From contig JALDZX010000032.1 of assembly GCA_022813865.1 (NCBI GenBank), positions 186,001 through 250,000 of the forward strand: a DNA stretch of 64,000 bases. The letters run 5' to 3'. Of the stretch, positions 1 through 64,000 are shown piece after piece. How positions within the stretch are numbered: position 1 is the first letter of the stretch; every line of letters starts with the position of its first letter. This DNA is from Xylographa opegraphella. Taxonomy: Eukaryota. Position numbers and translations under genes: made by a program. The notes under the pieces were generated by a model. The model did not search any database. It was not told the origin of the DNA and saw only the letters and a list, made by a program, of their open reading frames with translations.

Positions 1-1304
1 CCAGGACTGGTTTTTTTGCTTCATCTGCCAACATGCATTGTTCGGGGGAGTGGTATGGTCAAATGATGTTATGGTAGGATGTAAGGACCATCTCATTTGC
101 GGTTACTTGCCCATGAAGTCAGAGCTCTCTGTAGCTACTGTTCGAGGCGTGGAGATCTATTCCGAGCAAGGGAAGTTTGCTGAATTCTCATTGAGATATC
201 AGTGGAGGGAGCGAGTGGGGGGGTTGACTTAGGTTGTAATTGTTTTAGACGACGACTACGAAAGAGATTATCATTCGTGTGGCCCAGGCTTGCAGTGGCC
301 ACTTTTGGACTCCTCTTTTTGAGTAGTAGACTTTGAGATCTTGTCTGTTTTCCTTGCTTGAGTCGGGGATTTTTGGCTACCTCACGGAATTGGAGAGTGT
401 TTCGGGTCGATGGATATGCTATAACGAGGATTGAGGCCGCGATGACGAGGTAATGTTTGAACACAGGCCTGAGAGAATTCCTACACTGGGTTTATTGAGA
501 ATACACCGTCGAACGTCGACCGGTATGCGCGAGATCATTGCACGTCGAGGTGGTGTGATCTATAAGCTTGACTGTATGGCTCGTAACAAACAGCTATGGT
601 CGACCTGGTTGTCGTGTCCTGCTTTGCTGTGATACCTTGGAGATATTGAGGTTGACTTTTCGGGTTTTGATATGCGATAATACTCGGTTCTGAGCTATAA
701 TAGCTATGGTGGACAAGTACGGATCTTGGGGCTTCTCATGGGTCTCCTTGGTGCTTTCTTTACCTGTGGAATTAGAGTTCAATGAAGGGGTGGCACCCCG
801 GTTCTTCTTTTGCGTGGACACGAGCACTATCACATTCTGCGAGTTAGGGGTTACCCAGAGCTCGGTGAACCCCATGGAACTAAAAGACTCATTGAGAGGA
901 GTTACATACGAACGAAAAGAGTGGTAAAAGAAGCTCCATCAAACCTCTAATACTCGGTACGCTTCATCATACGGGATTTCGCTGATATGGAACACGAAAC
1001 GAGTGGGAGCTCTTCGATCAGAGTGATACAAGCATGTCCACGGAAGAAATAGCACCGTACGGAAGGGTACCGAGAAGCACGTTAGGGGTAAGCCTGCACA
1101 GGCAAGCATCCGAGGCTCAGAGGCGTTGCATTGGCGTTTGTTGACGGTGTTGGCAACCGCGCTTCGAATCTTCTGAAATTGTTTATTTGTGATTCACTGT
1201 GTGCGTGTCAACGGGGATTGATATCACTACTCCGTGTCAAGCTTTTGTACGCGTTGGGAACTCTGCTTTGACTACAGTTCTTTCGCTATAAAACAAGTCG
1301 TCGG

Positions 1305-1356
1305 AACAGGTCTTTACAACAGGTCTTTAAAGCAAGTCTTTAAAACAAGTCTTTCA
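1305..1356 (+). repeat. Four tandem 13-nt imperfect repeats (AACAGGTCTTTAC-like) in a probable 5' UTR
   Basis: aacaggtctttac/aacaggtctttaa/agcaagtctttaa/aacaagtctttca lie between TATAAAA (1287-1293) and the ATG at 1371. Confidence 0.85.
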
Positions 1357-1370
1357 AAGACGCCACCAAC

Positions 1371-3015
1371 ATGAATGCTCTACAGATTCGCAACCTCAAC
1401 TACACTTGCGGAGGCACTCTTAAGATCAGCATGCAAGAATTAAGAAATGATCCGAACTCTTCTTCTGCCAACCAAGCTGCAACGCACCCGCCGATTGTAA
1501 TTCGTTGGGACTGTGAGAATGGTACCCACAAGACTCAATTCCCTGCCCCCATCAACACCAATGAGAACAACACCGATGATCCACTGTGCTCCACTACTAC
1601 AGACCTCGTTGAGGAATGCACACCAACTACATTCGGATCTGCCGGTGAAGATGCTATAAATGAGCCATACTGGAAGGCAGTGGAGTTAGACAGTACGCGA
1701 TTCTCAACCAATTTCAGCCCTCACGACAGCGGTATCATAGCTGCGATCTCCCAAGTGTTGCTTCCGAGCTTCGTTAGACCCGGACAACCGCCACGCGGCT
1801 TCTGTCCGCAGCCTGATCTACGAACAGGCTATGCCTGTGTAGATCATTCAAGCCTTTCTGCCGAGCTTGACAAGTTCAATATCAATCCGGCGCCGTCTGG
1901 CAAGTGCAGAGCCCGGGTGGACACATTAAAGGGGCGGAATCAGTTTGGATTGCTCGTTGTTTGTTTGCCCTCCGCCCATCAAGGTAATGACTTATAAAAC
2001 GACCTGCGATTAAAAACGAGCTTAATAATCCATCTTAGGCGGTGAACTACAAGTTCGACACCTTGGAGACCAGATCTCCTACCATTGGAGCAACGATAAT
2101 GCGAGCACCATATCTTGGGCAGCTTTCTCCAGCGATTGTGAGTATGAGGTGTTTGAGGTCACCAGCGGGTATCGCGTGACTCTAACCTACAATCTCTACA
2201 TCCACGAGCATCTTGGTAGCGTGGTCCAGTCTTTCGCAAGTGCCGATCCGACCAAATATCCACTTTACAACAAGATAAATGAGCTGCTGCTCAATGAGGA
2301 CTGGCTGCCTGGAGGTATGTAGTGATCCGCAGTGCCCTTGTTTTCCCACTTTTTGTCTCCTATCCTGCTTACTCGAGAATACCACGGTACAGGCGGCGTC
2401 CTTGGATACTATTGCGAGCATCGCTACGCTCACACCAGCGAAGATATCGACTCTCGGCTTCCCTACGCTCTCAAGGGTCGTGATGCTCTCATATACGCCG
2501 TCTTTCGTCGAGGCTTCAGCTTGAGAGTCCACCTTCGACCCGTACTTGCTCCCGTCGAAGGCGACCCATGCTCCAGCAGCCACGTTCTTGAGAACCGAGT
2601 AGGAAGCGGGCTACATATGCTTCAGGTCACCAACGAAAAGCGCGGGGAAGATGGCTCGCTCGACGTAAGTCCCTTTGTCTCCAATGGCATTGACATATGG
2701 CTTGCTCTTCGTTGACAATTCGGCAGTATCTCGACGAAGCCTGGGAGCATGAAATTTGGCAGGATGTTACGTGGATCAACGGCGATTGGGAGGCGCCGGG
2801 CGAAGTTGCTGTCGTGTACCTTGCCGTAAGCCCCATCCGCCATGTCTAGAGAATGGGATCTGACCCCTTTCCAGCGTGGGGACCAGCCCGCGACAGCATG
2901 GCACTATAGCCATCTGGCCATGTTGATCGAGATCCCCCCGTCTGTAGCGTCTGAGTACTTCGCAGGAGAGATTCAAGTAGTGCAGAATGGAGGAGGCGAG
3001 GAGGTGCCCCAGTAA
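1371..3015 (+). CDS. Fungal 2OG-Fe(II) dioxygenase-like protein with substituted metal ligands (5 exons; possibly a pseudoenzyme or decaying gene)
   Basis: Spliced product reads AELDKFNINPAPSGKCRARVDTLKGRNQFGLLVVCLPSAHQ|GGELQVRH...ISWAAFSSDCEYEVFEVTSGYRVTLTYNLY...GGVLGYYCEHRYAHT...LPYALKGRD. This matches the family pattern HVDTPR...FGSLVVCLP...WAAFYSDCEHEV...GHRxTLTYNLY. Introns at 1984-2038, ~2315-2392, ~2665-2726, 2826-2874; stop TAA at 3013-3015. Confidence 0.8.
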
Positions 3016-3345
3016 TAGAGACGGCGTGGTGGAGGAGAGCGAGGGGGTAGATATGATCGGTATATAGTGGTAGAGCAGCGTATTTCGAGAGCTGGTGGTC
3101 ATGCTGTGATGGATGGAAAGATTAGATGTAGCGGATATAGTCGGGCTTCTTGCAAAGTCGCCCCGTCGAATTCAAGTCCAATATCCTATCTTAATTCCCG
3201 CAAGCCACCAATCCGCCCATCGTCATTCTCCGTCCCACACTTTCCAAACCCACCCACAATCCCAAAAGCAAAACATCCTCAAACCCCTTCCACCCTCAAC
3301 CGATCCTCCACCCCACCACCAAAAGAAACCATCTCACAACCCACC

Positions 3346-4406
3346 ATGCCCCCCCACCAGCGCACGCACTCCCGCCTCCTCATCCAGCGCCTCCTCATCC
3401 AGCGCCTCCTCTCCCTCCACCCCGGCACCTCGCCCTTCACGCTCATCCTCGACTCGCTCGAGCAAAGCGCCAAGCCGCTGCTGCAGGAATACATCCGCCG
3501 CGCCAACGTGCGTCCCCCCCCAACCTCCAATGCATCTCCACTAACCCCGCCCCCTCTTCTCCGCGAACAGGCCTCCCGCACCACAGTCATCTACATCACG
3601 CACAGCACGCTCTCCCCCCCGCCCGGGATCGACGTGCTGATCCCCTCGCGCCGCCAAGACGCCCCCGCTCTACAGGCCGCCATCGCGCGCGCCACTGCCT
3701 CCGCGGGCGGCCGTACGTCCCCCCGCTCCCCATCCCGCACCCCTCCCCAACTCACTAACCACGCATAGAAACCCTCCTCATCCTCCCCACCCTGCACCCG
3801 CACCTCACCCCCTCCCTCCCCACCTTCCTCTCCTCCCTCCTCACCCCCACCACCTCCCTCCTCGCCGTCCTGCACACCGACATCCCTACCCCCCCTTCCT
3901 CGCCCTACACGCCCGCCCCCCTCCCCCTCCTGCGCTACCTCGCCACCACGCTCATAACGCCACACTCGCTCCCGCACGCGCTTGCCCGCCGCGCCGCCGC
4001 CGCGCGCGCCCAGCCCGCACCGGCGTTCGGGCTCGCGGAGGAGGTCGACGGCGTGGTCGTCCCGCTCGGAGCGCACGATGCGCGCGGGCTGCTGCTGGAG
4101 GTGGAGTATAGGCGCCGGAGCGGGCGGGGGGTGGGGGGGTGGTTTTTCCTGGCGGAGGGGGGGGACGTGGGCGGGTTGGAGGAGTGGGGGGTTTGGAATG
4201 AGGGGGTGGAGGAGGGGGGGGGGGAAGGGGAAAGGGGGGAGGAGGGGACGTGGGAGGTGGGGTTGACGGCGAGGCAGCGCGCGGAGAGGGAGCTGGTCGT
4301 GTTGCCGTATACGGATGCGCAGCGGGAGGGGGGGGGGACGGGGGGGAGGATTTTGTATGATTTGGGGGTGGAGGATGATTTTGATGAGGAGGAGGATGAG
4401 ATTTGA
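3346..4406 (+). CDS. ELP5: Elongator complex subunit 5 (Elp5/Iki1), 3 exons
   Basis: N-terminal SPFTLILDSLEQSAKPLLQEYIRRA; middle PYTPAPLPLLRYLATT; C-terminal GLTARQRAERELVVLPYTDAQ...GGRILYDLGVEDDFDEEEDEI. Introns 3508-3570 and 3713-3768 keep the frame. Confidence 0.9.
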
Positions 4407-4555
4407 GGGGTGGTGGCTTTGGCTTCGTGCGAAGTCGACGTTCAGTGTAGCTGCCAGTGCAATATTATAGGAATCCAGCGCCAAGGTTTCTTTATTCTCC
4501 ACCTATTCGCCCCATTACCATACTATCCAAGAGATCCTCACCCCGCCATAGATAC

Positions 4556-6090
4556 CTATCCCAACCCCAAGCCCCCCCCGTTCACATCGGCCTCGTACCC
4601 GTCCTCGATGTCGACCGCGGCACTGACCTCGACAAAGTCCTCCAGTTCCTCGCTCACGGTCTTCAGCTTCTCCTTGACGCTAGCCACGGCCTCGAAGCCG
4701 ACGATGTGCCGCCCCGGCGGGTTCTCGTGCCCGCCCACCGCCACCAGCGCGTGGATCGTCTCCGCCAGCAGCGCGCTCTTCATCTCCGCCGGCAGGCTGG
4801 GGTGTGCGATCTCGATCTTCTCGGTGGAGTGGAGCGTCTGCGGGAGGTGGTCCGGAGGGATGGAGCCGGACGTGAAGGAGGATGATTCGTGCGGCGGGGA
4901 GGGAGGAGCGTGGGGGGAGAGGCGGTCGAGGAGGCCGCCGATGATGGAGCGCGAGAGCGGGGCGGGGTGGGCGAGGGGCGAGTAGGCGGGTAGGAGAGGC
5001 GCGGAGGAGACTTTGTTGGTGAGGACGTTGATCTCGAGGTTCGGTTGGAGGATGGTCATTTTGATGTTGAACGGGGCGATTTCGTAGGCCAGGCTCTGTG
5101 GTCGGACACGGGATGATCAGAATCAACGTCGTCCGCATGGAATGGATACAGATCTCTGCAGAAATGGAGAGGGTTCGTGAAAAGGACAGCGCGGCCGTAC
5201 ATCACAAAACCCCTCCAGCGCCCACCCCGACGCACAGTATATCCCCAACCCGGGCGTCCCCAGATGGCTCGCTGGAGGACAAAATCAGCGCCCAGTAACC
5301 CCCATAGCACGGAGCAAAGGAGCGACTCCTACTGATACCTGTCAAAACGATGATATGCCCCGCTCTCTTCTCCCGCATGGCCGGCAGCGCGGCTTTGATG
5401 ATGTTGACTGGGCTGAAGAAGTTGGTTTCGAACTGCTCGCGGATGAGGGTCAGGGTGCGAGGGCAGGCGGCGAGCTCTTCGACGGTGCCGATGACAGCTG
5501 GATCCCGCGTCAGCAAGTGGTGCGCAGAAGGGTCAACCGGGAATGGTGGAGAAGGAAGAACCTTCGCTGCTGCAGCAGAAAAGGATGTCTATCTTGCCGA
5601 AAGCCTCGACCGCTTGGGCGACTGCCGCTTGACATTGGCCGATGATGCTGCTCTCCACGTATCGAGTCAGCCATAATGTTCCTGAATGCTGCTCCCTCCT
5701 CCCTCACCAACCCTCCAACCACCCGGGGAGCAGGGACTCACACCTCCCATCCAAGCCCACAACCCTACACCTCGCCCTCCACCCCTCCAGCACATCCACC
5801 TCCTCCATCACGAAGCGCACAAACTCGTCCGCGCGCTCGCCGCCCGGCGCGGCGCCGAGGCCATTGCTGCCGGCGAAGAGGGTCTTGTGCCCATTGGCGA
5901 GCGCCCGGGCGCGCGCCACGAGCGCGAGCTCCGCCGGCTCGACGCAGAGGACGGTGTCGTCGCCGTGGGCGAGCACGGCGCGCGCGACGGCGATGCCGAG
6001 CGCGGAGGAGGCGGCGGTGAGGAACCAGGTGCGCGGGTGGGGGTGCGAGGGGAATTGGAGAGGGGGGAGGGGTGGGGAGGGGGCCGTCAT
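4556..6090 (-). CDS. Atypical short-chain dehydrogenase/reductase (SDR), multi-exon
   Basis: RTWFLTAASSALGIAVARAVL (Rossmann start), FGKIDILFCCS, QFETNFFSPVNIIKAALPAMREKRAGHII, HLGTPGLGIYCASGWALEGFCD|SLAYEIAPFNIKMTILQP. Confidence 0.85.
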
Positions 6091-7833
6091 TGCGGATGGG
6101 GAGAATGGCTGCGTGGTGGGAGCATTGTGTGGGTGGGTGTTGGGGGCAAGGTGGGTGGATATGTGGATGGGGGAGGGGGTGGAGAAGGTTCGTGTGGGGA
6201 CGGGAGGTGGACCGCTTTACCATGGGACGGCCGAATTCAACACGAAGGCTGCTCGAAAGTTAATCGGGCCATCTTGAGCCTTGTCGATTCGTTGAATGTT
6301 CTTATGATTAGAACATTTACGATGTCTATATGAAGGCTTCTATCGAGTCATAACTCCAGTAATGCTTCTTCGTTAACCCTAACCCTACTATGTATGACTC
6401 GGCACGACTACCACTACAACTACCACTACCAAATGACAACCTCTCATATCCTTCTTTCGCATACTTCATTTCGTCATTACATCAGGTCTCAAGAAGAGAG
6501 TGTATAACTCCTTATCCAGCCAAATCCAAAAATCAAATTATTAGAATGCAAATATCTGCTTGCCCATCCAGTTCTTCAACCAAAACACTGAGAAGCACAC
6601 GACCAACTGAAACCCCTCGTCACACAATCCTCATCCACCCTCAACCATTTGAAGAGGCGTCCCAGCTAAGCGCCGACAACCCCGGTCCTCATCCGCCACC
6701 TCCAGTGTTCACTACCGCAGTCCCGAGCCCCCTCTGCTTCCCATTTCAAGACAAATCCCTCCATCCTTTCTCCTTCCCACAGACCGTCTACGATCTGCTC
6801 TTGTAGTCCCCTCCCTCCATAACCCCTTCTCCTCCTCCTCCTACCATCAGGCCCCAAACCTCCCAGAATCCCCGTCTACCCTAAAGCCTCCCCGAACTCC
6901 CCGCTCGTGTCCACCACTCCCAAAGTACCAAAGCCAGCTGCAGGATCGACCATCTCCACGTGTCGTTGTTCGGCTTGGGAGGACATCCGCCACGACCGTT
7001 TATCGAGTATCGTTGAGACGGAGCGCGCTCGGCATGGCCCTCTGTGGATCAGGATGTCCTTACCAGCGGCAGATAGAGCTCGGAAGGGAGGGCTCGCTGC
7101 TGCGGCTTCTGGAAATGGTGGGTTGCTTGAGATAGGTCTCCCTGTTACTTCGTCTCTATATCCTCTCAATAGTTCCAAGTCGTCCCACTCAGTAAGCGTA
7201 ATAGCCGTCTAGAAAGGATTCTTCATCTGACGGCCATCCCACCGATGCGTCGTGGTCCGATATTCTTTTGGCGAAGCGCATCAGCTCTTTGCTGTCAAAG
7301 CCGATAGGAGATCCGGACAAGTTTTTCTTACTCCCAGGAACGAGATGATCGAGCCTTTTTCCCCAGACTCTAATTGATTTCCCCCCCGTCGAATGGCGTG
7401 TAGTAAAGAATGCAACGAATAATGTGATTTGATTGCCTGCTCCATCTGTTCCACCAAAAACCCCACCAGTACCACCACACGTAAGACCAAGGACAGAACC
7501 CTCAACATCAACCACAACACCCCCAACATTCAGCATTCAACATTCACAATTCCGCCCCCACCATGCGCCTCACGCGAACCCCACGACAAGACCTCCGCCC
7601 CATCCCATGCCATCCCATAACACGATCTGCACCAACCCCTCCACTCGGAATGCAGAGAAAGGCAGTCTCACAAGCAGGTCAGTACAACACGACCGACTCG
7701 AGCATGCACCTTGCCGCGAACATTGACCTATCCAAGAACCAGTCCTTCTATAGCTCGTAGAAATGATCAGGCGGCAAACGTTCGTCCATCGCGTCCAGAG
7801 GTGGCATAAATGAATGCCCAAATGACCACCTCG

Positions 7834-7884
7834 CGAGAAGGCACCACTCATGAGAAGGCACCACTCACGAGAAGGCACCACTCA
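7834..7884 (-). repeat. Three tandem 17-nt repeats starting at the MED6 stop codon
   Basis: (c/t)gagaaggcaccactca x3 on the + strand; the last copy contains the MED6 TGA (7882-7884). Confidence 0.9.
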
Positions 7885-9057
7885 TTTCTCCCCCCCACCC
7901 CCACCCACACCCACACCCGCCACCCGACTCTTCTTCCTCTTCTTCCCCGCCGTCCCCGGCGTCACCGGCGTCTTCTCCCCGGCCTTCCCTCTCCTCACCT
8001 CCAGCGGCAGCCCCTCCGTCTTGATCGGCGGCGGAATGGGCGCCTGAGCCGGCGTCGGCGTCGCCCCCGCTGCAACTACCGCCGGTTTCACCACCCCGGC
8101 ACCCTTGCCCGCCACCTGCGCCTGCGCAGCCGCGTCTCTCGACTTTTGCAGGATGAACGAGCCCGGCTCGCCGACGAGGGGGTTCTCGTCCATGTACTCG
8201 GCGCCGTACGTGGTCGAGAGGAGGAAGGAGTCGGCGAGCAGGCTGGAGGCGCGGACGTCCGGGACGGTGGAGGGCGCGTCCGAGAGCTGGGACGCCTTGG
8301 TGCTGCGGAGGGAGAGCTGCGTGTCTGGGAGGGGGCTGCTGTCCTTGCTGGTCTGCGTTGCTTGCAGGCTGCTGGTCGCCGTAGATACGGGCTTCGCCAC
8401 GGGGGGAAGGTAGGCGTAGCCGAGCGAGGGGGTGAAGACGGGCAGGGCGGACGCGGTGGCAAGGAATTTCGTCAGCGCCGTCACGGTAGATAGCTACCGC
8501 CCATTAACACCTCCCGCCGCACAACATATCCCCCACCCAGCGTAGCATCCAACTCACCAGCCGCCCCCCCAGGATATTCCCTACCGACGGGGCCATATAC
8601 ACGCTCTCCCCAACCACAAAGTAGGCGCTCAAGGGGGCAATCTCGTCCTCCAGCCCCGGCCTCTTCCGCCGAACCTGCTTCCGGACAACCCACACCCCGC
8701 TATTCTGCACATTCCGGCCCCCATCCGACGGGTCGTGCGTGACCATGAACTCCAGGCCCGCCATCGTCCGCAGCCGGCTCTCGAACGCCTCCCGCGTCGC
8801 GACGATGTGGATCATGCTGGGGTTGTACTGCGCCTGGCTCGAGAGGATGGCGTTGTTGGACGTGCGGTCGAAGTAGGGCGATTCGTAGAAGTAGGGCAGG
8901 ACTGGGGGTAGGGGGGGGGGTTGTTAGATATGTGCGTTATTGTTTGGGGGGGGGAGAGGACTTTACCGGTGTTCGTGTGGATGCCACCCATGTTTTGGGC
9001 TATGGGGGACGACCGCCATTGGATTTCGTCGAGCAGGGGCTCCTCGACGGTGGTCAT
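7882..9057 (-). CDS. MED6: Mediator subunit 6, 3 exons
   Basis: PLLDEIQWRSS...IHTNT|VLPYFYESPYFDRTSNNA...LRTMAGLEFMV...WVVRKQ...YFVVGESVYMAPSV...YMDENPLVGEPGSF. Confidence 0.93.
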
Positions 9058-9489
9058 GCTCCCGAATTGTGGCGTTGAGTACAAGCCAGCATTCGAGTCT
9101 CAGCGGCAGTGGATCATGAACCTGTCGCTTCCGAATGTATTCCCAAGTCGTGTGAGCAATGATGTTAGATAGGGCTGATCCATTACCTACCCGGTGTTGA
9201 AAGGCCGCCTACCTTGCACTTAAAACATAGTCTGAGAAGCACTCGAGCACTGTAATTGCAGCACAACATCAATATGCCACAGGAATGCAGATATAATCCA
9301 TAAATCATGGAACCGTTATCCATTACCAAACAACACGATATCCAAATAACCAGTGTAGCATGCACGTTGACCGGACCCCATCCTCCAATATCGCCAAGTG
9401 CCCAAATTCCGCCCAAAGTGCCAAATATACACCCCCTGAACCCTTCTTTCCGGAAAAACACCGCAGCACACTCCACCCCTACCATTTCA

Positions 9490-11005
9490 TTACCCATACC
9501 TTCCATGTTCCAGCTCGTGAGGGCCGTTAAAGCGCGGGCCCATACCGACGCCCTCCACCCCCATCTCATAGATCCCATCGTGCGCTTGATATTGACGTTC
9601 GTTATGATCCAGCTCATGGCTCCGCTGTCCGTCCCCATTCAGCGGGGGACTGACGGCTTCGACTTCATCTACATGATGCAGCGGCGCTCCTTTGTATATG
9701 TCGCCGTCCACCTCGCTGATGCTTGGGTGCTGCGCATATGGACTATGCGTGGATTGCGATGACACGGTTGCCGCGCTGAAGCGGGTCTTGACTGGGGACT
9801 GTTCAGAGCCGATTGGCGTTCGGTTTACGGACGAAAATGGGGGAGGTGCGTCGAAGGCCTTGCCACCTCCGTAAGTTGACGTTTCTGTGAGCCCCTGATC
9901 TTGCTGGGGAACCGAGGCGTATGGACCGCTGGCTCTTGGCTTCTCGATCGGAGGGAAGTGGTGCTCCACCGGAAGAGGTTGGCCGCGAGGGCGTCGTGTC
10001 CGGTTTCGTCGCTTGATACAACAGAAGGCAACTAGGCCGGCGATAAGGAGGAGAACAGCTCCACCGCCTCCGACAGCGATGCCAATGATGGCTCCCATGG
10101 AAAGACCACTTTGAGATGTTGCGACGGTCGAAGGTGTAGGGCTTGCGGAAGTGGTTTCTGGAGAAGGGCTACTCTGACTTGCGGATGCCCCAGGAGTGCT
10201 ATGAGCCGAACTTTGAGCCGAACTTTGAGCCGTGTCGGTGGTTCCACTGGCAGCAGCAGAGACGGTGACCGTGGCCATCACGGTCATCAACGTCGGAAGC
10301 GTCTCGGTAGGAGCGGTGATTGTGACTGGTCCAGCTGTATCGGCCAAAGTTTGCCCTCGCGAAGCGTAGTAGTCGGCCAAGAACTCTACAGTAAAAGTTT
10401 GATCCGGTAAAGACTGGCAGTCGTAGAGGCGAGTGCCCGAGTCGAAGTTGTAAGTGCCACACCACGGAGTGTCGGAATTGTAACTACGGCAATTGTCAGC
10501 CATTGACGGGTATTCGGTATCCAGAAGACACTACCATTTCAAGATATTGTAGTTTGCCTGACAATCCGCGTCACAGAGGTTATAAATCTGGGAACAGGTT
10601 GTGAAGAGATTGGTGCAGAGAGAAATGGGTCCAGCATCGCAGCATCCAAGGACCGCTCCCGAATAGACGCAAGTCAAAGATGCCGCACATGATAGAGGGT
10701 CAGCTGCAGAAGCTGTTAGTGGAAGCTCGTGGCTGTCGTTCGGATCAGGGTGGGGACGACATACTTCCCGCACCATCTACAAATCCACACCAATTGTTCG
10801 GTGGCGGAAAAGGCACTTCGCCCTGGCGCACGAGCAGTTCCTTCGGGATGCCATTGAGACCCGGAGCTTCTGTGGGCCGTAGCGAGATGCCTATCTGTGC
10901 CATGAGGCCCGTCGGTGTTGGGTCTGGGCCAAGCCATGGTGTAGCCAGGACTCGGTGGCTCAACGCGAGGATGGCGCTCAATACAAAAATATGCTGGTTC
11001 TTCAT
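9490..11005 (-). CDS. Single-pass type I membrane protein: signal peptide, Cys-rich ectodomain, Ser/Thr stalk, one TM helix, cytosolic tail (cell-surface sensor-like)
   Basis: MKNQHIFVLSAILALSHRVLA signal; WCGFVDG|...SCAASLTC...GCC...C...TTC...CDADC...LKC|...WCGTY...YDC; S/T-rich stalk; TM GAIIGIAVGGGGAVLLLIAGLVAFCCI followed by KRRNR. Confidence 0.8.
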
Positions 11006-11973
11006 GCTCGGCTGGTTCGGATCGAGGCCTGTGGCGAATGGTAGAGTATTGACGATTGACTGGCAGTCCAATTGTGAACCGTATAGCTTGTCGTCCTGCT
11101 CACACGCGTAGCAATGACTGCCTCTCAGCAAGACTCTCGATAGAACGACGGCGAGAGGCACCGTGATGACTGCGCCTTGTCACTGGTATCCACCGTATAG
11201 CTAGAGCGAGAGGATGAGAAAAGAGAGAGCGGAGGGGCGGAGGACAGCCTCGCGGAAGAGGGAGGGCGCCCTTTCGTCCTCGCACCGACACCATGGCGAA
11301 TCTCAGCCTCATGCACCTGGTGCTTTGGAACGGAATCCACGTGCAGGGAGCCAGACCCATTCGGCAAACGCTCACGACGTCGCATTGGTGGAAAGTCGGA
11401 GGAGATTGCAAGGCCTCGACTGGGATGGAGCGGGAGAGGTCGAATCAATAGCAACGCTAGCCGAAATCAATCTGCGTGACGGTGTAGCGATGTAACGCTA
11501 ATACAAGCGAGCACGATAACTTACCTTAGTACAGCTGGGCTTGAGTACTTTAGGCTTAGTTCATGGTGCTAGTCACGTCTGGACTGTCGCTTCGGCTGGG
11601 AGATCGCCAGATATAAAGACGGGGTGAATGACATGCGAGCTCGAGTATTGCACGGAGTACCTTGCCAAAGCTATATGATCTCGGGGCTCGAGTCTTATTT
11701 GATATGCTTGATTGATCATCCAATGCAATTGTCATCGAGATACGTGGCACGTAGAGTGAAAAAATCCAGGATACCCTTAGAGCATGCAGATGATTTAGGG
11801 CATTAAAGGAACGGCTTCTGTGCGCATTTTAAGCACACGCTGGTATCAATTGAATGATCTATAGCATGCTACTCTAGTACGAGCAAGTCTATACTTCTAC
11901 CACCTCGATCTGAGTCCAACTTCTGCTCAACAGCCACAAGCAACACCAAACCCCACCTCCAGCACTCCCCACC

Positions 11974-12565
11974 TCACCCCGCCTCGCTCGTAGCCTCCAC
12001 CCCCTCCCCCTCCCCCAACCCCTCCACAAACGCCCTAAAATTCCCCTCCGCCGTCTCATGCATATTCCGCCTCACGCGCCCGGCCACCACGCGATTAACC
12101 TCCACCACCGCCTCCTCCACCAACACCCACCCGCCCTCTCTCTCCACCAACGTATGCGTCGCCCGACTCACCATCCCCATCGCCGCCCGCAGCACGTGCT
12201 TCAGCCCGCCGGCCGTGTTCTCGAAGCTCATCGTGTACGTCACGCTGCCGGCGGGCCAGATGGCCTCGGGCAGGAAGGTCATCTTGTCCGTGACCTCGTA
12301 CGTCGGCACGCCCGCCCCGTGGGCGTCCGTGTGCGCGCTCTTGTGGCCCGCGGGGAGGAGGCGGTGCGAGAGGACGCGCGAGTTGCGCAGGATCATGTAT
12401 ACGGGGTCGTGCAGGGCGGAGAGGGCGCGGGCGCGGGAGATGGAGGGCGGCAGGGCGGTTTCTTCGTGCGCGGTGAAGGTGGTGGTCGTCCCTTGGCGGA
12501 GAGAAGGTGGTTATTTTTAGTGACTGGAGTGGAGTTGTGGGGTACGGTAGCTTACAGGACGACAT
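11974..12565 (-). CDS. Small fungal protein, DUF7053/SRPBCC-like, 2 exons
   Basis: ATG TCG TCC T|intron|GG ACG... gives MSSWTTTTFTAHEETALPPSISRARALSALHDP...YEVTDKMTFLP...VTYTMSF...WVLVEEAVVEVN. Family assignment is from memory of the motif pattern. Confidence 0.65.
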
Positions 12566-13178
12566 GGTGGATGTGAAGCGTGTCGTGGCTGTGCTCTTGT
12601 ACAACAGACCGTTCCGTAGGTTCAGAGTAGGAGTGATCAGAAGGAAGAGTAAGGTGGTGAGCGATGTTTTGGAGACTGCGTCCCCCGGTCGCGACTGCTC
12701 CTTGATGGGGACGCGCAGTCAGATATAGTCTAGGAAATGCGCCGTGTGCGGTTCTTGCACATCATCTTCGTGCACACATCTGCGTCGCGCGAGATCAGCT
12801 TTCTCCTCACCCCGACTCCCCAAGTGGAGACTTGCGACGAGACAAGGACCTGCATTGAATGGGCCGAGAAGCATGATACATGATAGGTCCCAAACCCTAA
12901 GTGACGCACTCGATCCCTGTCGATCGGCTGCTAGCTCCGGTCGAGGGTGAAAACACACGCAAGACTCCCGACTTCGACGAAGGGTTTGCTGATTTGGTTT
13001 GCATACAATACATTGGCACAGCATCAAGAAGCCATACAAAAATACCCAAAGCTCTCGATTTGCATATGGCCGATTCTATCTCTACATGCCTCTACATCAT
13101 GGATACACCGTCGCTATGCTATACACCCTTCGCTATGCAAACGACGATCCCAACTCTAACCGCAGGGGGCATGTACAC

Positions 13179-16100
13179 TCAATCGAGGAGGTTTGTATCA
13201 CCGAGGCTCCGCGACACGCTCGCAATCTTCGCCACGATCCTCGTGAAATATTGAATCAAGAAACTTTCCCTGCAAGTGGGTCAGCCAGAGTGCCATGGGT
13301 CGAGGAAGTGGGACGGCTTACGTATAGTAGCTGTGCGCGGAGCTGTGGTCGGCGACCAAATTGTGGGCGAGTTCGTGACACAGCACTACAAACCAATAGA
13401 CCATGGCATCGGCCTTGTTACCGTGCAGGACGTTCGGAAGGTGGAGATTCTCGAAATAACGGTAGTTGAAGAAGAGCGCTTGGTTGAGGTTGAACGCAAT
13501 CGTGCTGGAGCCGTCGTCCTGGAACAGATGAATGCTGCTTCTTGACAGTGCGAACGTATCCGCACAGTCGATGAGCACAGACGCGAAAGCGTCCAAAGCC
13601 GTCGAATTCTGCGCGATAAACCTGTCCTTGTTGACCATCGCGTTCGAGAGATATACCTTGGCTCCAGAGCTGGTCAGCGCGTAGAAGCTGATGTCCTGAG
13701 CGGGCTTCGCATCGCAAAATGTCTGCGTCTCGCTCACGCTGTTGATCTCCGGCCGGCTCGTCACAGTTTGCGAGTTGTGCGCTCGAGCAGATTTGATGGC
13801 GTTGACGAGGTTTTGTTGGAGCTCCTGAGGCGCAGTGGCGGGCTGCGGCGCCATGGTCGTGGTCATGGCGCGCTCCGGATCCGCGGAGGAGTATGGTGGA
13901 GGTGGTAGACCCCCTCCATCACCGACCAGAGGGGGGGGTCGCCCGTCATCCGTCCCGAGCGCTCGAGTGATTGCACTGAAGAAGCCACCCCGTCTCTTCT
14001 CTCGTGGCATATCGCTCTCGGTCTCGCGACTTTGTGAGCTCTGAGGTCGACGATCCGGCGAATCAGGAAATACACCAGGCATCATCGGATGGCTCGAGTC
14101 ACCATTACTGAGTTGCACTTGATGGTTACTTCGCGCAGCTTCTTGCTCGCTGATACTGCGCTGTTCTTCTTCGAGTTGCTGCTTCCGTTGGTCTTCCAAC
14201 ACCCGTTTTTCAGCTGCCTTCTTCTGCAGTATTCTCTCGACGTTGTAGCCTCGAGACCGGAGTTTGTACAGGTCGGTTTCCAAAAGCACGGTCAACGTGA
14301 TGACATGTTGTGGCTTGGGTCGTGTCAAGAGGAGATGCGAGAGAGCTTGACTGACGTCGTAAAGATCACGGGTCCCTGGAGTTACGAACAGCGTATATCC
14401 CAGGAATTGTCTATGCCCCAATTGCTGATCTTTGGCCTGAACGGCAGTTTTGGACTCGGTATGCGTCACATTCCGTGCCCTGAGCGATTTGCGAAGCGAC
14501 AGAGACCTGACCATAATAATCGACAAGTTCCGTTCCACCCACGCTGCGTTGTGACGGACGATATCTGTAGGTATATCGTGCATAAACAGTTTGATGCGTT
14601 CTCGTATAAGCGTTTCCAGCTTAGCCGCCTCGCTCCAATCCTCCATGGGTTGCCCAATCTGCAATTTCTGTTCAACCAAGTTTCCCAGTAACGTGGAACC
14701 AAGACCGAGATAGAGATTTTCGAGATCCTCTTCCATTGGCGCAGCTAAAAAGTTCCCCTTGAACAGGCCGTAGTTGACCACATCATCCACGATCACAATT
14801 TGATCGGCTGATGCAAGCTCGTAGGTCTTGACACCCACATCGTCCTCGTCAACGTAGGCATCCGGGGTATTGTTGAGTCTACTCTGTCGATATCCCGATG
14901 GGCTCTGAGCCGAAAATTCCTTGTAGCCGAGTAGAAACGGAACCTTCTTCATCTCTTTGACAAGTGCTTTATCCTTCTTCAGGTTTGGCCAAGACGCAGC
15001 CAATGTTCTTAGAAGTTCCAGGTATCTGTCGGGACTGTCAAGTACAGTAAATACTCTCGCAGGCTCTCGAACTACTAATTGGGCGAGCTCCTGTGTATTC
15101 GGCTCATGTTTCGAGCCACATCTGAGAAGAAAAGAGTTTGCCGTACTTCCAAAATCTACATAATCAAAAATCCCAGAATATTTATTATCATTACCCGCAC
15201 CCAAGAAACACAAACGAGGTGGCAGGAATCTGTTGGACTCTTTCGAAGATGGCGGCTTTGGTGTGGCAGGAACGAAACTTCCTTGTGTTAGGATTTCCAA
15301 CGAGCGACCGTTGATTTCGTTGAGCCGCGATGCGAAGTAGCTGAAAACTTCTATTGCTCGTCGATGATTTTCAGGAGGCACTTTGACCAAGCGCTCAACG
15401 CATTGAAGAATTGGCGGGTGAGACTCTACACCGAGGCGGACGGCATGCGGGTGCAGATCCCTCCGCAGAACACGGAATCCCATTACAGTAGCGCTTTCAT
15501 TTATGTAGCATTCCGTCGGCAACACAGAAACCTTGGGATCTTCCCCCTCCAGTGGTAAATAACGTATCTTGGTGTTTGCGGTCTCTTGCACTGAACATCC
15601 ATGCTGGAAATGATAGTTGACGAAATATTTGAGCGCACGATCTCGCAAACCAATGTCACCGTTGGCTGCCGCCGAGGAAATCAAAGGGATGAGCTCTGCG
15701 ACATCTGGGAATTTCTTCAGGCCTAGAAATGTCAGAAATTTCCCTTCCTCACTCCCCGAACGGAAGATGCCAGGCCACTGAAGGAGAGGTAGGCCCATTG
15801 CACGCAGAACGTCACTGGGCTCGAAGAGCTCAATTAGTCGATACCGCTTGTCGGTGGCTTTGCCGTTTGCTGCTTCCGCTGGACAGATCGCAGTGTCGCG
15901 TAATCTTTTCACATCGTCGTTCGGAATATCGTTGCGCACAGAAGCCAGGTATTTGATGAGATCAACATGGCTCCAAGCGGGCTTGACCAGGGAAGCATCT
16001 GCACTGTAATCTGGTGGAGCCATCAACTTTTCGAAAATGAGGCCAAGCTCAACGGTTCTTCGTACGCCAACAGCAATCAGGAATTTGTCTTTGACGGACT

Positions 16101-18595
16101 GTAAGCCCACAATAACGGGCAAGTCATCGAAGAGCTTGACAATCGGGAAGTAGGCTTCGCTGGGCTTCTTCATGCCCAGCTTGGTTGGAATCACTGTACG
16201 CGTATTCAGTAAATTGAGAACAGTGGCCTTCGATGATTGACTTAATCCATCCCACTGCTTCGAGAGTATGGGAAGAACGACGCTTGCAAAGGAAGCAGAA
16301 GTTGTCAAGTCTTGGTCCTTTGGAAGAGAACCTCGACCTCCAGACATGTCGACCAACCACCGAAGCCATGGCACAATCTGCAAATCCTCCCAGCCGAGGG
16401 CTTCCAGTTGCACTTTGTCAATATTCTTTGTGAACTTAAATGACAAGGTATCAGGAGGTACAGGCACAGTTCCAGGGATTCTTGAAGGATTGATGAAGTG
16501 CTTTATCTCCCCAAGCATAACCACGTTGCCTAGTTTATTGTCCCCATCGCCCTCGTTAACCACGGCTACATCGAGGAGTGATCGAACAATCATAGGGTCC
16601 ACTTCATTAATCCGTGCCTTGTGTCCCAACCAATGCAGAAACTCGATGAGTTGCTTTTCGTTCAAAGCTTGACGCTCAAGTTCCTTCTTGATATCCCCGG
16701 TCGTTATGTCCGTGATAATACCAAAATCCACCAATTTTTGGACGAAGCCGCTAGCATCCTTCATCAACTCTGGTGGCAGAACAGGTATGCCTTCAACAAA
16801 ACTCAACTCTTCTGTCGCGATTCGAACATCTTGACTCGGCATAACTCCGCAACTCGATAATATTTCGATCGTAGTGTTGTGATTACATGTCCAAAATGCT
16901 TCTTCAACCAACGTACCGACCTGTGAGGAAGGTGTAGATTCGCGGAATGTGAACTGGTTCAGCATATGAGTCGCTTCCGGAAGAACCCTTTCTATATGCT
17001 CTTGTTTCAACTTGGTCATTTGTGAGTCTGCTAGGCTCCTTGACAACCTCTCCTTCAAGTGAACAATCTCTCCTGACCACGCTATACGACACACGATACC
17101 GGCAGCTCGAAGCATCTCCATGTTCCACGTTCTTACCCAACGTGCATTTAGATCAATACTTTCGCGCTCGACTGTAGGTATAACAGACTGTGCAGATATA
17201 TGAGCACTAAGGCCCGTGGTTTGATGTGTCGGAAAGCCAATAAAGATACGTCCTGATTTTGTTGGGAGCACCGATGCGAATATATCTGTTGTCTTTGACG
17301 CTGCGCCAATTATTGAAGATGTGGAGGCCGATTTCTCGTCGTATGAAGTCGTGAGAACCGCAATTTTCGTGGACTTAGGGGGTGGCTTCTTGGTTGCTCT
17401 CTCCAACTCTTGGCTGAATGTAGTATTAATCTTCGCTCGAATAGTAGCCGTACTGACATGTAAAAAAACCGTGGCTTTGCATTCTCCCATAAAGTCTTCA
17501 GAGATAGCCACTTGGGTTTCTTTGTCTTCCTGTGCCGCTCGTTCCGCGACAGTAGTATTGGTGTTCTGGGCAAACCTGCTGAAAAAGGACTTGAGGGACT
17601 GTGTTGAGGTAGCACCTTTTCCGGTAGATGACGTGCTTCCGCCAGTTGAGATAATGGGAGAAGCCTTAGGTTTCCAGGCTACAATATTCAGCCACTTCGC
17701 TTCGAGCTGAACCGTCTCACGTATGACCGATTCGATACGGAAAAGACCCTCGTGGGTTTTGGTTTCCAAGGTCTTTGGAATTTTGACCTCCACACCAGGT
17801 GCAATGAGCTTCGTAAGGCTCAAGAGTCGACAGTCATCCAACCAGAGTTCAACTTGGGCAAGACCAACAAAGGTGATACTGCTGGCTAGGAAGTGACAGA
17901 GTGGTAACAGTTTTGGTATTGGAGAAGTGCTGTTTCTGTAATCAAGCACAAAATTTGTGTCTGGACTTGACTGGGCTTCAGAGAGCTGTAGCCGTCGTGT
18001 AAAGAGTGAGTTACCTTTCCAGTAAAAGGCCATAGCCTCATTTCCTGATCTAACAAAGGGTTCTTCGCAATCTGCAAAGACACTGTAAAACCCGACACCG
18101 AATGCTCCGATCTTTGTTTCGTCGGGATTTCCTTCAGCGATGCGCTTGAGGCGTGACCAATCATTTGACCCAAACGCTTTACCATCGTTGGAGACTATTA
18201 GCCGTTTGAGGCTATGATGAAGGAGAGTATGCTTCAGGACAGTGGAGGGGTCGGAACTTTGGGGAACAGGCACACTCGAAGATGGTAGGGTTTCAAATCG
18301 AATCGTGACCTTTGACGCAGAAGCATCCGCAGCATTCTAATAGGTCAGAGTCGTTCTCATCCTGGCGGAGGTGGCACTATCTTGTGAATCTCTTACCTGC
18401 AGCAGTTCACGCAAAACAGTCCTAGGTCATGTCAGCACAACCAAGTTCACGGTGTCGAGACCCTAACCATTCTCCTGAGTATCTTGCCAGAACTTTATCG
18501 ATGAGCGCCCTGGTGTTCACAGTCACAGCCTCTTCCTCTAAGTTCGAACCCATGGCTTGCGCGCGCAGCGCGCTGAAGTCTGGTGTGGTGGCCAT
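13179..18595 (-). CDS. Large sacsin/Nov-like GHKL ATPase protein (DUF3684 type) with a C-terminal HExxH motif, 4 exons, ~1750 aa
   Basis: EEAVTVNTRALIDKVLARYSGEW|TVLRELLQ|NAADA (GHKL motif I), SNDG, KIGAFGVGFYSVF; C-terminal IAFN...LFFNYRYF...WFVVLCHELAHNLV..HSSAHSYYT|ESF. Confidence 0.88.
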
Positions 18596-19296
18596 GGCTG
18601 AGAGCTCCTATGACAAGCGTTTCAAGGGTGCTTTGGGGGGGGGCAAAAGATTCCGTGTGTTGCGTGTATCGAGTAGCTGGATAATCGGTAACCCAAACCC
18701 TAGGCTTCGGTCAGAGAAGTGATAGCAAGAGCACAGAGGATAAAGTCAAATACAATTTACAGATGTAGCCCTTGGAGTACCTCCATTTATTCGAGACAAC
18801 GCCGGAGAGAAACAAAAACCCGAGAGCGTTATGAACTAAATGTACAAAAGATGGTCAACGAAACATGAAGAAGTGAAGGAAATACAAGCATCCGACGTGT
18901 GGAAGCCTCGGGCAACTCGGCGTTTTCAAACGTCGCGGACAAAAGTCGCCTTCCCGTCGGCTGCCGGGTTCTTCCGCAGCCATGATCCGGATCCCAGCCT
19001 AGTTCGGCTTAACTCATTGATCCCTACTAGTCCGCCAAGCTTTGAAGCTCAAAAGTTGTGCCATCAATCATCAATTATTATCAGGACGGCGCTGGACTTG
19101 GACTGGTGTTTCGTTCTGATTTTGAACTGAACACAGGCGCAAGGCACATATCTGGCGGGCAAACCCTTAAGTGTTTTGTAAACACAGCGCAATAGCTCTA
19201 CCTCGATGGACCCTCAGCAGTTGGAGCTTGGACAAAATGCCCGCCGGATCATATGTGTGAAGAGTTGAGAAATCCTCAAAGTGCCCCAATGTCACT

Positions 19297-22200
19297 ATGG
19301 GTGTCGACGCTCTATCACCGGTCGCGCCGGCGCGGATACGGTGTCTCTTGGTCCCATCTGGGACGATCACGCGATCGAGATTCCTGACCTTCGTGGAGCG
19401 ACTTCAACAAGAGGCTACAGTGCGTTTGGGAGATGTCAGTCCCACCACGAAGTCTCCACGGAGTACGCTATCCCTATGCTTGCTGAAGTACCGATGAGCC
19501 ATACTGACAATAGCTACACATAGACATGTTTTCTCCGCTTGCGTTTCCGACTGGCTTGGCTATATACGACATGACCATTGTGAACCCCTCGTCTTCGCAT
19601 CTGGCTTTGGCACCATTTGAGCTTTACAGAGAGCCATTGGTGGTAATAGGAATTGCAGATGGTCCCAATATTCTACATCGGGAAGATACAGCTGCACCAG
19701 CTCCTGTCAGTGTAAACGGTAATGGGACAATGCAAGGCCGTGCTGGCAATTCTATTGAAACAATCCGGCGGCTGAGGGATCATTATCCTCGGGCCCTCGT
19801 ACATCAGCTCTTCATCTTTGATTGTGACGTTCGAATATCAAGTCCGCCTCTCGATGTGATTTTTGTGCCTTCCCTGGAGCATTCGAAGACTACCACCATG
19901 AAAACAGTCATGTGTGACTTGACAGCTCTCTTGCTAGTGGAGATGGCGTCTTACGCAAAGTCTTTACAAGCTCTACCAACCATTGACACTCCGAAGTCTC
20001 TCCATGATCAGCGATCCTCAGGTGACTACATTTATAATTCAAATTTACAACTTGATAAAATTCCTCGTCCAGATTCTCGAATATCCCCTACGCCAACATC
20101 TCGCTCATCGTCTCCTGCTCCAGATGCTCGATACTCATTAACTTCGCAAAACATTAGTGCTGCTAGTGTTGATGGAGATGGGAGGAGCACTTCGCGACCA
20201 CCATCAAATGGATATAAGACCCCCCCCGTCGCATTCGATCATGACAACGGTGTACCAGAAGCGCAGCAAACGACGTTAGATAAGGAGAGGAGGCGTCTCA
20301 GTCGAGACAGAGTCGCCATTCAGGGATTTGGATCTGGAAGTGTTGGAGAGCGAGCTCGGAACAAAGCTAATGGTCGGAAAGGGGTTGTACTAGGGTCTTT
20401 GTACCTTCTTGCAGGCCGATGGCCCGATGCTTTAAAAGAACTCGTCGAGAGCGCAACTGTTGCAAGGAGTCTTAGCGATCACGTTTGGCATGCAAAAGCT
20501 CTGGACTACATCCTAGTTTGTTTGCTGGTCTGTGCCTGGGCAGGTATGGATTTTGAGGTACGTTGAGCTCAGATGAATGCAGTCGCCTGATCAATGCAGT
20601 CGAGTTAATAAACTAATATTCGACAGATTCCACAAATATGTTATCCCCTGGGCGACAAAACAAGTCCTGGTCTTAGCAAGACGGGCAAGCACAACTCTCT
20701 GAGTAGCATACCTGATCTCAATCCACTCAAGAGTCCCAACGCCGCCAATCGTCATGTATCGCTTCAAAACCTATGCAACTTGTTACCAGATCTGGTAAAC
20801 AATATCTTACATCTATACGTCCGTGCTGCAAACTTTACTGCAGACGTACTACCGCAAATATCATACTCTGAATCCGCCATCCGCTTCGCTAAGTTGTTAA
20901 CAATTATAGAAAATGCAAATGGCTCCCTCAATGACCAAGGTCTTCAGCTTGTCGTACTCAACGTCGACACTAATTCGAACTCGTCTACAATCCCGTCACA
21001 TCTTGCATCCTTCCCGACCAAAGCCGAAATCGCAGCGGTTTTGTTGAAGGCTCTCCCGAATTCAGCTATGGAAACCTCGTTGAGTGCCAACGACCGTGTC
21101 AACATATTAGCCGGGATCGCTTCAGTTCTTGCCAAACTAGGTTATCATCGCAAGAAAGCCTTCATAATGAGGGAGCTTGTGATTGTGCTTCTTCCTGCTC
21201 TCATTCAGAGTCGCAAAGATAGTGCAGCAGAGCTTGGGGTACACCCTGCTGCAAGCTTATCATCGTACGACCTAACAGGAATTGGCAATGGACTCGAGGA
21301 AGCATTTGGATCATTGCATGGCTTCGCGTTCGGGATACAGAGCTTTCTAAGTTTGATGTGTAAGGTATACGGGGCGGTCCTTTCAGTACAAGCTGAAATG
21401 CTGATGGGCACGAATGCTTTGACGAATTCCGATCATAGAGACCAGATTGACACCAGTAGCATGAAAGTCGATTATCTGCAGGCAGTTGTTGATTGCATTG
21501 TAGAAGATGCAAGAACTCGTGCTTTCGGGGATTCGAGTCTTAAGGTGGATGTTTTACGATTATGTATCAACGTCTGCGAGGCGCTTCCTGATCTACCTGG
21601 TGTGCTTCGCTTTTCCGGTGATATTTTGAAGACGGCGGCAAGTGGAATTGCAGCCGGGCCAGAAAGTCGAGACGGATTGCCCGCATTGCCAATGGAGGAC
21701 CAAGCTCGCCTACTGGGCAACATCTCAAGGACGGTAAGCGCGGCACGAAAACTCGACATCAGCAATGCTGACGCGGAGTACTGGGACGATTTCCTCGTTC
21801 GAGATATTGAGACCACTAAAGCTTCATCTCTAAAGTCTCCCAGGCCTCGGAAAATAAGGCAACTAGATATTGGTTCAACCCCTGGTCCCGAAGCAAAGCA
21901 GAATCCGTTCATTTACAATCCCTTTGGGAACAAGTCAGATTCTGCGGCAATCGAGCCCTTGCTTGTGGTTGGAGAAGAGGCAACCTTCTCCGTTGTCTGT
22001 CAGAACCTTTTTGACTTCGATCTGGAAATCGAGTGGATGAGGCTGGATACTATCGAGGGTTCCATAGACACTCTAGCAAAGAATCGTATGATTGGACCGT
22101 ACAGAACTCAATCAATTCAACTTTTAGGAACTCCTAAAACTTCCGGAGTACTTAAAATTGCAGGTTGTCTAGTTAAAGTGAAAGGTTGTCGTGAGAGGCG

Positions 22201-23989
22201 ATTCCCGATATTCAGGAGTCCTTGGAAAAGTACTCGCGAAACAAAGCTCAAAAGTCTAGGTCTCTCTCCGACAGTCATGATTTCTGAACGCCCTAGTTCT
22301 TCTGTATCTGAAAGCATGCGTTCCCGCCGAGAAATCACTAACATAGGACCGGTTCCAACGACACTGAATATCGAAGTTGTTGGGCCACAACCCAACGTGA
22401 TGGTTAAGAAAACTTCTCTGTTGCAATCGGCTATTATGCTCCTGGATGGGGAAACCAAAAGGTTCACGATGACATTACGGAACACCTCTAACATGACACC
22501 CACGAATATACTCTCATTGTCCTTCTCAGACTCAGCATCCAGCATTTTGCAATCAGCACTCACAAACAAAGACCTCTCTCCTCCAGAATTATACGAGATT
22601 GAATTGGCATCCTTTAAGAGAGAGACGATCAAGTGGTGTCACGAGGATCACGGAATAGAAACGCATATAGCGCCCAACGAAGACACCCAACTTGAAATAG
22701 AGGTAGTGGGAAAACCGGGGCTCACGTACGGATCGGTTCATATTGACTATGGGTATCTGGGTGTCGACAGGACAGAAGTCAAAGACGAAGTTTTCACTCG
22801 GCAGATCTCATTTCCATTTACCATTACTGTCAACTCTAGCATAGACCTTGTTCGCAACGATTTCCTTCCGTTCACTGGGGATTTTGCATGGTTAAATCAA
22901 AAGAAAAGGCTCAGATCAAACGAGAGCGCTCCCACCACGCCTCCTGACAGACGCTCCCGGGCTGCCTCTCGACTGACCTCGAGACCGGAGTATCGTTTCC
23001 AATCGCTACTCGAACGTCTTGGTCTTGGAACCCAAGGTTCAGATCACTTCCTGCTTCTCTTGGACTTCCACAACTCTTGGCCCAAGCCCTTGTCTATTTC
23101 GGTCCAGGTTCGCGAGAAGACTACGCCACAAGAGCCTAGTCTCTTTGACCTCTGGAAGCGCGCATATACCGCTCACGAAGTGCTGCAACCCGGTCAAACA
23201 TCACGATTGGTTCTACTTCTACCCCGTATTTTCCTCCCAAATCCCTACGCTCCCATACCGTCTCTTAATTCTACCATAAAGAGACAATTCATCCACTCTT
23301 CCAGTACTGCTCTCGACAACGAGACCGAACGCACGGCTCGTGAAGCCTTTTGGCTCCGTGAAGAGATCCTGAAGCTCATGCGAGCCTCCTGGACAGAGGA
23401 TGCTACTCGACGCACCGGAAAGATTGAGTTGCGAAACCTTCGTCTTACTACCCGTATGGTTGATGCCATCAAGCTGGAAGAGGTGGGAATTGACATGGCT
23501 ATCACATCGGAGTCTACTCCGGAGGCCGACCCTGAGAACACTAGTTCCGTTACACAGCTTGCACGCTCTGTCTTTCGTGTCCCAGTGGATGCCTTCTTCA
23601 CCCTCCGTGCAACAATCACAAACCGTCTCCAAACTCCGATCTACCCTCTCCTCCGCCTTCAACCTTCGCTTAGAAATCAACCACACAACGTTGCCCTTGA
23701 TCTAGGGAGGAAGTTTGCTTTCAATGGGGTAATGCAGCAAGCATTGCCATTGTTACGGCCTGGACAAAGCACAGAGGTGCAGCTAGGCGTGGTGTTTCTT
23801 GTCAGCGGGGAATTTGAGATTCGGGCCTCGGTAGAGGAGGTCAGGATATGGAAGGACCACGCTACCAAGTCAGAGAACGGTGGTGGTGACCCTTCGGATT
23901 TGGGGATGGCGCGGCTGTTGGAAAGAACGGAGCGGAGAGCTTGGCAGTCGCGAGAGCCCTGCGTCGTGCATGCGGTAGGCGATGCTTGA
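19297..23989 (+). CDS. TRS120: TRAPPII complex subunit Trs120 (TRAPPC9), 3 exons
   Basis: DALSPVAPARIRCLLVPSG...VRLGDVSP|MFSPLAFPTG...PFELYREPLVVIGIADG...GRKGVVLGSLYLLAGRWPDAL...DHVWHAKAL...EYWDDFLVR...NPFIYNPF. Confidence 0.95.
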
Positions 23990-25454
23990 ATGTGTACATA
24001 CAAGAATCTAATTCGTAGAGCAAGTATTGAGGTTGTGTGCTCATACCATGTTGCGAAATTTGCGAAGACGGGAAATGCTCACCTTGTGGATAGAGACATT
24101 GATGGGAATGGCATCATGTCAAACCCACTCGCGCATTTCAATATTATACCATATTCCTCCCGATTGATGCCGAATCACTGTGTTATCTTGCCTTCGTAGT
24201 ATTGGTATATCGAGTTCTTAGGGTATTATCCACGATTCGAATCGGGGGCTTCCGCATCAGTAGAATACCCTGGTCTATCTTAAAGCAACAGTCATGTTTG
24301 GACAAGGTCGACAGGCTAAGGACCCAATACGCTCTTTTTTTGCACTGCATACTGTAAACAGCGAGTACCGGTCCGAGTAGTCTTCCGAAACTCAGATCTG
24401 AAGGCTTACAGCATTACTCCGGCCAGTGAACTATTCGTTTCTCGTCACTGTCTCGTACCTGGAGTGATGAGTTGTATTATGGGCATGGCATATACGTCGC
24501 CGCCCGGAAGTTGATTTGCACATTCTCGTTAGAGAGGAATTAAGGGATACGGTGTGGTTTGTATACGATGTTAATACATGCGAGTCCGGTTTGTTGTGTT
24601 GAGCTGGAATATATTTTGTTGCGTCCACATTTTGTCCTCAGGGTGTGAGACATAATGATAGAGGCCAACTCGCATCTGGGGTTTCAATGTTATTCGCGCA
24701 GGCAGAAGTGTCAGGTTTGGTTTTCAGGGTCATACAATCTGAGAGAGATTTTGGACATTCCGTACAAACAGGGTTATTTTACTACTTGGGGCCAGGTTCG
24801 ATGCTCGGCGTGTAGACGGCACGCAAAAACTAAGAATGACTGCTTCCGGGCACAAGCAACCCTTATACTATCCTTGATACATGAAGAGACGCCCCAGTAG
24901 CCCACTTTAAGAGGCCTGCGATCTCTTCCACGTGTATCCCGCTGTCGGGTATCGTCCTTATACTCAGGACTTAGTTTACAAACGACAAAGGTTGATGGTG
25001 CATAGTGGATCAGGATGAGTAAAGTATGCGAGGCCAAGAAAGACGTTGGCATGTCTGGCAAAGCTCGTTTCATCTCATAGTAAGCGTATGCAATCGCTTC
25101 TTCAGTATCGCACAAATTCCATCTCGCAGGTCCTCTGACTGACGTTCAAGTACCATCCACCATATATCTTGCCGCTCTCCGGTAATTTCTCTAAGTCTTG
25201 CCTTCCATTCTGTCCACTCCCATTGAAGCTATGATGCGAGATCCGGCTTCCTCCTGTACAGCCTGTTCTCCAAGCGCCGTGTGCAGAGATAGCTCAAAAA
25301 TAGAGAGTGTACCAAGCGAATGATCAATTCTTGCGAAGAAGAGACGTGCCCGACTCGTTTCCTTTAGACGATTGCGTTTCATGCATAAGATCTCAACATA
25401 GGCAGTCCGGTGCCATTAACGATTACTACATCGAAGCAAGAATGAAGCATAATT

Positions 25455-25990
25455 TCATAAGCATCGAGTCACGATATCAATGATATCGAAAAAGCGCTCT
25501 CGACTAATATCATGCCTCGCAAGTCCGAGTCCGATCACAACAGGCCTCTGCTCTTCGGGATTCTTTAACGCGATATTGCTTGCGATTTGCACAGCGTAAA
25601 GGTGACCCATGGCCTCACGATGTGGGGTAGAGCTCCCAAGAAGCGTAGAGGCCGTTAGATGAGGCATTGGTAGAAGACTCTCGTCGGCGGATCCCGATGG
25701 AAGGAAATGGTCCGCCCGACCGGGATTACTGGAGCCGAGAGGAACCTGAAGCTACAACCAACGTGAGCGGTTAATATAACTCGTATCGTTGAAAAAATGC
25801 ATACCCATTGAGCTAGCCCTATGCTTTGAGTGATAGTTACCATGATCTTGTCTGTAAAGTACATGGTCGTTACGTCGGTGACTTGGCCATCGACTAGTCC
25901 TGCAATTTGCTTGCTTGTTACAGGATACTCGGTCAATATTTGCGGGCCTGCGTCTTGAGATGAGAGCTCGGTTGGCATAGGAATTGGCAT
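25455..25990 (-). CDS. Proteasome assembly chaperone 3 (PAC3/PSMG3), 2 exons
   Basis: PVTSKQIAGLVDGQVTDV...FTDKIMVTITQ..LAQW|LQVPL...LLPMPHLTASTLLG...GHLYAVQIAS...NPEEQRPVVIGLGL. Confidence 0.85.
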
Positions 25991-26291
25991 GTCTTTGCAA
26001 GAAGTGCATCCACGGAGGATGTTTCACGAGATGAATGTTACTTCCAGGGTAAGTTGTTGTTGCCAAAAGTAGACGCGTACGCGCTTGGTAGCGGCAAACT
26101 CGGCAGATTAGGGCAGGACTAGTAGGTCTCTACCGCCCGGGGCCGAAATTTGATATCAACCTGACTGAAGTAGTTTACCAGATTCTGGGAAAGACAGGAC
26201 CCGCAATATCCAATAAGTGTTAACACTAAGGATGATACATTTGGAGTAATAATATTTGGTGGGAGTAATTCCAACCGCAAATCGAACGAAA

Positions 26292-29200
26292 ATGGCTCCA
26301 TTCGTTCCCCGACAGCGGAAGCACAAAAAAATATTGAAGACGCATAGAAATCAAGACCCAAGCAATAGCTTGGATTCCAACATAGTAGAGCTTCATTCAT
26401 CGACTACTTCAGAGAAGATAGCTAGAAAGAATGCCATCAAGAATGAATTGATGACCGAGCACTCGGGTATGTCGAGCGGAAAGCGAAAACGGCTTGACAA
26501 GTACATCGTCTGTTACCTTATATATACCGAAGCTCATTCCCCAGAGAGATAGATTGCTAATGAGAAAGACAGGAGAAAAAATTGAGGAAGGAAGAAAACC
26601 TTGATATCATCAAGAAATTATCCTCCGCAAAGAGTGATACATCTCTTCTGCAAAGCTCTAAGAAGCTTGGCCAAGGTAGCAAAGGAAACGCTGTTTCCTC
26701 TCGGGTAAAGATGAATGGCGATCTCGTAACTCAAAGCATCCCCGTACCGGTCAACGACGACGAAGATGTTGAAAGCCAAAAGGAGAGCCAAGACGACGAC
26801 TTCAGTGTGCTGGACGTAAGCGGCAATTCATACTCTGAGTGCGCTGAAATCAACGATGCTTCAGATGTCAGGGCTGCCCCTTCCGTAGAGCCTGCCGTTG
26901 GAACAGGCCTGAAACGGCCCCTCGAAGTTGATGACAGCGGTCGTCCGATCGTGAAGCGCAGGAGAAGAGCTGTAGCAATTCCTCTGACCAGACGAAGCAA
27001 TGCAGCGCGCATGAGGGTCATAGAAGAATCGGACAAGTGGGTTGGCCCATATGAAACTTCTCGGGCCACTGGAGACTCCTACCCGGATTCGGAGAGCTGC
27101 TTCTCTGAATCATCCATCCTGTCTACGGACCTGAACGACGAAACCAAACTTCATCAATCTCAGATTCCTAATGACTCGGATGAAGACTCGTTTTCAGGCC
27201 TATCCAGCTCAGACGAGCAAGAACTTAATTCTGAGAGTCAGAGTTCTGATTCAGAGGACACGAATGACGAACAAAAGCCGCGCTCGGAATCATTCAAGTC
27301 ATGGATATTAGATAGCACGGAAAAGACCCCGGAAATACCACTAAAAGACCAGGAAACTCATATCAACGTATTAGCCAATCAAAGATTGAAACAATCTATT
27401 CAGCCTCCCGCCCAAACACCATCTATTGATGAATACAATAATGATTATAATCGGAAGGTCTTCACTGTTGATATACCGCGAAGTTCAGAGATGCGAGAAT
27501 GGCGATTGAGCCTTCCTGTAGTTATGGAGGAGCAGAAAATCATGGAAGCTATTCACAATAACCCAATAGTGGTCATCTGCGGAGCCACAGGTAGTGGAAA
27601 AACAACTCAGATTCCTCAATTTCTCTACGAGGCCGGCTACGGATCGTCTGATAGCTCTACGCCGGGGATGATAGGGGTCACGCAGCCGCGAAGAGTCGCC
27701 GCTGTCAGTAGTGCAGACCGTGTTGGCATCGAGATGTCCAGTCTTAAGGATAGAGTTGCTTATCAGATACGCTTCGACAGCAATATCAGTGGCAAGACAG
27801 CTATAAAGTATATGACTGACGGAATTTTATTGCGCGAGATCGCCGGCGACTTTGCTCTGAAAAAATATTCTGCCATTATTATCGACGAAGCTCATGAAAG
27901 AACAACTAACACGGATCTCTTGATCGGGATGCTCAGTAGAATAGTCGAACTTAGGAAGCACCTTACTGGTCATGCTCCTCTAAAACTCATTATTATGTCT
28001 GCAACTCTAAGGGTTTCGGATTTTACTTCCAACACAAAGCTTTTCCGCGCAGGGTCTCCCCCTATTGTCGAGGTCGAGGGCAGACAATACCCCGTGACGA
28101 CCCACTTTGCAAGAAGTACTCAACGCGATTACCTTGAAGAAACATACACCAAAATTTGCAGAGGTCACAAAAAGTTGCCGCAAGGAGGAATGCTTGTCTT
28201 TTTGACGGGTCAGAATGAGATCCTCGCGGTAGCTTCCAGGCTCAACGAAACTTTGTCACAAAGGAAAGCCCTAGCTCGAGGGCCTCGTGTACGTACATCA
28301 GCATCGGAGATACCCCTTGAAGTTGAAGATCTTGAAATTGGGCATGATGAACAAGTTGCTGGAAACAGTCAGCTTGATGACAGTGACGATATATCTGATA
28401 ATGAAGATCGCGAGTTCGAAGTTGACGGCGATTCGGAGCTTGTGAATGATGTGCTCATTCTCCCACTATATTCACAGCTCCCTATTGAAGCACAGAAACG
28501 GGTATTCCAATCCGTGCCGGAGAATACGCGGTTGATTGTTCTCGCTACGAACGTTGCTGAGACGAGTCTCACGATTCCCGGTATTCGATACGTATTTGAC
28601 TGCGGTCGCGCAAAAGCACGAAAGCATGACGTCGACACCGGAGTTCAAAGCTTTGAAATCGGCTGGATAAGTAAGGCCAGCGCAAATCAGCGAGCAGGAC
28701 GAGCAGGTAGGACTGGCCCAGGCCACTGCTACAGGCTCTACTCATCAGCAGTCTATGAGCGAGACTTTAAGGACAATGCAGATCCAGAAATACTGAGTAG
28801 TCCTGTCGAGGGTGTCGTCTTGCAGCTGAAAGCGATGGGGATGAAAGACATTATCAACTTCCCATTCCCGACCTCTCCAGGCTCAGAAAACCTTAAAAAG
28901 GCCAAAAGACTACTGAGGAATCTGAGTGCTCTCACTGCAGAAGGTAAGGTAACGACTCTCGGCCACGACCTAACTACATACCCTTTATCGCCGCGATTTG
29001 CAAAGATACTGCTTCTTGGTCATCAAGCGCAATGCATTTACCTAACGATAGCAACTGTAGCAGCGCTCGGTGTGCAGGACCTTTTTGTGCCGGAAAGTCA
29101 ACTACAGTCTGCAGCAGAGTCGGGACAGGTGCAACATGGACGAAATCCACGCCGGAATTTCAACCTGGTGGACAATTCTGCGGACATGTTCACTTTCCTT

Positions 29201-29962
29201 TGTGCCTTCTCTTCATACTCGTGGCTTATTGGAAAGGGAGGCGAGGAAGACTTCTGTGACAAGATGGGCCTCAGGCGGAAGGCTCTTCAAGAAGCATATG
29301 CCTTATGGCGACAGCTCCTCGGGGTTGTATCTCTGAATCGTCAAGGACTTCTCGATCCCGGTACCCAAGCAGTTCCTGTGCCGGACAAGAAACAGACCAA
29401 AGCGCTGAAACAGATCGTCGCGGCCGGCTTCATCGATCAGATTGCCATTCGAGCTGATCTAGCTCCTAATCCACCGGAGATTCCGCGGACACCGAAACGT
29501 GCCATTGATGTGCCATATCTCACACTGTTTCCATCCAACGTGGGAAGAGCGACCACGCTTGAAGAAAAGGCGGTCTTTATTCATCCCTCTTCGATACTAG
29601 CCCAGGGCCAAGACGTCGCAACGCTTCCGCAGTACCTTGTCTACTCACGCCTGCAACAGTCTGCGTCATCTACAATCGAAGGCGCGAAGGCGCCTAGAGT
29701 GAGGATGCATCCACTCACCCCACTTACCGGGAAACAGATCCTGGCTCTGGCACGAGGATCGCCACTACTGGAATATGGCAAGCCGATCGGTAAGCCGGAG
29801 CTTGTCAAGGGTAAGGACGGAGTACATGACACGAGGTTGTGCTGGATGGCCGCTAGCCTGATACGCGAGAAGGGATCGGTAGGGTGGCCATTGCCCGCGC
29901 AGAGATTCCAGCAGAGGCTGAGTAAAGGTGGCCATTGGGAGGTGGAGAGTATCGTGGATTGA
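26292..29962 (+). CDS. DHR1: DEAH-box RNA helicase Dhr1/Ecm16 (DHX37), 2 exons
   Basis: MAPFVPRQRKHK start; KRKRLDKYI|EKKLRKEE; LPVVMEEQKIMEAI, GATGSGKTTQ, TQPRRVAA, DEAH, SAT, QRAGRAGR. Confidence 0.95.
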
Positions 29963-30319
29963 GATCAGTTCATACCGTATCTGGTTGATCTCGGATAAGG
30001 GGCAAAATAAGCGCAAGGCTATTGTAATTATCATGCCGTCGTATACGAGATTTGTGATCGACTCCATTACTATATACATCCTCAGGCCTGATCTGCACAT
30101 TTGTCACCGTTCGGCAACTGTCATGGAGAAAGGGTTCACGGAGAGGAGAGACACAGTAGGATATCGAAATGGATATTCCCAGCTCTTTTGGTCCGATTTC
30201 CAGCCAAGCCGTAGAACTCCTTTGAATGCAACGCCACACATGCAGTACCAAACCCTTGCTTTGCACATTTCGTAACATCTTCCCACCAATCCCCGATCGT
30301 ACAGTCCGACTCAGACCCA

Positions 30320-30665
30320 TCAGCTCCCCTCCCTCCGTTCCAGCTCCGGGCTCTTCATGTCCTCCTTCTCCAGGCGCAAGCGCCTCCTCTCCAATCTCCG
30401 CTGCTTCAACCTCTCCAGCTCGCCGTGGATGTCGTCCTTCTCGAAGGGGATCTTGTACGTCTCCTCGGCCTTGGGCCAGAAGTCGGGTACCGAGAAGCGG
30501 TGCTCCAGGTTGGTGCCGAAGTAGTACATCCATGCGATGGGGAACATGATGTACATTCCAAACTAGACGGGGAGGGTGGTTAGTTGAGGTCGTTATTGGT
30601 AGGTGGCTGGAAGTTAGCAGGAGCTGGGGACGTGCCTTAAAGACTTCCAGATTAGGGCCTCCCAT
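30320..30665 (-). CDS. PET100: Cytochrome c oxidase assembly factor Pet100, 2 exons with a GC-AG intron
   Basis: MGGPNLEVFK|FGMYIMFPIAWMYYFGTNLEHRFSVPDFWP; intron 30563-30635. Confidence 0.9.
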
Positions 30666-31005
30666 GGCTTGTAGCAAGATAGGAGGCTTTGATGCTGTGC
30701 CGATGCGTGAGGTGGATGGCTGTGGGGCCTGGTGAGTTGACTGCCTCCTTGGTAGTCTAGTTACTATTTCGACCGTTATGCCCGGAGCACGGCCGATAAT
30801 TCGCCGTGAAGCCTGAACGGGCTGAGCCGAGGTCCAGGTTCCCCACAATTCGAACTCCGAATCCTTTCACGGCGATGGGTGTACTTTGGACAGGTGATGG
30901 ACTCGATCCATTCACTCGGAGCCCTGGTCGCTGTAGTTCCACGATAACCTCACCTGGCCCGTGTGATTCTTTCTCTTCTGCTGCACAATCCACGCCGAAA
31001 CTACC

Positions 31006-31919
31006 ATGGCAAGCCTGGAGCAGCAGATCACCCTCACTACGCGCGGAAAGATAGCAGTCATTACGTTAAATCTGCCGGAGAGACTCAATGCACTGAGCTC
31101 TGATCTTTACTACTACCTGTCGACCTTGCTACGACAGGTTGCCGCGCGCGATGATATTTACATCACGATCCTGACGGGAAAGGGGCGCTTCTTCTCCGCG
31201 TAGGTTATCCGTCTCTTCGAGCGATCAGATCTGTAGAACAGGCCCGATGAGAATGGCTTCAGATGAAATCAGCTTACTAACACTAGCTGTGCAGCGGTGC
31301 AGATGTCAAATCGTCGCGAGCCGTCCCTCCGGGTGCTGACATCCGTCGGCACTGGCTCACCACCTTCGTCGCCAACAACCTCGACGTGACCAATGCCTTC
31401 TACACACATTCGAATATCCTCATCGCCGCTCTCAACGGCCCCGTCGTTGGCCTCTCCGCTGCACTGATCGCCTGGTCCGACTTCATCTACTGTTCGCCCC
31501 ATACATTCCTCCTGACGCCGTTCAGTTCGCTCGGCCTGGTCACCGAGGGCGGCGCGTCCCGAGCCTTCGTGCAGAGACTGGGGATCAGCAAAGCGAACGA
31601 GGCACTGATCATGAGTAAGCGGATCACGAGCGAGGAGATGCTTGCGACGGGCTTCGTCAACAAGGTTTTCCAGACGGGCAAGGATGAGGATGAGAAGTTC
31701 TTCGGCTTGGTCATGAACGAGGTAGAGGAGCGCTTCGGATCGCACCTGAACAACGAGAGCCTGCTCAGGATCAAGGCGCTCATCCGGAAACCGGAACGAG
31801 ATGCCATGGACGGGCAGGGCACCTTGGAGGTGTTCGGCGGGTTGGAGCGGTTTGCGGCGGGGATCCCGCAGGAGGAGTTCCGCAAGGTGGCCAGCGGGGA
31901 GAAGAAGCACAAGCTATAA
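31006..31919 (+). CDS. ECI1: Peroxisomal delta3,delta2-enoyl-CoA isomerase (crotonase fold), 2 exons
   Basis: IAVITLNLPERLNAL...TGKGRFFSA|GAD...ILIAALNGPVVGLSAAL...PFSSLGLVTEGG; PTS1-like C-terminus KKHKL. Confidence 0.9.
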
Positions 31920-32431
31920 AGGGGGTGTACGAGGGCGTTTGGTTGAAGGTGGTCGGATGCGAGTGAGCTGGGTATCTTTCGTTTGTTAAGCCATGCATAC
32001 TGTTTCAATCTCATCTCATTGGCGAAGGTTGGCACCTTTCATCCGGTCTCAGTGGTAAATACTCGTCAGCTTGCATTCAGTCCCATCATGCTATAAATCC
32101 CATGCTACTACACTCTGGCAAGCACAGCGTCAAGAAACGTCCTTGCTCCTCGTGCGGTCGATGCTGCAGCTGGCTGAATCAAGCACTCCATGACGGATGC
32201 CTTGTACACGCCCCAAGCCCTCTTATCACCAACGCTTATCCCTGAACTCTTCCACGCTGCTGCGAAGAACCTCTGTGGCTGAAAGAAGTTTGAGAGGACC
32301 GACAACCCCAAGGCTCTCGACTGCCTATTGCCCAGTACAACCTCCCACTCATGACGCCAATAACCGCCCATCTCCACACCTCAAAGCTCCAATTCCCAGC
32401 TGACATCCCACCACCGCCCCCTCCCCCCTCT

Positions 32432-32948
32432 TCACCGCCCCTCCTCCCCCCTCCGCCAATGCCCCCCCTCCTCATAATCCTCCCGTATGCCCAACGCCTT
32501 CCTCAACCGCTCACTCTCCTCCACCTTCGCCGCCGCCCGCTCATGCACCTGATACGCCTTCAACGCCTTCCCGTTCCCCTTCCCCACCCCCCCCTCCCTC
32601 TCCATCACCCGCTGCAACTCCTCCCTCAGCGCCCCCGTCCGCGCCTCGATCTCCTCCTCCAAAACCCTACACAGCACCGTCAACATCAACAATCCCCCCC
32701 CCACCACACGAGCAGAAAACTCACCCCTCGTCCTCCAGCTTGTCCCGCAGCTCAAACACCTGGACCTCCACCGCGCGCGCGCGGTCGTGCGCCAGGATGG
32801 CCGCGTCCGCTTGCCGGGGTCGGTGGGGCGCGGCGTTGGCGCGCTCGTCGCTCGGCTGCTCGCGCGGTCGGAGGTGGGAGAGGTTGCGTTGCACGTAGCC
32901 GGAGGTGCCGCTCCCGCGTGGGGTGGAGAGGCCGACGTTGGAGGACAT
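32432..32948 (-). CDS. CWC21: Splicing factor Cwc21, 2 exons
   Basis: MSSNVGLSTPRGSGTSGYVQRNL...HDRARAVEVQVFELRDKLEDEG|...YQVHERAAAK..ESERLRKALGI..DYEEGGHW. Confidence 0.95.
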
Positions 32949-33500
32949 GGGGTTTGTGGGTGTTGGGGGTGCTGTTGGGTGGGTGAGATGGGTGTAGGAG
33001 GAACGGTTTGGTGGTGGTGGTGGCAGTGGTGGTGATGGTTTGGTGGTGGTGGTGATGGTGATGGTTGCATGGCTAGCTGGAGGGGCCCATGCTGGAATTT
33101 TGTAAAATACAGGGTTCGCGCTAGGTTTAAGCGTTTTAGCGTCTTTTTACTCTCAAGCGGCGGACCGCGTTTGTCGATATTTACTCGGGCCGATTCGGCT
33201 TCTTACGGGTCCGCGGGTCGGGTGTTCACGCTAGGGCCGTACGTAAGTTACGGCTGAAGCACGGTGGGAGTTGTGACAGGGCATTATTTATCACTTCTTT
33301 CTCCATGGGCTACTGCTCCTGTGATGCTCTGGGTGGTAGTCTTGACGAACCCTGTACAGTGACTTGTCCTCTCGACAAGGAAGTTTTGATCGTACCATTA
33401 TCATATCAAGGAGTGCGCATCAATACACAAATACACCGTGTCGCTATGCTTTTATCTACCAGCTGGAAAGAAACAAAACTACCCACAAGACCCTCATCCT

Positions 33501-34315
33501 TCAAACACACTGCTCAACCAGGATATTCAGCCCGTACTTAGTCCCCTTCTTGACCATCATCCCCGCGTGCCTGCTCCGCTCCTCCAGCGTCCCGTTCTTA
33601 TACATGTTCATCCAAAAGACGCCGTTCCCCTTCACCGGCCGGAGCATCGTCCCCACGCTGTCCTTGTGCTTCGGCCGCCGGAACTTCCGCTCGTCCACCG
33701 GCATGTCCGCGTGCGGAGGGTCCAGGTACGGGAAGTACGTCTCGCCGCCCTCGGCCACGTCGGAGAGGAAGATGAAGAAGCTGGCGACCCGGTTGCACAG
33801 TTTGCCCTCGGAGTTGGGTTCGGGTTCTTGCAGGTAGTCCCAGTGAAGCGGGTGCTGCTCGCCCTCCTGCGTGCGCCCGATCTGGAGCAGTTCGAGGCCC
33901 TCGGAGGGGATGAAGCCGACGAGTGAGTCGGCGCGGCGGACGATGCAGTTGGTGACTTCGTCGGGCTTGTCTTCGACGATGATGTAGCCTGACGTGCGGC
34001 GTCGGTCTTTCTCTTCAGGTTCTATGATTTCTGGAGCATATGTCCAATTGGAGCTAATCAAGCAGATGAGTCCTGACGTGCAGAGATGAACCGTATAGGA
34101 GGAGGTGCTTACTTGAAGGATAACAGATGATTGATTTCGTACGGGCTGAGGAAGTCGTTCAGGTAGATCATCAAAGGCTCTGTAGAAAGTATCTCGGGTC
34201 TGTAGTGGAGATTGCAAACATATCCGCTGGAGTTAAGCACGCTGCTTGCACTCTGGAAGGGCCATAACTTGATGCTCAAAGCACCCACGACAGCAGCGAC
34301 AGTAGACAAAGACAT
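33501..34315 (-). CDS. Prolyl 4-hydroxylase alpha-type 2OG-Fe(II) dioxygenase with an N-terminal hydrophobic segment, 2 exons
   Basis: ILSTEPLMIYLNDFLSPYEINHLL, RRTS, LQIGR...HWD (HxD), NRVASFFIFLSDVAEGGETYFP, PVKGNGVFW, RHAG (distal His), GTKYGLN (2OG-binding Lys); intron 34054-34112. Confidence 0.9.
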
Positions 34316-35180
34316 TTCAACGATGGATGGAAGTGCTCTGGATGAGAACAGTGGGAGAAGAGGTAAAAGAGAAGGGAGCAGACAATATCCTGAATTCGCA
34401 AGTACCCATCGACATAGGATTCGATCTAGACTCGAACCACGGATACTTCTCCAAACATCACAGCCACTGCCATCAACACTTGCTTGTTGGTGGAGAAGGA
34501 AATTGGTCAACAGCGGAGACGCCCTGCTAGGAGAGCTCGACGTCCAAGCAACGAGCCAATGATGCACGCCTCCCCGTGCAGAAACTGTGGAGGAGCACTA
34601 ACGCAGGAGCACGTTCTGCTGCACTGCATATCCAGCATGGCACGGAGCGTTGGAGGCGTGTGGAACGTCGACGAGCTTAGAAGAGCACCAGCGGCGGGAC
34701 CTTCAAAGCGCCGGACTCCAAAGAGCACGGTTGCCCGCTAGCGTCGCACCTCCTGCGGCTACAAGGTTTGAAGCTCGAGGGAGCTAGCCCGATTCAGTGC
34801 TGAAACAGCCCGAGCTAAAGTCTGACGCTGATCTTGGCGGCGCTTGGTGCGGCAAAGAAAAGCTCCGACAGCCCCGTGCGCTCGTCTGCAGGGTCACGCG
34901 AGTACGCTAGGCCAAGGTGAGCAAGACGGATATTCAACGCTCAATCTCCTCCACCATTCGTCTCCTGCTAGTCTATCGAGAGATTGTCCCGAAATCCATT
35001 AGTGATACATTCTCGACCGGTCTTGTAAGACTTGCCCATTTCGATACCAACATGCAAGAACGGCTCAGCGACCACTTGATGTCAGCACAACAAATGGGAA
35101 TAGACACCAGCGATGCCGGCAGAACTTCAGCACAGCCGATGTCGAGTCTCCGGATCATGGGAAGCCGTCTCTGGAGAGGA

Positions 35181-35187
35181 TATAAAG
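35181..35187 (+). promoter_or_regulatory. Probable TATA box of the peptide precursor gene
   Basis: TATAAAG about 150 nt upstream of ATG 35337, followed by a C/A-rich leader ending TCAACATG. Confidence 0.55.
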
Positions 35188-35336
35188 ACCTTCTGTCTCC
35201 AAGTTCTTCACAGCATCATCAACATCATCCTGAATAGTCAACCAACAATCTCTGCGAGCCATCCACCATCCACGCTTCCTCGTCTTTCAATAGCTATCAA
35301 TTTCAATCAACTTCCACTTCCACATCCACTCTCAAC

Positions 35337-35787
35337 ATGAAGCTCACTCTCATCGCTGCCTTTGCCGGCATCGTCGCCATGGCTGCTGCCTACGCCGAGC
35401 CCAACCCATACGCCTTTGCCGAAGCGGAGCCCTACGCCGAACCAGAGGCCTACGCCGAGGCAGACGTCCTGGCCGGCTACGAGGAAGGCTTCCTCGCCGC
35501 TCGTGACCTCTACGCAAGTCAGTATCACAGCTTGCACAAAAATTTCAAAGCCTAACCATGCGCAGGACACGCGAGAAACGACCCTCGCCCCGTGCGCCAG
35601 GGCAGCCCACCGGCCAAGCCCAAGGGCCGACACCACAGACGTGAGTTGGCCCGACAAAAGTAGTAAACCTCGGAATTTCTGACAGTGCGCAGGAGAGGCC
35701 AAGAATGACCCTCGCCCGGTTCGCCAGGGTAGCCCGCCCGCGAAGCCCAAGGGACGACACCACAGGCGCCAGTATTATGAATACTAG
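35337..35787 (+). CDS. Secreted Kex2-processed repeat peptide precursor (KEP), 116 aa, 3 exons
   Basis: Exons 35337-35517, 35566-35640, 35693-35787; introns GTCAGT..CTAAC..CAG and GTGAGT..CTGAC..CAG. Product: MKLTLIAAFAGIVAMAAA-YAEPNPYAFAEAEPYAEPEAYAEA-DVLAGYEEGFLAARDLYAR-HARNDPRPVRQGSPPAKPKGRHH-RR-EAKNDPRPVRQGSPPAKPKGRHH-RR-QYYEY. Confidence 0.9.
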
Positions 35788-36712
35788 AGGTAAGTCAATG
35801 ACGCCGTCCCAACCTGTCTTTGCAGTCGATTAAACTGACACCGCTCGTAGCAGTGCAGCGCAACGCGCGGAGTTCGCTTGAGTGGAATGCGGACGGAACA
35901 CAGCCGAGTTGGGAGCAAAGTACAGACTGTAAAAGAGCTGGTAGCGGAGTCGCTGGCGTGTCAAGCGGGGTGTTGAATTGGATCGGACTTGCCGGAGTAT
36001 CTCGAGCGATGTTTTCTTTGTCTTAGGATCTGTCACTCTTTTGGTCTGGACTCCCACACGGAGTCGCAGAATATCCGATCCAATGTACGACCAAAAGCAT
36101 ATAAAACTGACCACGACTTGCATAACGTGAAAATAATGTGAATGCCCCTGATAGGTAGGTGTGAATAGCATACTTAGATGTCACGACAGTACAGAAACAC
36201 GACTCGGCTAGACCGACTAGCACCGATGGGAAATACAAGTTGTTATGAAGATCAAATCACCAGATCATGTCTCCCCTACACCTCAATGCCCCTCACGCAA
36301 CGCCATTTTACATTTCGCGAGACCGGCCCGAGCCACGGTGTACCATAACACGTCTGTACACCGTTCCTGGTCCGGCGTCCGAAAGGAAACAACTGGCTGC
36401 CTGCGATCGCGAACCAGCTGCCTTTGGGTCATGTGGAGGAACGGAACAGTTACTCGTAGAACAATCTCCGTAGGCTCCGAGCGTGCCTCCTTACATACCC
36501 CGGCGAAGGGAGCTGGACATGACAAAAACCTACTTTCATCTCTAACTGCGCGTAGCATTTCAGGAGCGAAGCTGAGGGACACGACTGTAAGGACAATGGA
36601 TGGAGTGTATCTGATGAGATACTGGTTCTTTGCGACCTGACTTCTCCTCGGCACTGAAGACTCTATACATATTCCACATTTTAGCCAGGTACTATATATC
36701 GCAGCCTATTCC

Positions 36713-38154
36713 TCACGGTCCAGCAGTCCGACTCCCGAAAAAGACAACCTGTACGGTAATGTCGTCCCTGCAACGTGGTGTTAGTGGTCCCTTTGGATAC
36801 GAGTCCGTTCATTCAACAAGAGCTCACCGAATATTCCTCGAAAACGGAGCCCGGAAGGTGAGCATTCCGCGAAACAGCTCTTCGTCGGCCCCTCCCAGCG
36901 CATTGCGAGCCAGGTGTGTTGCAGCGTTGTCGTCGACAACGATGATGGACTCGGCGTGGACTTCCCACGCCGTCATTTGCGATCTTGGTGGCACATCGGA
37001 GCCTATTCGCTGCGAGTATGGACTTTGCTTTGGAGCGTCCGCTTTGCTAGTCTCAGGGCTAGATTTCTTGTCCAGCCATTTACCGACCAGTAGGACTGCC
37101 TGTTCGCTGTTCATGCGGTTCCACAGGCCGTCGCTCGCTAGAATCATGAAGTCCTTGCCGGGTTGCACCTCAGTCATGCTCACGACAGGTTTAGCGGTCA
37201 AGTATGGAGGCGTCAACGAAGCCGAACGAGGGCTCCTCGCAAAATAGTTGTCTTTCATCAGTTTCTGTATTTCGGTACTATACTTCCATCGCCCGTTGCC
37301 AAAAGCCCGCGTGATATACATACCAAGGACGGTGTTGTCTTCAATCATATCCGGCTCGTTTGGATGCTCTGCGTGTAAACGGGATGCCTCGGATTCGTTA
37401 TCCAGATTCTGGTCGGCTGAAAGGGCGATCGTTTGCCATTTACCGTCTTCCTTTCGCTGGCCAAGGACTGCGCGAGAGTCTCCGACACATGCTACGCGGA
37501 GGAGGCAAGAGAATGGGTCATAGATGCCAAGGAGGGCACAAGATCCCGCATACGTTAATGTCAGGTCCGATAGAGCTTCGGATAGAGGTAAAGATGCTTT
37601 CACAGCAGCTGCTCCAGCGTTCATTACATCATCGTCCAGTCGTTCGAATGCAATCTCAATCGCCTTGCTGATAGCGTCTTCAGATGTTTCGGACGATGGA
37701 GTCTGAAATGCGCTTTTCAGCTCGCGAGATACATACTCCATCAGCGAAACCCGTAGCTTGGTTGACATTTCCCAGCCTCTATCCGAGTCATAAGCGGATT
37801 GGATGATTCAATCCCTCTGGCGTTTGGGACTTACTCGTGTCCGTCGAACACCCCCCAGAACATGATCGTTCTCTCCTTCTCGCCTTCATGGCCCGGAATA
37901 GTCACGGCACCGTGGATCAGATCATCCTCGGTCGGGAAATTACTCGGAACCCGAACAACATCGTACCGGGAGACACCGAGCTCTTCAGGCGGCTCAATGC
38001 TTACTTCTTCATCTCGTAATTTGGCTTCCGCATCACTTTGAGCCAGGGACACGGTTGGGCGGAAGTCCTTGTCGAACTTTGCAATGAGCGGAAAAGTGAC
38101 GGGGGTTGATGATGACGTCATGGGTGAATGATGATTCGTGACTGTCTTGTGCAT
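36713..38154 (-). CDS. PP2C protein phosphatase, Ptc5/pyruvate dehydrogenase phosphatase-like; start codon uncertain
   Basis: PSNFPTEDD, FWGVFDGH|GW, GSCALL, VACVGDSRAVLG, TRAFG, PPYLTAKP, FMILASDGLW, DDNAATHLARNALGG, R|DDITVQVVFF; stop at 36713-36715. Confidence 0.88.
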
Positions 38155-38586
38155 GAATGATCTTACTCCGTACAACAATAGCGAAGCCGCAGCACCAGGC
38201 CTGGAGAGACGGCTTGGAAGAGGTTGATTTGTAAAAACAAGAGACTGCGCTAGAGATAATAATAAGCATAAAGTGGTTGGACGAGAGCTCTTGCTTCAAC
38301 GGCGGATGTGGCACAGGAACTCGAGGGCTATGTGTTGGCTGTGCCTCTTTTATCCATATTTGCTCGGTTCCTGCAGAAGACATATGCAATCATACGGCGT
38401 ATATGACACGAGCATGAAGCTTGGACACTACTGACAGCTGGCTTACATGAGCCACTTGCGCCCAATCTCCCCCGTGCCTCACGGATCTACCTTGACTGTC
38501 TGGAAGCTCTTGCGTTCAGGCTTGATATTGGAGGCGTGTCGGTGCAAATAACCCCAACGCCGGACTTACGTGAGACTAAATACTTC

Positions 38587-39649
38587 TTAACCGCCCGGAC
38601 ATTGAATCTTTGATACCCATCCGTTCCCCAGAATCTCAGACCACCCAGCACGATCCTCCGGCCGGGGCTCAAGCATCCTTCCGATGATATGACTTGACTC
38701 TGGTGGCAATTGCCGGAGTAGACTCCCTACGATCGCGCTGATGACTTTGGTATCTTCCGGCGTTGCAATGGTGCGACACTTCTGATTACTGGATTGCGGC
38801 GTCCCTCGACGAGCGTCACGCATTGCCTGCCACGAAAATAATCCGAAGTGGTCATCCAAGGCATCGCACGGGACTGGCATCGATTTCCAGGGAATGTCTG
38901 GCAAGAGCATTCGACAGAAGCTCATGGCCAGCGCCCAGATATCCACTGGCCGCGGATCGTACTTCGATACCTCGTAGACCTCCGGCGGGAGATAAGTAAG
39001 GGCTCCCACAGGACCTTCTCTCGGAATTAGACACAAATTAAAGCTTAGCTGGGAGAGAAATCATACCCCATCGCTTCTCTATGATGCTATCTACTCCTCG
39101 AAACTGATAGGAAGTGCCAAAGTCGATAATCTTCGCTGAGCCATTCGAATCTAGCATAACATTGTTTACCTTGAGGTCGTGGTGTGCATACCCCTCGCTG
39201 TGCATGTAAGAGACACCATCAAGCAATTGACGAAAGATGCACATCGCTTGAGGGACCGTCACTCCTTGCTCGCTTTCAACGAGGCCGTTCAGGCTTTGGG
39301 GATAGAATGGCATGACTATAAACCACGTCCGGTTTTCGTAAATAAGGTCCAATGCTTCGATGATGTTATCGTGTCGTAAAGACGTGGCAATTCTGAACTC
39401 ATCCCGAACACTCGCAGCAGTGTCGTTGAGGTCTTCCGTTTCATCCTCATTCACATAATCATCCTCGGAATCAAACTCTTTGACCGCGAATTTCGCCGAA
39501 TCCTCTCGGCGTTGATACAAGTGGACCAATCCACCTGCACCTTCACCAAGTAGTTTGACGGGCTCGCCATATTGCCGCAGGCTCGAACCGTGAAATGCGG
39601 AAGACGCAGACACGAGGGTACAACAGAACGACAGAAGGAACACACGCAT
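38587..39649 (-). CDS. Ser/Thr kinase resembling the Npr/Hal family, reduced to the kinase domain, with an apparent signal peptide; 2 exons
   Basis: MRVFLLSFCCTLVSASSA, then LGEGAGGLV, FAVKEF, LRHDNII, HHDLKVNN, KIIDFG, G|PVGALTYLPPE, YDPRPVDIWA, IIGRMLEPRPEDR. Confidence 0.88.
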
Positions 39650-40172
39650 GTTGGTCATTTAAAGGACAAAACCCTAAGCAGAAATCTATTGACAGAAGCA
39701 AGCAGTCCTATACTCGGCAAACATGGAACAACTGGCCAGGAAGAGGCATCATACTTCAAGTCGGAGAGAAGTTATAAGGTAGTAAGCTTAAGATACGGTA
39801 AATGGATTCCTCTACCGTGCCGTACCGTAGATGGTGTTGGAAACAAGGCGCAGGGATTATTCGTTCAAGTTACCTCGACTGGGCTGTGGAGTCAATCGGC
39901 CCATTCCCAAATATCATGCTTTGCAATTGGACCAACCACCTGTCTCAAGAGGGGATTTATTCCTCGCGGATAGTATACAATGACTGATTACCGAACATCT
40001 GCATGTGGCAACCGCCGTACTTGTAAACAGCTACAGTTGTACCATGGCGGCACGGAAGAATGTTTCAACGATCGGCTCAATCTGCGTCATCTGTTGAACA
40101 GGATAACTTCACTCCTTCACGTTGGCTATAAGAAGTAGACTGCAATAGGAGTCTGACCAGATACTATAGAAT

Positions 40173-41525
40173 ATGCCGGTTGCTGAGTCGGACCTGGTAT
40201 CGCCCTCCGGATCGGAAGCACCGTTGACACGTCTCCCATTCCCACCTATCACTAGATCCCATATCCTCCACTGTTCGTTCCACTTCTGGCATCCCTTGTA
40301 AGTGTCAAAGGTCTTCTCGGATTTCTTTCTAAGTATCTTCAGGTACCGTAGTATAACACCCAAAGCCCGCCTGATCCCTCTATCACCATCCTTCTTGGCC
40401 TACCTCCGCGCAGATGGCATCGTGCTTCCGTCATCAACCCCCCCTTCCCCATCACTAGATATAGACGATGATAGCGGTATTTTCATATCATCCACTTCGT
40501 CAGACACAGATGACGACGAAGAAAGTCCGGATTCTTCTCTCGACTGGCCTGACGTTCACGCTTCCATTATCAGCACGATAGCGGAACTGGATGGCTCCGT
40601 TGTCCCAAAGCTGAACTGGTCCGCACCGAAAGATGCGACTTGGATAGCGGCAACGAACAGTATGGAATGTCAAACACCGAATGAAGTCTATCTCCTGCTC
40701 AAGAGCTCGGATTTCATTACACACGACCTTGAACAGGCATTTGATGGCTGTATAGAAGACTTAGAGGACACCTCGTCTCTCCATCCATCGTCCTCGTCCT
40801 CTCCTCAACATGAATCGCGCGACAGCAAAGACCACGCGATACCCTATTACCTGGTCTTACGCAAGACTATCCCAGCACTTATCACCTCGCTTGAGTTCCG
40901 GTGCTTTGTGCGCCGCCGACGTCTGCTTTGCATTTGCCAGCGGGACCTCAACCACTACGCCTTCCTCCCTTCTCTCATCCCAACCCTCAAATCACTCATC
41001 CAAGACTTCTTCGAGCAAAAGCTACAAAATACATTTCCAGACGGGAACTTCGTGTTTGACGTCTATGTACCACAGGCGAACGAAAGGGGGAGGGTATGGC
41101 TGATCGACATCAATCCTTGGGCGCAAAGGACTGACCCGTTGCTATTCAGTTGGTTGGAGGTGCTAACGATGCCGGAACCAATTTCGCGATCACAAGCACA
41201 ACGAGATGTGAACGCTGGGGTATTAAGGTTGTCCCTGGAGGCTCAATCTGAGACCTCGTCAACCACAGAAAGCGATGACGAGACAGAATCTGATGGAAGT
41301 AGTGAGTCGCAAGCAGGCAACGGAGAGGGGGAGCCGGAGTTTCGTATTGTGAAAAGAGATGATCCGGAGGCTTATACGTTCAATACACCGCAGTTCAGCG
41401 CGCACAAGCTTCCGAAGGATGTTGTTGACGCGGGTGCGGATGGAGAGGCTGGACTGAGGGAGTTCATGGGGCGATGGAGGGACATTGTCAGTAGGCAGGA
41501 CAGGGAAGAAGCTGAGGGTGACTAG
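40173..41525 (+). CDS. CDC123: Cdc123 (D123) ATP-grasp protein, 2 exons
   Basis: FPPITRSHILHCSFHFWHP|YRSITPKARLIPL...PKLNWSAPKDATW...YLLLKSSDFITHDL...EFRCFV...WLIDINPW...TDPLLFSW. Confidence 0.95.
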
Positions 41526-41720
41526 ACTAGATATGTTGTGTAGTTCAATCATTAGACACCGATAAATAAGCATGCACCTCAGGTTGGACCAAATTCTTGG
41601 ACTATTCGACAAGCGAAGTGTAACTCCGAGGGTCCCCCTAATCTCCGTCGATGAACCACGAATCGTGAGAATATCTCCTACATTACGCCCAATCAACACC
41701 TTGACATCGATCGGCTTTCA

Positions 41721-44215
41721 ATGGCCACCGAAGCCCCCGATCCTAAGACTTTCAATTCATGGGAAGACGCCTTTCAGTATGCCGTCCCAGCTGTCCGGCG
41801 TATGGAGCAACAGCTTCGTGGAGATATTGCCAGTAACGGGGAGAGATTGAGGACGCTTGTCGGGTGAGTTCTTTGGTAGTGTTTGTGGACGGTGTTTCCG
41901 AAGTAGATATGTCAACACCGGGCTAACTCACTATCAATTACAGGGCAAGCTATCGTGATCTATTGGGGACTGCCGAATCGATAATCGAGATGAATGATCA
42001 AATGAGGCACGTTGAAACCTATTTAGGTAGTCTGGGGAGACGATGCAACACCAAGACACTGGAAAAAAGCGCTTTCAACTTGAGCCTGCTTGACCGGTCT
42101 GGAGCAGCTTCCGGTGCGAAAGCTTTATTCCTGGTTCTATCTCGTTGAGCGCATCGCTTACGCACATGAACTATGGCAGACAGAGGCCGGTATACCGTTG
42201 CATCCCAACTCGCGGTCTTGCGCAGTTGTCCCAAAATTCTAGTCCGACTTTTGAAGAAAGGTGGATCGGTTCTGCTGGCGGCGAAGCTCTTGGTCGTATC
42301 AAGGTTGTTACATACCAAGCTTTCCGAACAGCTATCTGTCCGTACGTACATCGACAAGATCAGGGCTAGGCTTGCAAGGCTACGTCAAAAACTACTGTCC
42401 CATATCGATCGCCAACTGAAAAATCTTCATCTCAGCTCTGACGAAGTTGTGGATACCATGTGTGCCTTCTCGTTGGCCACAAGTTCGTCGGCGCGAGATG
42501 TTCTCCGTCACTTTCACCACGTCAGAGCCGAAGCTATCTCTGCACATACTTCACTCTCCGGAGAACCAGAAGCCTATATTCTTGAAGCGTTACGACTATG
42601 GGTTCGTACCCTTCAAGACACGAACACTATTGTCAAACGGCGATTGTCTCAATCTCTTGCAAAGCTAAAATCCACTCCTCTATTCAAAGACCCCAGTGTT
42701 TGGTCAATAAAAGATCTCGATTATGATGTTCATACCAGATGGATCGGCGATGATTTGAAGAATTTTGTACCTTATATCAGACATGATGATCTTCAATCCA
42801 GCATGACAGTTGATCAGCTGAATATCTGGGCCCCGAAAACACTTGAGGTATATCTCTCCAATGTCGACCTCTTGCTGAATTCAATTGCGGACCCCGCTAT
42901 CATCGTAAATCTTCGGAGTAAGTGCCTCAAGCTCTGGATGTCAAATCGTCGTCATTATGTTGGCGTTGGAGGGGAAGAAGTTTTTGATCACTTTAGACAA
43001 CCTTTCAGACAACGGCTAGCCCACCTCATACAGGAAGACAGCAGATCTTTGGAGGCATTATCAACAAAGATAATGACGATAATCCAGGATCAAGATCAAT
43101 TTACTTCCGAGCTTTCTCAGCCTCTATGGAAGAGCTCATTAGCCTCAATGAATGTATCCTTGGGGGCTGAAATGTTCTTGTCAACAGTCCGTGATAACGT
43201 AAGTGGGGCCGATAATGCCCTGAATCTAGTACGGCATTCGTATCAACATTGGCTCGATGTTATGAACCGCTGGGTTTCGACCATAACAGAACTAAAGCAA
43301 CTCAGGTGGGACGACAGCCTTGATGAGCTGGACGAAGATGACGACACAGTTGAGAAATTAGAGTCACTTCTCAACGGAGACGATCCGCAGGATATGGAAA
43401 GAGAACTGAGTCGCTCTTTAGGCGCGGCCTTCGACCTCTTTCAAGCTACAGCTAGCGAGCTCACTAAGGATCTACGAACTATTGGAAGCGTTGACAGAAA
43501 AGCTGCATTCCTTCTGCGAGTGCTACGCCACGTCAGGCAGAATCTCCCTAAAGCCTACGCAAATACCGAACTCGCAGCGTCCGTTGTCAACGATCTACAA
43601 TCTGCAGTCGCTGAATACGTGGTCGATAACGTGATGGGCAAGCAGAATTCCAGCATATCGAAGGCAGCAAATGGCTCCAAGGTACAGGGCAGACTGCTCT
43701 GGGACGGAGTACCCGAACTTCCTATATTGCCTTCGCCGTGGACCTTCAAATTACTACGTAGTTTACAGCTCAGTATGGCCAACACCGGAACCGATCTGTG
43801 GAGCCCTGTGGCTGTAGCGAAGGTCAAGTCGATGCTTCGAGAGGCGATGATATTGGCACTTTCAGCACAAGCTCCTGTAGAAAGCATATCGAGCGGAGAT
43901 AGAGAAGCTAATTCAAGACCACTGGATTCCAACACGGCTAGCAACGATGATCAACTCTCAAACGGCAACGGACACGGACCCCATAACCCGAACACTGCAG
44001 AGAGCGACTGCAAGACCCAACTCTTCTTTGACCTGACATTCCTAGCGCACGCAACATCGAGTCCTGCAATTAAGGAGAGCGGCGATATCTTTGGGGATCG
44101 CCTCCAAAAAGCCGAATCCGAGTCTTTGCTTGTTTCGACGTCCGTGATGCAAGTGAAGAAAAGTGCTGCTGCCTACTGGAAACGAAGCTCGTTGCTGTTT
44201 GCTTTGTTGATGTAG
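41721..44215 (+). CDS. COG1: Conserved oligomeric Golgi complex subunit 1 (Vps51/Vps67 N-terminal domain), 3 exons
   Basis: SWEDAFQYAVPAVRRMEQQLR...LRTLVG|ASYRDLLGTAESIIEM...LLAAKLLVVSRLL...LWDGVPELPILPSP...YWKRSSLLFALL. Confidence 0.85.
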
Positions 44216-45212
44216 GATGAGCAGGAAACCGAGACTATTAGAAATTATTCAGGTCAGCCGATATAACTGTGCTGTAATTGTAGTTGCATGACTCCTATGG
44301 CCGAGCAAGAAGGACAATGAATGGCACTGATTCCTATACCTTTTCAAGATATCCTCGGTTAGCATTCTGCGTCCCTTTCCCGTTATTAGGGCTCGGGATT
44401 CCTTGCGACAACATCTTATCGTCCACCCGTCACGCGCATGAGCATGTTCGTGTGGATGGGGTCTAAGACTTCCATGGTTGAGGAGATAGTGAAGCGGCAC
44501 GCATAATATTTCCCACCAAAATCACTTGCCTATAAATGGGCTCTACGTCTCGTCAACCTCCTTGCTCACCCATTCCACGGTTTTCCTGGTAGAGACAAGC
44601 GGCTCTGCACGACTATCCCTGCGTGTATCTTACTTACATGGGGCTGAGGGTCTGGCCAGATTATGGCAGCTGCACCATGTACTATTTGTATGGGCCGGTT
44701 GCTTTACATGCATGTCTACTGCCTCAGATACCTCGTCAGCGCCTTTAATGTGCTTGGGTGGGCACGAGAGACGGCTTGACAGTGTACAGAGACTGGCTAC
44801 GGCCAATGGTATGCAGTTGAACCGAGTTAATATGGAAGATTCACCAGCCCTTCAGGGACTTCAGGCAATCATCTGATCGTGTATGAGGAGGCTGGAAGCG
44901 CACTGCTCCTCATGTCAGAATGCCCAAATAATAGAGCCGGACGTGTTGATATCCCATGTCCATTAACATACATCTGCCATTTTTGCACTGGCATCTCTTA
45001 CGCAGAGCCGTGCTTGTCTATCTTTCATCAAGCCGACCAAACAGTCTCTAGATTTCTCAAAGCTCTCCGAGCAAGATAACTCTCCTCCCCTCCCTCACCT
45101 GGACTGACAACAACAGACCAGCGAGACTGACTGATAAACCCCAATAATACCCAAATCCTCCACACCCCGTCCCCCATAACCCACCCCTTAACCACGCTCC
45201 CCCCCAAACCAC

Positions 45213-46062
45213 TCACTCATCCACCACGCCCTCCACTCTCACAAACCTCCCGGGCTCCCTCAACAGCACCGGTGACCGATGAATCCCATACCCCCTCAAT
45301 TGACCTCCCCACTCCCTCAGATCCACATCCACAAAGCCGGCATCCACCCACCCGTACCGCCGGTACAGGTTCCGCCCCCGCATCTGCGTCCCGATGTACA
45401 CCAGCTCGCGCTCCAGCCCGAAGGTCTCGAACCCCCACGCCAGCAAGGCGGTCCCGATCCCCTGCCGCTGGTACTCCGGCAGCACGTGCAGCGCCGACCA
45501 AGCTGGGAAGGACGGGGGTCTCGTTGTCAGCGAGGCAGGGACAGCAAATGTAAAGCAGGAAGGTAACACCACCTCCCCTTCTTTCCAGAAAATAGAATGG
45601 AAAGAATAGAAAACAAAAACATCAGAGCAAAACTCCCAAAAACCTACCAACATGCCTCCTCCCCTCCACCGCACCCCACCTCGCCTCCGCCATGCGCGCA
45701 TAATACATCCCACAAAACGCCGCATCCATCCCCTCGGGAAAGCCTCGCTCCCCCCCATTCGACGGCGGCAGCTGCGGCGGCCGCTCCCCGCTATAGAACG
45801 TCAGACTCGCAAACGCAACCACCACCGGCCCGTCGCCCTCGTCGTTCCGCAGAGTGGCCTTGAACACTCGCGTGGCCGGATCCTGCAGGCTGGCGGGGTA
45901 GGTCGCGCGGCAGAGGGCCCGCTTGGTGGCCATGGCGCGCTCGTGGTTGGTCCCGAATTGGAAGACGTCGATGAGGTCGGCGGCCATGGCGCGGCTGATG
46001 GTGGTGGCGATGGCGTCCATGTCGCTGGGCGTGGCCATGGAGATGTGGATTGGGGGCGTCAT
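45213..46062 (-). CDS. GNAT-family N-acetyltransferase, 2 exons
   Basis: ISMATPSDMDAI...; acetyl-CoA motif A LHVLPEYQRQGIGTALL; GRNLYRRYGW. Confidence 0.88.
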
Positions 46063-46416
46063 GGTGGGTGGAGAGGAGGGAACGGCGTTCGACGGCGTTG
46101 ATATGGGGAGATGGTGAGTGAAGAGTGAGGGAGAGTCTGCGGTGGTGATAGTGGGAAGGTATCCTGTCCCAGCATAGTGCTGATCCATCCAAACTGAAGA
46201 TCATACGCTCAGAACGACCAAAATGATATTGATGGGTTCTCTTGTTCGTGTGTTTTTCAATAGATGATATCCTTTAGTCCATACAGGGACGAAACAACCC
46301 CTTGGTTTGACGATATTTTACTGTACATGTACATAGCGATGCCCAAAATGCTCAAAATGCTCATACGGATCACGGAAACGACCCTTCCTGATGTACACAC
46401 AGCGTGCTATTTACCA

Positions 46417-49400
46417 TTACCATCCAAACACCTCATTGATAGCAACCACGTTCCATCTATATCCACCAACAGCAACCAGCGCCCCCACCAAGTCGACCAC
46501 CAAAAGCACAGCGGCTCCTGTCATGAATCTGGGACTGAATATCCTGTACAGCATCAAGTGCCGCCTCAGCCAGCCAGCCCAGATCGTGGTGGCAAGGTTG
46601 ATGACGCCGTAATAGCAGATATGCCTCATCATAGCTCGAGCTACATCTCCGAGCAATCCCGTCTTCTTTGGTGGTTGCTTCCACAGAACGACCAACGGAA
46701 CGGCTATTACGGTCAAGATTTGAGCTCCGAATGTATTCAGAACTATAAGAATCGGAGACCAAGGGTAACGAACGGTTTTCAAGGCGATAAAGGCGACATT
46801 CCATTGTATGCTTGCCGGCGTGGCTTGATGCCCAGTCTTGAAAAAGTGGAAGCTGCCGAGCAAAGCGAGAACGATGGGACCAATGGCGCTTTGCGAAAGG
46901 TCATTCGTATCCACGATTTCGAGCAGCGAAAGTATCTGCAAGGCCAGGAGACCCAGCATGCCGCCACCCATTGGTTTTTGAAGCAATATGATACCGAGTA
47001 GCCAAGCACTAAAAAGCAAAAAATAGCGGCTGCCATGCACGTTTGCATAGCCTAAGATAGTCATAGTCTTAGGCTTTGGTTTCCCTGTTTCCGAAGACCC
47101 ATCAACAGGAGCTACCTCCAGACGGATACAAGGCGCAGCCCATATGAAAGTTGTTGTTCCAGCGCCGAAAGCCACGGCCAGAATGATTTGAGCTAGGTTG
47201 ATTCGGATGTTCAATAAGGTCGTACTACTCATAGATAACCAGTTCCCATCGTCCGCGGTATCCAAAGTCCAGTATATTGCACTACCTAAAAGTCCAATTC
47301 GAAAAGCGAATCCTATCCAGAATCGGGCTGAGCCTTCATACGACTTTGTGCGTTGATAGTACGATTTGATTACCTCTGGAAGCAGTATGGCAACAAAATA
47401 GGAGATGAGAAGTTGCCAAGTGGCCGAAGTCGATGTTGTCGCTGAAGCGTAATATGTAGATCTGCAGTATGGCATCTGCTCATCTCGACATAGTCGAGAA
47501 AAAGATGATACTCTGGTAAGCCCTAAGAACAGCAGGGAGTGATACATGCCCAAGATCCGATCGGTTGTATTGACTTGCCGCAAAGATGCAGCCGCCGCTA
47601 TCACCCCAAAGGAACTCAGGAAGAACAACAAAATCTCGTCCTCCCAAATAGTGTACGAATTGGACGCAAAGCCGATCGACTGGCTTAAAGTGAACACAAT
47701 GGCCATCCAGCCCCACAGAGTCATACCATTACCGATGAAGCTCGTAGCACGATTTTGCCAAAAGGCCAATCCGTTTCCGATTAAACCGCCAATGGCGGCT
47801 CCAAAAGCCACGCAATCGTTACTAAGTGTGTCGGGAATGAACAATCTTGAGAGATATGCAATTGAAGCTCCCGCAGGGATACCTATACCAATTTTCTGCA
47901 ACAAGGCTGGTACGCTGTCCGCTCGATCTTCAGAGCTTGGCCTTGCAAATGCTATTGTTGAGAGAAGAGCGAATGATAATATACCTATCCCTTGTAGCAT
48001 GTTTGGGATGTCGAATCTCGCCCACAAGCTTCGACAAACATGAAGGTTCTCTATTTGATAGTCTGAGAACGCCGTATAGGTGGCCTGCAAGTCCTCAATT
48101 GTGGTGAGCCTTCCAAACCTCAGCCGTACCCAGTAATTGATGGCCTTTAGCCATCTCTCTTGTACCAGAGACGTTGCATCTTCATCGAGTCCTCGGGCCT
48201 GTGAATACTCAACTTGATAATTATGGATCTGAGCACCTGTAAGGGCGTTAACAATGGCTAACTTCTCCCACTCCGGCTCGTTGGGTCCGATAAACGCTTC
48301 TTCGATCGGGGCTCCTAAGTTGTTGAAAGGGATTGGCAGACCCAGCAATAGGGAAAGGGTAGGCACAAGATCGATTTGTGCCACGGCACGCTCTTTCGCC
48401 GTGGCCGGAGGATCTACGTATTCTGGTTTGCTGCGACCAAAGCTGGCTTTCTTGGAATACATCCATAATGCGGCCTCTACTTCATCGTCCGATTCGCCTC
48501 CGTGGTCGCCCTTGGCGTCCATTCCATGGTCACCCATGACAACTAGTAGGGTCTGATCGTCAAGGACTTCTACTAATTGACGTAAGATAGCGTCCATTTG
48601 CGAAAGCTTCGCTGCCATCGCAGGGTGATTGGGGCCGTAGCGATGACCGGCATGGTCAACACCGAGAAAGTGGGCAAATAATACGTCCCAGCGACTCACT
48701 AACTCGGGTGCTAATAGAGGCAGCAAATGCTCTGTAATCCCATCGTCGACAGTATGTAGATCCCAAGCATTGAATGAATCATAAGCGTGGGTAAGATTGG
48801 CGTCGAAATACCCGGGGAAGAGCGAGTGCCAGGTGTCATCACCCAGGTGTACCAAAGTCTTGTTTGCTTCTCGTAATTGCGCGAGGATATTGTCCTCTTC
48901 AATCGCTGTGCCAGAAAAACTGGCACCGGCGTCTACGAAAGTAGGTAGTGTACCTGTTGTCAATCCCTTCAATCTTTGGAGAGTCACGGTAGGAGGATCT
49001 GCAATGAATGGAAGAAGAAACGCATTGTGAGGTTGTTCAATTGCAGTCTCATGTAGCACCGTGAGTGTGTTATGATAGTGTCGAGGTTGCGCCTGGTACG
49101 GAACGGTGAAGTCATAGCGTAAGGCATCAATGATTATTATAATGGCTTTGTCGAATTGTTTGGGATGCCAGCATCCCCCTCCGATAGAGCTTGTATGTGA
49201 GACCTTCAGGGGTGGCTGCAGGCATTCAGACTTGTCATTGAGGACCAGACGTGTGAGGAGGAAACCCTTGGTGAAGAAATATATGCCGATCGCATGGAGA
49301 AATCTAGACCAGTTAGGTTCTGCATTTGTTCTCGGGAAGTTGTGACTGACAATATCCACAGGAAGAAACCTACAACGAGTAGGTGGAGAGACTTGAATCG

Positions 49401-49523
49401 TACCATACTTTTTCTGTTCCTCTCTGCTAGTTCTTGAACATCCTTCGAGCTTTTGATCCGGTTCCCACTAACAGCAGCATTGGGCTTCACGATGTCACCG
49501 TATTGAATGCTTCCAGCTTCCAT
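46417..49523 (-). CDS. GPI13: GPI ethanolamine-phosphate transferase 3 (PIG-O), 2 exons
   Basis: GIYFFTKGFLLTR, IIIDALRYDF, ADPPTVTLQRLKGLTTGTLPTF, HFLGVDHAGHRYGP, GDHGMD..GDHGGES, FFKTGHQ, LRRHLMLYRIFSPRF. Confidence 0.96.
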
Positions 49524-50178
49524 GTTGGGAAGGATCTCGCGCGCAAACAGCCACATACATCACGACCTGGATGTACATTGGATGAATGGATGCTGTGGGT
49601 TCGAAAGCACAGAGAGCGAGGTTTGCATGACGACGTGCTCCTCCTCAACGTATCCCATCATGAATGCGATATTTGGAGGCACAATCACTGAAGCGAGGTT
49701 CTCATACACCGAGCCCGATTAAGCCTTACCCTCTCATGACTGTTCGCGACGGCCGAGCATACTTGCAATACAGTCTACATCTTATCGTATCCCTACTACC
49801 TCCGTAATACCTAGACCTTGGGGTCTTAGGAGGTTGCCCAGGCGGTATCCTTAAGAGGTCCGCAAAGCTGTATCTTACTACTACTAGCGCGTGCGACGAC
49901 ATTTGGTGTACTGCTCCGTATATAAACCATGATCAATTCATCGTTTCCTCATGTTACTACACCCTACGATCAAAACGACGTCGCCCCCAGAGTATCGTAG
50001 TGAATAGTGATCCATTATCTAGTATACTACAAATACCTGCCGGGACTGACTCGAAACACATGATTAACGACTGAGCCATAGCCAACAGAGCAAATAATTT
50101 CCAGTCATAACGAGTCATAACGCATTAAATGGCCTCCAGCTTTCGCCTTATTCCTCTCTCGCCCAACATTGATACCTA

Positions 50179-52488
50179 TCAAGGCACGAAGTATGCGGCA
50201 ATGGAAATAATAATCCATACCTCGATTAACAGGGCGCCTTGTATCCTTTGGAGCTTGTCAATAAGGTCCATAAGCTATTGGGGAGAGGAAAGATATACCA
50301 TGTAGACTGTCCGTCCTGCATGATGTAGTTAACGATTAGTATAGAAGCAAACAGTGCTAGGACTTCGAATGCGCTGAAGACCAAGGTCATCTCGTCAATA
50401 TCCATACCCCAAGCGATTATAAGTACCAACGGAATCACCATCAACGAAGTCTGTATGCATTTCCCTGTGGTCAAGGCAAGACTGAGATCCACCTTGTCCT
50501 TGTAAGCCGTCACGATAGTTGTCGGATCGTTGCTCAATAGGGGAAGGATGACCAAGCCAACAAAGGTCTCGGACAGGCCAGCCTCGCTAAGGAGTCCATC
50601 GATGGAGTCCGTCGCAAACTGAGTGTTGAATGCAATGAAGACGGTTGACACAATGATTGTGGCTATTGCAACCCATATGCTTAATCGTGGAATTTCCTCG
50701 TCGTCGATGACATGGCTCCCGCTGATGCCAGTCGCCGCCGATTTCGCCCCAATTGCTGCGATCGCCCTGAGAGGTTTCACTCGATCCATCCGTCTTTTCT
50801 GTGTAGGTTGACTTCGTTTGTGTGGGCGAATCGGGTTGGTATATAGCTGAAAAAGCAGCCAGAGGCCGTAAGACAATAGCAGTACCACCCCTGTCCCGCG
50901 GGATTGAACCACAATATCTCTCCGGGAGGTAGTGATCAAAAAGTGGGAAACCGTGGGGACGATCAGACTCGTGGCTGCAAGTAAAAGTAGGGAACCCACG
51001 AGCTTGGCGATGCTGCTATCGAATCGTTGCTCGGCCCACTTGATACCGCCAAGGAGAAAGCCAAGGCCGGTCATTAGGAGAAGGTTGGAGAGAATGCCAC
51101 CGATCAAGGAGGTTTGTAGCACAGTGATCTGTCTAGTTTTCAGGAGAAAGATCGACGTGATCAGTTGAACAGCATTACTGTCTGAATCTCAAAACCGGTT
51201 CATAAAAGTCTGTAGAGTTTCGCATACCTGAAGGTCATGCTTATCAGCCCCTCCAGTAGTTCACCAACACGCAATGAGAAATCGTCGATGGCAAAAGCAA
51301 GGATCATAGCACTGGGTACGATAGCAAGGAAATTTACAGTGAAGATAGCAATTGGATTGACATGGGTATAGTTGAGTACGAAACCAACGGGAATGAGTAA
51401 GATTAAGATATGAAACGATGAATTGAAGAGGAGGATCCTGGCTTGGTCGATGAGGGTGAAGTGATCAACCTCTCCAGCAGGAGTTACATCCTTCGTCGTC
51501 CCATCTGGTCTGAAAGCGATGAACCTTCGCTTTCTTGGAGAGATCTCATCAACCTCCTCGGATTCAGGGCCACCGCCGCCTCTCAGGCGCAGGACAAGGA
51601 AAATTGTGTCCCCCTAAATAAAGGTATTAGCAATTACATGGGGACGGTCGCCGTGGTACGTCTCACTGGTTTGATCTTATAGGCATTCAAAGCTCGTTCT
51701 TGCGTAAAGTTAGCAATTTGATGATGTGGAAATGCTTTTAACGAAGATACCGTCCTCCAATTGCCTGCCTTCCCAGATGAGGCGCATCTGGTCAGGCGGT
51801 ATCCCCTCTTTGTCCTGGATCCGAGTTTTCAGATTGTGAATAGTAAGCTTTCGCGCGCCGTGGATTGGGATAACCTTGCCCGTCAAGGTACGTATACGTA
51901 GTTCTATCTCGTTGTTATCGCTGATGAACGGCCGGTGCTCATGAAGCGACACTCGATCTTCATTCCCACTGGCAGACGCATCGGCATTAGCAGAATCCAC
52001 AACCTCTTCGACCCTTGTCTTTAGACTTTTGTCTCTTCTGCGTACTATTGCCCCTTTCATGTCATAGTCCCAAGGCATCGTGTCACCACGCCTCGGAACA
52101 AGATGTGCCAATTTATCTCGAACTTTCAATGGGGTCGTGGAAGCATGCTTCAGACCAGTAGTTATAGTTTCTACGCCAGCATAATTCGCGGCTGTTTCGT
52201 TTTCTGTGACAGGCTCAGAGACAAGAGCCTCTTCTGCATCCAGTGACTCCTGGGTGACAGGCACGACTGTAGAAGCCGGATCTGCAGAAGCCAACGCGGC
52301 GGCGTCGATTCCACCTGATTCGGCATCGTTATCGTTAGGCGCTTTTTTCCTCCGCAGAGCAAATGGGTTGAAGGCACTTTGGTTGTTGGGACCTCTCCAG
52401 GCGGCGGAGTATGCATTTCTCCGAATTGAGTCTGCGGTCTATGTCATTGAGAGGCACAAGTCAATCGGTGTCATACATACATACACAT
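50179..52488 (-). CDS. Divergent Ca2+/H+ exchanger (CAX/Vcx1 family) with an in-frame ubiquitin domain in its N-terminal tail; first exon uncertain
   Basis: Exon 52438-51751, micro-exon 51698-51667, exon from 51613 reading [19 protein letters not shown]...LLIPVGFVL...[13 protein letters not shown]...GLISMTFS|NAVQL...[15 protein letters not shown]...[14 protein letters not shown]...KDKVDL...DGQSTW|IQGALL...YFVP*. Confidence 0.85.
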
Positions 52489-52766
52489 GTCTGAATCAGC
52501 AAAACATCTACAACATACGGAGCACCACGTTCTTGGAACCTGGTTGCGGGGCAGGGAAGCGCCGAGGTCGGACTCGGCAGAGGATATATAATACATACAT
52601 ATAATACATACAATAATACAATACAGGGTTAGGATACCATATAGCGCGAAGAGAGCAAGCGAGGTATCCCAAACAACGATTATCAGGCTTCGTGACCGAG
52701 TGTGTCGAACTCCGTGACGAGGACCGCAGTCCAGAAGATAGATCAGGGCGACTGCCATCGCTCGCT

Positions 52767-54170
52767 ATGTCCGTCCCTCGGTTACCTTTTCTGTATCCAC
52801 ATCTTTTCCGCAGCCTTCGCATCGCGGAACCATATACTACCCTTCGAACACCGGCTCCAAGAGTTGCTGCAGCTTCCAACCGCCAACTCCACAAGACGGG
52901 CAGAAAGCGGCAAGAGACGTACGCCCAGCGATATGGCCCTGCCACCGAACCTCCTCCTCCTCCGCCGCACATTTCGCAGAAGCCGGAGGATAGAAAACTG
53001 CCAGTGGCAGCGCAAAAACAGCCAAGGTTTCAGCAAGGGAAGGAAAGTGATGCAAAAGACAACAGCCGCACCTCGGAGGTGGAAGGTCGTGTATCTCCAA
53101 AATTGAAGAACGAGAGCGCCGATACCGACATTTCCCAAGGCCCTGATAAGGCGGAGGAGATAGAGAAGGTCGCGCGACTGACCGCCCGGGACGCTGAGGA
53201 GTCTCATCCAAAAGAAGCTATCAGAGGGCCCCGCCAGGAAGCAACCACTACGCCCCTTGAGACCGTATTACACATAGAAGCACCTACTTCTAACAAGTCA
53301 GATGAACACAAAATCCATATGCATGCACCACCATATGTTCACCATTTCGACACCTACACGCTGGTCAATGACCTGGGAAAGGGGGGGTTCACCCAGGACC
53401 AAAGCATTACAATCATGAAAGCTGTAAGAAGTCTCTTAGCAATTAACCTGGATGTTGCCAGAGAAGAGCTGGTATCAAAATCCGACGTCGAGAACGTATG
53501 TCTAATCCGAGATCGGACCGGGCGACTTGGGATACTGCTAACCTTACTTTTGTAGGAGACCTACCTTTTTCGCGCAGCATGCTCCGAACTGCGCACGGAA
53601 ATTCAGAACCTTCGCAAAATATCAAGTGAAAAGATGCGCATCGACCGTGCTCATTTGCAGCATGAAGTTGATATCCTCAATCAGAAGCTCACGCAGGATT
53701 CTATGACCTTGAAGGATGATCTGCGCGGGATGTTCAATGATCGAAAAATGGCCGTGCGAATGGAGCAACGGTCAATGGACAGCGCGATACAGGAACTGAA
53801 TTACAAAATTACGGTGGCTTTGAACAGCGATAGCCGAGGCGAGGTCGAAGGCCTCAGATGGGTATTGACGAGGAGAGCTGCCATGGCAATTGTAGGGATG
53901 GCTTGTAAGTTTCTCTTCGTTTGTCAATCGAACCTTCCTGACGACCTGGCAGTTCTGATCCTTGGATCACTACGCTATTCCTCATACATGATGCACATGC
54001 AGGATGTAGAACGGAAACGCATGGCAGCAACGGCCCCGACATACACGGATAGCGGCGGAGGCAATTATACAACGCCCTCCAGGAGTACAGCGACCCAAAC
54101 TGGAGACTCGGACGTAATGGTTGCAAGTATTGATTCCGGGACGAATCCTAGTTATGTGTCTCTAGGATAG
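52767..54170 (+). CDS. Mitochondrial DUF1640 / CCDC90-MCUR1-like coiled-coil protein, 3 exons
   Basis: MSVPRLPFLYP leader; PPYVHHFDTYTLV..L..GGFT..QSITIMKAVR...SKSDVEN|ETYLFRAACSELRTEI...EVEGLRWVLTRR followed by a TM segment. Confidence 0.85.
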
Positions 54171-55463
54171 CGATGATACCCCAACGTTTCAACGTTCAAG
54201 TTCTGATCCTTTATCGATATACTCCAGATTATCCCCGTGCAGATCTGATCTCGCGCTCTATTCTTGTTTCCTCATCCTGTCAGTGCCAGCATCTCGTACC
54301 CGTCACTTCATAACAGCCGCGGTCGAGAGACTCCCTACAATCCTGCAATACAACTGTGCACGATCGTTGGCAGTTAGTCTTTTCCCAGCCTTAGATTACC
54401 GTCTGACAAATCAGGCATCCATCCGGCACCAGATACACTGCACTGTGCTCCTAACTCAAATCCAATGCACTGATTCTAGCCATAATCTTCCCCAATGCCT
54501 ACGCCCTTTTTGCCCAGCCTTCGTTCCCCAAGATCAATACAGATGCGCCGCAAAAGCTAGCTCCTCTTTGATTACCCATCAATGTCATCCCCACGTTGAG
54601 AGTGATTCAGCTACGCGGCGCGGAACGAAAGACATGTTTCCAGACGGCCACACCATTCAAGAAAGGCTACCACCGCGGCGCTCCTGACGCTGCTCCAGGC
54701 TTGGCTGCGTCGTGCAGAGGACATGCAAAGCCACACGAACCGGGCTGCGAGAATCCATCTCTGACCGCCAGGATCTAACAGTCACTGAGAAATGCCACTC
54801 ACGGCCTTCGCAGCAGCGTCGGAACCTTGGTAGAGGGCTGAGGTAACGCACAGGTTGTAGCAGCGGAGCGTGGTGTCGAGCTTTGCGAAATCGAGTACCT
54901 GACTCTTTTGGGCAAGGGCGCTGATCACCACACTGGTTTGCGGAGCCGTAGTATTGCATGGACCAGAACGCGAGCTGGGAAAAAAGAGACTGGGAAGATG
55001 CGTCCGTGTTTGAAAAATGTGGCTTGGACGGAGGGAAAAGAAGTAGCAGGTAGGTATTGGGAAGCGGGAGGAATGGTATTCATCGTGGGTAGGCTTGGTA
55101 TACGCCCAAAAGTGACAGACCTGCAATGAGTTTCTGGACAAGTCACTATACAGAAGATGAGTGGATACACGAGAAGGTAATCACCAGTCTGCAGTCAATA
55201 GACTATGTGTGTTACTTCCGGAGGCAGGCATGGCAGGGAACAATAGATTGCACAGCTACCCGTTCGGTAGGAAGTTTGAATTTAAGCTGTATACCCCTAC
55301 GCAAATATATAATAGGCTTGTGCATGGACACCCTTTTCGTACTGATTTTGGATCCTACTTCGGGAAAGCTCTAAAAAATTCTTATGAGTATTCTATAAAG
55401 TTCCTCGAGAAATCTATAAGGGTACTCTAAAATCTTCGCCATCTATGTCCACCCAGCCGGTCG

Positions 55464-58400
55464 TTAGGCTCCGAAGGTGAGCTTCAACGCTATGCTGGGC
55501 TCTTCTTTGCCACGCCCATCGCGACGAGCATCACTCTTGCTAGCGCCACCTTCTTTGATGATCTGCTCCATGAACGCGCGCTGCTCAAGATTCATCTTCT
55601 CTACTATAGACCTGAAGGCGCCCTGATCAATGCTTGCCATGGACATAAGTCGGGAGGCTGTATCATCATAAGAGTCTTTGCCTTCTCTCGAGGCTACATG
55701 TAGGACTAAGGGAACAACAAGAGTGTACAGAGTAGCGGCTTGTTCGTCTTGCAGCGTCGATGCGTAGGAGATGATTGTTGCCAGTATGAGACCCCTTGAG
55801 TTTTCGGGGTCTTGTTGGGCGTCGTCAATGAGGAATTGCAATAACCGTGGGAGCAGATAAGCAGCAATGGCTTGGCCCACTTCTCCTTTCGGCTCGGTCA
55901 GCAGTAGGGATCTTATGCAATTGGCAGCCACTTTTCCTAGTCCACGATCTTGTAGACAGTCGAGTAAGTCGTCGATGAGCTTCAACACTAATGGTTCATT
56001 AGGCAAGATGCCTTCGGAGCCATTGGTGAGAAGAATGACCGAAGCCATAAGAGTGTTCTTAGCACAAAGCAAACTCGCTTCTGATTCGCGTCTTTGAGCG
56101 TTGGCAAGAATGGAACGCAGCTTTTGGAGGCAACTTCTGAGCTGCTCGGTGATACTTGGGTTTTCCTCGACGTCTTCGGTGATAGTCTGAACAAACCGCC
56201 GGAAAATCGGTAAAACTTTTGGTACTACGGATGCCTGGCATACGCCCGTACCGAGAATAGTGGTAAAGATATGGATGATGCAGGCGCGCAGATCAGTACG
56301 GATGACAGAAGGAAAGATACCTGAGACGTCAACGAGGGCTTCGAGCGACAAGTCGAGCAATGCCACTCCTTCGGCAGGGATCTGATGTCGAATCGTTGTT
56401 GGTTTCTCTCCAAGATTGGGAAGAACACTGGCGATTACTAAAACTATTATTCTTGTAAGCTCGAATAGCTGTTCGATATCGTCGGATAAGTGTTCGTCTC
56501 CCTCGGTGCCCTCCTTGACCGAAGGATGAGTCAGACATAGATTGCGAGTAATCTCTACAATAGCTCCCTGCACAGCAGAGCCTTCTGTTAAGGCTAGACG
56601 ATCGAATAGCTCCATAGTCTCTGAGAAGACAACATCTTGGTAGACAGCATGACCAGAGACGGAGGGACGAAGAATCCGTTTCAACGCCAGCAGAATCTCC
56701 AAGGTCTGATCATTTGTGTTCTGAGTATCCATGTCTGGACGCTTGACTAAGGCCTCGAAAGATATGCCGTACAACATGAAAAAGAATGCCACTGGCTCGT
56801 TGCGATAGCTGATGTCGTCCCTATTGGACGCTGCACCACTACTTACCGAGTTGCCTGTCTTACCGTCGAGGGCGTCAAACACGACATCGCCATCTTGGTC
56901 TATTAAGCTTGCAATAGCTTCCACAAGTTTAAGCCAAGAGTCCTGGTAAAACTGTAGCTATGTCAGTAGATGGTTCGGGTGAGGACAAATAATGTGCTAC
57001 CTTGAGAAGAGTTTGCCGGTTGAACGCGGCATATATCGTGTCAAGGCTGTCTCGGCCGTTAATTCCCATGCTACTGGAGATATCCGGCTCGAAACGCAGA
57101 CGAGCAAATTCTTGTAATGAAGATAGCCACAAAGGCGTTAGAGTGGCCGTATGTGATTTGACAACTTCCACCAAATAACCCTGTTCTGTGCTCGCAACCT
57201 GTAACTCAGCCCATGCTGATAACACAGACATCTTGACCATCGTTTTCGCATTGGAGCTGAGGCCTTTAAGATCTCCAATAGCTGGACTTCCCGTATCAAC
57301 TAATTCAATCAGTAGCTGCATCACCTCACGATCATCAGAAGGCATACCGGTGAAGCTGTTCAAAGTAGACACTAATAGCTTGAGAATTCTACCCATACGA
57401 TCAACGTCTTTGACTAGTCCGGCAGAAATGAAGGTTGCGCAGACGCTGATTGCCACTGAAGCAAGCTCAGGAGACGAGTCTGCTCCAAATGCTGGCGTAA
57501 GCGCAGAGCTGATCTGCGCTTGGTATTGCTCCAGCAAAAGTGCCTCCGAGAAATCCGGATCTGGAGTCTTCCCGAATATCTGATACGAAGGTTAGATATT
57601 AAGTCGATGTTCGCAACATGTGATCTGACACTTACTAGCAAAACCTGGTCTATCAGTTTGAGCCCCCGAACTCGAAGCTCTATGACTGAGGCTGTGGATG
57701 CGAGAAAAGCTATCCGGATAAGATCGGAAACTTTCTGTTGCATGGCAAGCCCGGCCAGGGAGCCAGGATGTGCTAGCATGTCTCGTGCAACCGTGCTAAG
57801 AATATCACTGAGACACTCCAGCGTAAATGCACGTACTTGCCATCTTAGCAGCTCCTGGCCGACAGAATTGTTATCCCCATCGTCATCCTTGCCATCTCCA
57901 AGTGCGAATCCGGCAACTTCCTCATCTTGGACATCTGGAGCAGCGGAAGGCAGTGTTTGTTCGGGACCTGGCGTAACTCCATTTGATTTTGTCACTGTTT
58001 TTGTCAACAGATTCTGGCAGCGATTGATCCACTGCGTTGTCTGGGTCAAAGTTGTCTGCTGAAGCCAGGCTTCCACAATGCTTCGAATTCCACCTTGCTC
58101 GTACGGGGTATCTAAAGACTTCCAGATCTGATCCTCAAAACCTTCAACAGCTACATTCATCGTCTGATCAGCGTTTCGCCGCATAAGATTATAAAGACCA
58201 TCTGTAGCAATATCGCGAATGTCATTTCCGGGAAGGGCCAGACCTTCCCGCAACTGCTGTACGTATCTTGATAGTTCAACATAGGAAGGAGCATATAGAT
58301 ATATGTGCTCCCAGCAGCGCAGCGCTTGACCCCGAACCAATGTTTCTTCATCAGCATCAAATTGTCGTACGAGGGTTAGGATCAAGTCACGAGCCTTGCC

Positions 58401-61400
58401 CATGTCCTGCAGATCAGGCCCTAAAACATTAATCAGAGACGCTATGCAGTGGGCGATGGCACCAGTGGTTGGCAATTCTAGTTCTGCATTAGATGTGCCG
58501 ACGGCGTCCGCCTCTTCACAGTGGCTGTCAGATATCCACAGCTGCGCCAGCAAACCAAGGGTACTCGGAATATATCCGGAGAATGTAAGACCAGCAGATT
58601 CCGCCACTTCAGAAAGCGCCTCAATAGCCCAGAAGTGCACCGTAGGATGTGGATCGCTACACAAAGACATCAAAACACCATGGATTTGCCGTAGATGAAA
58701 CCCTGCAGCCATACCGCCAACATTTGAATGTATGGATCCCAGTGCCATAGCACATCCAGCACGAGCATCGGGTTCTCGATTTGACACAATGGTTTCAATC
58801 AAATTGTTGACAACGGCGGTGGTAAATGCATTACCAGAGCCATTGCACATGCGTCCCAATGCTTCACAGCCAACGTTACGAACATATTTGTCGGGGTCTA
58901 CTACGAGGCTCTACTTGGCAGTCAGTCCCATTACCCAAGTATGTCAATAGCGGTACGTAACCCTTAAAAGTTCGTCAAAATACTTTTCCACAGGAGGTGA
59001 TTTTAAATCACCGGGAATGGCTAGAGTTTCACTCAATGTGACTTTCAAAGCTCCCAGAAGTGCCAAAGCAATATTGACCGTGACTGCTGCCTTCCTTCCC
59101 GGGTCCCTTTGAAGAATCTTTGCTCCAAGAAAAGTAGATAGTTGTTCGAGTATGCTCTCTTGAATTTTCGGGCTTTGTAGCGGGAAAGCCGCTGCAAACA
59201 CCGAAATCGCCGAATTGACGACTTCTGTGGCAGGTGGATCCGGCAAATCCTCTGCGGTGTTGAAGTCCTGTGTGTCTATATAAACGGAATCGTGTTCCAA
59301 GGCACCGCATGTGGGAGATAGCAACTAGTAATGTCAGCGCATTCTGGAATGTACGTAGACTCTTAGCGTACTAGGCGTTCTAAGATGTATTCGACATCAC
59401 TCCTATCATACCAAGATGACTGAACACCATCTGATTGCTCGCCTGCCAGTGGCTTGACGTGCAATCCTTTCATCAGACCTGATACTCCGTATCCAGAGTT
59501 GTCGGCCACATTCCAAATGCTATCGAAATTACTCGCCGAATTTGCTATGGACGTTCCCAGAGAGCCTTGTACATATCCTTCCGGTTCGGCAAAGCAAGAT
59601 ATGGCAAAGGCGACGATTCCTGACTGGGAGAGAGTCTCTCGGCTAGCGTGCGGACTTCTGATCGCAAGCCTGGTCAAGCATTGTAGTACCCTTCTTCTGA
59701 CCATTTGTACGAGGTCTGGTAGTTGAAGCGAAGGAAGCATACGGGACGACATTTCACTTTCGGCTCTGGTGGTTGGGATGTGGTCAAGAAACTCGATTGT
59801 GTTCTGCAGCATGGTCGCAATACGCTTGGACACGTCGGTGGTCAACAAGCGTCCATTGAACTCGAGAAAAGCTAGAATTGATCCCAAAGCACATTCCCGA
59901 ACGTGTACTAGATAGCTGATCTCAGCCATCTGTCGCTGCCCAGCATTCTCTTTGGTCAGAGCTTTCGGAAGAGAGTTCCTCCACAGTAGTAAAAGCTGAG
60001 TCAAGTGAATCTTTACGAAGTTCGGTCCCAGTGACATGAGACCCCCTATCAGAATCCACGCTACTTGGACTTGCGTGCCCGAAATTCGAAGTTCAGTGTT
60101 GACACTCGACTTGAGCAACTCAGTTGCTTGCTGTAAGACTCGGGAACTAATCTCCAACGAACTATACAAGGGCTGTAGACTTGATATGCTTATAACCGCT
60201 GCAAGACCGTTCGCATACCCGACACATTTTCTAGCCGAGAGGCGCCCTGTATTTAGCAATTCCAGTTCCCTGTTAAGAGAATCCATGGAGGTAGAGGCGC
60301 ATTGGATAAGTTGTGATGGACAGGCCAGTGTGAAGAGACGAAGACAGTAAGAAGCATGTATTTGCACTGTATAGCTTGGATGCTGCAGAACTTGCAAGAG
60401 AGCATCTCGACAGCTATCGGCTAGTGGACTGAATGCTGATCCGAGAGCTCTGATCAAGGAAGCTAAAACATCAAGAACACCTGTCAGAGTATTCTTCGTT
60501 GGCTCACTCTTTTCCTTGAGCACCCTAGGATAATTCTTCAGATAATCGTTGATCAGTAGCTTTGCTGCAACAGTCTGAGCTGCTTCACCAAGTATAGATC
60601 GACCCACCACATCGGCCAGCAGCTTGTGTACAAACCGTCTGGTTAAGAGAAGTCGATATCGGTGGTGAGTTATCAAAGGACTGCTTAGGATGTCGACCAA
60701 AAAATGATCTGCTATGATAGCGTAATTCGCTTCTATGACACTAGGGTCTAGAGTCTGGAAAACCCTAGAGTAGCAGCTTATCACAGCAGCTCTGCCTCTA
60801 TTACTGGTCGAAGAGCGTATATATTGAGCCGAAAGTTGCCGTAACATGTCTGGAAGCGTCAGATCTAGCTGTACAGAATTCTTCTTCCAAGTTGGAGACG
60901 CTAATCGTAAGGTGTCCGAGTCGTCTCCATCAGGCGCAGAAAGATTCTGGCCTGGAAGTGGTTTCTTCGCTCTCTTGAACCGTGGTGTCTTGGGTATTTT
61001 CGGTGTCGACGTCAATGGAGTCATCGCCGAATACCCCTTGATCATCAACGCTGCCAGACATGATGCAGAGGCTTGCCGCACAGCAGACACCGAGCTGTCC
61101 CCGGCTTTCCATATCGTGGTCTTCAATGACTCAAAGTCGTTGGTATTGTTGAAGTGATCTGTTACTCGTACGAGTCGTTCGAGACAGACGCAAGCCTTGA
61201 TCTGAACCAAAGCTCCTCGATCGCCTGATGCCGCAGTCCGAGCTTGCTTGAAGATCTCACGGGCTACAGACTCGTCAAGTGACCCCTGAACAGCTTCAAC
61301 CACCCTGCAAAGGGATTGGAATATTGCCGCTCGAAGCGCGACATGGCCTGTTGCAGCTTTCAAGAGCTTGATGATGGCTGTACTAGTAAAACTAGACAGA

Positions 61401-61867
61401 TTGACCGCCCCATCTCCTGCGACTCTATATATCTCCCCCAGACAAAGGACGGCCGCTTGCTTATTCCTGATTTCTTTCTCAATTTTACCTACATTCAAGG
61501 ACTCTCCTAGCTCGGTGATCGTTTCGAAAAGGAGCTTCCGGTCTCCTTTTCCAAAAATATGTCTTAAACAGCGGCCGATAGCATTGCGAACCGGTCTCGT
61601 AGGTGGCGGAGTAGGAAGGTTGATGATCTGCAGTAGTTCTTTCTTCAGTTGGACTTGCTCCTCCTTGAGGACTTCAATCTTCAGCGATTTGATATGCTTC
61701 TCGGAATTTGTCACGAAGTTAAATAAGTACAAGGCCTGCTGCTCGGAGGGTAAGGAGTGAAGCTTCGTGATGTCAAGTTCAACCTCCTGCTTGACATGTT
61801 TGCTGGGTATACTCTTGGCCTCTCCGTTGCCATTTGAGACATGTGAAGACGACGGGAGATGGGACAT
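55464..61867 (-). CDS. LAA1: HEAT-repeat AP-1 accessory protein Laa1/HEATR5, multi-exon
   Basis: ELDITKLHSLPSEQQ, GDRKLLFETI, QVQVAWILIGGLMSLGPNFVK.HL.QLLLLW, ARAGCAMALG, LLEQYQAQISSALTPAF, C-terminal PSIALKLTF. Confidence 0.92.
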
Positions 61868-62025
61868 GAATTACACCTTGACTGTGCTTCGTCGAAATGC
61901 ATTTCACATCATTGTGAACACACGGCGGAACTTGGCTTTGGTTTGCGGAAAGCGCTCGCTTCCTCCACGCCCTAAATAAATTTTGGACCAGCAACTCTCG
62001 AAGCAACAGTCTGCAGAGTCTGCAC

Positions 62026-62930
62026 ATGATCGGACCACGACTACTGCATAGCTGTTGCTGCGCTCGTGCAAGTCTACGAAGGATATCCACCTCCACTTCT
62101 TTGCTTTCGGGACATAACCGGTGGTCCAAGATCAAGCATGATAAAGCCAAGGTCGACGGAGCAAAAACACGGCAGCGCTCTAATATCGCAAAGGAGCTGA
62201 CCAGTGCCTCTAAAGGTAGGCAATGTAGTCGGCCTTAGTGTCTCCATAGGCTCATGTTATTATAGCGGCAGGTGCAGATCCAACCACCAATACACGGCTT
62301 GCCGTTCTCATCGCAAGTGCCAAAAGGGCCGGCTTCCCAAAAGCTTCGATAGACACTGCCATAGCTCGAGGCCAGGGTATCTCCAGTAGCGGTGCGCCTC
62401 TCGAAAATGTCACCCTGGAGGTGATGCTACCCCATGCCGTTGCTGCTGTGATCGAATGTCAGACGGACTCGAAGGCACGACTGCTTCAGGATCTTCGAGA
62501 AATCTTCAAGTACTATGGCGCAAACACTACGCCCACCACGTATTTGTTTGAGAAGAAAGGGCGGATTGTGCTCGAATCATCGAGCGAGATTGAGGAGGAG
62601 GAGCTACTGGAACAAGGGATCGGTGCAGGGGCGCTGGATATCGAACAAGACGACGACGGTAGCATTGTCGTTCTCACAGAACCAAACCGGATTACGGCAG
62701 TGGGAGAAGCACTTACGAGCGCTCTCGGACTTAAAATAGACAGGACTGAATTTATCTGGGACCCGAAGGATGATACGAAGGTGGACATACCCACTCCGGA
62801 ATATGCGGAGAAACTCAACAGGTTCACAAGTTAGTACTTGCTGCTGTATGGCTGTTGGTTAACTGATCAGTATGCAGGCAAACTAGAAGAAGATGCGAGC
62901 GTGCAAGGCATTTACCTCAATACCACTTGA
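62026..62930 (+). CDS. Mitochondrial TACO1/YebC-family translation regulator (Dpc29-like), 3 exons
   Basis: Arg-rich presequence, then SGHNRWSKIKHDKAKVD; DPTTNTRLA...AKRAGFPKASIDTAI; VIECQTDSKAR; YLFEKKGRI; LEEDASVQGIYLN. Confidence 0.9.
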
Positions 62931-63005
62931 GCAAGACTCGCTTTTGCACATTCTACCACCAATATTATTGATGTAACATAATCTCAAGTCAATCCCGCGG
63001 GAGCC

Positions 63006-64000
63006 CTATTCACCCGTTTGTAGTCCCAAGATCGGTACCCTCATTCTCGTCAATGATACATTGTCATTAAGAAGTGTAATTTCATCGTCTAAATTGTCCC
63101 TACACTTCGCAATATCTCGAAGTGTATCACGACAACGCTCTACTGCTAATTCCTCACGACATTCTTCCAAGTGCAGCCTTAATATATCAAATGTTAATGA
63201 AAATTTTGTATCGCCGCCGTCCGTGGCATTGAGAGGGTAGAAGTCACTGAGTTTCAAATCAAGTTCCGAAGTTGCATTATCTGGAACAAAATACTAAAAC
63301 AAACCCGAATTAGTATATATTGTAATTAAGGAAAATAAAGGGAGTTAAACATACTGATCGAGTTCCTTGCTGCTTCGCCTGTCCGTTCAGTGGATCCCTT
63401 TTCCATATCTCGAGAAAAACGCTCATTTTATTGACCCAGACGAAATTATTTATCTGTAGTGGGCCAAAGGTGCTGTTCGGATCTTTCGAAATAACCATGT
63501 CGGTATCAAGATCTTTGTAGTCAGGGAATCCAAGATTTTCAACATCGTCGTCTTCAAATTTGCTGATAGGGGAACGGTATGCTGGATTCTCCTCCACTTT
63601 AATCAGTATAACAGTTATTATTTCTCTCGTTCCTTCTATCCACAATTTCGCGTCATCAACAAGTTCTTCGTAGCTCTCAGAGACGCCAATTTCAACCACC
63701 GCGGTATATGAGGTTTTACGATCTTGTCTTCTGTATTTGAACAGAACATCAGGTTCCTCAGTACTATTTTCGTAAATCCCTCTAAAGGCGCCTACTCTTT
63801 GACTCCCAACAACAACGAGGTGCGCCGCTATTTCAGATCGAAGGTTTTGCCTAGCAGCAAAGCCGCTTTCGATGAGAGAGGCCGCAAAATTGTCGTGGAC
63901 AGGCGATGGCATCCACTGGATTACAGCAGTGGAGTTTTGAGAGTTATAGGACAAGGACGGCGAGCTGGTACATATCACATTAGCTATCATAATCTTCATA
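63006..64000 (-). CDS. Fungal PD-(D/E)XK restriction-endonuclease-fold (Uma2-like) protein; 5' end probably outside the window
   Basis: MPSPVHD...EEPDVLF...[24 protein letters not shown]...VILIKV; intron ~63295-63352; visibly more AT-rich than neighbouring genes. Confidence 0.65.

What the first reader, a model, noticed from the sequence alone, without database searches (positions are those of the whole stretch)
33501..39649. Candidate peptide-tailoring cluster: Kex2 repeat precursor, divergent prolyl 4-hydroxylase, signal-peptide kinase and PP2C
Seen: four non-housekeeping genes sit between CWC21 and CDC123. The precursor and the P4H are head-to-head across about 1 kb. The P4H and the kinase both begin with hydrophobic segments. 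The 20-aa core has five Pro and a single Ser in an R-x-x-S-P-P context. Established: P4H enzymes hydroxylate peptidyl Pro in the secretory pathway; many basophilic kinases prefer Arg at -3; known fungal Kex2-precursor RiPPs (dikaritins) use DUF3328 oxidases, and none is present here. Inference: a RiPP-like system making a hydroxyprolinated and possibly phosphorylated secreted peptide. I know of no described KEP + P4H + kinase cluster. The P4H-precursor link is the strongest; the PP2C may be an unrelated neighbour.
Basis: partly seen in the sequence, partly recalled or inferred. Interest (0 to 1): 0.9.

Follow-up and report, generated by a model that had tools for sequence, protein, structure and literature searches.

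The report
Lichen-fungus secreted proline-rich peptide precursor
A small gene of a lichen fungus encodes a secreted precursor that should release two copies of a short, basic, proline-rich peptide; it sits beside a proline hydroxylase, a phosphatase and a kinase, but nothing yet shows that these neighbours modify it.

Summary
The window is Xylographa opegraphella: two annotated proteins are reproduced letter for letter. All four genes exist at the stated coordinates.

The precursor (116 aa, three exons) is real. Its two 21-codon core copies differ by 9 synonymous and 0 non-synonymous bases. It carries a yeast alpha-factor or apidaecin type processing signature:
- a signal peptide;
- 12 consecutive X-Ala/X-Pro dipeptides;
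- LxxR or RR/KR sites, each followed by an X-Ala/X-Pro dipeptide.

It has two repeats, not the three or more that the published KEP pipeline requires.

The neighbours:
- a genuine secretory-type prolyl 4-hydroxylase;
- a PP2C closest to pyruvate dehydrogenase phosphatase;
- an active CAMK/HAL-like kinase with a conserved hydrophobic N-terminus.

The gene order holds in six Xylographa species, which is all within one genus and so says little. The precursor family was not found outside the genus. Homologues of the hydroxylase and kinase were. The proposed phospho-serine is replaced in two of four orthologues.

Verdict: a lineage-specific secreted peptide precursor. A tailoring cluster is not shown. 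A hydroxylase-peptide link stays possible (about 0.2), and kinase or PP2C involvement is unlikely.

The parts
35337..35787 (+). Prepropeptide gene, 116 aa. Exons are 35337-35517, 35566-35640 and 35693-35787, with phase-1 introns of 48 and 52 nt. Layout: signal peptide (aa 1-18), acidic pro-region (aa 19-61, net -8) and two basic core copies (aa 62-86 and 87-111, net +7 and +6), then a QYYEY tail.
   Evidence: The spliced translation equals NCBI protein P0001 (MMC26_004895).
35577..35639 (+). Core copy 1 (NDPRPVRQGSPPAKPKGRHHR), in exon 2. It is preceded by LYAR-HA.
   Evidence: It differs from copy 2 by 9 synonymous and 0 non-synonymous bases.
35704..35766 (+). Core copy 2, with the same 21 residues, in exon 3. 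It is preceded by RR-EA-K and followed by RR-QYYEY and the stop.
   Evidence: The duplicated unit includes the 3' end of the preceding intron.
35391..35462 (+). Run of 12 X-Ala/X-Pro dipeptides (YA EP NP YA FA EA EP YA EP EA YA EA), directly after the predicted signal peptide.
   Evidence: The run is 15 dipeptides long if the end of the signal peptide is counted. 0 of 100,000 composition-preserving shuffles reach the observed run. It is conserved in 5 of 6 family members and shortened to 10 in P0005.
33501..34315 (-). Prolyl 4-hydroxylase-family 2OG/Fe(II) oxygenase, 251 aa. Exons are 34315-34113 and 34053-33501. It has a hydrophobic N-terminus.
   Evidence: Pfam 2OG-FeII_Oxy_3, E 5.5e-5, 24.5 bits against a cut-off of 27, for exon 2 alone. 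All 9 profile hits in the PDB are P4Hs, best E 8.2e-17. H139, D141, H231 and K241 are invariant in 11 of 11 sequences. The best fold match is algal P4H bound to (Ser-Pro)5, E 7.5e-10 (the model is weak, mean pLDDT 61.9).
34316..35336 (.). Divergent intergenic region of 1,021 bp between the P4H and the precursor. A TATAAA lies at 35181-35186, about 150 bp upstream of the precursor ATG.
   Evidence: Read from the sequence. The 60-aa ORF at 34559-34738 has no Pfam match.
36713..38154 (-). PP2C phosphatase, 441 aa in my model. Exons are 38154-37835, 37778-36828 and 36767-36713. It is of the pyruvate dehydrogenase phosphatase-like type.
   Evidence: Pfam PP2C, E 2.3e-26. Best PDB matches are PDP1, E 5.7e-33, against 2e-5 or weaker for other PP2Cs. 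The model is and was not checked against an annotated protein.
38587..39649 (-). Ser/Thr protein kinase, 336 aa. Exons are 39649-39067 and 39014-38587. An N-terminal hydrophobic segment lies directly before the kinase domain. An in-frame ATG three codons upstream is at 39658.
   Evidence: The translation equals P0019. Pfam Pkinase, E 4.9e-30. Best PDB matches are GCN2, Chk1, MARK, CaMKK2 and Snf1. Catalytic residues are conserved and HRD reads HHD.

Best explanation
The core of the finding is a Xylographa-specific prepropeptide gene that works like the yeast alpha-factor or honeybee apidaecin precursors.

Proposed route:
1. The signal peptide takes the protein into the ER.
2. In the Golgi, a Kex2-type protease cuts after LYAR (an LxxR site) and after each RR (KR in X. 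carneopallida).
3. A Ste13-type dipeptidyl aminopeptidase removes the following X-Ala/X-Pro dipeptide (HA or EA). It can also chew through the 12 X-Ala/X-Pro dipeptides at the N-terminus.
4. A Kex1-type carboxypeptidase trims the C-terminal basic pair.

The products would be two copies of a 21-residue cationic peptide with five prolines, (R/K)NDPRPVRQGSPPAKPKGRHH. The conserved acidic pro-region (net -8) offsets their charge (+6 and +7) until processing. The peptide acts outside the cell. I think a host-defence or competition role like the insect proline-rich peptides, or a signalling role, is most likely.

The three enzyme genes beside it are best read as neighbours in a block of conserved gene order, not as a demonstrated tailoring cluster. 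They are a secretory P4H, a PDP-like PP2C and a CAMK/HAL-like kinase.

Shown here: the gene, its constraint, the processing motifs, the enzyme families and the gene order within the genus. Inferred: every processing step, secretion and the role of the peptide.
For: - Identity of the window. The spliced model equals annotated protein P0001, and the kinase model equals P0019.
- Constraint. The two core copies show 9 synonymous and 0 non-synonymous differences over 21 codons. The same 20-mer occurs in 4 of 4 copies in X. opegraphella and X. carneopallida.
- Processing sites. They are kept through equivalent changes: RR-EA becomes KR-DA, and LYAR-HA becomes LYAR-NA, LYAR-NP or LFAR-EA.
- Dipeptide run. 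There are 12 consecutive X-Ala/X-Pro dipeptides, and 0 of 100,000 shuffles reach this.
- Hydrophobic N-terminus. Kyte-Doolittle mean is 2.35 over 15 residues.
- Charge balance. Net charges are -8, +7 and +6.
- Literature, passages only. Kex2 cuts at KR/RR and Ste13 at XA/XP, and alpha-factor precursors carry 1 to 16 repeats (PMC6339444). The apidaecin polyprotein uses an RREAEPEAEP spacer (PMC11549390). Most KEP types are unique at genus level (PMC7329392).
- Family range. There were 5 hits among 11 candidates in the word-based search: 4 named Xylographa and 1 unnamed. Of 5 hits in 1.84 billion representatives, only 2 are real relatives, and both are Xylographa.
- Context. The surrounding genes are housekeeping: Trs120, a DEAH helicase, an enoyl-CoA hydratase, CDC123 and others.
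- Against a kinase link. The Ser is V in X. soralifera and K in X. trunciseda.
- Against a PP2C link. Its best match is PDP1.
Against: - Adjacency. The P4H sits head-to-head with the precursor in 5 of 5 species where a precursor was retrieved.
- Spacing. The P4H and the kinase lie three accession numbers apart in 6 of 6 species.
- Secretory signs on both enzymes. The P4H has 4 conserved Cys (three in 11 of 11; one in 8 of 8 non-gap) and an N-G-T sequon in 11 of 11. The kinase has an N-x-S/T sequon in 8 of 8 and 5 conserved Cys.
- Conserved prolines. Three prolines of the core are invariant in the four well-modelled orthologues.
- Leader versus core. The leader is more conserved than the core, as in RiPP precursors.
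- A residual phospho-acceptor. Each orthologue still has exactly one Ser or Thr in a basic context, although at different positions.
- A possible deeper link. A distant P4H homologue (P0017, 57% identity) and a distant kinase homologue (P0025, 51%) both report a longest contig of 7,576 bases. They may therefore be neighbours in another taxon.
- No direct data. I saw no transcript or peptide data. In the genome paper 'RNA-seq' occurs 0 times (passages only).
Confidence: 0.6

Rival explanations
1. Two-gene module. The adjacent lumenal P4H hydroxylates one or more of the conserved prolines of the peptide in the ER or Golgi before or during Kex2 processing. This would resemble how plant Golgi P4Hs mature CEP- or CLE-type peptides. 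The conserved pro-region might serve as a recognition element. The kinase and the PP2C are unrelated.
For: - The two genes are divergent and 1,021 bp apart.
- They are adjacent in 5 of 5 species.
- The P4H catalytic set is intact in 11 of 11 sequences.
- All 9 PDB profile hits are peptidyl-prolyl 4-hydroxylases.
- The best fold match is algal P4H bound to (Ser-Pro)5.
- The P4H has a hydrophobic N-terminus, 4 conserved Cys and a conserved sequon.
- Pro in R-P-V, x-P-[AV] and K-P-K is invariant.
- The leader is more conserved than the core.
Against: - All the adjacency evidence is within one genus, where gene order is expected to be kept anyway.
- Small P4Hs with signal peptides are common in Ascomycota. 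The nearest Atlas clusters have 110, 96 and 51 members. FsP4H1 is a 275-aa secreted P4H with widespread homologues (PMC13581073, passages).
- P4H homologues at 53-63% identity exist among unnamed records, while no precursor homologue is detectable outside Xylographa. The enzyme may therefore predate the peptide. Short peptides can also diverge beyond detection.
- No co-expression or mass data exist.
Confidence: 0.2
2. Full first-reader model. This is a four-gene RiPP-like cluster in which the P4H hydroxylates the secreted peptide, the signal-peptide kinase phosphorylates it and the PP2C reverses that.
For: - The same four-gene spacing is seen in 6 of 6 species.
- The kinase N-terminal hydrophobic segment is present in 6 of 8 homologues, including the distant P0026.
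- The kinase has a conserved sequon and conserved Cys.
- The kinase catalytic residues are intact, and CAMK-type relatives are its best PDB matches.
- The Ser has Arg at -3 in X. opegraphella and X. carneopallida.
Against: - The Ser is not conserved: it is V or K in 2 of 4 orthologues.
- The PP2C is PDP-like and shows no hydrophobic N-terminus in my model.
- The 17-18-residue hydrophobic start of the kinase could equally be an N-terminal membrane anchor that leaves the kinase in the cytosol. No predictor of signal peptides or topology was available.
- An automatic Atlas label among the top hits is 'HAL protein kinase', a cytosolic family. This is a lead only.
- No RiPP hallmark genes were seen in the 38 pieces scanned.
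Confidence: 0.04
3. The precursor is not a functional gene. It would be a chance ORF or an annotation artefact in a GC-rich intergenic region.
For: - The models are ab initio. I saw no transcript support (passages only).
- A 155-aa stop-to-stop frame overlaps it on the opposite strand.
- It has no Pfam family.
Against: - The copies differ by 9 synonymous and 0 non-synonymous bases.
- 40 N-terminal positions are invariant across five family members.
- The processing motifs are conserved.
- GT-AG introns keep the reading frame.
- A TATA box lies about 150 bp upstream.
Confidence: 0.03

Closest known systems
Yeast alpha-factor precursors (MFalpha1 and MFalpha2) and Ascomycota alpha-pheromone precursors
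   Same: [quoted passage not shown] Each copy is bounded by KR/RR followed by X-Ala/X-Pro dipeptides. MFalpha2 has two copies (PMC6339444, passages).
   Different: The core has no Trp or Cys, whereas the passages describe pheromone motifs with two conserved Cys and a PCW end. The core is strongly basic. The first site is LxxR rather than dibasic. Each copy lies in its own exon.
KEX2-processed repeat proteins (KEPs) as defined by Le Marquer 2019 and Umemura 2020
   Same: It is a secreted repeat precursor with Kex2 sites and a Ste13 signature. It is restricted to one genus, as most KEP types are.
   Different: It has only 2 repeats and gives 3 KR/RR fragments. The pipeline requires at least 3 repeats and at least 4 fragments.
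Apidaecin-type insect polyproteins (proline-rich antimicrobial peptides)
   Same: Both are pre-pro-polyproteins carrying repeated Pro/Arg-rich peptides of 15-34 aa, separated by RR plus EA/EP dipeptides (PMC11549390, passages). The core here is 25% Pro and net positive.
   Different: There is no homology. The conserved C-terminal PRPPHPRL motif of that family is absent. Antibacterial activity is untested, and the source is a fungus.
Plant and nematode hydroxyprolinated peptide hormones (CEP), matured by P4Hs
   Same: Both are short Pro-rich peptides released at basic sites. CEPs carry hydroxyproline at positions 4 and 11. The nematode R. reniformis has one intron per domain and RR after internal domains (PMC5103176, passages).
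   Different: Similarity of the core to four published CEP domains is within chance. Shuffles reaching the observed identity were 4,520, 558 and 1,933 of 20,000. The C-terminal G-x-G-H is not in register.
Dikaritin-type fungal RiPP clusters (ustiloxin, phomopsin, asperipin-2a)
   Same: Both use a Kex2-processed repeat precursor with a signal peptide.
   Different: No DUF3328/UstY, tyrosinase or methyltransferase was found in the pieces scanned. The core has no Tyr.
Chlamydomonas/plant type P4H and the fungal secreted P4H FsP4H1
   Same: The size (about 250 aa), the hydrophobic N-terminus, the HxD...H plus Lys set and the fold all agree.
   Different: The substrate is unknown. The roles of fungal P4Hs are described as largely uncharacterised (PMC13581073, passage).

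Membership tests
KEP (operational definition of Le Marquer et al. 2019) | N-terminal signal peptide and no transmembrane protein | tested here: inconclusive
   The hydrophobic N-terminus (KD 2.35) is followed by A-A-A. No SignalP or TMHMM was available.
KEP (operational definition of Le Marquer et al. 2019) | At least 3 repeats, and at least 4 fragments after KR/RR cleavage | tested here: not met
   There are two repeats and two RR sites, giving 3 fragments. The criterion is taken from PMC6339444 passages.
KEP (operational definition of Le Marquer et al. 2019) | Repeats bounded by KR/RR, optionally with a Ste13 XA/XP signature | tested here: met
   RR-EA in X. opegraphella and KR-DA in X. carneopallida. 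LYAR is followed by HA, NA, NP or EA.
Dikaritin RiPP cluster | DUF3328/UstY oxidase gene near the precursor | tested here: not met
   No such Pfam hit occurred in the 38 translated pieces. Only ORFs of 150 aa or more, plus the exons of the finding, were scanned, so a split small gene could have been missed.
Ascomycota alpha-pheromone | Trp/Cys-containing core (two conserved Cys and a PCW-type end, per PMC6339444 passages) | tested here: not met
   The core has no Trp and no Cys.
Prolyl 4-hydroxylase (P4Hc, 2OG/Fe(II) oxygenase) | Sequence membership | tested here: met
   All 9 PDB profile hits are P4Hs, best E 8.2e-17. Pfam PF13640 scores 24.5 bits for exon 2 alone, below the cut-off of 27.
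Prolyl 4-hydroxylase (P4Hc, 2OG/Fe(II) oxygenase) | Fe-binding His-x-Asp...His and the 2OG-binding Lys | tested here: met
   H139, D141, H231 and K241 are invariant in 11 of 11. They align with the catalytic region of B. anthracis P4H. The assignment of roles to these residues is from recall.
Prolyl 4-hydroxylase (P4Hc, 2OG/Fe(II) oxygenase) | Double-stranded beta-helix fold like that of solved P4Hs | tested here: met
   The top 30 or so Foldseek matches are P4Hs, best E 7.5e-10, TM 0.5-0.66. The model is weak: mean pLDDT 61.9, pTM 0.64.
Prolyl 4-hydroxylase (P4Hc, 2OG/Fe(II) oxygenase) | Hydroxylates peptidyl proline, and this peptide in particular | not testable with these tools
An enzyme assay is needed.
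Eukaryotic protein kinase (active Ser/Thr kinase) | Gly-loop, VAIK Lys, alphaC Glu, catalytic Asp/Asn, DFG and APE Glu | tested here: met
   K57, E84, D158, K160, N163, D176-F177-G178 and E209 are invariant in 8 of 8. GEGAGG is present. HRD reads HHD, HQD or HLD. Pfam Pkinase, E 4.9e-30.
Secretory-pathway (lumenal) kinase | Cleavable signal peptide and a lumenal location | tested here: inconclusive
   A hydrophobic N-terminus occurs in 6 of 8, the N-x-S/T sequon in 8 of 8, and there are 5 conserved Cys. The topology could not be predicted. An N-terminal anchor with a cytosolic kinase domain is equally possible.
PP2C, pyruvate dehydrogenase phosphatase-like branch | PP2C domain with closest similarity to PDP | tested here: met
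   Pfam PP2C, E 2.3e-26. PDP1 scores E 5.7e-33 against 2e-5 or weaker for the other 32 hits.
Proline-rich antimicrobial peptide (apidaecin type II) | Conserved C-terminal PRPPHPRL motif (PMC11549390) | tested here: not met
   The core ends in KGRHH.
CEP peptide hormone | 15-aa domain with Pro4, Pro11 and a C-terminal G-x-G-H | tested here: not met
   The best ungapped identity is 5-6 of 15. Shuffles reach it in 558 to 4,520 of 20,000 trials.

The most novel reading that the evidence does not exclude
The divergently transcribed lumenal P4H hydroxylates conserved prolines of this alpha-factor-like peptide. The neighbouring kinase may truly be a secretory-pathway enzyme and may add phosphate. That would be the first fungal secreted peptide matured by a dedicated P4H, a fungal counterpart of plant hydroxyprolinated peptide hormones. 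It would also give the first substrate for the widespread small fungal P4Hs, whose function is still unknown.
Probability: 0.15. Interest if true: 0.75.

Novelty: new member of a known kind. Interest (0 to 1): 0.35.

Why it matters
Lichen fungi are poorly explored for secreted peptides. The one survey of lichen RiPP clusters that I read (passages only) found no repeat precursors (PMC12048977). Here is a clearly constrained, genus-specific, cationic proline-rich peptide precursor with textbook processing signals. It is cheap to synthesise and to test against bacteria, algal partners or other fungi.

The adjacent P4H offers a concrete candidate substrate for a fungal enzyme family whose roles are called largely uncharacterised (PMC13581073). 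The kinase with a conserved signal-like start deserves a localisation test in its own right.

If none of the links hold, this is an ordinary lineage-specific secreted peptide inside a block of conserved gene order.

Tried and rejected
1. **Complex prediction.** I tried P4H catalytic domain (A1, residues 36-252) with the pro-peptide (A6, residues 19-88). The queue was full, and then the tool was declared unavailable. Nothing was folded, so there is no result either way.
2. **CEP-hormone mimicry.** The similarity to four published CEP domains is within chance.
3. **Retrotransposon relic.** The intergenic ORF 34559-34738 looked like a zinc-knuckle relic, but it has no Pfam match. I dropped the idea.
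4. **Distant precursor relatives.** Three of the 5 exhaustive-search hits (P0033-P0035, 671-1183 aa) match only profile positions 44-66, six or seven times each. They are repeat proteins whose unit resembles the pro-region helix. I treat them as convergent short-motif matches, not as relatives.
5. **Alpha-pheromone identity.** Rejected because the core has no Trp or Cys.
6. **Synteny outside Xylographa.** This could not be done. The possible shared 7,576-base contig of P0017 and P0025 stayed unchecked.
7. **Literature.** A search for secreted fungal kinases gave nothing relevant in the 12 papers listed.
8. **Sequences left out of the alignments.** A1 used 11 of the 13 P4H hits; the fragments P0011 and P0018 were dropped. 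A2 used 8 of the 11 kinase hits; P0027-P0029, at 29-35% identity, were dropped.

Full report
**Origin and gene models.** The window comes from the lichen-forming fungus Xylographa opegraphella (Lecanoromycetes, Baeomycetales), or from an identical strain. Splicing the window at GT-AG introns reproduces two NCBI proteins of that species letter for letter. These are the 116-aa hypothetical protein MMC26_004895 (P0001) and the 336-aa 'serine/threonine protein kinase' (P0019). The finding's coordinates run exactly from the hydroxylase stop (33501) to the annotated kinase start (39649). Four genes lie there:
- a P4H-like oxygenase on the minus strand (251 aa, two exons);
- the precursor on the plus strand (three exons);
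- a PP2C on the minus strand (441 aa, my own model);
- the kinase on the minus strand (two exons).

On the left is a CWC21-like splicing factor. On the right is CDC123 (Pfam D123, E 3e-103). Across the 64 kb the other recognisable genes are housekeeping: a DUF3684/sacsin-like protein, Trs120, a DEAH helicase, an enoyl-CoA hydratase, a phosphodiesterase-family protein, a Na/Ca exchanger, Laa1/HEATR5 and TACO1. None of the 38 translated pieces matched a RiPP or secondary-metabolite hallmark.

**The precursor.** The protein reads: signal-like N-terminus (aa 1-18), acidic pro-region (aa 19-61, net -8), HARNDPRPVRQGSPPAKPKGRHHRR (net +7), EAKNDPRPVRQGSPPAKPKGRHHRR (net +6), then QYYEY.
- There are only two copies, and each sits in its own exon behind a phase-1 intron. 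The duplicated DNA unit includes the 3' end of the intron.
- Over the 21 shared codons the copies differ at 9 synonymous and 0 non-synonymous positions. With 15.7 synonymous of 63 sites, the chance of that under neutrality is about 4e-6. The peptide sequence itself is therefore under purifying selection. This settles that the gene is real.
- Directly after the signal peptide come 12 consecutive X-Ala/X-Pro dipeptides. No composition-preserving shuffle out of 100,000 reaches the observed run.

**Orthologues.** The word-based search gave 5 hits among 11 candidates. Four are named, from X. opegraphella, X. soralifera, X. trunciseda and X. pallens, and one is unnamed. A cluster look-up added X. 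carneopallida (P0040, 116 aa, two copies).
- In the four well-modelled proteins the leader is nearly invariant. The processing sites change only to equivalents: RR-EA becomes KR-DA, and LYAR-HA becomes LYAR-NA, LYAR-NP or LFAR-EA.
- The core keeps R-P-V-R-x-G-x-x-P-x-K-P-K, but the Ser of R-Q-G-S-P-P is Val in X. soralifera and Lys in X. trunciseda. Those two have instead a single Thr near the C-terminus.
- The X. soralifera and X. trunciseda models end in K-R-E. In the window, R-E is exactly what reading through the C|GTGAGT donor gives. Their repeat number is therefore uncertain.
- The P0002 and P0005 models are evidently mis-spliced after the leader.
- An exhaustive profile search of 1.84 billion representative proteins gave 5 hits at E up to 0.001. 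Two stand for Xylographa clusters. Three are long repeat proteins that match only the 23-residue helix of the pro-region six or seven times, and I regard those as convergent. The family was thus not found outside the genus.

**Processing logic.** According to passages of PMC6339444:
- Kex2 cuts after KR/RR;
- Kex1 removes the basic pair;
- Ste13 removes XA/XP dipeptides;
- alpha-factor precursors carry from 1 to 16 repeats.

The same paper's KEP pipeline needs at least three repeats and four KR/RR fragments, which this protein does not provide. The honeybee apidaecin polyprotein uses the spacer RREAEPEAEP between Pro/Arg-rich peptides (PMC11549390, passages). That is the closest analogy in architecture and peptide chemistry, without homology. 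The predicted products are two 21-mers, (R/K)NDPRPVRQGSPPAKPKGRHH. All processing steps are inferred.

**The hydroxylase.**
- Exon 2 alone gives Pfam 2OG-FeII_Oxy_3 at E 5.5e-5, just under the curated cut-off.
- A profile of 11 homologues hits nine PDB sequences, and all are prolyl 4-hydroxylases: B. anthracis, human C-P4H-II, Chlamydomonas, human P4H-TM and PBCV-1. The best E is 8.2e-17.
- H139, D141, H231 and K241 are invariant in 11 of 11.
- An AlphaFold model is weak (mean pLDDT 61.9, pTM 0.64). Its best fold matches are again P4Hs, first the algal enzyme bound to (Ser-Pro)5 (E 7.5e-10).
- The N-terminus is hydrophobic. Four Cys are conserved (three in 11 of 11; C34 in 8 of 8 non-gap), as is an N-G-T sequon (11 of 11). 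This fits a lumenal enzyme.
- Such small fungal P4Hs are common. The nearest Atlas clusters are Ascomycota P4H-domain proteins with 110, 96 and 51 members.
- A 275-aa Fusarium P4H with a working signal peptide has been described, with the remark that fungal P4H roles remain largely uncharacterised (PMC13581073, passages).
- The NCBI model of X. opegraphella fuses this gene to CWC21 (P0030, 458 aa). Seven other species have 251-253-aa proteins ending as in my model.

**The kinase.**
- Pfam Pkinase gives E 4.9e-30. The best solved relatives are GCN2, Chk1, MARK, CaMKK2, CIPK and Snf1.
- All catalytic residues are invariant in 8 of 8, with HRD replaced by HHD, HQD or HLD.
- A 17-18-residue hydrophobic segment directly precedes the kinase domain in 6 of 8 homologues. 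These include P0026 at 52% identity. One model is truncated and one lacks the segment.
- An N-x-S/T sequon is kept in 8 of 8 with a variable middle residue, and five Cys are conserved.
- These features fit a lumenal kinase. An uncleaved N-terminal anchor with a cytosolic domain is not excluded.
- One of the top Atlas neighbours is automatically labelled 'HAL protein kinase', a cytosolic fungal family. This is a lead only. My impression that the C-lobe motif resembles that family is recalled, not tested.

**The PP2C.** It matches pyruvate dehydrogenase phosphatase 1 at E 5.7e-33, against 2e-5 or weaker for all other PP2Cs. It has the usual PP2C motifs in the translation. It shows no hydrophobic start in my model.

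**Linkage.** Locus tags and accession numbers serve here as a proxy for gene order. This proxy agrees with the order in the window.
- The P4H and the precursor are adjacent in 5 of 5 species where a precursor was retrieved: X. opegraphella, X. soralifera, X. trunciseda, X. carneopallida and X. pallens.
- The P4H and the kinase are three accession numbers apart in 6 of 6 species where both numbers were seen: X. opegraphella, X. soralifera, X. trunciseda, X. carneopallida, X. bjoerkii and X. vitiligo.
- No precursor was retrieved for X. bjoerkii, X. vitiligo or X. parallela. The first two still have two annotated genes between the P4H and the kinase.
- All of this lies within one genus, with P4H identity of 82-91%. 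Conserved order is the default expectation there, so it does not show a functional cluster.
- Outside the named species, P4H homologues at 53-63% identity and kinase homologues at 51-52% exist as unnamed records. One P4H (P0017) and one kinase (P0025) report the same longest-contig length of 7,576 bases. This hints at a deeper P4H-kinase linkage, but I could not fetch the contig.
- P0014 (longest contig 150,673 bases) and P0026 (21,816 bases) have no partner with a matching contig length among the hits.

**What is in print.**
- A search combining 'Kex2-processed repeat', 'fungi' and 'prolyl 4-hydroxylase' listed no paper holding both the first and the third term among the 15 shown.
- A search on P4H, RiPP, hydroxyproline and fungal listed nothing on a fungal P4H-tailored peptide among the 12 shown.
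- 'Hydroxylase' occurs 0 times in Umemura 2020.
- 'Hydroxylase', 'kinase' and 'Xylographa' each occur 0 times in the lichen RiPP survey.
- For all these papers I saw only the listing or the passages. Supplementary tables were not opened and could list this protein.

**Verdict.** The well-supported object is a lineage-specific, alpha-factor-like precursor of a cationic proline-rich peptide. The tailoring-cluster interpretation is not supported by any test I could run. The P4H-peptide link remains a reasonable, cheap-to-test hypothesis (about 0.2). The kinase link is weakened by the non-conserved Ser and the unresolved topology, and the PP2C looks unrelated. I rate it a new member of a known kind, with interest 0.35.

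Noticed in passing
window 32432-34315 (minus strand): The NCBI model of X. opegraphella (P0030, 458 aa, 'RNA-splicing factor') fuses the P4H to the downstream CWC21-like gene by splicing out the P4H stop. Seven other Xylographa species have separate 251-253-aa P4H proteins. This is probably an annotation artefact.
   Followed up: partly
window 38587-39649 (minus strand): This is a canonical, catalytically complete kinase with a conserved signal-like N-terminus, an N-x-S/T sequon kept in 8 of 8 homologues and five conserved Cys. It may be a secretory-pathway or membrane-anchored kinase, which would be unusual for this kinase group.
   Followed up: partly
window 35518-35692: Each peptide repeat lies in its own exon behind a phase-1 intron. 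The duplicated unit includes the branch and acceptor end of the intron, so the repeat grew by exon duplication. A paper on nematode CEP effectors notes a similar 'one intron per domain' layout with RR after internal domains (PMC5103176, passages).
   Followed up: partly
P0001 residues 44-66; P0033, P0034 and P0035: The most conserved part of the pro-region (VLAGYEEGFLAARDLYAR...) matches the repeat unit of three long unnamed repeat proteins six or seven times each (E 2e-13 to 4e-9). I judge this a convergent helical motif, but the resemblance is striking for 23 residues.
   Followed up: partly
P0003 and P0004 (X. soralifera and X. trunciseda precursors): Both models end in K-R-E. In the window, R-E is what read-through of the exon-2 donor C|GTGAGT gives. 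These models may lack one or more further repeat exons.
   Followed up: no
window 35181-35186: A TATAAA box lies about 150 bp upstream of the precursor start codon.
   Followed up: no
window 2001-6000 and 8001-10000: These GC-rich stretches (0.585-0.642, against about 0.49 elsewhere) carry many overlapping long open frames on both strands. The four frames I scanned there had no Pfam match.
   Followed up: no
window 32294-33070: The CWC21-like gene overlaps very Pro-, Gly- and His-rich low-complexity frames on both strands. It also contains a TGG-type microsatellite at 33009-33066.
   Followed up: no
P0017 and P0025 (unnamed records): A P4H homologue at 57% identity and a kinase homologue at 51% both report a longest contig of 7,576 bases. 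They may be neighbours in a taxon outside the named Xylographa species.
   Followed up: no

What the first reader, a model, noticed from the sequence alone, without database searches (positions are those of the whole stretch)
35337..35787. Hidden precursor with one core per exon and a purifying-selection signature
The ORF track misses this gene because two phase-1 introns split it. Exon 2 is exactly 75 nt (one repeat unit), which suggests exon duplication. The two copies of NDPRPVRQGSPPAKPKGRHH differ at 8 third-codon positions (aac/aat, ccc/ccg, gtg/gtt, ggc/ggt, cca/ccg, ccg/ccc, gcc/gcg, ggc/gga) with no amino-acid change. Processing signals are complete: signal peptide, an X-Ala/X-Pro dipeptide ladder (YA-EP-NP-YA-FA-EA-EP...) typical of Ste13/DPP-IV trimming, an AR site and RR Kex2-type sites, and HA/EA spacers. 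Predicted products are 21-aa (R/K)NDPRPVRQGSPPAKPKGRHH and a short QYYEY tail. The acidic pro-region with cationic Pro/Arg-rich cores recalls insect apidaecin precursors, so an antimicrobial role is one hypothesis.
Basis: partly seen in the sequence, partly recalled or inferred. Interest (0 to 1): 0.85.

Follow-up and report, generated by a model that had tools for sequence, protein, structure and literature searches.

The report
Secreted twin-peptide precursor gene, lichen fungus
This is a real three-exon gene of a lichen-forming fungus that encodes a small secreted precursor carrying two identical copies of a positively charged, proline-rich peptide; it belongs to a known kind of fungal gene, its role is untested, and it sits next to a proline-hydroxylating enzyme gene.

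Summary
Joining 35337-35517, 35566-35640 and 35693-35787 gives a 116-aa protein. It is identical to GenBank MCJ1285554.1, a "hypothetical protein" of Xylographa opegraphella, so the gene is annotated, not hidden.

The two 22-codon blocks (core plus RR) differ at 10 bases, all synonymous (dN 0, raw pS 0.59). None of 200,000 simulations gave this.

X. carneopallida has the same two-core protein. Of its 6 differences, 0 fall in the 40 core residues and 5 fall in processing positions, each keeping its class (X-Ala stays X-Ala, RR becomes KR).

Twelve X-Ala/X-Pro dipeptides follow the signal peptide (0 of 200,000 shuffles).

Relatives were found only in Xylographa: five named species and one unnamed record. 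No Pfam, PDB or DUF3328 link was found.

Best reading: a Kex2/Kex1/Ste13-processed precursor of the alpha-factor (KEP) kind that releases two 21-aa peptides of net charge +5.

The apidaecin-like antibacterial role is untested, and the sequence criteria are borderline.

New here: a prolyl 4-hydroxylase-family gene lies head-to-head about 1 kb upstream.

Splicing, processing and function have no experimental support here.

The parts
35181..35186 (+). TATAAA, candidate TATA box about 150 nt upstream of the ATG
   Evidence: Read directly from the sequence. Its role is inferred only.
35337..35517 (+). Exon 1 (181 nt). Signal peptide is residues 1-18 (35337-35390). The ladder of 12 X-Ala/X-Pro dipeptides is residues 19-42 (35391-35462). 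The conserved acidic helix DVLAGYEEGFLAARDLYA is residues 43-60 (35463-35516). The exon ends with the first base of Arg61.
   Evidence: AF2 predicts helices at 3-19 and 39-61. Leader identity to orthologues is 58/60 and 54/60.
35518..35565 (+). Intron 1, 48 nt, phase 1, GTCAGT...CTAAC...CAG. It contains an in-frame TAA at 35553-35555.
35566..35640 (+). Exon 2, 75 nt, symmetric phase 1-1, one repeat unit: (R)-HA-R-core 1-R(R). Core 1 is 35577-35636.
35641..35692 (+). Intron 2, 52 nt, phase 1, GTGAGT...CTGAC...CAG. Leaving it unspliced shifts the frame.
35693..35787 (+). Exon 3, 95 nt: (R)-EA-K-core 2 (35704-35763)-RR (35764-35769)-QYYEY (35770-35784)-TAG (35785-35787).
   Evidence: The tail QYYEY is identical in X. 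carneopallida.
35790..35850 (+). Candidate 61-nt intron in the 3' UTR, GTAAGT...CTGAC...TAG, starting 2 nt after the stop codon.
   Evidence: Pattern match only. No transcript evidence.
33501..34315 (-). Divergently oriented neighbour: a prolyl 4-hydroxylase-family 2OG-Fe(II) oxygenase of about 251 aa. Approximate model: exon 1 34315-34113 with a hydrophobic N-terminus, intron 34112-34054, exon 2 34053-33501. Its link to the precursor is a hypothesis.
   Evidence: PF13640 at E 1.1e-4 and 23.5 bits, below the gathering score of 27. PDB hits: 7zsc_A collagen P4H alpha-2 at 7.7e-12, 3itq/5hv0 at 3e-11, 2jig/3gze at 8e-9. ESM Atlas score 0.94 to procollagen-proline 4-dioxygenase clusters. The exon 1 assignment is my inference; alone it gave no P4H hit.

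Best explanation
The locus is a real, spliced gene found so far only in the lichen-forming genus Xylographa. It encodes a 116-aa secreted prepropeptide built like the yeast alpha-factor precursor, that is, a Kex2-processed repeat protein (KEP).

Proposed mechanism (every step inferred from sequence):
1. The 18-residue signal peptide takes the protein into the ER.
2. In the late Golgi, a Kex2-type convertase cuts after Ala-Arg61, Arg-Arg86 and Arg-Arg111.
3. A Kex1-type carboxypeptidase removes the trailing basic pair.
4. A Ste13-type dipeptidyl aminopeptidase removes the single X-Ala dipeptide (HA, EA) in front of each unit. It can also trim the 12-dipeptide N-terminal ladder.
5. The result is two unstructured 21-residue peptides, (R/K)NDPRPVRQGSPPAKPKGRHH, with net charge +5. 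An acidic helical pro-piece and a QYYEY tail are by-products.

The cationic peptide is the product under selection. I think it most likely acts outside the cell on other organisms, as a defence peptide. The conserved acidic pro-piece would mask or escort it during secretion.

Its prolines may be hydroxylated by the P4H-family enzyme encoded head-to-head upstream. That step is a hypothesis.
For: - Gene reality. The spliced product is identical to GenBank MCJ1285554.1. X. carneopallida has a 116-aa two-core orthologue. X. soralifera, X. trunciseda, X. pallens and one unnamed record share the leader.
- Selection on the core. 10 of 10 differences between the two 22-codon blocks are silent. Between the two species with complete models, 0 of 6 differences fall in the 40 core residues and 5 of 6 fall in 11 processing positions (hypergeometric P 1.7e-5).
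- Processing logic is conserved by class, not by residue. The spacers are HA/NA/NP/EA and EA/DA, so 6 of 6 are X-Ala or X-Pro. The dibasic sites are RR or KR. Arg61 is present in 5 of 6 sequences; the sixth is a read-through model.
- The ladder of 12 X-Ala/X-Pro dipeptides starts exactly at the predicted signal-peptidase site (0 of 200,000 shuffles). The 10-residue deletion in X. pallens keeps the register.
- The Kex2/Kex1/Ste13 rules and the KEP definition come from PMC6339444 (passages and section 8).
- AF2 predicts helices at 3-19 and 39-61, with the cores below pLDDT 50, meaning no fixed fold.
- The defence-like pattern. The leader is 58/60 and 54/60 identical to X. soralifera and X. trunciseda, but the core only 16/20 and 12/20. 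Predicted net charge is +5 in all three.
- The neighbour. It belongs to the P4H family and keeps the His-x-Asp, distal His and Lys aligned with 7zsc. The two start codons are 1,021 bp apart. GC3 is 0.735 for the precursor and 0.836 for the P4H gene, against 0.48-0.56 for four other neighbours.
Against: - No transcript, peptide or activity data exist for any member. The GenBank models are ab initio (PMC9098629 passages), so they are not independent proof of splicing.
- The first cut site is Ala-Arg, not a dibasic Kex2 site.
- With two RR sites the protein yields 3 fragments. The Le Marquer pipeline requires at least 4.
- SignalP and ProP were not available. The signal peptide and cleavage sites were judged by inspection.
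- The peptide has one hydrophobic and no aromatic residue, unlike most PrAMPs listed in PMC7736402 Table 1.
- The P4H link rests on adjacency and on the proline-rich substrate only. Synteny in the other Xylographa genomes could not be checked, and P4H domains are common in eukaryotes (bioRxiv 10.1101/2021.10.08.463732, passages).
- The pro-piece is more conserved between species than the core, so the core may not be the only functional product.
Confidence: 0.6

Rival explanations
1. The 21-mers are apidaecin-like proline-rich antimicrobial peptides (PrAMPs) that enter bacteria and block the ribosome or DnaK. The multi-copy, one-core-per-exon precursor would have arisen by convergence with the honeybee apidaecin gene.
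For: - The precursor logic matches what PMC3415428 (passages) reports for apidaecin: repeated units, RR/RK cleavage, carboxypeptidase trimming, removal of X-A/X-P dipeptides, and one peptide per exon.
- The 20-mer has 25% Pro, net charge +4 and one PRP motif. These meet the three sequence items of PMC7736402 Box 1.
- The predicted X. trunciseda peptide starts GNRPV, as does the Bombus pascuorum apidaecin listed in that paper's table.
Against: - No family match: Pfam gave 0 families at E<=10 and PDB gave 0 hits.
- The 21- and 22-mers have 22-24% Pro, below the 25% line. The X. trunciseda peptide has no PRP motif.
- There are no aromatic residues and nothing like the apidaecin C-terminal PRPPHPRL seen in the table.
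- The two essential criteria, antimicrobial activity and an intracellular target, are untested.
- A search for 'proline-rich antimicrobial peptides' + 'fungal' + 'Kex2' found 0 papers.
- A shared pentapeptide is weak evidence found after the fact.
Confidence: 0.15
2. The peptides are signals, not weapons. They could be a diverged alpha-type mating pheromone, or a peptide used in communication within the lichen (fungus to fungus, or fungus to alga).
For: - PMC6339444 section 8 states that in Ascomycota the Ste13 signature after the Kex2 site is generally found only in alpha-pheromone precursors. That is exactly this architecture.
- ESM Atlas rank 3 is a yeast MF_alpha cluster, but at 0.80, which the tool calls a lead only.
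- Core variation between species with strict conservation within a species fits a recognition signal.
Against: - The core has no Cys and no Trp, and neither the two-cysteine motif nor the PYGxPxG motif described for Pezizomycotina alpha-pheromones.
- It is 20-21 residues long, against the 12-14-residue pheromone examples quoted there.
- Pfam MF_alpha and MF_alpha_N are not matched.
- The rest of the genome could not be searched for a canonical pheromone gene.
Confidence: 0.2
3. A two-gene unit resembling a RiPP cluster. The neighbouring P4H-family oxygenase, anchored in the ER/Golgi, hydroxylates prolines of the cores (for example in SPPAKPK), perhaps docking on the conserved acidic helix as a leader. 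The mature product would then be a hydroxyproline peptide. This is compatible with the best explanation and adds a step to it.
For: - The neighbour belongs to the P4H family and retains the catalytic residues.
- It has a hydrophobic N-terminus, which fits a lumenal enzyme.
- The two genes are head-to-head with 1,021 bp between start codons.
- Both have much higher GC3 than four other neighbours.
- The most conserved part of the precursor is the helix AGYEEGFLAARDL, invariant in 5 of 5 sequences of alignment A1, as expected of a recognition leader.
Against: - It rests on adjacency in one genome only. Conservation of the pairing could not be checked.
- P4H-family genes are widespread and usually serve many substrates.
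- Pfam scored the domain below its gathering cut-off.
- No paper linking a fungal P4H to a KEP was found.
Confidence: 0.3
4. The functional product is the conserved acidic piece (DVLAGYEEGFLAARDLYA), exposed by stepwise removal of the dipeptide ladder as in promelittin. The cationic repeats would be an accessory or counter-ion domain.
For: - The ladder ends exactly at this segment.
- It is the most conserved part between species: 18/18 and 15/18 identical, against 16/20 and 12/20 for the core.
- It is predicted helical.
- Stepwise dipeptidyl-peptidase activation of promelittin is a known precedent. I saw Kreil et al. 1980 only as a reference entry in PMC5778000.
Against: - The cores show their own strong selection: 10 of 10 silent differences, and 0 of 6 interspecies differences.
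- The cores are duplicated, which argues that their dose matters.
- Conserved acidic pro-pieces next to variable cationic peptides are usual in defence-peptide precursors (general knowledge, recalled).
Confidence: 0.1
5. No functional gene: a chance ORF or an artefact of ab initio prediction.
For: There is no expression evidence. The orthologue models are inconsistent in length (75, 84, 88 and 113 aa).
Against: - The silent-only divergence of the repeats.
- Class-preserving changes between species.
- Three canonical intron patterns within 333 nt.
- A leader conserved in 6 proteins.
- The odd orthologue models are explained as intron read-through or a wrong frame.
Confidence: 0.03

Closest known systems
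Fungal Kex2-processed repeat proteins (KEPs), with the yeast alpha-factor precursor as prototype (PMC6339444, PMC7329392)
   Same: - Signal peptide, pro-region and repeated identical peptides.
- Each repeat is followed by a dibasic site and preceded by X-Ala dipeptides.
- Linear peptides are released by Kex2, Kex1 and Ste13.
- The type is restricted to one genus, as most KEP types are.
   Different: - Only two repeats, giving 3 fragments, which is below the 4-fragment threshold.
- The first cut is at Ala-Arg.
- One repeat per exon, with phase-1 introns.
- A 12-dipeptide ladder sits at the N-terminus of the pro-region, not only in front of the cores.
- The peptide is 21 aa, cationic and without Cys, Trp or Tyr.
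- The Xylographa genomes were published in 2022 (PMC9098629), after the October 2019 download used in PMC7329392. I did not read the supplementary KEP tables.
Honeybee apidaecin multipeptide precursor (as described in PMC3415428; Casteels-Josson 1993 seen only as a cited reference)
   Same: - Repeated short cationic proline-rich peptides.
- RR sites and X-A/X-P spacer dipeptides, with three-step maturation like alpha-factor.
- Several exons, each encoding one peptide.
   Different: - No detectable homology.
- A different kingdom.
- The core lacks the apidaecin C-terminal motif and aromatic residues.
- Antibacterial activity is unknown.
Promelittin-type pro-regions removed stepwise by dipeptidyl peptidase IV (Kreil et al. 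1980, seen as a reference entry in PMC5778000)
   Same: An uninterrupted run of X-Ala/X-Pro dipeptides directly after the signal peptide, acidic in character.
   Different: Here the ladder leads to a conserved acidic helix, not to the cationic peptide. The cationic peptide is freed by endoproteolytic cuts.
Dikaritin (ustiloxin-type) RiPP precursors such as UstA (PMC7329392, PMC12048977)
   Same: A signal peptide plus Kex2-flanked repeated cores. A candidate tailoring-enzyme gene lies next door.
   Different: - No DUF3328/UstYa, tyrosinase or methyltransferase among the 157 ORFs of at least 110 codons in the 64-kb window.
- The cores lack the Tyr-containing short motifs.
- The neighbouring enzyme is a P4H-family oxygenase, which the papers I searched do not report for fungal KEPs.

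Membership tests
Kex2-processed repeat protein (KEP) | N-terminal ER signal peptide | tested here: inconclusive
   MKLTLIAAFAGIVAMAAA has a charged start, a 16-residue hydrophobic run and AAA before the predicted cut. AF2 predicts a helix at 3-19. It is conserved in 6 proteins. No SignalP-type predictor was available.
Kex2-processed repeat protein (KEP) | Identical or near-identical repeated peptide motifs | tested here: met
   Two copies of a 22-residue block are identical in protein sequence. The same is true in X. carneopallida.
Kex2-processed repeat protein (KEP) | [quoted passage not shown] | tested here: not met
   RR86 and RR111 delimit the repeats (KR in X. carneopallida). That gives only 3 fragments. 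The first core is preceded by Ala-Arg, not a dibasic site. The architecture fits, but the numerical threshold does not.
Kex2-processed repeat protein (KEP) | Ste13 signature (X-Ala or X-Pro after the cleavage site) | tested here: met
   HA, NA, NP and EA before unit 1 in four species, and EA and DA before unit 2 in two species: 6 of 6.
Kex2-processed repeat protein (KEP) | Actual processing by Kex2/Kex1/Ste13 and secretion of the peptides | not testable with these tools
   This needs peptidomics or protease mutants. The protease genes could not be looked for in a 64-kb window. PMC6339444 reports that only 15 of 250 fungal protein catalogues lack one of the three.
Ascomycete alpha-type mating pheromone precursor | Core with two conserved Cys (the RFCHLPGQGCSK type) or the PYGxPxG motif; Pfam MF_alpha / MF_alpha_N | tested here: not met
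   The core has no Cys and no Trp and carries neither motif. Pfam gave 0 families at E<=10. The ESM Atlas MF_alpha cluster scored only 0.80, a lead only.
Proline-rich antimicrobial peptides (PrAMP; Box 1 of PMC7736402) | At least 25% proline | tested here: inconclusive
   The 20-mer core has 25.0%. The predicted 21-mers have 23.8%. The X. soralifera and X. trunciseda peptides have 22.7% and 22.2%.
Proline-rich antimicrobial peptides (PrAMP; Box 1 of PMC7736402) | Net charge at least +1; PRP motif (indicative, not essential) | tested here: met
   Net charge is +5 in all predicted mature peptides. There is one PRP motif in the window's and the X. soralifera peptides and none in the X. trunciseda peptide.
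Proline-rich antimicrobial peptides (PrAMP; Box 1 of PMC7736402) | Antimicrobial activity and an intracellular target (DnaK or 70S ribosome); both are essential | not testable with these tools
Apidaecin family (by sequence) | Sequence similarity to apidaecins | tested here: not met
   Pfam gave 0 families at E<=10 for P0001, P0003 and P0004. I recall that Pfam holds an apidaecin model but did not verify it. The only likeness is the N-terminal GNRPV of the X. trunciseda peptide, compared by eye with the table.
Dikaritin / ustiloxin-type RiPP cluster | DUF3328 (UstYa) gene near the precursor | tested here: not met
   None of the 157 stop-to-stop ORFs of at least 110 codons in the whole window matched at E<=1e-5. 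Exons shorter than 110 codons would be missed.
Prolyl 4-hydroxylase family (the neighbouring gene 33501-34315, minus strand) | 2OG-Fe(II) oxygenase fold of the P4H type, with His-x-Asp...His iron ligands and the 2OG-binding Lys | tested here: met
   phmmer against PDB: 7zsc_A at 7.7e-12, 3itq_A at 3.1e-11, 2jig_A at 8.2e-9 and 6tp5_A at 5.4e-6. LHWD, RHA and GTK align with the H, D, H and K of 7zsc. PF13640 scored 23.5 bits, below its cut-off of 27. ESM Atlas scored 0.94. Enzyme activity and substrate are untested.

The most novel reading that the evidence does not exclude
A lichen fungus makes hydroxyproline-bearing, apidaecin-like cationic peptides from a compact two-gene unit: a one-core-per-exon Kex2/Ste13 precursor and a divergently transcribed ER/Golgi prolyl 4-hydroxylase that reads the conserved acidic helix as a leader. 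The peptides would act as non-lytic antibacterials that shape the bacterial community of the thallus. As far as my searches show, that would be the first fungal PrAMP and the first fungal RiPP-type pathway built on a P4H. It would also be a striking convergence with insect immune genes.
Probability: 0.1. Interest if true: 0.75.

Novelty: new member of a known kind. Interest (0 to 1): 0.4.

Why it matters
- KEP-type genes are numerous in fungi, but their functions are "largely unknown" (PMC9769878 abstract). Knocking out Coprinopsis cinerea kep genes gave no detectable phenotype there.
- This member has unusually clean in-sequence evidence for what is selected. The core peptide is frozen. The spacers drift but keep their processing class.
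- That evidence points directly at the peptide to synthesise and test.
- Small secreted peptides of lichen-forming fungi were hardly covered in the papers I searched. A defence or signalling peptide here would bear on how the fungus deals with its alga and bacteria.
- If the adjacent prolyl hydroxylase acts on it, this would add a new tailoring chemistry to fungal ribosomal peptides.
- If none of this holds, it is simply one more genus-specific small secreted protein.

Tried and rejected
- **Short query.** I used the 72-aa ORF (exon 1 plus read-through) instead, and later residues 61-116 of P0001. That last search returned only P0001 itself out of 96 candidates.
- **Trace of exon duplication in the introns.** Intron 1 and intron 2 are not significantly alike (270 of 2,000 shuffles reach the score). 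The GCCAGTAT after core 2 as a dead copy of the GTCAGTAT donor of intron 1 is also not significant (1,868 of 2,000). Both ideas were dropped.
- **RIP as the source of the repeat differences.** Rejected. 6 of the 10 differences are transversions (list).
- **Antisense gene.** The 155-codon open frame 35310-35774 on the minus strand has no Pfam match. It reads the two cores in different frames. One antisense frame keeps the copies nearly identical (1 difference) only because its wobble positions coincide with the sense wobble positions. Rejected.
- **Dikaritin cluster.** No DUF3328 gene was found.
- **Family searches on the precursor.** Pfam at E<=10 gave 0 families. PDB gave 0 hits. ESM Atlas scored 0.81 or less, a lead only.
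- **Exhaustive phmmer search.** It gave 5 hits at E<=1e-3. I set three aside. P0006 is a 7-fold repeat protein. P0008 is a TPR protein matching the acidic helix at 55% over 23 aa. P0007 is 7,722 aa long and I did not inspect it.
- **A third, decayed core downstream.** tblastn of the protein against the whole window found nothing beyond the two cores; other hits had E>=2.5.
- **P4H exon 1 alone against PDB.** No P4H hit, only 4 chance matches to antibody chains at E>=0.64. These were not used.
- **Bacterial promoter/terminator scan of the intergenic region.** 0 sites. The scan is not meaningful for a fungus.
- **Complex prediction for the P4H with the cores.** The queue was full, and then the tool was reported unavailable. 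Nothing was folded.
- **Mimic of plant Hyp-peptide hormones.** Considered from recall only and not pursued beyond the empty Pfam result.
- **Accession search.** The accession numbers and locus tags of the two full-length proteins appear in 0 papers.
Full report
**What is at the locus**

The window is fungal. Its introns are short with GT...CTRAC...YAG signals, and the neighbours are eukaryotic housekeeping genes: Elongator Iki1, Med6, Trs120, a DEAH helicase, cwf21, PP2C and D123.

- From the ATG at 35337, joining 35337-35517, 35566-35640 and 35693-35787 gives a 351-nt CDS and a 116-aa protein.
- Both introns (48 and 52 nt) are phase 1. Exon 2 is exactly 75 nt, one repeat unit.
- A plain ORF list shows only a 72-aa ORF that runs from the ATG into intron 1.
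- A strict fungal intron pattern occurs 6 times on the + strand of the whole 64 kb. Three of these lie within 35518-35850. Shuffled sequence gives 1.5 per strand.
- The third match (35790-35850) starts 2 nt after the stop codon and may be an intron in the 3' UTR.

**The gene is already deposited**

- A search with the 72-aa ORF returned 5 proteins among 11 candidates.
- The best hit, P0001, is identical to my spliced product. It is GenBank MCJ1285554.1, "hypothetical protein MMC26_004895 [Xylographa opegraphella]".
- Xylographa is a lichen-forming genus. Its genomes were annotated by ab initio gene prediction (PMC9098629, passages).
- The accession numbers and locus tags appear in 0 papers of the searched library.

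**Selection on the repeat**

The two Arg codons that follow add 2 more silent differences.
- For the 22-codon block there are 16.8 synonymous and 49.2 nonsynonymous sites. Raw pS is 0.59, JC dS is 1.18 and dN is 0.
- None of 200,000 simulations placing 10 random substitutions kept the peptide unchanged, at kappa 1, 2 or 4. The analytic value is 1.3e-6.
- Six of the ten differences are transversions, so repeat-induced point mutation is not the cause.
- Only the proposed frame gives identical peptides.
- The introns have diverged until they are no more alike than shuffled sequence (270 of 2,000 shuffles). This fits an old duplication with the coding part held fixed. It also means the duplication cannot be traced in the introns.
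- Core 2 is reachable in frame only by removing both introns, so its conservation is indirect evidence that splicing occurs.

**Comparative evidence**

The 90% cluster of P0001 holds a second protein, P0010, from X. carneopallida (MCJ1294976.1). It is also 116 aa with two cores.

- It differs from P0001 at six residues: T4S, H62N, R85K, E87D, K89R and R110K.
- None lies in the 40 core residues.
- Five lie in the 11 processing positions (hypergeometric P 1.7e-5).
- Every change keeps its class: X-Ala stays X-Ala, RR becomes the canonical KR, and K becomes R.
- Adding X. soralifera and X. trunciseda, the dipeptide after each cut site is HA, NA, NP or EA for unit 1, and EA or DA for unit 2. That is 6 of 6 X-Ala or X-Pro.

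This is the pattern expected if a Kex2-type protease, a carboxypeptidase and a Ste13-type dipeptidyl aminopeptidase process the protein. PMC6339444 describes that route for alpha-factor and KEPs.

The other deposited models are unreliable.
- The X. soralifera and X. trunciseda proteins end in ...KRE. That aligns with the window's read-through of the intron-2 donor.
- Residues 57-85 of the X. pallens protein match the window's core-2 exon in the +1 frame (48% of 29 residues, E 8e-5 against a 900-nt subject).
- Copy number in those species is therefore open.

**The pro-region**

- After the predicted signal peptide (residues 1-18) come 12 uninterrupted X-Ala/X-Pro dipeptides. This was reached in 0 of 200,000 shuffles.
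- The 10-residue deletion in X. pallens keeps the register.
- Next comes DVLAGYEEGFLAARDLYA, the most conserved part between species. It is 18/18 and 15/18 identical to X. soralifera and X. trunciseda.
- AF2 predicts a helix at 39-61. The cores score below pLDDT 50 and the overall mean is 57.
- Net charges are -6 for the ladder, -2 for the helix, +7 and +6 for the two units, and -1 for the tail.
- Between species the core is less conserved than the leader (16/20 and 12/20). The predicted mature peptides nevertheless keep net charge +5 in all three species.

**Range of the family**

| Search | Result |
|---|---|
| phmmer of P0001 against 1.84 billion representatives | 5 hits at E<=1e-3; two are Xylographa proteins, and I set three long repetitive proteins aside (P0006 and P0008 inspected, P0007 not) |
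| Word-index search for longer proteins | 0 of 567 candidates |
| Word-index search with the core region alone | only P0001, of 96 candidates |
| Pfam at E<=10 | 0 families |
| PDB | 0 hits |
| ESM Atlas | 0.81 or less, a lead only; rank 3 is a yeast MF_alpha cluster at 0.80 |

- The family as seen here is six proteins: five named Xylographa species and one unnamed ENA record.
- Fungal genome DNA could not be searched. The available genome collection holds only bacteria and archaea, and I did not use it.

**Neighbourhood**

- None of the 157 stop-to-stop ORFs of at least 110 codons in the window matches DUF3328, a tyrosinase or any other dikaritin marker.
- The immediate upstream neighbour on the minus strand, with its start codon 1,021 bp from the precursor's, belongs to the prolyl 4-hydroxylase family.
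  - PF13640 at E 1.1e-4, below the gathering score.
  - PDB hits to collagen P4H alpha-2 (7.7e-12), Bacillus anthracis P4H (3e-11), Chlamydomonas P4H-1 (8e-9) and P4H-TM (5e-6). The His-x-Asp, distal His and Lys are aligned.
  - ESM Atlas 0.94 to procollagen-proline dioxygenase clusters.
  - Its inferred first exon begins with a hydrophobic stretch. That exon alone gave no P4H hit, so its assignment is my inference.
- Both genes have much higher GC3 (0.735 and 0.836) than four other neighbours (0.48-0.56).
- A proline hydroxylase beside a gene for secreted proline-rich peptides is suggestive, but it is adjacency in one genome.
- I found no paper linking a fungal P4H to a KEP. P4H domains are widespread.

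**What it most likely is**

The gene encodes a secreted alpha-factor-like (KEP-type) prepropeptide. After the signal peptide is removed, endoproteolytic cuts at AR61, RR86 and RR111, carboxypeptidase trimming and removal of one X-Ala dipeptide would yield two 21-residue peptides of net charge +5. All of these steps are inferred.

The defence-peptide reading rests on three things:
- a conserved prepro region with a variable core;
- a conserved net charge;
- the parallel with apidaecin precursors, which PMC3415428 describes as multi-exon with one peptide per exon and the same three-step maturation.

The specific PrAMP claim is weak.
- Pro content is 22-25%, against a 25% threshold.
- There is at most one PRP motif and no aromatic residue.
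- The two essential functional criteria are untested.

An alpha-pheromone reading is kept alive by the statement that Ste13 signatures in Ascomycota are generally confined to pheromone precursors. The core, however, carries none of the pheromone motifs.

**Papers: what I saw**

| Paper | What I read |
|---|---|
| PMC6339444 | passages and all of section 8 |
| PMC7329392 | passages |
| PMC12048977 | passages |
| PMC3415428 | passages |
| PMC9098629 | passages |
| PMC7736402 | passages, including parts of its tables and Box 1 |
| bioRxiv 10.1101/2021.10.08.463732 | passages |
| PMC9769878 | abstract and outline |
| PMC5778000 | one reference entry |
| Casteels-Josson 1993, Kreil 1980, Julius 1983 | seen only as cited references |

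No supplementary files were read. KEP tables in supplements could list related entries.

**Verdict**

The gene is real in all likelihood, already deposited as a hypothetical protein, and a new member of a known class. Its function, and the possible link to the neighbouring hydroxylase, are open and cheaply testable.

Noticed in passing
window 33501-34315 (minus strand): A prolyl 4-hydroxylase-family 2OG-Fe(II) oxygenase gene lies head-to-head with the precursor. The start codons are 1,021 bp apart. The catalytic His/Asp/His/Lys are retained and the N-terminus is hydrophobic. It could hydroxylate the proline-rich cores. That is a hypothesis only.
   Followed up: partly
window 35790-35850 (+): A third canonical intron pattern (GTAAGT...CTGAC...TAG, 61 nt) starts 2 nt after the stop codon. 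It is a candidate 3' UTR intron. No further core-like sequence lies downstream.
   Followed up: partly
P0003, P0004 and P0005 compared with window 35337-35788: The deposited orthologue models look wrong. Two end in ...KRE, which matches read-through of the intron-2 donor. The X. pallens model reads the core exon in the +1 frame. The number of cores in those species is therefore unknown.
   Followed up: partly
window 35337-35787 and 33504-34052, compared with 20612-23986, 26564-29959, 36827-37807 and 40302-41522: The precursor (GC3 0.735) and the P4H gene (GC3 0.836) have much higher third-position GC than four other genes in the window (0.48-0.56). This may reflect high expression or a local compositional domain.
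   Followed up: no
P0004 (X. trunciseda), predicted mature peptide: After the AR cut and removal of EA, the peptide would start GNRPV. The Bombus pascuorum apidaecin listed in PMC7736402 starts with the same five residues. This may be chance or convergence. It was compared by eye only.
   Followed up: no
window 35310-35774 (minus strand): A 155-codon stretch without stops lies antisense to the gene and has no Pfam match. One antisense frame keeps the two cores nearly identical (1 difference) because its wobble positions coincide with the sense wobble positions. I read it as a by-product, not a gene.
   Followed up: yes
P0001 residues 44-66 compared with P0008: The conserved acidic helix (VLAGYEEGFLAARDLYAR) resembles the repeated ALAAYQEGLGIARDLVARD unit of a bacterial TPR protein, at 55% over 23 residues. 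I treated this as a chance likeness between helices.
   Followed up: no
window 42170-44212 (+) and 9493-10530 (-): Two long open frames (681 and 346 codons) have no Pfam family at E<=1e-5. They were not examined further.
   Followed up: no

Follow-up and report, generated by a model that had tools for sequence, protein, structure and literature searches.

Does the complete ubiquitin-type unit ending in LRLRGG that lies on the minus strand of Xylographa opegraphella contig JALDZX010000032.1 belong to the CAX-type membrane transporter whose coding sequence follows it in frame, and if so, is the transporter separated from it after the diglycine? The sequence analysed, referred to here as the window, comprises 64,000 nucleotides (positions 186,001 to 250,000 of the contig). 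This is a real, conserved fusion, with a ubiquitin-derived domain inside a CAX-like transporter gene; it is also rare, conserved in a few fungi, and unstudied. The gene was modelled as 709 amino acids encoded by six exons, with the ubiquitin-type domain at residues 204-279:

Exon 1 (putative), 52519..52596, minus strand: 78 nt, ATG at 52596, 26 codons
Exon 2, 51751..52438, minus strand: disordered N-terminal tail, R..A...AW...NPF motif, then ubiquitin-domain residues 1-52
Intron 2, 51699..51750, minus strand: 52 nt, GT..AG, branch-like site GCTAAC
Micro-exon, 51667..51698, minus strand: 32 nt, ubiquitin-domain residues 53-63
Intron 3, 51614..51666, minus strand: 53 nt, GT..AG, branch-like site GCTAAT
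Exon 4, domain part, 51575..51613, minus strand: ubiquitin-domain residues 64-76 ending in LRLRGG, model residues 267-279
Exon 4, remainder, 51228..51574, minus strand: two more Gly, an acidic/basic linker of ~35 residues and the first membrane helices
Intron 4, 51178..51227, minus strand: 50 nt, GT..AG, interrupting the alpha-repeat-1 motif
Exon 5, 50299..51177, minus strand: most of the CAX membrane domain
Intron 5, 50246..50298, minus strand: 53 nt, GT..AG
Exon 6, 50179..50245, minus strand: final membrane helix, TGA stop at 50181-50179

The splice model of the minus strand reproduces the domain coordinates, the two introns within the domain and their branch-like sites as given in the initial annotation. 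Ubiquitin-domain residues 1-52, at 51907-51751, form the end of a 242-aa stop-to-stop frame (51710-52438), and residues 64-76 start a 137-aa frame (51200-51613); the micro-exon between them aligns without gaps both to ubiquitin residues 53-63 and to the related proteins P0002 and P0265, in which the domain is continuous. The LRLRGG codons at 51592-51575 are followed by G-G-P-E, and the exon that carries them stays free of stops over 386 nt and leads into the CAX membrane part, as had been described. All five introns are GT..AG with lengths of 50-80 nt, and the spliced frame is open over 709 codons. We infer that exon 1 consists of the 78 nt at 52596-52519, followed by an 80-nt intron, because a TAG at 52441-52439 closes the frame of exon 2, in which no ATG occurs early on. 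Its splice sites are the donor GTATGT at 52518 and the acceptor CATAG at 52439, and, as judged by eye, it is weakly similar to the N-terminus of a Xylographa pallens protein. The figure of about 175 residues previously put ahead of the domain fits the 177 encoded in exon 2, but the total rises to 203 with the putative exon 1. At the other end of the gene, the acceptor of intron 5 was picked to make the C-terminus match the Xylographa pallens protein.

Of the splice variants computed on the model, all but the proposed one run into a stop after no more than about 20 codons and miss the transporter: skipping of the micro-exon leads to a stop at codon 272, and retention of intron 2, intron 3 or both leads to stops at codons 269, 277 and 269, respectively. 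No methionine lies between the diglycine (residue 279) and residue 369, which is itself within the second membrane helix, and an internal start yielding the transporter alone was rejected for this reason. Since alternative splicing runs into stops and no suitable methionine follows the diglycine, the transporter is predicted to be made solely as a fusion, with translation presumably proceeding as modelled.

The same architecture was found in five other predicted proteins, among them proteins of Xylographa pallens, Thozetella sp. PMI_491 and Xylariomycetidae sp. FL2044. These are independent predictions, and P0003 is largely one unbroken frame, which upholds the earlier argument against an artefact of gene joining. 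In P0003 the N-terminus, ubiquitin domain and membrane part are continuous up to the position of the window's intron 5, its model reading in frame through an intron at the intron-4 position, and the other three full-length members of its cluster have the same domain and the same tail. Two fused relatives are GenBank records from Sordariomycetes, and the nearest relative is from a Lecanoromycete. Pfam families PF00240 and PF01699 were both found in 4 of 27 proteins scanned, a set made up of 20 of the 150 listed P0002 library matches (those with their best stretch in or spanning the membrane part) and seven others, and PF01699 was found in 2 of the 120 N-terminal-exon matches listed; both searches were dominated by polyubiquitins, and more fused members may rank below those listed. 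A search of the ESM Atlas gave no usable match. In a 39-row tree, all six fusion proteins fall within one nine-row clade (support 93/82, below the star threshold of the tool), the remaining three rows of which are N-terminally truncated fragments. One state change accounts for the six proteins with the domain versus 23 without; on this tree the fusion would need only one gain.

The initial annotation knew of no described ubiquitin-CAX fusion and proposed a domain-architecture search across fungi. No paper on this architecture was found, with subscription journals and InterPro architecture tables lying outside the search, and the architecture is indeed rare, a ubiquitin match being present in 6 of the 179 CAX-type proteins compared, the window model included. 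It is, however, already in GenBank, where two records are automatically named 'ubiquitin-domain-containing protein'.

The identity of the domain is clear from several comparisons. In an ungapped comparison with the leading unit of a polyubiquitin from a fungus (P0117), 42/76 residues are identical, in agreement with the count made previously. The domain belongs to PF00240, which matches the exon 2 piece alone (E = 6.1e-13, 48.8 bits versus a cut-off of 25.4, frame residues 181-231), and when the ubiquitin unit is compared with the spliced model by local phmmer, residues 205-279 are matched with 72.2 bits. The best 60 of 310 solved-structure matches are all ubiquitin, polyubiquitin or engineered ubiquitin variants. 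An origin from NEDD8 or another modifier was rejected, given that these PDB matches are all of ubiquitin type and that the columns invariant among the four complete tail-bearing domains all equal ubiquitin. A beta-grasp fold was found on the AlphaFold2 model of P0002, a relative ~60% identical to the window protein: there the domain (197-271) has a pLDDT >90, the order strand-strand-helix-strand-helix-strand, and a TM-score >0.9, normalised to target, with ubiquitin chains.

The domain is nevertheless not bona fide ubiquitin, a protein nearly invariant across eukaryotes and defined by its near-invariant sequence and all seven lysines. The substitutions in the window copy are K6R, K29R, K48R, K63P and H68F; L8, R42, I44 and V70 are retained in both the window and P0002, and R72 is present in the window. 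Across the window, P0002, P0003, P0265 and P0249, position 48 is R, K, R, Q and Q and position 63 is P, P, P, K and R, respectively. That K48 and K63 are not maintained across the group argues against an ordinary-ubiquitin role. Identity to ubiquitin ranges from 41 to 68% (31/72 to 52/76), and the domains of the relatives, with 22-42 identities among themselves, are farther apart from one another than from ubiquitin.

The C-terminal tail of the domain is better conserved. As in processed ubiquitin precursors, the diglycine in the window is followed by further residues, and the tail L-(R/T)-L-(R/H)-G-G-G is common to the window and four of its five relatives, with R72 replaced by T in P0265 and R74 by H in P0003. 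The fifth relative, P0249 from Thozetella sp., is predicted to keep the domain with the RGG tail absent; its domain cannot serve as a cleavage module unless the gene model is wrong. An alignment of the four complete tail-bearing domains has 18 invariant columns out of 76, in every one of which the residue is that of ubiquitin; L71, L73, G75 and G76 are among them. Such invariance at four of the six tail positions has a hypergeometric probability of 0.025 and is equalled by just 3 of 71 six-column windows, a statistic drawn from four mutually non-independent sequences. Residues 72-76 of ubiquitin lie outside the folded core, so the fold does not explain the conservation of the tail. In the AlphaFold2 model of P0002, the stretch that corresponds to the window's linker after the diglycine (272-307) has a pLDDT <50. 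A role in N-myristoylation for the Gly that follows the diglycine was considered and dropped, as, judged by eye, only two of five junctions (window and P0002) would fit the PROSITE pattern.

The partner was taken in the initial annotation to be an ordinary Ca2+/H+ exchanger, which does not hold. It does belong to the family: PF01699 matches exon 5 in two stretches (E = 1.2e-20), giving two Na_Ca_ex repeats; VCX1 (4k1c) is matched by phmmer with E = 9.1e-44; and the CAX fold is found by way of the P0002 model, which has a TM-score of 0.83, normalised to target, on VCX1. Against TIGR00378 (cut-off 211.15), P0002 scores 233.3 bits, P0265 205.3 and the window's exon 5 alone 174.9. The strict exchanger signature, G-N-x-x-E with a Glu in each alpha repeat, is however absent from the window. 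Alpha-repeat 1 reads S-N-A-V-Q (Q codon at 51167-51165) and alpha-repeat 2 reads S-N-D-P-T (50534-50520), and in the VCX1 alignment NAVQ stands against NAVE and the repeat-2 AAE is unaligned. The window protein thus resembles VCX1, AtCAX1 (9vsa/9vsc) and YfkE (4kjr) in family, fold and the double occurrence of PF01699, and differs from them in that the alpha-repeat-1 Glu is replaced by Gln and the repeat-2 A-A-E is deleted.

These changes are not peculiar to the window. A motif census showed G-N-A-V-E with G-N-A-A-E-H in 150 of the 179 CAX-type proteins and degenerate motifs like those of the window in the other 29, which form a clade (support 100/100) sharing the Q and S-N-D-P substitutions; Pfam scores are 45-87 bits in this clade versus 143-167 in canonical relatives. 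In YfkE, either E72Q or E255Q is reported to abolish transport (PMC10227063). Because both ion- and proton-binding alpha-repeat glutamates are gone, classical Ca2+/H+ exchange is improbable; by its sequence, the window product is probably a membrane protein without this activity, and the automatic label "calcium exchanger" is probably wrong for the 29-member clade. A possible parallel is yeast Vnx1, a CAX-family member that reportedly exchanges monovalent cations and not Ca2+; the likeness to the window protein would lie in its long N-terminal tail and non-canonical ion specificity.

The N-terminal motif of the window protein is conserved in fungal relatives, an NPF/NPY motif lying within the first 90 residues of 17 of the 29 degenerate-clade proteins and 104 of the 150 canonical relatives. 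It therefore also occurs in relatives that have no ubiquitin domain, and in those it must stay attached to the transporter; constitutive cleavage in the window protein would detach it, which tells against such cleavage. In plant CAX1-type autoinhibition, an N-terminal regulatory region blocks transport until it is removed or modified.

We propose that a single ubiquitin coding unit was inserted, on one occasion, into a divergent CAX-type transporter, within its cytosolic N-terminal tail, so that it came to lie after the older N-terminal motif and before the first membrane helix, and that, unlike ubiquitin, it has since evolved as an ordinary domain. The protein would be synthesised as a single chain, and a deubiquitinase would then sever it behind the GG of LRLRGG, in a disordered and exposed linker, giving equal amounts of a soluble product of ~280 residues, consisting of the tail with a C-terminal ubiquitin-like domain, and a membrane protein beginning with Gly. 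Such cleavage, splitting tail-plus-ubiquitin from the transporter, is the likeliest mechanism, with a probability that we put at roughly one half. Recognition by a deubiquitinase is not assured, because the domains are just 41-68% identical to ubiquitin. The suggestions of the initial annotation that a conjugatable N-extended ubiquitin may be set free, and that the tail may be autoinhibitory, are plausible. A fuller version, in which regulated cleavage frees a conjugatable lineage-specific modifier with a 200-residue NPF-bearing extension and at the same time uncages, in fixed 1:1 ratio, a degenerate non-Ca2+ CAX-like sensor or transporter of other specificity, is rather unlikely.

The main rival holds that the domain is never cut and forms an integral ubiquitin-like part of the cytosolic tail, a lasting signal for sorting or turnover that would be read, perhaps along with the upstream NPF, by ubiquitin-binding sorting adaptors, Cdc48/proteasome shuttles or an E3. 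The protein would then resemble Herp/Usa1, TMUB1 and Dsc3, which are membrane proteins with ubiquitin-like domains; NPF binds EH domains, and Ede1/Eps15-type adaptors join EH and ubiquitin-binding domains. The tailless P0249 domain speaks for this explanation, as do the retention of the L8/I44/V70 patch and R42 in most members, the loss of K48 and K63, and a pace of change close to that of the rest of the protein (42/76 identical between the window and P0002 in the domain, 62% in the membrane part). The occurrence of the NPF motif in domain-less relatives likewise suggests a tail that acts in cis. Uncleaved ubiquitin-like domains as a rule lack a C-terminal diglycine, however, and here five of six proteins, from two fungal classes, retain L71, L73, G75, G76 and the next Gly, in a tail that sits within a disordered linker in the P0002 model. 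Linear fusions are moreover cut after the diglycine for nearly any next residue, even with an upstream polypeptide (PMC3692480). A permanently uncut domain is a tentative explanation that we consider possible but on balance doubtful.

Far less probable is a mirage of annotation or a gene in decay, with an unused micro-exon, a broken frame and the ubiquitin piece dead in a pseudogene. The GenBank model of P0001, the closest relative, is short of 41 residues of the domain, and the catalytic glutamates of the transporter are lost; yet the intron structure is regular in all five cases, with branch-like sites in the introns that flank the micro-exon, the frame stays open throughout, and the membrane part is 81% identical to that of a Xylographa protein. 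The Q and S-N-D-P substitutions, being shared by a fully supported clade, indicate a conserved variant and not decay, and both the unbroken frame of P0003 and the domain and tail in its cluster speak against a mirage. Scarcely credible is an extra source of ordinary free ubiquitin, for which the transporter would provide promoter and partner. The window copy does have LRLRGG, R72, L8, I44 and V70, but it is ubiquitin at only 42 of 76 positions, with K6, K29, K48, K63 and H68 altered, its relatives diverge more from one another than from ubiquitin, and some 200 residues would stay on its N-terminus.

Cleavage after the diglycine has precedents among known fusions. Polyubiquitin, ubiquitin-eL40 and ubiquitin-eS31/S27a have, like the window, a 76-residue LRLRGG unit in frame upstream of another protein, and deubiquitinases cut such natural precursors after G76 (PMC3692480). 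The window unit differs from them in being internal, with ~200 residues ahead of it, in matching ubiquitin at only 55% of positions, K48R and K63P being among the changes, and in having as its partner a polytopic membrane protein, in a small fungal clade only. The part order of the window, and an R at position 48, are found in ubiquitin reference constructs, in which an upstream polypeptide, ubiquitin(R48), a residue X and a downstream protein are joined and cotranslational cleavage after the last ubiquitin residue gives equimolar products (PMC3692480); these, unlike the window, are engineered and contain authentic ubiquitin and soluble partners. Cut as proposed, the window protein would be a naturally occurring equivalent of this design. 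FUBI-eS30 (FAU) is also a linear fusion of a diverged unit with a C-terminal diglycine, although its partner is ribosomal, its unit N-terminal and its hosts holozoans. FUBI is 36% identical to ubiquitin and is cut at its diglycine by USP36 (PMC8354635), which shows that divergence on the scale seen in the window need not stop processing.

By naming polyubiquitin and ribosomal proteins as the classical ubiquitin fusions, the initial annotation understated the known range. Algae have fusions of ubiquitin with actin, NiSOD and an integral membrane protein, with the ubiquitin N-terminal, C-terminal or internal (PMC6332867). Like the window gene, these are lineage-specific, have non-ribosomal partners and are easily overlooked by automatic annotation; unlike it, they come from Bigelowiella and Guillardia and have other partners, the paper mentioning no CAX partner and not containing the word 'transporter' (PMC6332867).

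If the diglycine site is used, the window protein would be a natural polytopic membrane protein matured by a deubiquitinase, and would offer a system for studying how far a ubiquitin unit can diverge and still be processed, and what benefit a cell draws from producing a transporter and a ubiquitin-like product together in equal amounts. If the site is left uncut, nature would here provide an uncommon test of whether ubiquitin can act in cis as a lasting signal on a membrane protein. Whichever holds, the partner belongs to an unstudied fungal CAX-like clade of 29 members that lack the two transport glutamates. That such fusions are handled badly by gene callers is seen in the nearest GenBank model, with its 41 missing domain residues.

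The fusion gene lies on the minus strand of the window and encodes a ubiquitin-type domain inside the N-terminal tail of a CAX-like membrane protein. Its model, built by script from the window bases, is laid out as follows:

52596-52519, minus strand, exon 1, inferred
52438-51751, minus strand, exon 2, script model
51698-51667, minus strand, exon 3, micro-exon of 32 nt, script model
51613-51228, minus strand, exon 4, script model
51177-50299, minus strand, exon 5, script model
50245-50179, minus strand, exon 6, script model, with TGA stop at 50181-50179

All five introns (80, 52, 53, 50 and 53 nt) have GT..AG ends, and the open frame of 709 codons is closed by the TGA at 50181-50179. The ubiquitin-type domain occupies model residues 204-279 and is encoded by the final 157 nt of exon 2, the micro-exon and the initial 39 nt of exon 4; both introns named in the initial annotation are recovered at exactly those positions. 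Exon 1 is inferred because a TAG immediately upstream shuts the frame of exon 2, in which an early ATG is lacking; the junction is compatible with a GTATGT donor and a CATAG acceptor. With this exon, about 203 residues would precede the domain rather than the roughly 175 first proposed. A TACA/ATA-repeat-rich run at 52590-52630, between the fusion gene and its divergent neighbor, overlaps the putative start-codon region and thus lowers confidence in where exon 1 lies. In silico splicing places a stop at codon 272 when the micro-exon is skipped, and at codon 269, 277 or 269 when intron 2, intron 3 or both are retained, while the nearest methionine downstream of GG is residue 369, within a membrane helix. 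Because of these stops and the absence of a methionine between GG and residue 369, the predicted membrane protein can only be translated as a fusion, barring an unseen alternative first exon.

Exon 2 by itself gives a Pfam match to PF00240 (E = 6.1e-13), and exon 5 gives two to PF01699 (E = 1.2e-20). The spliced domain aligns without gaps to the first unit of a fungal polyubiquitin with 42/76 identities, a recount that equals the figure originally reported. The best 60 of 310 solved-structure matches of the first domain piece are ubiquitin, polyubiquitin or engineered ubiquitin variants, with other modifiers absent among these 60.

The membrane exon, used as a query, returned 45 longer proteins, the best match being P0001 (hypothetical protein MMC27_003071) of the lichen fungus Xylographa pallens with 81% identity. 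The GenBank model of P0001 lacks 41 residues of the mid-domain (near residues 219-245), probably through a mis-called donor site, and Pfam makes no PF00240 call because of this gap; both flanks and the LRLRGGGG junction are present. Two unnamed records, P0002 and P0003, share 60-62% identity with the membrane exon and carry PF00240 together with PF01699; among the best 120 of 327 matches of near length to the P0002 membrane part, both families are precomputed only in these two. In P0003 the N-terminus, domain and membrane part form one unbroken frame up to the position of window intron 5, running through an intron located where window intron 4 is, and the fusion in this protein is therefore independent of splice prediction; three other full-length members of its cluster have the same domain and tail. 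A representative library supplied two further fused proteins from Sordariomycetes (Xylographa being a Lecanoromycete), P0249 (KAH8885002.1, Thozetella sp. PMI_491) and P0265 (KAH9892929.1, Xylariomycetidae sp. FL2044), both automatically named 'ubiquitin-domain-containing protein'. A ubiquitin match occurs in 6 of 179 CAX-type proteins compared, window model included. We consider the fusion to be real and conserved, with a probability of roughly 0.9. The models of P0003 (around alpha-repeat 1) and of P0002 and P0273 (at their C-termini) read through introns at the positions of window introns 4 and 5; these positions are therefore conserved and the models contain spurious residues. The 861-aa P0006 of Didymella keratinophila has an extension of about 300 residues past the CAX domain, absent from other relatives, that may represent a merged gene model.

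The fusion is rare, found in at least six proteins from two classes of Pezizomycotina; public databases already list it under automatically assigned names, and its function is unexplored. As the initial annotation had supposed, no description of a ubiquitin-CAX fusion was found in the literature searched, with most subscription journals and InterPro outside its scope. Its view of classical ubiquitin fusions as polyubiquitin and ribosomal proteins proved too narrow: an algal study describes ubiquitin fusions whose partners are actin, NiSOD and integral membrane proteins, with ubiquitin also at internal positions, and remarks that automatic annotation overlooks them (PMC6332867).

The partner proposed earlier, a CAX protein, stands at the family level: it matches PF01699 twice, and TIGR00378, with its cut-off of 211 bits, scores the relative P0002 at 233 and a canonical relative at 390 bits. 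Its motifs indicate that it is not an ordinary exchanger. The canonical motifs G-N-A-V-E (alpha-repeat 1) and G-N-A-A-E-H (alpha-repeat 2) occur in 150 of 179 relatives. In the window protein and 28 others the glutamate of alpha-repeat 1 is Q, except for L in one and three fragments without the repeat, and alpha-repeat 2 is a shortened S-N-D-P-type motif without glutamate. Aligned to VCX1, NAVQ faces NAVE and A-A-E is unaligned; the VCX1-type signature is given as G-N-x-x-E, with E106 and E302, in PMC10531375. Both glutamates are essential in YfkE, E72Q and E255Q being without transport (PMC10227063). Arguments borrowed from Ca2+/H+ exchange by CAX1/Vcx1 are weakened by the lack of both glutamates in the window protein, a feature that the initial annotation missed. 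The degenerate clade (29/179, support 100/100, Pezizomycotina) includes P0004 Acrodontium, P0006 Didymella, P0202 Pyrenula, P0213 Clohesyomyces and P0240 Trichoglossum; Dothideomycetes and lichen-forming fungi make up most of the named members examined, and the source records of several label them as calcium/proton or sodium/calcium exchangers.

A 39-row tree of the membrane part, comprising all 29 degenerate-motif proteins and 10 canonical outgroup rows picked from 150, unites the degenerate proteins in one clade (100/100). All six ubiquitin-bearing proteins fall inside a 9-row clade with support of 93/82, under the star threshold of the tool, the remaining three rows being fragments without an N-terminus. 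With the domain scored as present in six rows and absent in the 23 with at least 100 residues ahead of the membrane part, and 10 rows uncounted, one change of state suffices. The fused domains share 31/72 to 52/76 identities with ubiquitin and 22/72 to 42/76 with one another, each being nearer to ubiquitin than to other fused domains, the pattern expected if a single ubiquitin unit was captured and then drifted independently in each lineage. Such identities show a domain free of the near-total constraint of real ubiquitin.

Over the four complete tail-bearing domains, a small sample of related sequences, 18/76 columns are invariant and all 18 hold the ubiquitin residue (G10, T22, I30, G35, I36, P38, R42, L43, I44, G47, L50, L56, Y59, V70, L71, L73, G75 and G76). 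They include four of the six tail positions (hypergeometric 0.025, for four related sequences), a level matched by only 3 of 71 six-column windows, and each of the five tail-bearing proteins has one more glycine directly after GG. The tail carries R72 to T in P0265 and R74 to H in P0003. Position K48 is R in the window protein and P0003, K in P0002, and Q in P0265 and P0249; K63 is P in the window protein, P0002 and P0003, K in P0265 and R in P0249.

Structure was predicted for the relative P0002 from a 60-row alignment. Its domain (197-271) is predicted with beta-grasp topology and pLDDT above 90, between disordered-range segments (pLDDT below 50) at 42-191 and at the 36 residues 272-307, the latter beginning near GG. 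Foldseek gives target-normalized TM-scores of 0.77-0.86 for the membrane part against VCX1, AtCAX1 and YfkE, and above 0.9 for the domain against ubiquitin chains. A short helix in the model covers an N-terminal motif, a basic helix with R..A...AW and then NPF or NPY inside the first 90 residues (window 52438-52340, minus strand). This motif occurs in 17/29 degenerate and 104/150 canonical relatives and, because both groups have it, predates the ubiquitin insertion, which lies between the motif and the first helix. NPF is an EH-domain ligand. Long-tailed fungal CAX proteins may share the motif as a signal for trafficking or regulation.

The leading reading, at about even odds, is that a deubiquitinase would cut the fusion protein after the last domain residue. 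A tail conserved without structural reason and placed in a predicted disordered linker argues for cleavage. Linear ubiquitin fusions are cut after the last ubiquitin residue even with polypeptide upstream, and the standard reference construct has R48 in its ubiquitin, as does the window domain (PMC3692480); in FUBI, which is 36% identical to ubiquitin, processing nevertheless takes place at the diglycine (PMC8354635). The domain might instead stay uncleaved as a ubiquitin-like sorting or regulatory domain, a tentative alternative favored by the complete loss of the RGG tail in one member, P0249, by an upstream motif common to unfused relatives, and by retention of the recognition patch but not of the chain-forming lysines. 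That the locus is a pseudogene or mis-annotated, or that it simply supplies ubiquitin, is improbable even when these readings are taken jointly.

The neighborhood consists of ordinary fungal nuclear genes, also including a phosphodiesterase-family protein, D123, a DEAH helicase and DUF3684:

52768-54170, plus strand, CCDC90-like gene (PF07798) spread over two frames (52617-53555 and 53556-54170) and apparently interrupted by a short intron near 53497-53556, divergent from the fusion gene
55464-61870, minus strand, Laa1/HEATR5-like gene (PF25808, PF20210), large, across several frames
19514-23989, plus strand, Trs120/TRAPPC9 gene (PF08626), large, across several frames

The split large genes show the ordinary context of an intron-bearing fungal nuclear region. 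If exon 1 is right, the fusion-gene ATG (52596) and the CCDC90-like ATG (52768) are just 171 bp apart, and both genes would therefore have a very short promoter region in common.
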